Source: Candidatus Eiseniibacteriota bacterium (lineage in GTDB: Bacteria; Eisenbacteria; RBG-16-71-46). From it: a DNA stretch of 11,481 nt. Below, piece after piece: positions 1-11,481 of the stretch (position 1 is its first letter; the number at the start of each line of letters is the position of its first letter). A program made the translations under genes and the position numbers. The notes beneath the pieces were generated by a model that worked only from the letters and a program-made list of their open reading frames with translations, was not told the DNA's origin and searched no databases. The stretch covers positions 1 to 11,481 of the forward strand of contig JANLWX010000138.1 of the NCBI GenBank assembly GCA_031364845.1, in the 5' to 3' direction.

Positions 1-2
1 GC

Positions 3-77
3 GGGCGTCCGAGCTTTGCGGATGTCGATCCTGACACCGCGCTCATCGACCTCGAGTCTCTTCGTGACCGCTGCTGA
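3..77 (+). CDS. Possible 3' end of a gene entering from the left (…GRPSFADVDPDTALIDLESLRDRC*), product unknown
   Basis: Frame +3 is open from the window edge to TGA at 75-77, stopping just before the hairpin at 83-119 and converging on the tRNA. Only 24 codons are visible. Confidence 0.35.
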   Translation, partial: GRPSFADVDPDTALIDLESLRDRC

Positions 78-82
78 CCTCG

Positions 83-119
83 AAAAGAAGAAGCCCCCAA
101 GATTGCTCTCAGGGGCTCC
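83..119 (-). terminator. Rho-independent terminator downstream of tRNA-Ser
   Basis: Minus strand reads GGAGCCCCTGAGA-GCAA-TCTTGGGGGCTTC: a 13-bp stem with G-U pairs and a GNRA loop, followed by TTCTTTT, about 30 nt after the tRNA CCA. Confidence 0.85.
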
Positions 120-151
120 TGCCGGCACTTCCAAGGCTTTCAGCGCCAAAC

Positions 152-241
152 TGGCGGAGAGGGAGGGATTCGAACCCTCGAAGGAGTTGCCCCCTTAACG
201 GTTTTCGAGACCGCCCGATTCAGCCGCTCTCGCACCTCTCC
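152..241 (-). tRNA. tRNA-Ser, anticodon CGA, 90 nt, encoded CCA
   Basis: Minus strand GGAGAGGTGCGAGAGCGGCTGAATCGGGCGGTCTCGAAAACCGTTAAGGGGGCAACTCCTTCGAGGGTTCGAATCCCTCCCTCTCCGCCA. Acceptor stem GGAGAGG/CCTCTCC; anticodon stem GCGGT/ACCGT with loop CTCGAAA (CGA at 205-207); long variable arm AAGGGG-GCAA-CTCCTT; T arm GAGGG-TTCGAAT-CCCTC; discriminator G. Confidence 0.98.
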
Positions 242-250
242 ACCGCTAGG

Positions 251-278
251 ATTACACGAGTTAGCGGGTTGGGTGCAA
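251..278 (-). promoter_or_regulatory. Candidate sigma70-type promoter for the tRNA, overlapping the integrase 3' end
   Basis: Minus strand TTGCAC (273-278), 16-bp spacer, TGTAAT (251-256), ending 9 nt before the tRNA 5' G. A similar arrangement (TTGCGG-N16-TGAATT) sits at the same offset from the tRNA fragment at 7045-7088. Confidence 0.4.
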
Positions 279-416
279 GACGGGTGTGACCACTGATGTG
301 ACCATCTGTCCCTGAATTCGCGCGGCTTCGGCCATCACGTGCGCGTCGCTGAGGCGTCCGTATCGCTGCGTCGTGACGACGCTGGAGTGGCCGAGGATTG
401 CCTGGAGTGCCGAAAG
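261..416 (-). pseudogene. C-terminal remnant (51 aa) of a tyrosine recombinase/integrase
   Basis: Translates to LSALQAILGHSSVVTTQRYGRLSD…, the LGH-x4-TT-x2-Y motif containing the catalytic Tyr. The upstream HxLRH and Arg motifs are absent, and upstream of ~418 the frame runs into the end of the beta-helix gene. Confidence 0.85.
283..302. repeat. Paired TGTGAC direct repeats, candidate integrase arm-type sites (copy 1)
   Basis: GGTGTGACCACTGATGTGAC has TGTGAC twice at a 12-bp period and starts 42 bp from the tRNA 5' end. It is 18/20 identical to 7130-7149. Confidence 0.6.
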
Positions 417-439
417 CGGTCGGGTCACCGTTCCGGGAC

Positions 440-2281
440 TTAGCGCAACCGAATGATGCGCTCCACTTGATGACCGCCAGGGTAGCGATAGTCGAGGAAA
501 TAGATTCCCGGCGCCGCCGATGAGCCGAACCACTCCACTGAGTGTGCTCCGGCCTTCCGCGAACCGTTCACGAGCGATGCCACGTAGCGACCCTGGAGGT
601 CGATTACGTCCATCTCAACCTCGGCCTCGCGAGCAAGGGTGAAGCTGATTCGCAGCGGACCGAACGCGGGGTTCGGTGTTACGCGGACCAATTCGAATCG
701 GCCCGCCAAGCCCGCCAGCACCGACACGGGCTCACTGATCACGACCGCTTGGCCACCTTCTCTCGCGACGAGCCGGTACCAGTACTCCCGGTCTGTCAGG
801 GCGCTACGATCGATGGCTACGCTGAGATCACCGTCGACAGTTTGTTCAGTCGCCACTGCCGCCCACGGTCCCGCGACTACATTCGCCCGCTCAACCGAGA
901 CTTGAGTCAGTCGTGTCGGATCGGCAATCCGCCAACGCACTCGGACGCCATCATGTTCCCGGTCGGCTTGAAAAAGCGTTACCAGAGCTGGCGTTGACGC
1001 GCAGCCCAGACCCCGCGCACCAATCAGCCCGCACTCAGGTGCATCGAGCAACGGCGATTTCGCAGTCAGGCTGACGCTGTCGTTGTCGACGTCGCAGAAC
1101 AAGGGATCGACGAACAAATCCTGTGGCGACGGAGACATGCCGGACACTGCACCAGAGACGTTGGCGAACCAATCGTTGCAGGACAGGCTGGGAATTCGCG
1201 ACTGAGCTCCAACGATGAGACCGTATCCATCATTACCGTACGCGATGTTTCGCTGGATCCGAATTGCGCCATCCAGCCGTGACTCATGCACTTCGAAGCC
1301 AGAGCCGCCGTTGCCGAACGACGTGTTGTTCTGGACGGTGACTCCATAGTAGTCGCTGCGAGTCGAGATCACGATGCCGCTACCACCAGAACGTCCAACA
1401 ACGTTGCCCTCGACCTCTCCGCCCTCTCCGCCAATCTGAATCCCATCGAGCGTCGAGCCGAGAATCAGGTTGTTCTTCACGGTGACAGGGCCATCGGAGA
1501 TCGCGATCCCCACGCCACATGCGAGGACTTGATTGCCGGAGAATTCGGCAGATCCCGCGGACGGCGAATGAGCGTGAAGCGCTAGGCCGGGACAGTCCTC
1601 GATGAGATTGTTGCGAACGGTCAACTGGCCGTCTTGGATCGCGGCGGAAAAACCATTGTCGAACCCACGGATGATGTTGTCCGCGACGTAGCAGCCGGCG
1701 GACGTGTTGAGCGCGATCGCAACACTTCCCGGACCCGTCATTGTGCTGTTAGTCATCGTGAGCCCCGCATCGCTCTCGTAGCTGACGATGATCGGGCCGA
1801 AGACTCGGCAGGATTCGACTTCAACGTAGTGGATCAGGCTGAGGGCGGGATTCCCTCTCAACGTGCAATCCACGAAGCGGAGATGTCCGGGACCGTTGCC
1901 CGCCCCGACGGACGTCACTCCGGAGTCGATCTCGCATCCACGGAACTCCGTGTCCCCCCAATGGACGATCGGTCCGAGCACGTGCAGATTGCGGAAGTTG
2001 AAATCTCCCTCAACCGCGAACATCCGCGGCAACGTCGGAAGCACGCCGAATGAGTCCGGTACACCAATAACCGTGAGAGCGCACCATTGGATGCTGAGTG
2101 GTGATGGTTCCGAGTGGGCGCTCACCATGACGGTGTCGATGACCTGCGAGTGGTCGTTGATCGCGTCAACGACCGCTTGGACGGTCGGAAAATCCCCCGG
2201 AACAGTGACCGTCGCAGCGTAGACAGAGGTGACCATGAACAGGATCAGGGCCGTCAGCAGCGGAACAAGGGAGTGGCGCAT
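440..2281 (-). CDS. Secreted right-handed parallel beta-helix (pectin lyase-like/NosD-like repeat) protein with C-terminal Ig-like and FlgD-Ig/T9SS-CTD-like domains, paralog 1 (613 aa)
   Basis: Signal peptide MRHSLVPLLTALILFMVTSVYA. N-terminal VPGDFPTVQAVVD motif. Repeated VxNNxIxG/GIxI beta-helix rungs. DPLFCD…SPLL cap. C-terminal PNP…ISFTL…DLQGRYVASL…PGIYF…RIIRLR. RBS-like GAAGGA upstream. Confidence 0.9.
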   Translation of the reverse strand: MRHSLVPLLTALILFMVTSVYAATVTVPGDFPTVQAVVDAINDHSQVIDTVMVSAHSEPSPLSIQWCALTVIGVPDSFGVLPTLPRMFAVEGDFNFRNLHVLGPIVHWGDTEFRGCEIDSGVTSVGAGNGPGHLRFVDCTLRGNPALSLIHYVEVESCRVFGPIIVSYESDAGLTMTNSTMTGPGSVAIALNTSAGCYVADNIIRGFDNGFSAAIQDGQLTVRNNLIEDCPGLALHAHSPSAGSAEFSGNQVLACGVGIAISDGPVTVKNNLILGSTLDGIQIGGEGGEVEGNVVGRSGGSGIVISTRSDYYGVTVQNNTSFGNGGSGFEVHESRLDGAIRIQRNIAYGNDGYGLIVGAQSRIPSLSCNDWFANVSGAVSGMSPSPQDLFVDPLFCDVDNDSVSLTAKSPLLDAPECGLIGARGLGCASTPALVTLFQADREHDGVRVRWRIADPTRLTQVSVERANVVAGPWAAVATEQTVDGDLSVAIDRSALTDREYWYRLVAREGGQAVVISEPVSVLAGLAGRFELVRVTPNPAFGPLRISFTLAREAEVEMDVIDLQGRYVASLVNGSRKAGAHSVEWFGSSAAPGIYFLDYRYPGGHQVERIIRLR

Positions 2282-2336
2282 TCAATCGTCCTTCTGCCCA
2301 TGGGTCTAGGCGTGGATGGCGTGCTGCCCACCGACT

Positions 2337-2927
2337 TTAGTTAAACCGCACTCCCACCGACCCCATGACGAGATGCGTCGGGCGGCCGGCCGTGAAGATC
2401 TGATGCCATCGGGCTTGGATGGCAGGCGTTAGTTGAGGACGTATGGGTCGAGCGGGTCCCGAGACTTCGACTCCCAGGCTCAGGCCCAACGAGTGACGGC
2501 TGTACGACTCGGAAAACCCGTTGCGATAGCGATAACGGGCGATCGTCAAGTAGTCCCCGAGACCGACGACGTAATGAAGGCTCACCCTTTCGAGTGGTGC
2601 CCGGAATTTGACGAGAGGAACGAGGCCGAATGACCGGTGATGTGCATCGACGTCTCGTTCAAACGTCGATACAACTTCCATGGACACAGCTTCTTCCCAC
2701 CAGAGCCCTTCAAGACCGAATCCCACGGGGCTGTCGTTGTTGTTGTGAACGATGTCCAACTCGAGGCCGACGCGCAGGTTGAGATGCGCCGCGTCGCGGC
2801 GGCCGATGATCCGCCCCGCTGCCGCTCTCGCTGAAGACGACCAAGGGCTGGCGATGACGAGCGACGGCAGAATCAGAGAGGCCAAGAAGCATACCTGCCA
2901 CGCCAAGCGTGAACATGGCCTCAACAC
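2337..2927 (-). CDS. Hypothetical exported protein, probably a small outer-membrane beta-barrel (~196 aa; start uncertain)
   Basis: Hydrophobic N-terminal signal-like segment. Several strands with alternating hydrophobic/Gly residues (VGFGLEGLW, LHYVVGLGDY, LGLSLGVEVS, AIQARWHQIF). C-terminal VMGSVGVRFN resembles a BamA beta-signal. Co-oriented with its neighbours and fills the gap between them. Confidence 0.6.
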   Translation of the reverse strand: MLRPCSRLAWQVCFLASLILPSLVIASPWSSSARAAAGRIIGRRDAAHLNLRVGLELDIVHNNNDSPVGFGLEGLWWEEAVSMEVVSTFERDVDAHHRSFGLVPLVKFRAPLERVSLHYVVGLGDYLTIARYRYRNGFSESYSRHSLGLSLGVEVSGPARPIRPQLTPAIQARWHQIFTAGRPTHLVMGSVGVRFN

Positions 2928-2999
2928 AACGTGCCATTACATGGGTGTGGGGCAGGTTCCCACGTCCGCGCAGGCAATGCCATCGTCGTGATTAGAGGG

Positions 3000-4778
3000 C
3001 TATCGCAACCGAACCACACGGCTCACGTGACTCCCTCCCGGATAGAGGTATTTGAGAAAGTACAGCCCCGGCGAGAGAGATTGCCCCTTCCACTCCACTC
3101 CATGCTCTCCCGCTGCAAGGGATCCGTGAATCACTTCAGCCACATGGCGACCTTGAAGGTCGAGCACGTCGATTTCGATCTCGCCGTCGCGGGGCAGAGT
3201 GAAGGTGATTCGCAATGGGCCGAAACTTGGATTCGGGGTCACGCCGATGAGTTCAAACCGGCCTGCTGCACCCGCGACCACTGACCTGCCTTCGCCGATC
3301 ACAACCGCCTGCCCTCCTTCACGCGCGACAAGTCGGTACCAGTATTCCTGGTCCGCGACGACGCTACGATCAATGGCAACGCTGGCCTCACCCTCGGCAA
3401 ACCGCTCCGTCACGATCATCGCCCATGGCCCAGCGACATGATCTGATCGCTCGATCCAGATTTCGGCCAACCGTGTCGGATCGGCAAGCTGCCAGCTCAC
3501 GCGCACGCCCTCCTCCACGCGGTGGGCGGTGAACATCGTTACCAAGGTGGCCGTGGACGCGCAGCCCATACCCCTGGCCCCGATCAATCCGCAGCCCGGT
3601 GCGTTGAGCAACGGCGAATTCGCGGCGAGGCTGACGCTGTCGTTCGCGACATCGCAGAACAGAGGGTCGAGGGCAAGGTCAGTCGGCGATGGATCCACAC
3701 CCGAGACGGCGCTCGAATCGTTCCCAAACCAATCGTTGCAGGAAAGCCCGGGATCTACCGGCCCGATCGACAGCAACCCGTGCCCACCGTTGCCGTAGCC
3801 GATGTTGTGCGTGACGTCGTTCTGATCAGGGACTTCAGCCAGAAGGAATGCGAAACCGGAGCCTGCATTACCGAAACTCGTATTGTTGACGACCGCAATA
3901 TCTCTAATGAAGCTCATGGACGGACATTCCAGGTACAGACCGTGCCCGCCACATCTCCCGACAATGTTGCGTTCGATCCGAGCATCGGGGCCCGAGATTC
4001 CGACGGCAATGCCGTGACCAGCGCAATCGGTGACTGTGTTCTCCGACACTTGAACGATTCCGCTGACGCCTATCCCCGTCCCGCAATCCTCGATGACATT
4101 GCGTTCGACGATGACGATGGTCTCTTCACCGCCCGCGCTGATTGCCGACGCAAAGCCCCGGATCGTATTTCCACGGATCGAAACGTGCACATCTCCGGTG
4201 GCGGTGATCGCGGTGCCGTCACTCGGACCGGTAAACGTGGAGTTTCCGACGTTCAAGACTCCATCTTCCCGGAGCACGACCGAGCCCTGATCCAGCCAGC
4301 ACGCATTGATGTCGAGTCCCACATCGCTGTAGGCAAACACGGTTCCCGTAATCCTGCAGCCAACGAAACTCACTGAACGCGGTGACCCATCAATCCCGCT
4401 CGTAAACCCGGATTCGAGACGACATCCGTGAAAAGCAAGGAAGGCTTCACCGATCGTGTGAATAAGCCCGGTGAACCGCAAATTGACGAACGCGGAGATG
4501 TGGTTCGAGTTGACCGTCATGCGGCCAATCGAGGGTCGCGTCAATGAATCGCCCAGGCCCATGACCGTCAAGTCTTCAAGATTCACCGCGTAGAGCGAGT
4601 CCGTGACGACGCCCGGCTTCACGTAGACGGTGTCGAACCTGCCGGTGCTGTTCAGCGAATCCATCACAGCCTGGAGTGTCGGAATGTCGTCTGGAACCGT
4701 CACGCTCGTAGCATGGGCAGGCAGATGCGCGATCAGAAGAGCGACGATCGACAGTAGAAGCAAGGCAGAGCGGCCCAT
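3000..4778 (-). CDS. Secreted parallel beta-helix protein with the same C-terminal module, paralog 2 (592 aa)
   Basis: ATG at 4778 has GGAGGA 7 nt upstream, preferred over the TTG at 4793. Signal peptide ends AHA/TSVTVPDDIPTLQA. Same architecture as paralog 1; ends RVVRLR. Confidence 0.9.
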   Translation of the reverse strand: MGRSALLLLSIVALLIAHLPAHATSVTVPDDIPTLQAVMDSLNSTGRFDTVYVKPGVVTDSLYAVNLEDLTVMGLGDSLTRPSIGRMTVNSNHISAFVNLRFTGLIHTIGEAFLAFHGCRLESGFTSGIDGSPRSVSFVGCRITGTVFAYSDVGLDINACWLDQGSVVLREDGVLNVGNSTFTGPSDGTAITATGDVHVSIRGNTIRGFASAISAGGEETIVIVERNVIEDCGTGIGVSGIVQVSENTVTDCAGHGIAVGISGPDARIERNIVGRCGGHGLYLECPSMSFIRDIAVVNNTSFGNAGSGFAFLLAEVPDQNDVTHNIGYGNGGHGLLSIGPVDPGLSCNDWFGNDSSAVSGVDPSPTDLALDPLFCDVANDSVSLAANSPLLNAPGCGLIGARGMGCASTATLVTMFTAHRVEEGVRVSWQLADPTRLAEIWIERSDHVAGPWAMIVTERFAEGEASVAIDRSVVADQEYWYRLVAREGGQAVVIGEGRSVVAGAAGRFELIGVTPNPSFGPLRITFTLPRDGEIEIDVLDLQGRHVAEVIHGSLAAGEHGVEWKGQSLSPGLYFLKYLYPGGSHVSRVVRLR

Positions 4779-4841
4779 GCGGCTATCCTCCAAGACAATT
4801 GGCGACGTCCCTTGACGATAAATCGACGGCCTGGGGTCAGG

Positions 4842-6677
4842 TCAGCGTAACCGGATCACTCGCTCCACCTGATGGCCGCCCGGGAAGCGATAGTCTACGA
4901 GATAGATCCCGGGCGAGACCGATCTCCCACTCCACTCCACAGTGTGCGTTCCGGCGGCACGAGAACCGCCAACAAGCGAAGTCACAAGACGACCTTGGAG
5001 ATCGAGCACATCCACTGCGACCGACGCCTCTCGGGCCAGGGTGAAGCTGATACTCATGGGACCAAATCCGGGATTCGGCGCCACTCGGGTGAGCTCGAAT
5101 CGAGCAGCCATGCTTCCAGAAACCGACACGGGCTCACTGATCACGAATTCACTGCCGGCACCCACGACGAGACGGTACCAGTACCTGTGTTCGGGCTGCG
5201 CATTGCGATCAAGCGCGATGATCACGTCGCCTTCAGTGGTTCGTTCGGCGGCAACAACCGCCCACGGCCCGGCAATCACGTCCGCCCGCTCGACCCGCAC
5301 TTCGTAAAGGCGCGCAGGATCGGCCAGTCTCCAGCTCACTCGCACTCCATTGGCTTCGCGTTGCGCCGTGAACATCGTCACCAGCGTGGGCGTGGCCGCG
5401 CATCCCACCCCCCGCGCGCCGATCAATCCACATCCTGGTGCGTTGAGCAACGGCGAATCAGCGGCCAGAGACACACTGTCGAGATCGACATCGCAGAGGA
5501 GCGGATCGAGTGCCAGGTCGTCGGCAGATGCGCCTATGCCCTCGACAGCGCTCGAGTCATTGCCAAACCAATCGTTGCACGACAGCGTGAATTCCGCCCC
5601 GAGCGAGAGCAATCCGTGGCCGCCATTGCGGTAGCCAATGTTGTGCGTGACTACATCCGGCACGCCACCGTGAGCCGCCCGGGACACGGCGTCTGGATTG
5701 CTGTCCAAATCGCGGACGAACCCGGACCATGCGTTGTCATAGCTCGTGTTGTTGCGAACAGCGACGGCACCGTAAGTACTCCCGACGCGGCGCTCGATGA
5801 ACAATCCGTTACGGCCCGAGCGAGCGACGATGTTGCGCTCGCAGTTGCCATCAGTCTCGATCACACGAAGCCGAATGCCATCCCCGGTGCAATCGGTGAC
5901 GATGTTGCCTACGACCTGACGAGGGTTGGTTACATCGATGCCTATACCACAACGGCGCACTTGGTTCCCAAAGAGCGACCCATCTTCCTGCAATGACACG
6001 CCCACGCTGCACATTTCAATAACGTTGTTCGTGATGGCGAACGATCCATCACCGTAAATGGCAGTCCCCAGATCGCGGAACGTGCAGCCTTGGACTACGG
6101 TTTCGGGATCAAATCCGCCCACTGCCCTGACTCCGTAACTGGCCGGGCCTCTAAAGGCGCTGTTGCGCACCGTCAGCCGGCTATCCTCTTGGTTCACGAT
6201 GGTGCCTTGGTCGAACCAGCATGAATCGACATTTACGAAGGCATCACTCACGGCGAGCACGGTCCCCGAGATGCGGCAACCGACCATCGTTACATTGCGC
6301 GGGCCTCCATTGATCAACGTTGTGAAACCGGCCTCGAATCGACAGTCCCGAAAGATGGAGTTCCCTTGCGTGGCTGTTTGAACCGAGCCCGAAAACCGCA
6401 GGTTGACGAACGTGGCGTCTTGGTCGAACAACATTGAAGCGACCGAAGGACGGCTCAAAGAATCGCCCAGCCCGATCACGATGTGATTACCGAGATTGTG
6501 TGTTTCGATCGGGCCAGACACGACGCCCGGCTTCACGAAGACCGTGTCCGCGGGCTGGCTGTTCAACGAGTTGAACGCTGCCTGGAGCGTTGCAAAGTCG
6601 TCAGGAACGGTCACTGACGTGGCATACGCGGGCGCTACTGTGAACAGCAGCAGGGCGATGGGCAAAGAGCGTCGCAC
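4842..6677 (-). CDS. Secreted parallel beta-helix protein with the same C-terminal module, paralog 3 (611 aa)
   Basis: In-frame GTG at 6677 has AAGGAGA 8 nt upstream and gives signal peptide MRRSLPIALLLFTVAPAYA/TSVTVPDDFATLQA, matching the paralogs. The ORF-track start at 6803 is probably too long. Ends RVIRLR. Confidence 0.9.
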   Translation of the reverse strand: MRRSLPIALLLFTVAPAYATSVTVPDDFATLQAAFNSLNSQPADTVFVKPGVVSGPIETHNLGNHIVIGLGDSLSRPSVASMLFDQDATFVNLRFSGSVQTATQGNSIFRDCRFEAGFTTLINGGPRNVTMVGCRISGTVLAVSDAFVNVDSCWFDQGTIVNQEDSRLTVRNSAFRGPASYGVRAVGGFDPETVVQGCTFRDLGTAIYGDGSFAITNNVIEMCSVGVSLQEDGSLFGNQVRRCGIGIDVTNPRQVVGNIVTDCTGDGIRLRVIETDGNCERNIVARSGRNGLFIERRVGSTYGAVAVRNNTSYDNAWSGFVRDLDSNPDAVSRAAHGGVPDVVTHNIGYRNGGHGLLSLGAEFTLSCNDWFGNDSSAVEGIGASADDLALDPLLCDVDLDSVSLAADSPLLNAPGCGLIGARGVGCAATPTLVTMFTAQREANGVRVSWRLADPARLYEVRVERADVIAGPWAVVAAERTTEGDVIIALDRNAQPEHRYWYRLVVGAGSEFVISEPVSVSGSMAARFELTRVAPNPGFGPMSISFTLAREASVAVDVLDLQGRLVTSLVGGSRAAGTHTVEWSGRSVSPGIYLVDYRFPGGHQVERVIRLR

Positions 6678-6918
6678 GCGGTCATTCTCCTTCCGATGGT
6701 CGACCACCGGGTAGATCGAGTTTATCTCCCTCGCGTGAGGGTGGGGATCATACACCCGTGGATCCGGCGTTGTTCTCATTATTGGAGCGGGATAGCGGGT
6801 CAATGAGGGCCTGTCCTGATTTCTGTGTAAGCCCCTTCCGGGTCACGCGGGCAGTCGTCCTTCCGACATGATGGCAACCTGATTCAGGGCGAACGCCACT
6901 ATATCGTCCTGGTTGATG

Positions 6919-6936
6919 GGTGTACGATCGGTGTAC
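6919..6936. repeat. GGTGTAC direct repeat pair (11-bp period), candidate arm-type or regulator site
   Basis: GGTGTACgatcGGTGTAC in non-coding DNA about 110 bp inside the att-like tRNA fragment. Confidence 0.4.
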
Positions 6937-7044
6937 ACCTCATCGTCCTTTCTGGCCAGCAACAAGACCCTGCCGAAAATGCGGCACGGGCTTGGAATTG
7001 CAAGGGCTAACGTGATTTCCGCGGATCGAGGCGGTGTGGGTCAA

Positions 7045-7088
7045 AACGATTTTCGAGACCGCTGATTCAGCCGCTCTCGCACCTCTCC
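7045..7088 (-). repeat. Degenerate copy of the 5' half of tRNA-Ser(CGA); att-like junction
   Basis: 7064-7088 equals 217-241 (25/25). 7050-7062 equals 202-214 (13/13, includes the anticodon loop). 7045-7048 equals 197-200. Differences are G201 to A and CC215-216 to a single T. No variable arm, T arm or 3' acceptor strand follows. Confidence 0.92.
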
Positions 7089-7129
7089 GGGACGAGAAAT
7101 TCACGACTTACGAGGTTCTCCGCAACTCA

Positions 7130-7149
7130 GGTGTGACCGCTGCTGTGAC
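7130..7149. repeat. Paired TGTGAC direct repeats, candidate integrase arm-type sites (copy 2)
   Basis: GGTGTGACCGCTGCTGTGAC starts 42 bp from the 5' end of the tRNA fragment, the same offset as copy 1. Confidence 0.6.
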
Positions 7150-7302
7150 GAACTTCCCCATTGGGGACCTCGCGACGGGACTACAATGGTGTCCGTCGTT
7201 ACGGGGCACGAGTCCAAGACGCGCGCGAACCGCCTTCGACTGTTCGGCGAGTGCCCCGCCGAGATCGTTGGGTGGCCCGTCCAATTTCGAATTGGAGTAA
7301 AC

Positions 7303-7692
7303 ATGAGAAGCAACTTCCTGTACGCATGCTCCGGTCTGCTCGCCTTGACCCTCGCGGTTCACGCCGGCGCACGAATGGCAGCCGCACAGGATCCCGATCC
7401 CATTGTCGGAATTTCGACAGCCCCCTGCGGGGGTCTCGTTGCGGTCAGCCAGTCTGGGATTGTCTACGCGAAGTGCCTCAATGTGTGGGAACAGAAGGCC
7501 AACGTGCCCGGTCCGGTCAGTTGCATCTTTGGAGAACCCGGCCAATACATCATCATCGTCCTGCAGAATGGCGACGTCTACGAAACGCCCGGCGCCAACA
7601 GCTGGGAATTCTATGCAAACGGCAACGTCCGCGGCGGTCCTACGCCTGCGAACAGGAAAAGCCTGGGGCAGGTGAAGACGAAGTGGCGCTGA
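7303..7692 (+). CDS. Small secreted beta-rich protein (129 aa) with C-terminal tag PTPANRKSLGQVKTKWR
   Basis: GGAG RBS at 7294-7297 before the ATG at 7303. Signal peptide MRSNFLYACSGLLALTLAVHAG…AAA. Two similar beta-hairpin units (LVAVSQSGIVY…W and IIIVLQNGDVY…W). Basic C-terminal motif. Confidence 0.8.
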   Translation: MRSNFLYACSGLLALTLAVHAGARMAAAQDPDPIVGISTAPCGGLVAVSQSGIVYAKCLNVWEQKANVPGPVSCIFGEPGQYIIIVLQNGDVYETPGANSWEFYANGNVRGGPTPANRKSLGQVKTKWR

Positions 7693-7734
7693 CGGCAACA
7701 GTTGCTCCAGCGCCCGAGAATTCGGGAGGGGTGC

Positions 7735-10497
7735 ATGGTTCTCTCAAGTGTCATTAGGAGACGGAAGCCGCCTCTCGGTTGCCGGCGCGTTGTAAGGCTC
7801 TCGTGGGCGCTACTGTTCGTCCTCGCTAAAACGCACACCGCGCTTGCCCAGACGGTTGACCCGGCGCTATGGGTCACCGATGGGGCGGTCAACTCCGTGG
7901 TCCACTACGCGGGGACGATCTACATCGGCGGCTCGTTCAACCACGTGCAACCGATAACAGGCAGCGCCGTGGCACTAGACGCGAGCACCGGGGCGGCGCG
8001 GCAGCCTTACCCTGAAGTGATAGGCCCCGCGAATTCCGTCGCGGTCGTGACAGCCTCCGTGTCTGCCGTCGTACCGGATGGGAGCGGAGGCTGGTACATC
8101 GGCGGAAGCTTCACTTCCGTCCGTGGTCAAGCGCGTCGCGGACTCGCACAACTGGATGCCGATGGAAACGTCACTTCATGGAATCCGGACGTGAACGGTA
8201 CCGTAAGCGCCCTGGCGTTGAGCGGGGGCACGATCTTCGCGGGAGGCAGCTTCACGAGCATCGGAGGCCAGGCGCGCAACAACATCGCCGCGCTGGAGGC
8301 CGCCACCGGAGCGGCGACGAGCTGGAACCCCAACGCGAGCGGCCCTGATCCATACGGCGCCAGCGTCTACGCCTTGGCGGTTAGCGGGGCCACGGTCTAC
8401 GTCGGCGGTGACTTCAAGTACATCGGAGGCCAGCCACGGAACTCTATTGCCGCGCTCGACGCCGCCACCGGAGCCGCCACGAGCTGGAACCCCGACCTCA
8501 GACCCTCGAACGGCGGCGTTCTCGCCCTGATGGTAAACGGGAGCACGGTCTACGCTGGGGGCGGCTTCGATAGCATCGGACGCCAGCCGCGCAACAACAT
8601 CGCCGCGCTGGATGCCGCCACCGGCGTCGCCACGGCCTGGAACCCGAACGCCACCCGGTTAGTCTACACACTGGCGATGAGCGGGGGCACGGTCTACGCC
8701 GGTGGGCTCATGGATAGCATAGGTGGGCAGGCGCGCACCGGAGTCGCCGCGCTCGATGCAGCCACTGGCGTCGCCACGAGCTGGAACCCGAACGCGAGCG
8801 GTAATTATCAATACGTCATTACCCTGGCGGTAAGCGGGAGCACAATTTACGTCGGAGGCGGCTTTACCGGCATAGGCGGCCAGCCGCGCAAGCAAATCGC
8901 CGCGCTCGATGCGACGACCGGCGCGGCCACAGGCTGGGACCCAAACGCGACCCTCGGCCCCTATCTTAGCGCTCCTACCGTCCTCGCCCTGGCGGTGAGC
9001 GGGGGCACCGTCTACGCAGGTGGCACTTTCTTGAGCATTGGCGGCCGAACGCGCAACAACATCGCCGCACTCGATGTCGCGAGCGGCGCCGCCACAAGCT
9101 GGGACCCGGACGCGAACGGCGACATCCTTGCCCTGAGCGTGGTGGGGGGCACGGTTTACGCTGGCGGAGACTTCACCAGCATCGGCGGCCAGCCACGCAA
9201 CCACATCGCCGCGCTCGACGCCGCAAACGGCACGGCCACGAGCTGGAATCCGGATGCGAATGGCGGCGTCGTCGTCCTGGCGGTGAGCGGGAGCACCGTC
9301 TACGCCGGCGGCAGCTTCACGGACATAGGTGGCCACCCGCGCAGTCGAATCGCCGCGCTCGATGCCGCCACCGGCGCCCCAACCGATTGGAACCCGGATG
9401 CGAACGGCATCGTTCGCGCCCTGGCGGTGGGTGAAGGCACGGTCTACGTCGGCGGCGGATTCAATAGCATCGGCAGGCAGCCGCGCAGCTTCATCGCCGG
9501 GCTCGATGCCGCCACCGGCGCCGCAACGAGCTGGGATCCGAACGCGAACAACGTTGTCCTCGCACTGGCGGTGAGCGGGGGCACGGCTTACGCGGGCGGC
9601 CACTTCACCAGCATCGGCGGCCAGAACCGCAATAGCATCGCCGCGGTCGATGCGGCCACCGGTGTCGCCACAAATTGGAATCCCAACGCGGATGGTGCCG
9701 TCCGCACCATAGTGGCGAGCGGGAACACGGTCTACGCGAGCGGGGCCTTCGGCCACATCGGCGGGCAGAGGCGATTCAGTATCGCCGCGCTCGATGCCGC
9801 AACCGGTACCGCCACAATCTGGGATGCGAAACCCAACAACTACGTCAACACCTTGGCTGTGAGCGGGAGCACGGTCTATGCCGGCGGCAATTTCCGCAGC
9901 ATTGGCGGGCTGCCCCACTCTGGCATCGCCGCAATGACCGATGACACCACGCCCACGCTGCTCTCGCTGGTAAGCGCCCAGGCTGAGCCGGGCCGCGTGC
10001 GGCTCACGTGGTTCGCCGAGGATAAACACGGCCTGACCGCGACCGTGTACCGGCACACCGTGAAGGAGGTATGGGGCGTTGTCGGCGAAATCTCGACCGA
10101 TGGGACCGGGCGGCTGGTATTCGAGGACACGCGTGTGATCCCAGGCGAGCGCTATGGCTACCGGCTGGGCATCTTGGTGCACGGATCCGAGGAGTTCCTA
10201 GGGGAGACGTGGGTGGACGTGCCGCGCGCGCCGGAGTTCGCGCTGGCCGGTTTGCGTCCCAACCCGACGTCGAGCGCCCTCGTGGTGGCACTCTCGCTGC
10301 CGGACGCCGCTCCGGCGCGGCTCGAGCTGCTGGACCTTGCGGGGCGCCGGATGCTCGTTCGAGACGTGGGAGCGCTGGGGGGCGGGAGCCACGTCGTGGC
10401 ATTGGCCGAGCCGAGAAGGATCGCGCCTGGCCTCTACCTGCTCCGCCTCGTGCGTGACGGTCGGGCGCTCATGGTGAGGGCGATCGTCGTTCGTTAG
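7735..10497 (+). CDS. Secreted repeat beta-propeller protein (14 blade-like repeats) with C-terminal Ig-like and FlgD-Ig/T9SS-CTD-like domains (~920 aa)
   Basis: GGAGG RBS 5 nt before the ATG at 7735. Signal peptide ends TALA/Q. Repeats of about 49-56 aa with consensus ALAVSGxTVYAGGxFxSIGGQxRNxIAALDAATGxATxWNPxANxxV. Tail TPTLLSLVSA…YGYRL…FALAGLRPNP…DLAGRR…PGLYLLRL…RAIVVR. Confidence 0.92.
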   Translation: MVLSSVIRRRKPPLGCRRVVRLSWALLFVLAKTHTALAQTVDPALWVTDGAVNSVVHYAGTIYIGGSFNHVQPITGSAVALDASTGAARQPYPEVIGPANSVAVVTASVSAVVPDGSGGWYIGGSFTSVRGQARRGLAQLDADGNVTSWNPDVNGTVSALALSGGTIFAGGSFTSIGGQARNNIAALEAATGAATSWNPNASGPDPYGASVYALAVSGATVYVGGDFKYIGGQPRNSIAALDAATGAATSWNPDLRPSNGGVLALMVNGSTVYAGGGFDSIGRQPRNNIAALDAATGVATAWNPNATRLVYTLAMSGGTVYAGGLMDSIGGQARTGVAALDAATGVATSWNPNASGNYQYVITLAVSGSTIYVGGGFTGIGGQPRKQIAALDATTGAATGWDPNATLGPYLSAPTVLALAVSGGTVYAGGTFLSIGGRTRNNIAALDVASGAATSWDPDANGDILALSVVGGTVYAGGDFTSIGGQPRNHIAALDAANGTATSWNPDANGGVVVLAVSGSTVYAGGSFTDIGGHPRSRIAALDAATGAPTDWNPDANGIVRALAVGEGTVYVGGGFNSIGRQPRSFIAGLDAATGAATSWDPNANNVVLALAVSGGTAYAGGHFTSIGGQNRNSIAAVDAATGVATNWNPNADGAVRTIVASGNTVYASGAFGHIGGQRRFSIAALDAATGTATIWDAKPNNYVNTLAVSGSTVYAGGNFRSIGGLPHSGIAAMTDDTTPTLLSLVSAQAEPGRVRLTWFAEDKHGLTATVYRHTVKEVWGVVGEISTDGTGRLVFEDTRVIPGERYGYRLGILVHGSEEFLGETWVDVPRAPEFALAGLRPNPTSSALVVALSLPDAAPARLELLDLAGRRMLVRDVGALGGGSHVVALAEPRRIAPGLYLLRLVRDGRALMVRAIVVR
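7880..9935 (+). repeat. Intragenic coding tandem repeats (about 147-170 bp units; boundaries approximate)
   Basis: Recurring DNA cores such as atcgccgcgctcgatgccgccaccgg and gagctggaaccc stay in frame with the propeller blades. Confidence 0.85.
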
Positions 10498-10543
10498 ATC
10501 CTGCCGGACCACCCGCGTCAACACGGGCGTGAGCGAACGCTTA

Positions 10544-11152
10544 TCACTCAGCCCGCGATGCGGCCCGTGCAATGCGGGCGATCTCCTTGGCGATGTCCTC
10601 GGGAGCAAGAACAAAATCGATGCACCCGCTTTCGATTGCGCTAACAGGCATATCGGGCGCCTTGGCTGTGTCTGGACTCTGCGCAATCGTAATGCCACCC
10701 ACATCTCTTATGCCGCAAAGTGCGGCTGCGCCGTCACCGTCATATCCCGAAACGATGATTGCGATCAGTTTGCCGTCCCAATGCTTGGTGAGGGATTGCA
10801 GAAAGACCGTGATCACGTCAGGCCATCCCCGCGGCTTGGATATCGGCTTCAGGCGGAACTCACCATCAAGGATATGCAGATCGCGCTGCTCCGGGATGAT
10901 GAACACGTGGTTGGGCTGGATATCCAGACGTTCTGTGATCAGTTCAACGGGCATCGTGGTGAAACGTGGAAGAATCACGTGGAGCTGGGTGGATACGGTT
11001 CTCAGGTGATTGACGATGACGATGGCAACCCCCAAATCAGCCGGGAGATGTCGAAGTAACCGCGTGTAGGCGTCGAGCCCACCGGCCGAACCGCCGACAC
11101 AGACGACGGGAAAGTCTTTTGAAGAGTCTTTGGCAATACCCTTGGCACTCAT
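10544..11152 (-). CDS. cheB: Stand-alone CheB-type protein-glutamate methylesterase domain protein (~202 aa, no receiver domain)
   Basis: VVCVGGSAGG (catalytic Ser), IVIVNH (His), VSGYDGDGAAAL (Asp), GGITIAQSPDTA…DMPVSAI…IDFVLAPEDIA. Tandem stops TGA TAA. Start is ATG 11152 or TTG 11158. Confidence 0.9.
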   Translation of the reverse strand: MSAKGIAKDSSKDFPVVCVGGSAGGLDAYTRLLRHLPADLGVAIVIVNHLRTVSTQLHVILPRFTTMPVELITERLDIQPNHVFIIPEQRDLHILDGEFRLKPISKPRGWPDVITVFLQSLTKHWDGKLIAIIVSGYDGDGAAALCGIRDVGGITIAQSPDTAKAPDMPVSAIESGCIDFVLAPEDIAKEIARIARAASRAE

Positions 11153-11329
11153 TCGCAATCATCCGCCCCCGAGAGTTCATTCAGATGGAACGCCGGAAAA
11201 ATCGCCGAACATGGGCACCGCGACCTTTTCCGTCGAGCATCTCCGGATCCGTTCCCGCACTCTATACCTTCCAGTCCAGCGCGTGCAGAGGTCTGATGCC
11301 CGCTTGATGACCGGATGAATGTCCTCTGA

Positions 11330-11481
11330 CCAACCGTTCGCTCGGCCGCGTCGTTCGGGCTCACCGCGCTGGCGGTCGTCGACATAGCGCTCGAGCGCTG
11401 ACCCCTGATTGCGCGCCTGGATGATCGCCTTGCCGAGTGCTGACCTCGGCAGCGCCTTTGTCTCCGCGAGACCGAGCCACG
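11330..11481 (-). pseudogene. Degenerate, frameshifted IS66-family transposase (TnpC) fragment running off the window edge
   Basis: Minus strand gives WLGLAETKALPRSALGKAIIQARNQGSALERYVDD and then, in another frame, VSPNDAAERTV. This matches the IS66 TnpC segment WL…LPKSxLGKAIxYxLNQWxxLxRYxxDGxLxIDNNxAERxIR. Similarity is lost after ~11330. Confidence 0.75.

Follow-up and report, generated by a model that had tools for sequence, protein, structure and literature searches.

Why does a copy of the 5′ half of tRNA-Ser(CGA) lie upstream of the intact gene in a Candidatus Eisenbacteria genome, and how did the genes between the two copies get there? The DNA analyzed (hereafter the window) is 11,481 nt long and makes up one entire contig (C231) of a genome of 4.6 Mb in 233 contigs. 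We consider its positions 242-7044, with a probability of about 0.85, to be a decayed relic of an island that restored the tRNA gene from its 5′ side by recombination in the anticodon loop and that lies within a tandem array. The contigs of run X1, possibly the source sample, covered positions 193-10583 in three overlapping pieces, while one contig of a second sample (X2) covered 7033-7512, in both cases with zero differences to the window.

A stranded tRNA 5′ half and two integrase remnants

An initial annotation of this DNA had described a 44-nt repeat as the start of tRNA-Ser(CGA) through its anticodon arm. Alignment confirmed that positions 7088-7045 correspond to positions 1-45 of the tRNA with 93% identity and an E value of 1.3e-11 against the whole 4.6-Mb genome. 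The fragment is in direct orientation upstream of the intact gene called by ARAGORN (cf. Table 1). The two copies differ by a 1-nt deletion and a substitution before the anticodon stem and by one substitution at position 41, and the anticodon loop lies, as had been proposed, inside a perfect 13-nt block (positions 28-40). Rfam at the gathering threshold gave no match in the window and three loci; since even the intact tRNA was missed, this search was uninformative.

The same annotation had noticed an integrase tail ending about 20 bp before the tRNA, and its stop codon is indeed located at 263-261, 19 nt away. The tail, contained in ORF 261-533, matched positions 146-171 of PF00589 with an E value of 0.0055 and 16.9 bits (cut-off 27.1), and a full-length relative scored 69 bits, above the cut-off. 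At the DNA level, a stretch of 221 nt comprising the tail and the tRNA half was 75% identical to the full-length relative L149 (E 5e-41), with the similarity starting near position 421. As only about 52 codons are left and they score 16.9 against a required 27.1 bits, we regard the window's copy as a relic rather than an active member of its group.

Directly upstream of the stranded fragment, positions 7089-7158 encode the last ~17 codons of another integrase, of the type present at L155, L171 and L076 (stop codon 7110-7108). This tail ends at the same offset to the tRNA 5′ half as the near one, and the 70-nt segments ahead of the fragment and ahead of the intact gene resemble each other. The segment contains a repeat pair (7131-7150) and the downstream hexamer of a promoter-like motif (7096-7101) without its first T, and it was 78% identical to L171 over 106 nt, the tRNA half included (E 6e-21). 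Since the fragment directly follows the end of this second integrase, the window shows a tandem array, and the stranded half is the right end of an older element. Thus, the view of the fragment as an att duplicate made of the tRNA 5′ half held, except that it is not the displaced half of the host gene but the junction with an older tandem element. A search for the host's original 5′ half found it neither genome-wide nor behind tadA on contig C138, and the left end of the older element was found neither on the window contig nor in the assembly. The probable cargo of that element comprises a small ORF, a 931-aa DUF5122 propeller protein, a CheB methylesterase and, at the contig end, a weak IS66-like remnant. 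The second integrase tail, an IS256 end at 6809-6892 and a tRNA 3′ fragment on contig C87 (see below) were absent from the initial annotation.

Table 1. Features of the window, with coordinates on the 11,481-nt stretch.
Position	Strand	Feature	Basis
89..120	-	Intrinsic-terminator-like hairpin 3′ of the tRNA	
152..241	-	Intact tRNA-Ser(CGA)	ARAGORN
203..209	-	Anticodon loop (7 nt), likely site of the crossover (overlap region) at the right junction	Fragment bracketing
249..278	-	Promoter-like motif overlapping the last integrase codons, 7 nt before the tRNA	
261..421	-	3′-terminal ~52 codons of a tyrosine integrase gene, with the LGH and catalytic-Tyr region; rest deleted	
284..304	-	Direct-repeat pair with 12-bp spacing, likely integrase arm-binding sites	Arm comparison
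440..2281	-	Cargo: likely secreted beta-helix protein, FlgD/T9SS-like domain at the C-terminus	
2337..2927	-	Cargo: ORF of 196 aa without a Pfam or NCBIfam family	
3000..4793	-	Cargo: second beta-helix paralog	
4842..6803	-	Cargo: third paralog of the beta-helix type, actual start codon probably near 6680	
6809..6892	-	IS256-family end, at the position of the relatives' left arm repeats	
6918..6936	-	Left-arm repeat pair with 11-bp spacing, likely degenerate accessory sites of putative excisionase type	
7045..7088	-	tRNA-Ser(CGA) 5′ half up to and including the anticodon arm (loop 7051-7057), where two tandem elements meet	
7089..7158	-	Right arm of another, older element	
7186..11479	.	Probable cargo of that older element, by presumed assignment	

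Many related integrases end before tRNA 5′ starts

Ten integrases, the full-length ones having intact catalytic motifs, were aligned and used as the query, and the loci of 78 genome matches (from the best 80 of 165), 79 metagenome matches (from the best 80 of 456) and 15 viral matches were fetched. Among the matches listed, we distinguished 176 integrase C-termini, 115 of which have some tRNA feature no further than 600 nt away. In 93 of these 115, the integrase was followed by a co-directional tRNA 5′ start (66 whole genes, 17 true 5′ fragments and 10 cut by the contig end), a share that is biased upward by the 5′-rich query alignment, by the ranking of matches against one 5′-type protein and by kin and near-duplicates. 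The others listed faced a co-directional 3′ or internal fragment (13) or a convergent tRNA 3′ end (9), while 50 of the 176 had no tRNA feature within 600 nt and 11 were too short. Further on from those 50, we still found a co-directional 5′ start at 499-1270 nt in 18 cases, a 3′ fragment in one and a convergent tRNA in three. One whole-gene call (L025) proved to be a spurious tRNA, the real Ser(CGA) gene lying about 300 nt after the stop codon. The 5′-type targets among the matches listed belonged to six isotypes, namely Ser(CGA), Ser(TGA), Arg(CCT), Arg(TCT), Cys(GCA) and Lys(TTT), and the window's exact stop-to-tRNA offset recurred in 16 of the 39 listed Ser(CGA) loci of the 5′ type.

The initial annotation had proposed to check where full-length homologs of the tail stop; far from being tied to 3′-fragment att sites, most of those listed end at tRNA 5′ starts. 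Nor do the genes at 242-7044 behave as stable chromosomal neighbors of the tRNA: a syntenic cargo block ahead of the intact tRNA was absent from all 242 fetched loci of relatives.

A search of 61 genomes with the tRNA also yielded many 5′ fragments, and both element ends were visible in six cases (G001, G020, G029, L132, L135 and L210). These include two integrases 12 kb apart, each ending directly before a tRNA 5′ start (G001), a 77-kb interval (G029) and a two-member stack (G020). Intact relatives encode the integrase, an HTH_17 protein, a Replic_Relax protein and an ATPase of the coupling type that scores weakly (L035, L047), or else a Prim-Pol/D5 protein (L031) or a rolling-circle Rep (L037). 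The closest named homologs of the integrase come, among the matches listed, mostly from Ca. Eisenbacteria genomes; annotated phage and plasmid collections gave only distant relatives, the matches listed there being 24-31% identical. With about 100 bits against the NCBIfam XerC model (cut-off 335) and 61-66 bits against that of the integron integrase (cut-off 265), the group comprises neither XerC/XerD nor integron integrases.

In a tree of the group, 3′-type integrases looked interspersed among the 5′-type ones, with eight changes for 11 co-directional 3′-type rows, at least three of them forced by well-supported branches. An AU test on 97 rows (short or unclassified rows, one frameshifted row and one near-duplicate were left out) did not reject a single origin (p 0.21). 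Repeated switching between 5′ and 3′ restoration is therefore treated as a lead only, the data being compatible with a single origin.

A probable crossover in the anticodon loop

The 5′ fragments of Ser(CGA) diverged from the tRNA at position 40, the first base after the loop, in 20 of 31 cases, and at 41 in four, 42 in three and later in four; the search pattern demanded an intact loop, so that divergence before the loop end was invisible to it. The 3′ fragments started at position 33, the first loop base, in two of three cases and at 32 in the third. As both sets overlap in the 7-nt loop, they bracket the crossover to it. This loop is an established overlap site of tyrosine integrases (PMC8371274), and the group is likely to consist of anticodon-loop (site A) integrases, with the 7-nt loop as the predicted att core. 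If so, 5′-type elements and co-directional 3′-type elements would likely undergo the same recombination and differ only in the junction that completes the gene. The end-points of the fragments and the ends of the relatives' integrases thus support the earlier suggestion of an upstream element that brings along the tRNA 5′ half and uses the anticodon loop for recombination.

Cargo, left arm and the integrity of the element

The three beta-helix proteins of the cargo are paralogs with FlgD/T9SS-like tails; their family is represented by many further paralogs in other parts of the genome, and a few relatives have scattered full-length homologs. Long matches to the window cargo occurred in only three of the 242 fetched loci (L032, L057 and L147). 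Typical features of the relatives' left arms are a hairpin, short repeats of 10-11 bp and, about 135-175 nt past the loop, a pair with 11-bp spacing; their right arms contain a repeat pair with 12-bp spacing about 45-75 nt before the tRNA. Left and right arms had 9-14 nt in common in six of 13 relative intervals (including G001, G029 and both G020 members) and no match of 9 nt or more in the other seven, whereas 18 of 182 non-cognate pairs reached 8 nt. The window's own two arms share only 6 nt, which is background level and does not prove that both ends belong to one element.

The non-matching arms might mean that 242-7044 is a composite, in which a deletion joined the left end from one element with the right end from a second and some of the cargo arrived later; the extensive deletion of the integrase, the IS256 end inside the interval and the abundance of beta-helix paralogs in the genome would agree with such a history. 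However, segment 6809-6892 (88% identical over 84 nt to the end of contig C34 that adjoins an IS256 transposase remnant) starts about 158 nt after the loop and covers the 11-bp-spaced pair expected there, which explains the mismatch without any fusion. Furthermore, beta-helix homologs lie directly inside the left arms of L032 and L147 as well. A composite origin is accordingly judged unlikely, if still to be taken seriously. We had also considered the pair at 6918-6936 as mismatched arm sites implying a chimera, but dropped this idea, as its position and spacing fit accessory repeats.

Whether single or composite, the element is likely immobile now, because its integrase is deleted and an IS256 end lies over its left arm repeats. 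No joint between two att copies, as expected upon excision, was present in the contigs of six runs, which drop rare variants, and the genomes compared included no strain devoid of just this element.

A promoter-like motif in the right arm

In the window, a TTG-type hexamer (273-278) is separated by an 18-nt spacer from a TA-type hexamer (249-254). The combination of a TTG hexamer, a 17-19-nt spacer and a TA hexamer, 6-10 nt before the tRNA, was found in 34 of 36 element arms, compared with 25 of 20000 random 48-mers (0.1%) and 91 of 15000 shuffles (0.6%); it was also present at 18 of 39 tRNA starts without arm repeats. Of the two arms lacking it, one is the window's stranded copy. Where the integrase ends close to the tRNA, as in the window, the motif overlaps its last codons. 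The T at position 6 is mostly missing, and only three of the 49 tRNA/tmRNA genes of this genome are preceded by the motif. Strict sigma-70 scans found nothing, and since the motif fails them, its assignment as a promoter for the tRNA is one that we infer from its sequence and position.

The motif could instead be an architectural site of the att arm (e.g., of the IHF type), with the tRNA being read through from the integrase or the cargo. The weakness of the second hexamer would fit this, and so would the gap of only about 8 nt between stop codon and tRNA in several Arg(CCT) elements; moreover, pTN3-like elements provide a precedent for read-through (PMC8371274). Yet the TTG hexamer keeps its 17-19-nt spacing even when the integrase ends hundreds of bases upstream, and the same second hexamer stands 3′ of a perfect TTGACA ahead of this genome's tRNA-Val(GAC). 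A purely architectural role is also hard to reconcile with the loss of the first T in the stranded window copy and with the terminator-like hairpins that, read by eye, follow the crossover in many left arms. We therefore rate it as improbable, at roughly one chance in four, and retain a promoter as the working interpretation.

The downstream side and the ancestral site

On contig C87, a related integrase (about 60% identical to the tail) is followed by tRNA positions 29-90 and then by host genes that lead to Ser(GGA), Ala(CGC) and a likely dnaX. One gene on C87 is 58% identical to a gene downstream of the tRNA in G001, and the variable arm of the 3′ fragment is that of the intact tRNA in G001 and G029, while the window tRNA has a different one. 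Judged by these sequences, a conventional island has likely displaced the original 3′ half, which would be the piece on C87; because the contigs are not joined, its link to the window is a presumed one. Positions 1-151 are possibly the left arm of such a 3′-side island. With a 3′ fragment followed by host genes, the tRNA has likely been replaced on both sides, and the intact gene of the window likely owes its 5′ half to the upstream island and its 3′ half to the downstream one.

A tblastx search for a host gene common to the upstream side was uninformative. Among 11 genomes from the class's other orders, seven have tadA no more than about 100 nt from the tRNA and two have it at 3-8 kb, while one gave no tadA match and one is unclear. 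By contrast, all six family members with both genes on one contig had them 1.9, 11, 35, 51, 68 and 108 kb apart. Recognizable fragments were present in only part of these intervals, and accretion of islands is the likely, though only partly demonstrated, cause of the separation.

Discussion

The notion that the repeat is a chance or duplication relic, or an assembly artefact, among ordinary chromosomal genes draws on the survival of a sub-threshold integrase tail only, and can be dismissed in view of the fragment's E value of 1e-11, the second sample covering the fragment with its upstream flank, the recurrence of the layout in dozens of loci with intact integrases and the fetched loci devoid of a syntenic cargo block.

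What the sequences show directly is the anatomy, its recurrence, the second integrase tail and the end-points of the fragments, whereas the chemistry of the crossover, the functions of promoter and arms, the sequence of events and the connection with contig C87 are inferred. In the mechanism that we favor, the element at 242-7044 would have used the 7-nt anticodon loop of tRNA-Ser(CGA) for recombination and supplied its own promoter and 5′ half, thereby rebuilding the gene from the front. Its attP would read integrase, arm repeats and promoter (both overlapping the last integrase codons), tRNA 5′ half, loop, left arm. Each integration would strand the previous 5′ half upstream and rebuild the gene at the integrase end, so that newcomers land beside the intact gene and older elements are shifted upstream. 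A related conventional, 3′-restoring element would have used the same loop, in which case all parts of the working tRNA gene, its promoter as well as both halves, likely derive from elements.

The layout itself has precedents. The initial annotation held that it is missed by island finders looking only for 3′ fragments; Islander, however, accepts upstream 5′ fragments and reports them for 159 of 3919 islands (4%), so that the claim is wrong for this tool (PMC4383910). By the rules given there, the window combines an intact tDNA with a co-oriented end fragment, which is of the 5′ type and lies upstream, and the span of 6.8 kb is within the 2-200 kb allowed; with only a tail surviving, it might nevertheless fail the integrase filter. 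The 5′ islands of Islander share with the elements described here a tyrosine integrase, an intact tDNA with a direct 5′ fragment upstream, an anticodon-centered site and tandem arrays. They make up 4% there, as opposed to about four fifths of the classifiable loci of our integrase group among the matches listed, and the main text gives no promoter or arm anatomy for them.

In Klebsiella, integrases of clade I.d insert upstream of arg2, and two strains have islands at both ends (bioRxiv 10.1101/2020.11.02.365908). That system resembles ours in its upstream islands, dedicated integrase clade and one island per end of the same tRNA. Its identity block covers the acceptor 5′ half, D-stem and D-loop of one tRNA, whereas the block in the window reaches through the anticodon loop and the group uses six isotypes among the matches listed.

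Integration of archaeal pTN3-like elements splits the integrase gene, inside which attP is located. In the group described here, full-length integrase ORFs with all catalytic motifs precede the tRNA and are not split. The pTN3-like integrases use the tRNA 5′ half, and the tRNA is driven from the integrase promoter (PMC8371274), while in our group the whole integrase ends before the tRNA and a separate promoter-like motif lies at its 3′ end. The same source describes 5′ restoration as seldom met in bacteria, an exception that is rare because the element must supply transcription too. The gene set of intact relatives (L035, L047, L031, L037) resembles that of integrative mobilizable elements, although none of it survives in the window. 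Our literature searches found no publication on this integrase group, including searches for Eisenbacteria integrases at tRNA genes. What is new is consequently not the layout but an integrase group, mostly of Ca. Eisenbacteria among the matches listed, in which this rare layout predominates.

A more far-reaching reading is that these enzymes form an undescribed, Ca. Eisenbacteria-centered lineage for which front-end replacement is the default, which carries a portable tRNA promoter in the last integrase codons, has spread over at least six isotypes and alternates at one loop between restoring the 5′ and the 3′ half, and whose stacking moved tRNA-Ser(CGA) up to at least 100 kb from tadA. We advance it tentatively, at slightly below even odds. 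If true, an order of bacteria would have inherited a tRNA gene and its promoter from mobile elements.

The interest thus lies less in the window's dead copy than in the integrase group and its promoter-bearing arm. The group offers dozens of natural 5′-restoring examples with a regular anatomy, together with close 3′-restoring relatives at the same loop, and the half that is rebuilt can be separated from the position of the integrase cut. It makes testable how elements capture the promoter of a host tRNA, and its stacked arrays provide a relative time order of acquisitions.

Upstream end of the window and integrase deletion

The features recognized at the upstream end of the window are collected in the table below.

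Features of the upstream end of the window
Feature	Position	Remarks
Propeller protein, 931 aa	within 7702-11479	about twelve repeats of 48-54 residues
CheB methylesterase	within 7702-11479	orphan
IS66-like remnant	contig end, within 7702-11479	weak (E 0.059)

Pieces about 93-95% identical to window positions 274-442 and 978-2209 were found in two sequencing runs of another study (X3 and X4, searched as contigs). One of these pieces spans from the integrase tail to the stop codon of the cargo, its cargo side being too short to count as bridging. These sequence matches hint that the integrase deletion is common to the window and a related strain.

Related integrases and their elements

At one related locus (L147:10001-12433), a left arm was directly fused to an integrase tail; the joint contains neither the promoter end nor the tRNA half, and it adjoins a homolog of the beta-helix cargo of the window. 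In three other loci (L035, L036, and L047), a JAB-ThiF fusion gene was located inside the mobility module, next to the relaxase and ATPase genes, and it is common to elements carrying the tRNA 5' half (5'-type) and to those with a 3' fragment (3'-type).

An integrase subclade (L079, L083, L091, L175, L184, L185, and L191) ends at a conserved palindrome with a short loop, not at a tRNA, and the three loci tested gave no Rfam match at the gathering threshold.

The integrases of L182, L113, L109, and L133, together with those of L057 and L108, form one well-supported side clade. At four loci, they face tRNA-Arg(CCT) from downstream, at most 1.4 kb off, and a 5'-type element lies opposite. The side-clade integrase is possibly a fixed relic.

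tRNA fragments elsewhere in the genome

The genome of the window harbors a second 5'-fragment island, at tRNA-Ser(TGA) (C138:10663-14749, locus L053), where a perfect 40-nt copy of the tRNA 5' half is found 4 kb upstream. Its interior comprises one ORF of 1220 aa, and no integrase was seen within the island. Furthermore, tRNA-Arg(CCT) is represented by two 5' fragments on other contigs (C226:8034-8072 and C152:8368-8405) and, in the interval C111:3328-6499, by a 3' fragment 3 kb downstream. Since fragments of both types are present, this tRNA is used from both sides, as is likely for tRNA-Ser(CGA).

Follow-up and report, generated by a model that had tools for sequence, protein, structure and literature searches.

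Positions 7045–7158 of the DNA analysed here are probably the dead right end of an earlier integrative element, displaced by a later insertion into the same anticodon loop; this reading comes from sequence comparison. The stretch in question (hereafter the window; 11,481 nucleotides) is the whole of contig C231, which ends at position 11481, in the assembly of genome G000 (4.6 Mb, 66% GC). The observation behind the reading is real, and assignment of the junction as a defective member of a known, uncommon class of tRNA-gene islands is well supported.

The window carries an intact tRNA-Ser(CGA) gene at positions 152–241 (minus strand). Upstream of it on the same strand, 6.85 kb away, lies a displaced 5' half of the same gene (7045–7088), which corresponds to tRNA positions 1–45 and reaches through the anticodon loop, where the crossover falls; 42 of 45 positions match the gene, and the gap in the alignment is a 1-nt deletion. 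The equivalent fragments in relatives break at tRNA positions 38–43. We refer to the boundary beyond the 5' end of the intact gene as junction 1 and to that beyond the fragment as junction 2, with distances (+) counted outward from each tRNA 5' end. At junction 1, the right end adjoining the gene (242–304, minus strand) contains a promoter-like block, an integrase stop codon (261–263) and an arm-like repeat pair, TGGTCACA twice (285–304). The integrase gene is a 3' remnant (261–421, minus strand) of roughly the last 50 codons, covering positions 280–325 of a 328-position profile. The rest of this unit (242–7044; 60% GC) consists of cargo on the minus strand, namely three beta-helix genes with T9SS-like tails and one unassigned ORF: (i) a beta-helix gene at 440–2281 (the third paralogue), (ii) a 196-aa ORF at 2337–2927, with a signal-peptide-like start and without a family match, (iii) the second beta-helix paralogue at 3000–4793, 45–51% identical to the other two, and (iv) a beta-helix gene at 4842–6803, with a FlgD-Ig / T9SS-like C-terminal domain and, judging by its sequence, a true start that is probably near 6684. 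The left-end arm-like pair of the unit, GTACACC twice with an 11-nt period (6919–6936, minus strand), is unlike the right-end motif at 285–304. Beyond the fragment comes the right-end remnant of the earlier element (7089–7158, minus strand), with nothing integrase-like past about +70. It is followed by genes for a small protein with a signal-peptide-like start and without a family match (7303–7692, plus strand), a DUF5122 beta-propeller repeat protein with a T9SS-like tail (7702–10497, plus strand) and a stand-alone CheB methylesterase domain (10544–11158, minus strand). At the opposite edge, positions 1–151 (minus strand) are the probable left end of a 3'-restoring element, with a terminator-like hairpin at 89–120.

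Several of these genes have close kin. The beta-helix proteins with T9SS-like tails form an expanded family (440–6803; contigs C112, C127 and C226 of G000; contigs C2 and C6 of G001) whose members are 45–67% identical, and beta-helix homologues in a same-genus genome also adjoin array ends. The CheB gene has a 78% paralogue at another contig end (G000:C35:62–688). The propeller gene has a 37% homologue inside an array unit of G076 and many paralogues elsewhere in G000; the genes right of 7158 may be cargo of the earlier element.

The flanks beyond the two tRNA 5' ends are related. Ungapped and in register, they are identical at 45 of 70 positions (binomial p 3.6e-11 against a background of 0.264), and a search of 9.17 million genome positions pairs each flank with the other as its top match besides itself, the runners-up reaching 38 and 40 of 70. 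Identity drops to chance after about +70. The original prediction had picked out shared motifs within these flanks, and the sequence agrees on their placement: TTA (a minus-strand TAA) occurs at +20 in both flanks (positions 261 and 7108); GCAA lies at +34 of both junctions; and the 20-mers with the TGTGAC pair, at 283 and 7130 (+42), match at 18 of 20 positions. TGTGAC-N6-TGTGAC occurs in just two places in the 4.6-Mb genome, which are the two junctions. The minus-strand peptides ending at the two stops also read as predicted, but their alignment is not independent evidence, the 16 codons being the same bases as the DNA motifs. An assembly artefact is unlikely at junction 2, because contigs from two samples of one study span it without differences (run X1, which may be the source sample, covers 4523–10583 in one contig, and a contig of run X2 covers 7033–7512).

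Junction 2 also resembles element ends in other genomes. Over +11 to +60 it matches L086, which carries a full integrase, at 41 of 50 positions; it is 87% identical to L168 over 92 nt, and it shares its promoter-like block with an integrase-bearing end, G080:C111. Junction 1 is 88% identical at the DNA level, over 206 nt, to L104, a full integrase element, while the two junctions match each other at 35 of 50 positions over 50 nt. Since their closest relatives differ, the two junctions are likely to stem from separate insertions. The predicted identity of the DNA right of 7088, as the end of an earlier, related element, thus holds for 7089–7158, given the match to L086, and is shown for no more than these ~70 bases. 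The junction 2 repeat pair (GTCACA twice, 12-nt period, 7132–7149) has one changed base in the distal arm site. A search of the G000 assembly for the left end of the earlier element found neither a further 5' half nor a GTCACA pair of 11-nt period.

The fate of the integrase at junction 2 can be read from the same comparisons. A profile of ten integrase ends scores positively on junction 2 up to +60, about zero over +61–70 and below random beyond. The frame at 7108–7698 obtains no score against the integrase family profile and none in Pfam, and no shifted weak integrase homology was found over +71 to +148, where 97% of random stretches score equally. Because the end profile fails past about +70 and the family profile finds nothing in the frame, the integrase, which had been described as almost fully eroded, was instead deleted at a sharp boundary near +70. 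The integrase remnant in 242–7044 scores below the Pfam cut-off (16.9 of 27.1 bits), and complete relatives carry PF00589 above it. With only this sub-cut-off remnant in the one unit and none at junction 2, the sequences mark both window units as defective derivatives of integrase-bearing elements.

The same end structure recurs in relatives. A search of 61 and then 102 related genomes, plus fetched stretches, yielded 88 tRNA-Ser(CGA) 5' ends, of which 49 belong to genes and 39 to displaced fragments, from 57 in-group genomes. Seventy-four ends were scored, 14 of the 88 being set aside for having less than 700 nt upstream, one a false match (G080:C209:281); the fragment filter passed over two real fragments (G004:C117:16250 and G045:C205:13960), and imperfect pairs were counted as no pair. 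Integrase sequence ends within 700 nt at 21 of 29 ends with an arm-like pair versus 6 of 45 without one, counts that include both window junctions and in which kin are not independent. In complete elements, a tyrosine integrase gene of ~325 aa ends at or near this end block; for the subfamily most similar to junction 1, translation terminates at the +20 TAA and the final residues are encoded by the repeat pair. The integrase family is present in 65 of 201 genomes of a phylum sample, with three members in G000, and its best-scoring members adjoin Ser, Cys, Arg and Lys tRNA genes or halves.

In five of seven complete units with a near-full integrase, the right pair (12-nt period) and the left pair (11-nt period) share the same motif: GGGGTCAC, CGGCACA, TCGGTAGCA, CAGTAGCAG and TCGGTAGC, respectively, at both ends of the five. 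One of the remaining two matches by eye, the other only partly. The left pair sits ~190 nt inside the left end of complete units. The arm motifs at tRNA-Ser(CGA) may go by integrase subfamily (GGTCACA, GGCACAC, GTAGCCA, GTAGCAA, GTACACC and GTACCC). By analogy with known attachment sites, the repeat pairs would be arm-type sites flanking the core and would be bound by the integrase. In two complete small units the integrase is accompanied by restriction genes and by replication genes, Prim-Pol/D5 in one and Rep plus HTH_17 in the other, and small complete units also carry secreted-protein genes (90 ORFs scanned from 10 stretches); from their gene content, they look like small integrative replicons.

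Scans for the junction pattern returned nine matches in genomes (five in Candidatus Eisenbacteria, two chance matches without a tRNA half and one Ser(GCT) end of another lineage), 25 in metagenomes (eight chance matches without a tRNA half and four such Ser(GCT) ends) and none in viral contigs. Chance matches and Ser(GCT) ends were left out of the counts. The layout of the Ser(CGA) ends also exists at a different tRNA in five records from another lineage (L077, L085, L087, L092 and L101; one of them Rudaea), where an intact tRNA-Ser(GCT) gene follows a CTGTCACA pair and an integrase tail.

Between the tRNA 5' end and the repeat pair lies a promoter-like block, represented by TTGCAC at 273–278 in junction 1 and, in junction 2, by TTGCGG at 7120–7125 and TAAGTCGTG with the TAA at 7108–7110. 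Two of its parts, a TTG near -36 (58 of 83 in-group ends, 0 of 8 outgroup loci) and TCGTGTA near -18 to -12, are kept by in-group ends with or without a pair or integrase. The block resembles the TTGAC-N17-TA(T/G)ATT tRNA promoters of G000, and this likeness and the conservation suggest that it acts as a promoter; a strict sigma-70 scan called no promoter in the window and none at a relative's intact end. The block possibly overlaps an IHF-like site, TAAGTCGTG presumably resembling a site of that kind, and it could have been native to the order's ancestor and then captured by elements. The lengths of retained ends form a noisy continuum (13 of 64 at 35–50 nt), in which a promoter floor and an arm floor are not separable; they speak weakly for a promoter floor. 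The block alone is no proof of an element end; the arm-like pair is.

The predicted tandem stacking of related elements occurs in relatives, which have stacked displaced 5' halves. In the single-contig genome G020, two fragments precede the gene at distances of 45 and 48.5 kb; the array of G085 comprises three fragments plus the gene; and G045 has four 5' halves within 15 kb on one contig (C205). The left arms of three C205 halves are almost identical, and Ser/Thr kinase genes with TPR or PD40 repeats are present in two of these three units. On G001:C17, one near-full integrase precedes a fragment and another precedes the gene. Fragment and gene differ in D-arm sequence within one array in G091:C214 and in G029:C21, which indicates that the 5' half travels with the element. 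The window holds one fragment, with no further tRNA-Ser(CGA) 5' half elsewhere in the G000 assembly and no overlap between the ends of C231 and any other contig of that assembly. A contig order based on a 268-nt, 96.6% match between C138 and C35, together with the CheB paralogue on C35, was set aside, as both look like paralogy. Two tRNA-Ser(CGA) 5' halves in single-contig genomes (G020:C1:1618867 and G013:C1:3395) are separated from the gene by over 1 Mb, and one of them has its left pair intact; their positions suggest rearrangement at these sites.

The unit between the gene and the fragment has mismatched arms, GTACACC on the left and GGTCACA on the right, so that 242–7044 is likely, as far as its arms can tell, to be a fusion of two elements, with at least three insertions on this side of the gene. 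A GTACACC pair of the same motif and layout lies behind a tRNA-Ser(TGA) 5' half in G038; the pattern occurs in 3 of 102 genomes, one of them by chance. Insertion has probably occurred from the other side as well. G000:C87:1–845 contains a contig-cut family integrase, a CGTACCC pair and the 3' 62 nt of tRNA-Ser(CGA), followed by Ser(GGA) and Ala genes. The 3' half of the window gene differs from the C87 copy, whose variable arm is that of a same-genus relative, and GGGGTACCCC left pairs matching that of C87 follow the tRNA-Ser(CGA) gene in G029, G004 and G003. A 3'-restoring element thus probably lies left of the window gene, with its integrase and displaced 3' half at C87:1–845, the link between the two contigs being presumed. 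We infer that the 5' half of the gene at 152–241 came from the nearest element, and its 3' half probably came from this second element type; both halves may then be element-supplied in G000.

Other tRNA genes of G000 have comparable surroundings. For tRNA-Arg(CCT) there are two displaced 5' halves and one 3' half (C111:6423–6600, C226:7933–8072 and C152:8368–8405). The C111 and C226 upstream ends agree at 96 of 100 positions as far as a CCGTAGCCA pair, past which they are unrelated; no integrase match lies nearby, and the C226 half sits inside a 9-kb 3'-type island of tRNA-Leu(TAA). A displaced 5' half of tRNA-Ser(TGA) lies 4 kb upstream of that gene, with a single long ORF of low GC content in between (C138:10748–14749); similar Ser(TGA) ends occur in G020, G032 and G038. 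A small integrase remnant lies just upstream of tRNA-Tyr (C119:8134–8406).

Outgroups point to the ancestral neighbour of the gene. In six of eight class-level outgroup loci, tadA ends within 100 nt of tRNA-Ser(CGA), and in four it overlaps the tRNA. At L010, L012, L017 and L022 the tadA frame enters the tRNA gene, and in three of these the stop comes only past the anticodon loop; insertion at those sites would change the TadA tail, and TadA proteins of the in-group end in diverse new tails. Six in-group genomes have both genes on one stretch, and there the tRNA gene is 1.9, 9.1, 11.2, 13.2, 51 and 68 kb from tadA. No island-free tRNA-Ser(CGA) locus was found among the 57 in-group genomes, and the tadA–tRNA junction was seen only in the class-level outgroups. 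The most distal copy in an array had been predicted to retain native chromosomal flank; relatives do not follow this, their distal copies being without a tadA-abutting flank (19 kb from tadA in G020, ~0.9 kb in G004). A search of in-group tadA tails for a trace of a tRNA half found none (best 12–15 of 25, eight genomes).

These features can be joined into a mechanism. The attachment site of the circular element would comprise, in order, the integrase tail, the 12-nt-period arm pair, the promoter, the tRNA 5' half, the anticodon-loop crossover and a left arm with the 11-nt-period pair. Integration would rebuild the gene from the promoter and 5' half of the element and the resident 3' half, pushing the old promoter and 5' half to the far side; the newest unit would therefore lie nearest the gene. 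Later deletions would strip the integrase and replication genes, tending to spare the promoter-proximal bases for as long as the end drives the gene, and would have left ~180 bases at junction 1 and ~70 at junction 2. Of this scheme, the comparisons show the sequence homology, the ends at integrase tails, the matched repeats on complete units and the stacked fragments in relatives; integrase binding, promoter activity, the order of events and selection on the promoter are proposed.

The boundary at about +70 could instead be functional: 7089–7158 would then be the minimal attachment arm of an integrase-less cassette, moved in trans or cis, in an integron-like or CIME-like array. Homology does stop just past the distal arm site, both at junction 2 and in L079; an integrase-less 3,276-bp unit of G020 carries a perfect ACCGTAGCCA pair at either end; the two tRNA-Arg(CCT) ends of G000 likewise part company at the arm pair; and the three family integrases of G000 might act in trans. 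Yet among seven true units without a full integrase, one has perfect matched arms, one imperfect arms, four lack the right pair and that of the window is mismatched, and at junction 2 itself one base of the distal arm site is changed and the tRNA half lacks 1 nt. The lengths of retained ends do not cluster clearly at the arm boundary, and no excision joint appears among the 15 listed of 24 joints, in contigs, which drop rare variants. As for integrons, a full family integrase scores 61 bits against a TIGR02249 cut-off of 265, and the junctions are tRNA halves with direct-repeat pairs. We consider a cassette of this kind unlikely.

Two further accounts dispense with an earlier element at junction 2. 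If 7089 onward were ancestral chromosome, the shared motifs would be a native tRNA promoter region copied by the element, in keeping with the genome-like GC content of 7702–10497 (0.672 against 0.663) and with the presence of CACGA(G/C)TTA and GCAA at most in-group ends, including those without integrase or pair. That recurrence removes these two motifs from the signs of an element end proposed in the original prediction; the TGTGAC pair stands. A native promoter region should show the pair in island-free relatives. Judged from the outgroups and from the in-group ends lacking both pair and integrase (39 of 74), it does not: all eight outgroup loci and the majority of integrase-free in-group ends lack the pair, which belongs to the coding tail of subfamily integrases where these are intact. 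Moreover, the ancestral neighbour tadA lies on another contig of G000 (C138), with no tRNA half after it. The native-flank account is largely refuted for the pair and very improbable as a whole. Alternatively, junction 2 might be a local duplicate of junction 1, by segmental duplication or gene conversion, since, of 31 other ends compared, the one most similar to junction 2 over +39 to +70 is junction 1 (24 of 32). Both junctions nevertheless have closer relatives elsewhere (L104 for junction 1, L086 and L168 for junction 2), and we give local duplication almost no credence. A displaced, dead element end thus remains our preferred reading of 7045–7158.

A broader proposal, which we advance tentatively and hold to be somewhat doubtful, is that across the order tRNA-Ser(CGA) has been uncoupled from tadA and has only the promoter of the last-inserted element. 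Insertion would then work as a one-way ratchet, each event installing a new promoter and 5' half and deletion stripping each unit to the promoter and no further. The resulting 2–68 kb gap would hold defence and secreted-protein genes, several integrase subfamilies would share the one site, both gene halves would be element-supplied in G000, and some matched-arm, integrase-less units would still be mobile cassettes. The junction itself is the fossil of a known process; it cleanly marks a hot spot shared across a lineage of this uncultured phylum, at which the otherwise uncommon 5'-restoring mode is standard. Island finders that require an integrase will miss such arrays, the matched arm motifs offer testable integrase–site pairs, and the locus makes it testable whether a host tRNA gene depends on a mobile-DNA promoter. 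Our literature search found no paper combining Eisenbacteria, integrase and tRNA, and a published element-borne promoter or array of this type may exist beyond its reach.

The closest known counterparts are the 5'-fragment islands catalogued by Islander (Hudson, Lau and Williams, PMC4383910), which, in the available sections of that report, account for 159 of 3919 islands; tandems with at least two members number 125. The window shares with them an intact tRNA gene, a same-strand upstream 5' fragment, a break in the anticodon loop, tyrosine integrase sequence beside the gene and, probably, tandem stacking. It differs in that Islander requires an integrase per unit, and both window units have lost theirs (a 50-codon remnant in one, none detectable in the other); neither a promoter carried by the element nor arm motifs specific to a subfamily come up in those sections. 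A passage of PMC6563490, citing Zhao and Williams 2002, describes recombination at the 5'-distal part of tRNA genes as considerably less frequent; in the order studied here, that orientation is the usual one throughout (39 of the 88 ends, from 57 genomes, are displaced fragments). At the Dehalococcoides ssrA gene (PMC3146451, in the portion available), a single small-RNA gene likewise hosts many tandem islands, of which 15 lack an integration module, and older units are fixed and ameliorated. Those islands use a serine recombinase, unlike the window, and lie downstream of ssrA, so they need supply no promoter. In tRNA-dependent lysogeny, as far as the accounts available to us go, the phage brings a separate, whole tRNA and the gene is not rebuilt at the junction; here, the gene is rebuilt. 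Finally, in lambda-type heterobivalent attachment sites (KplE1 IntS, PMC2951348; mycobacteriophage attP, PMC10865867; excerpts of both), pairs of arm-type sites flank the core, and the elements described here have the same motif on both sides of the core in five of seven complete units, with different motifs in the unit of the window.
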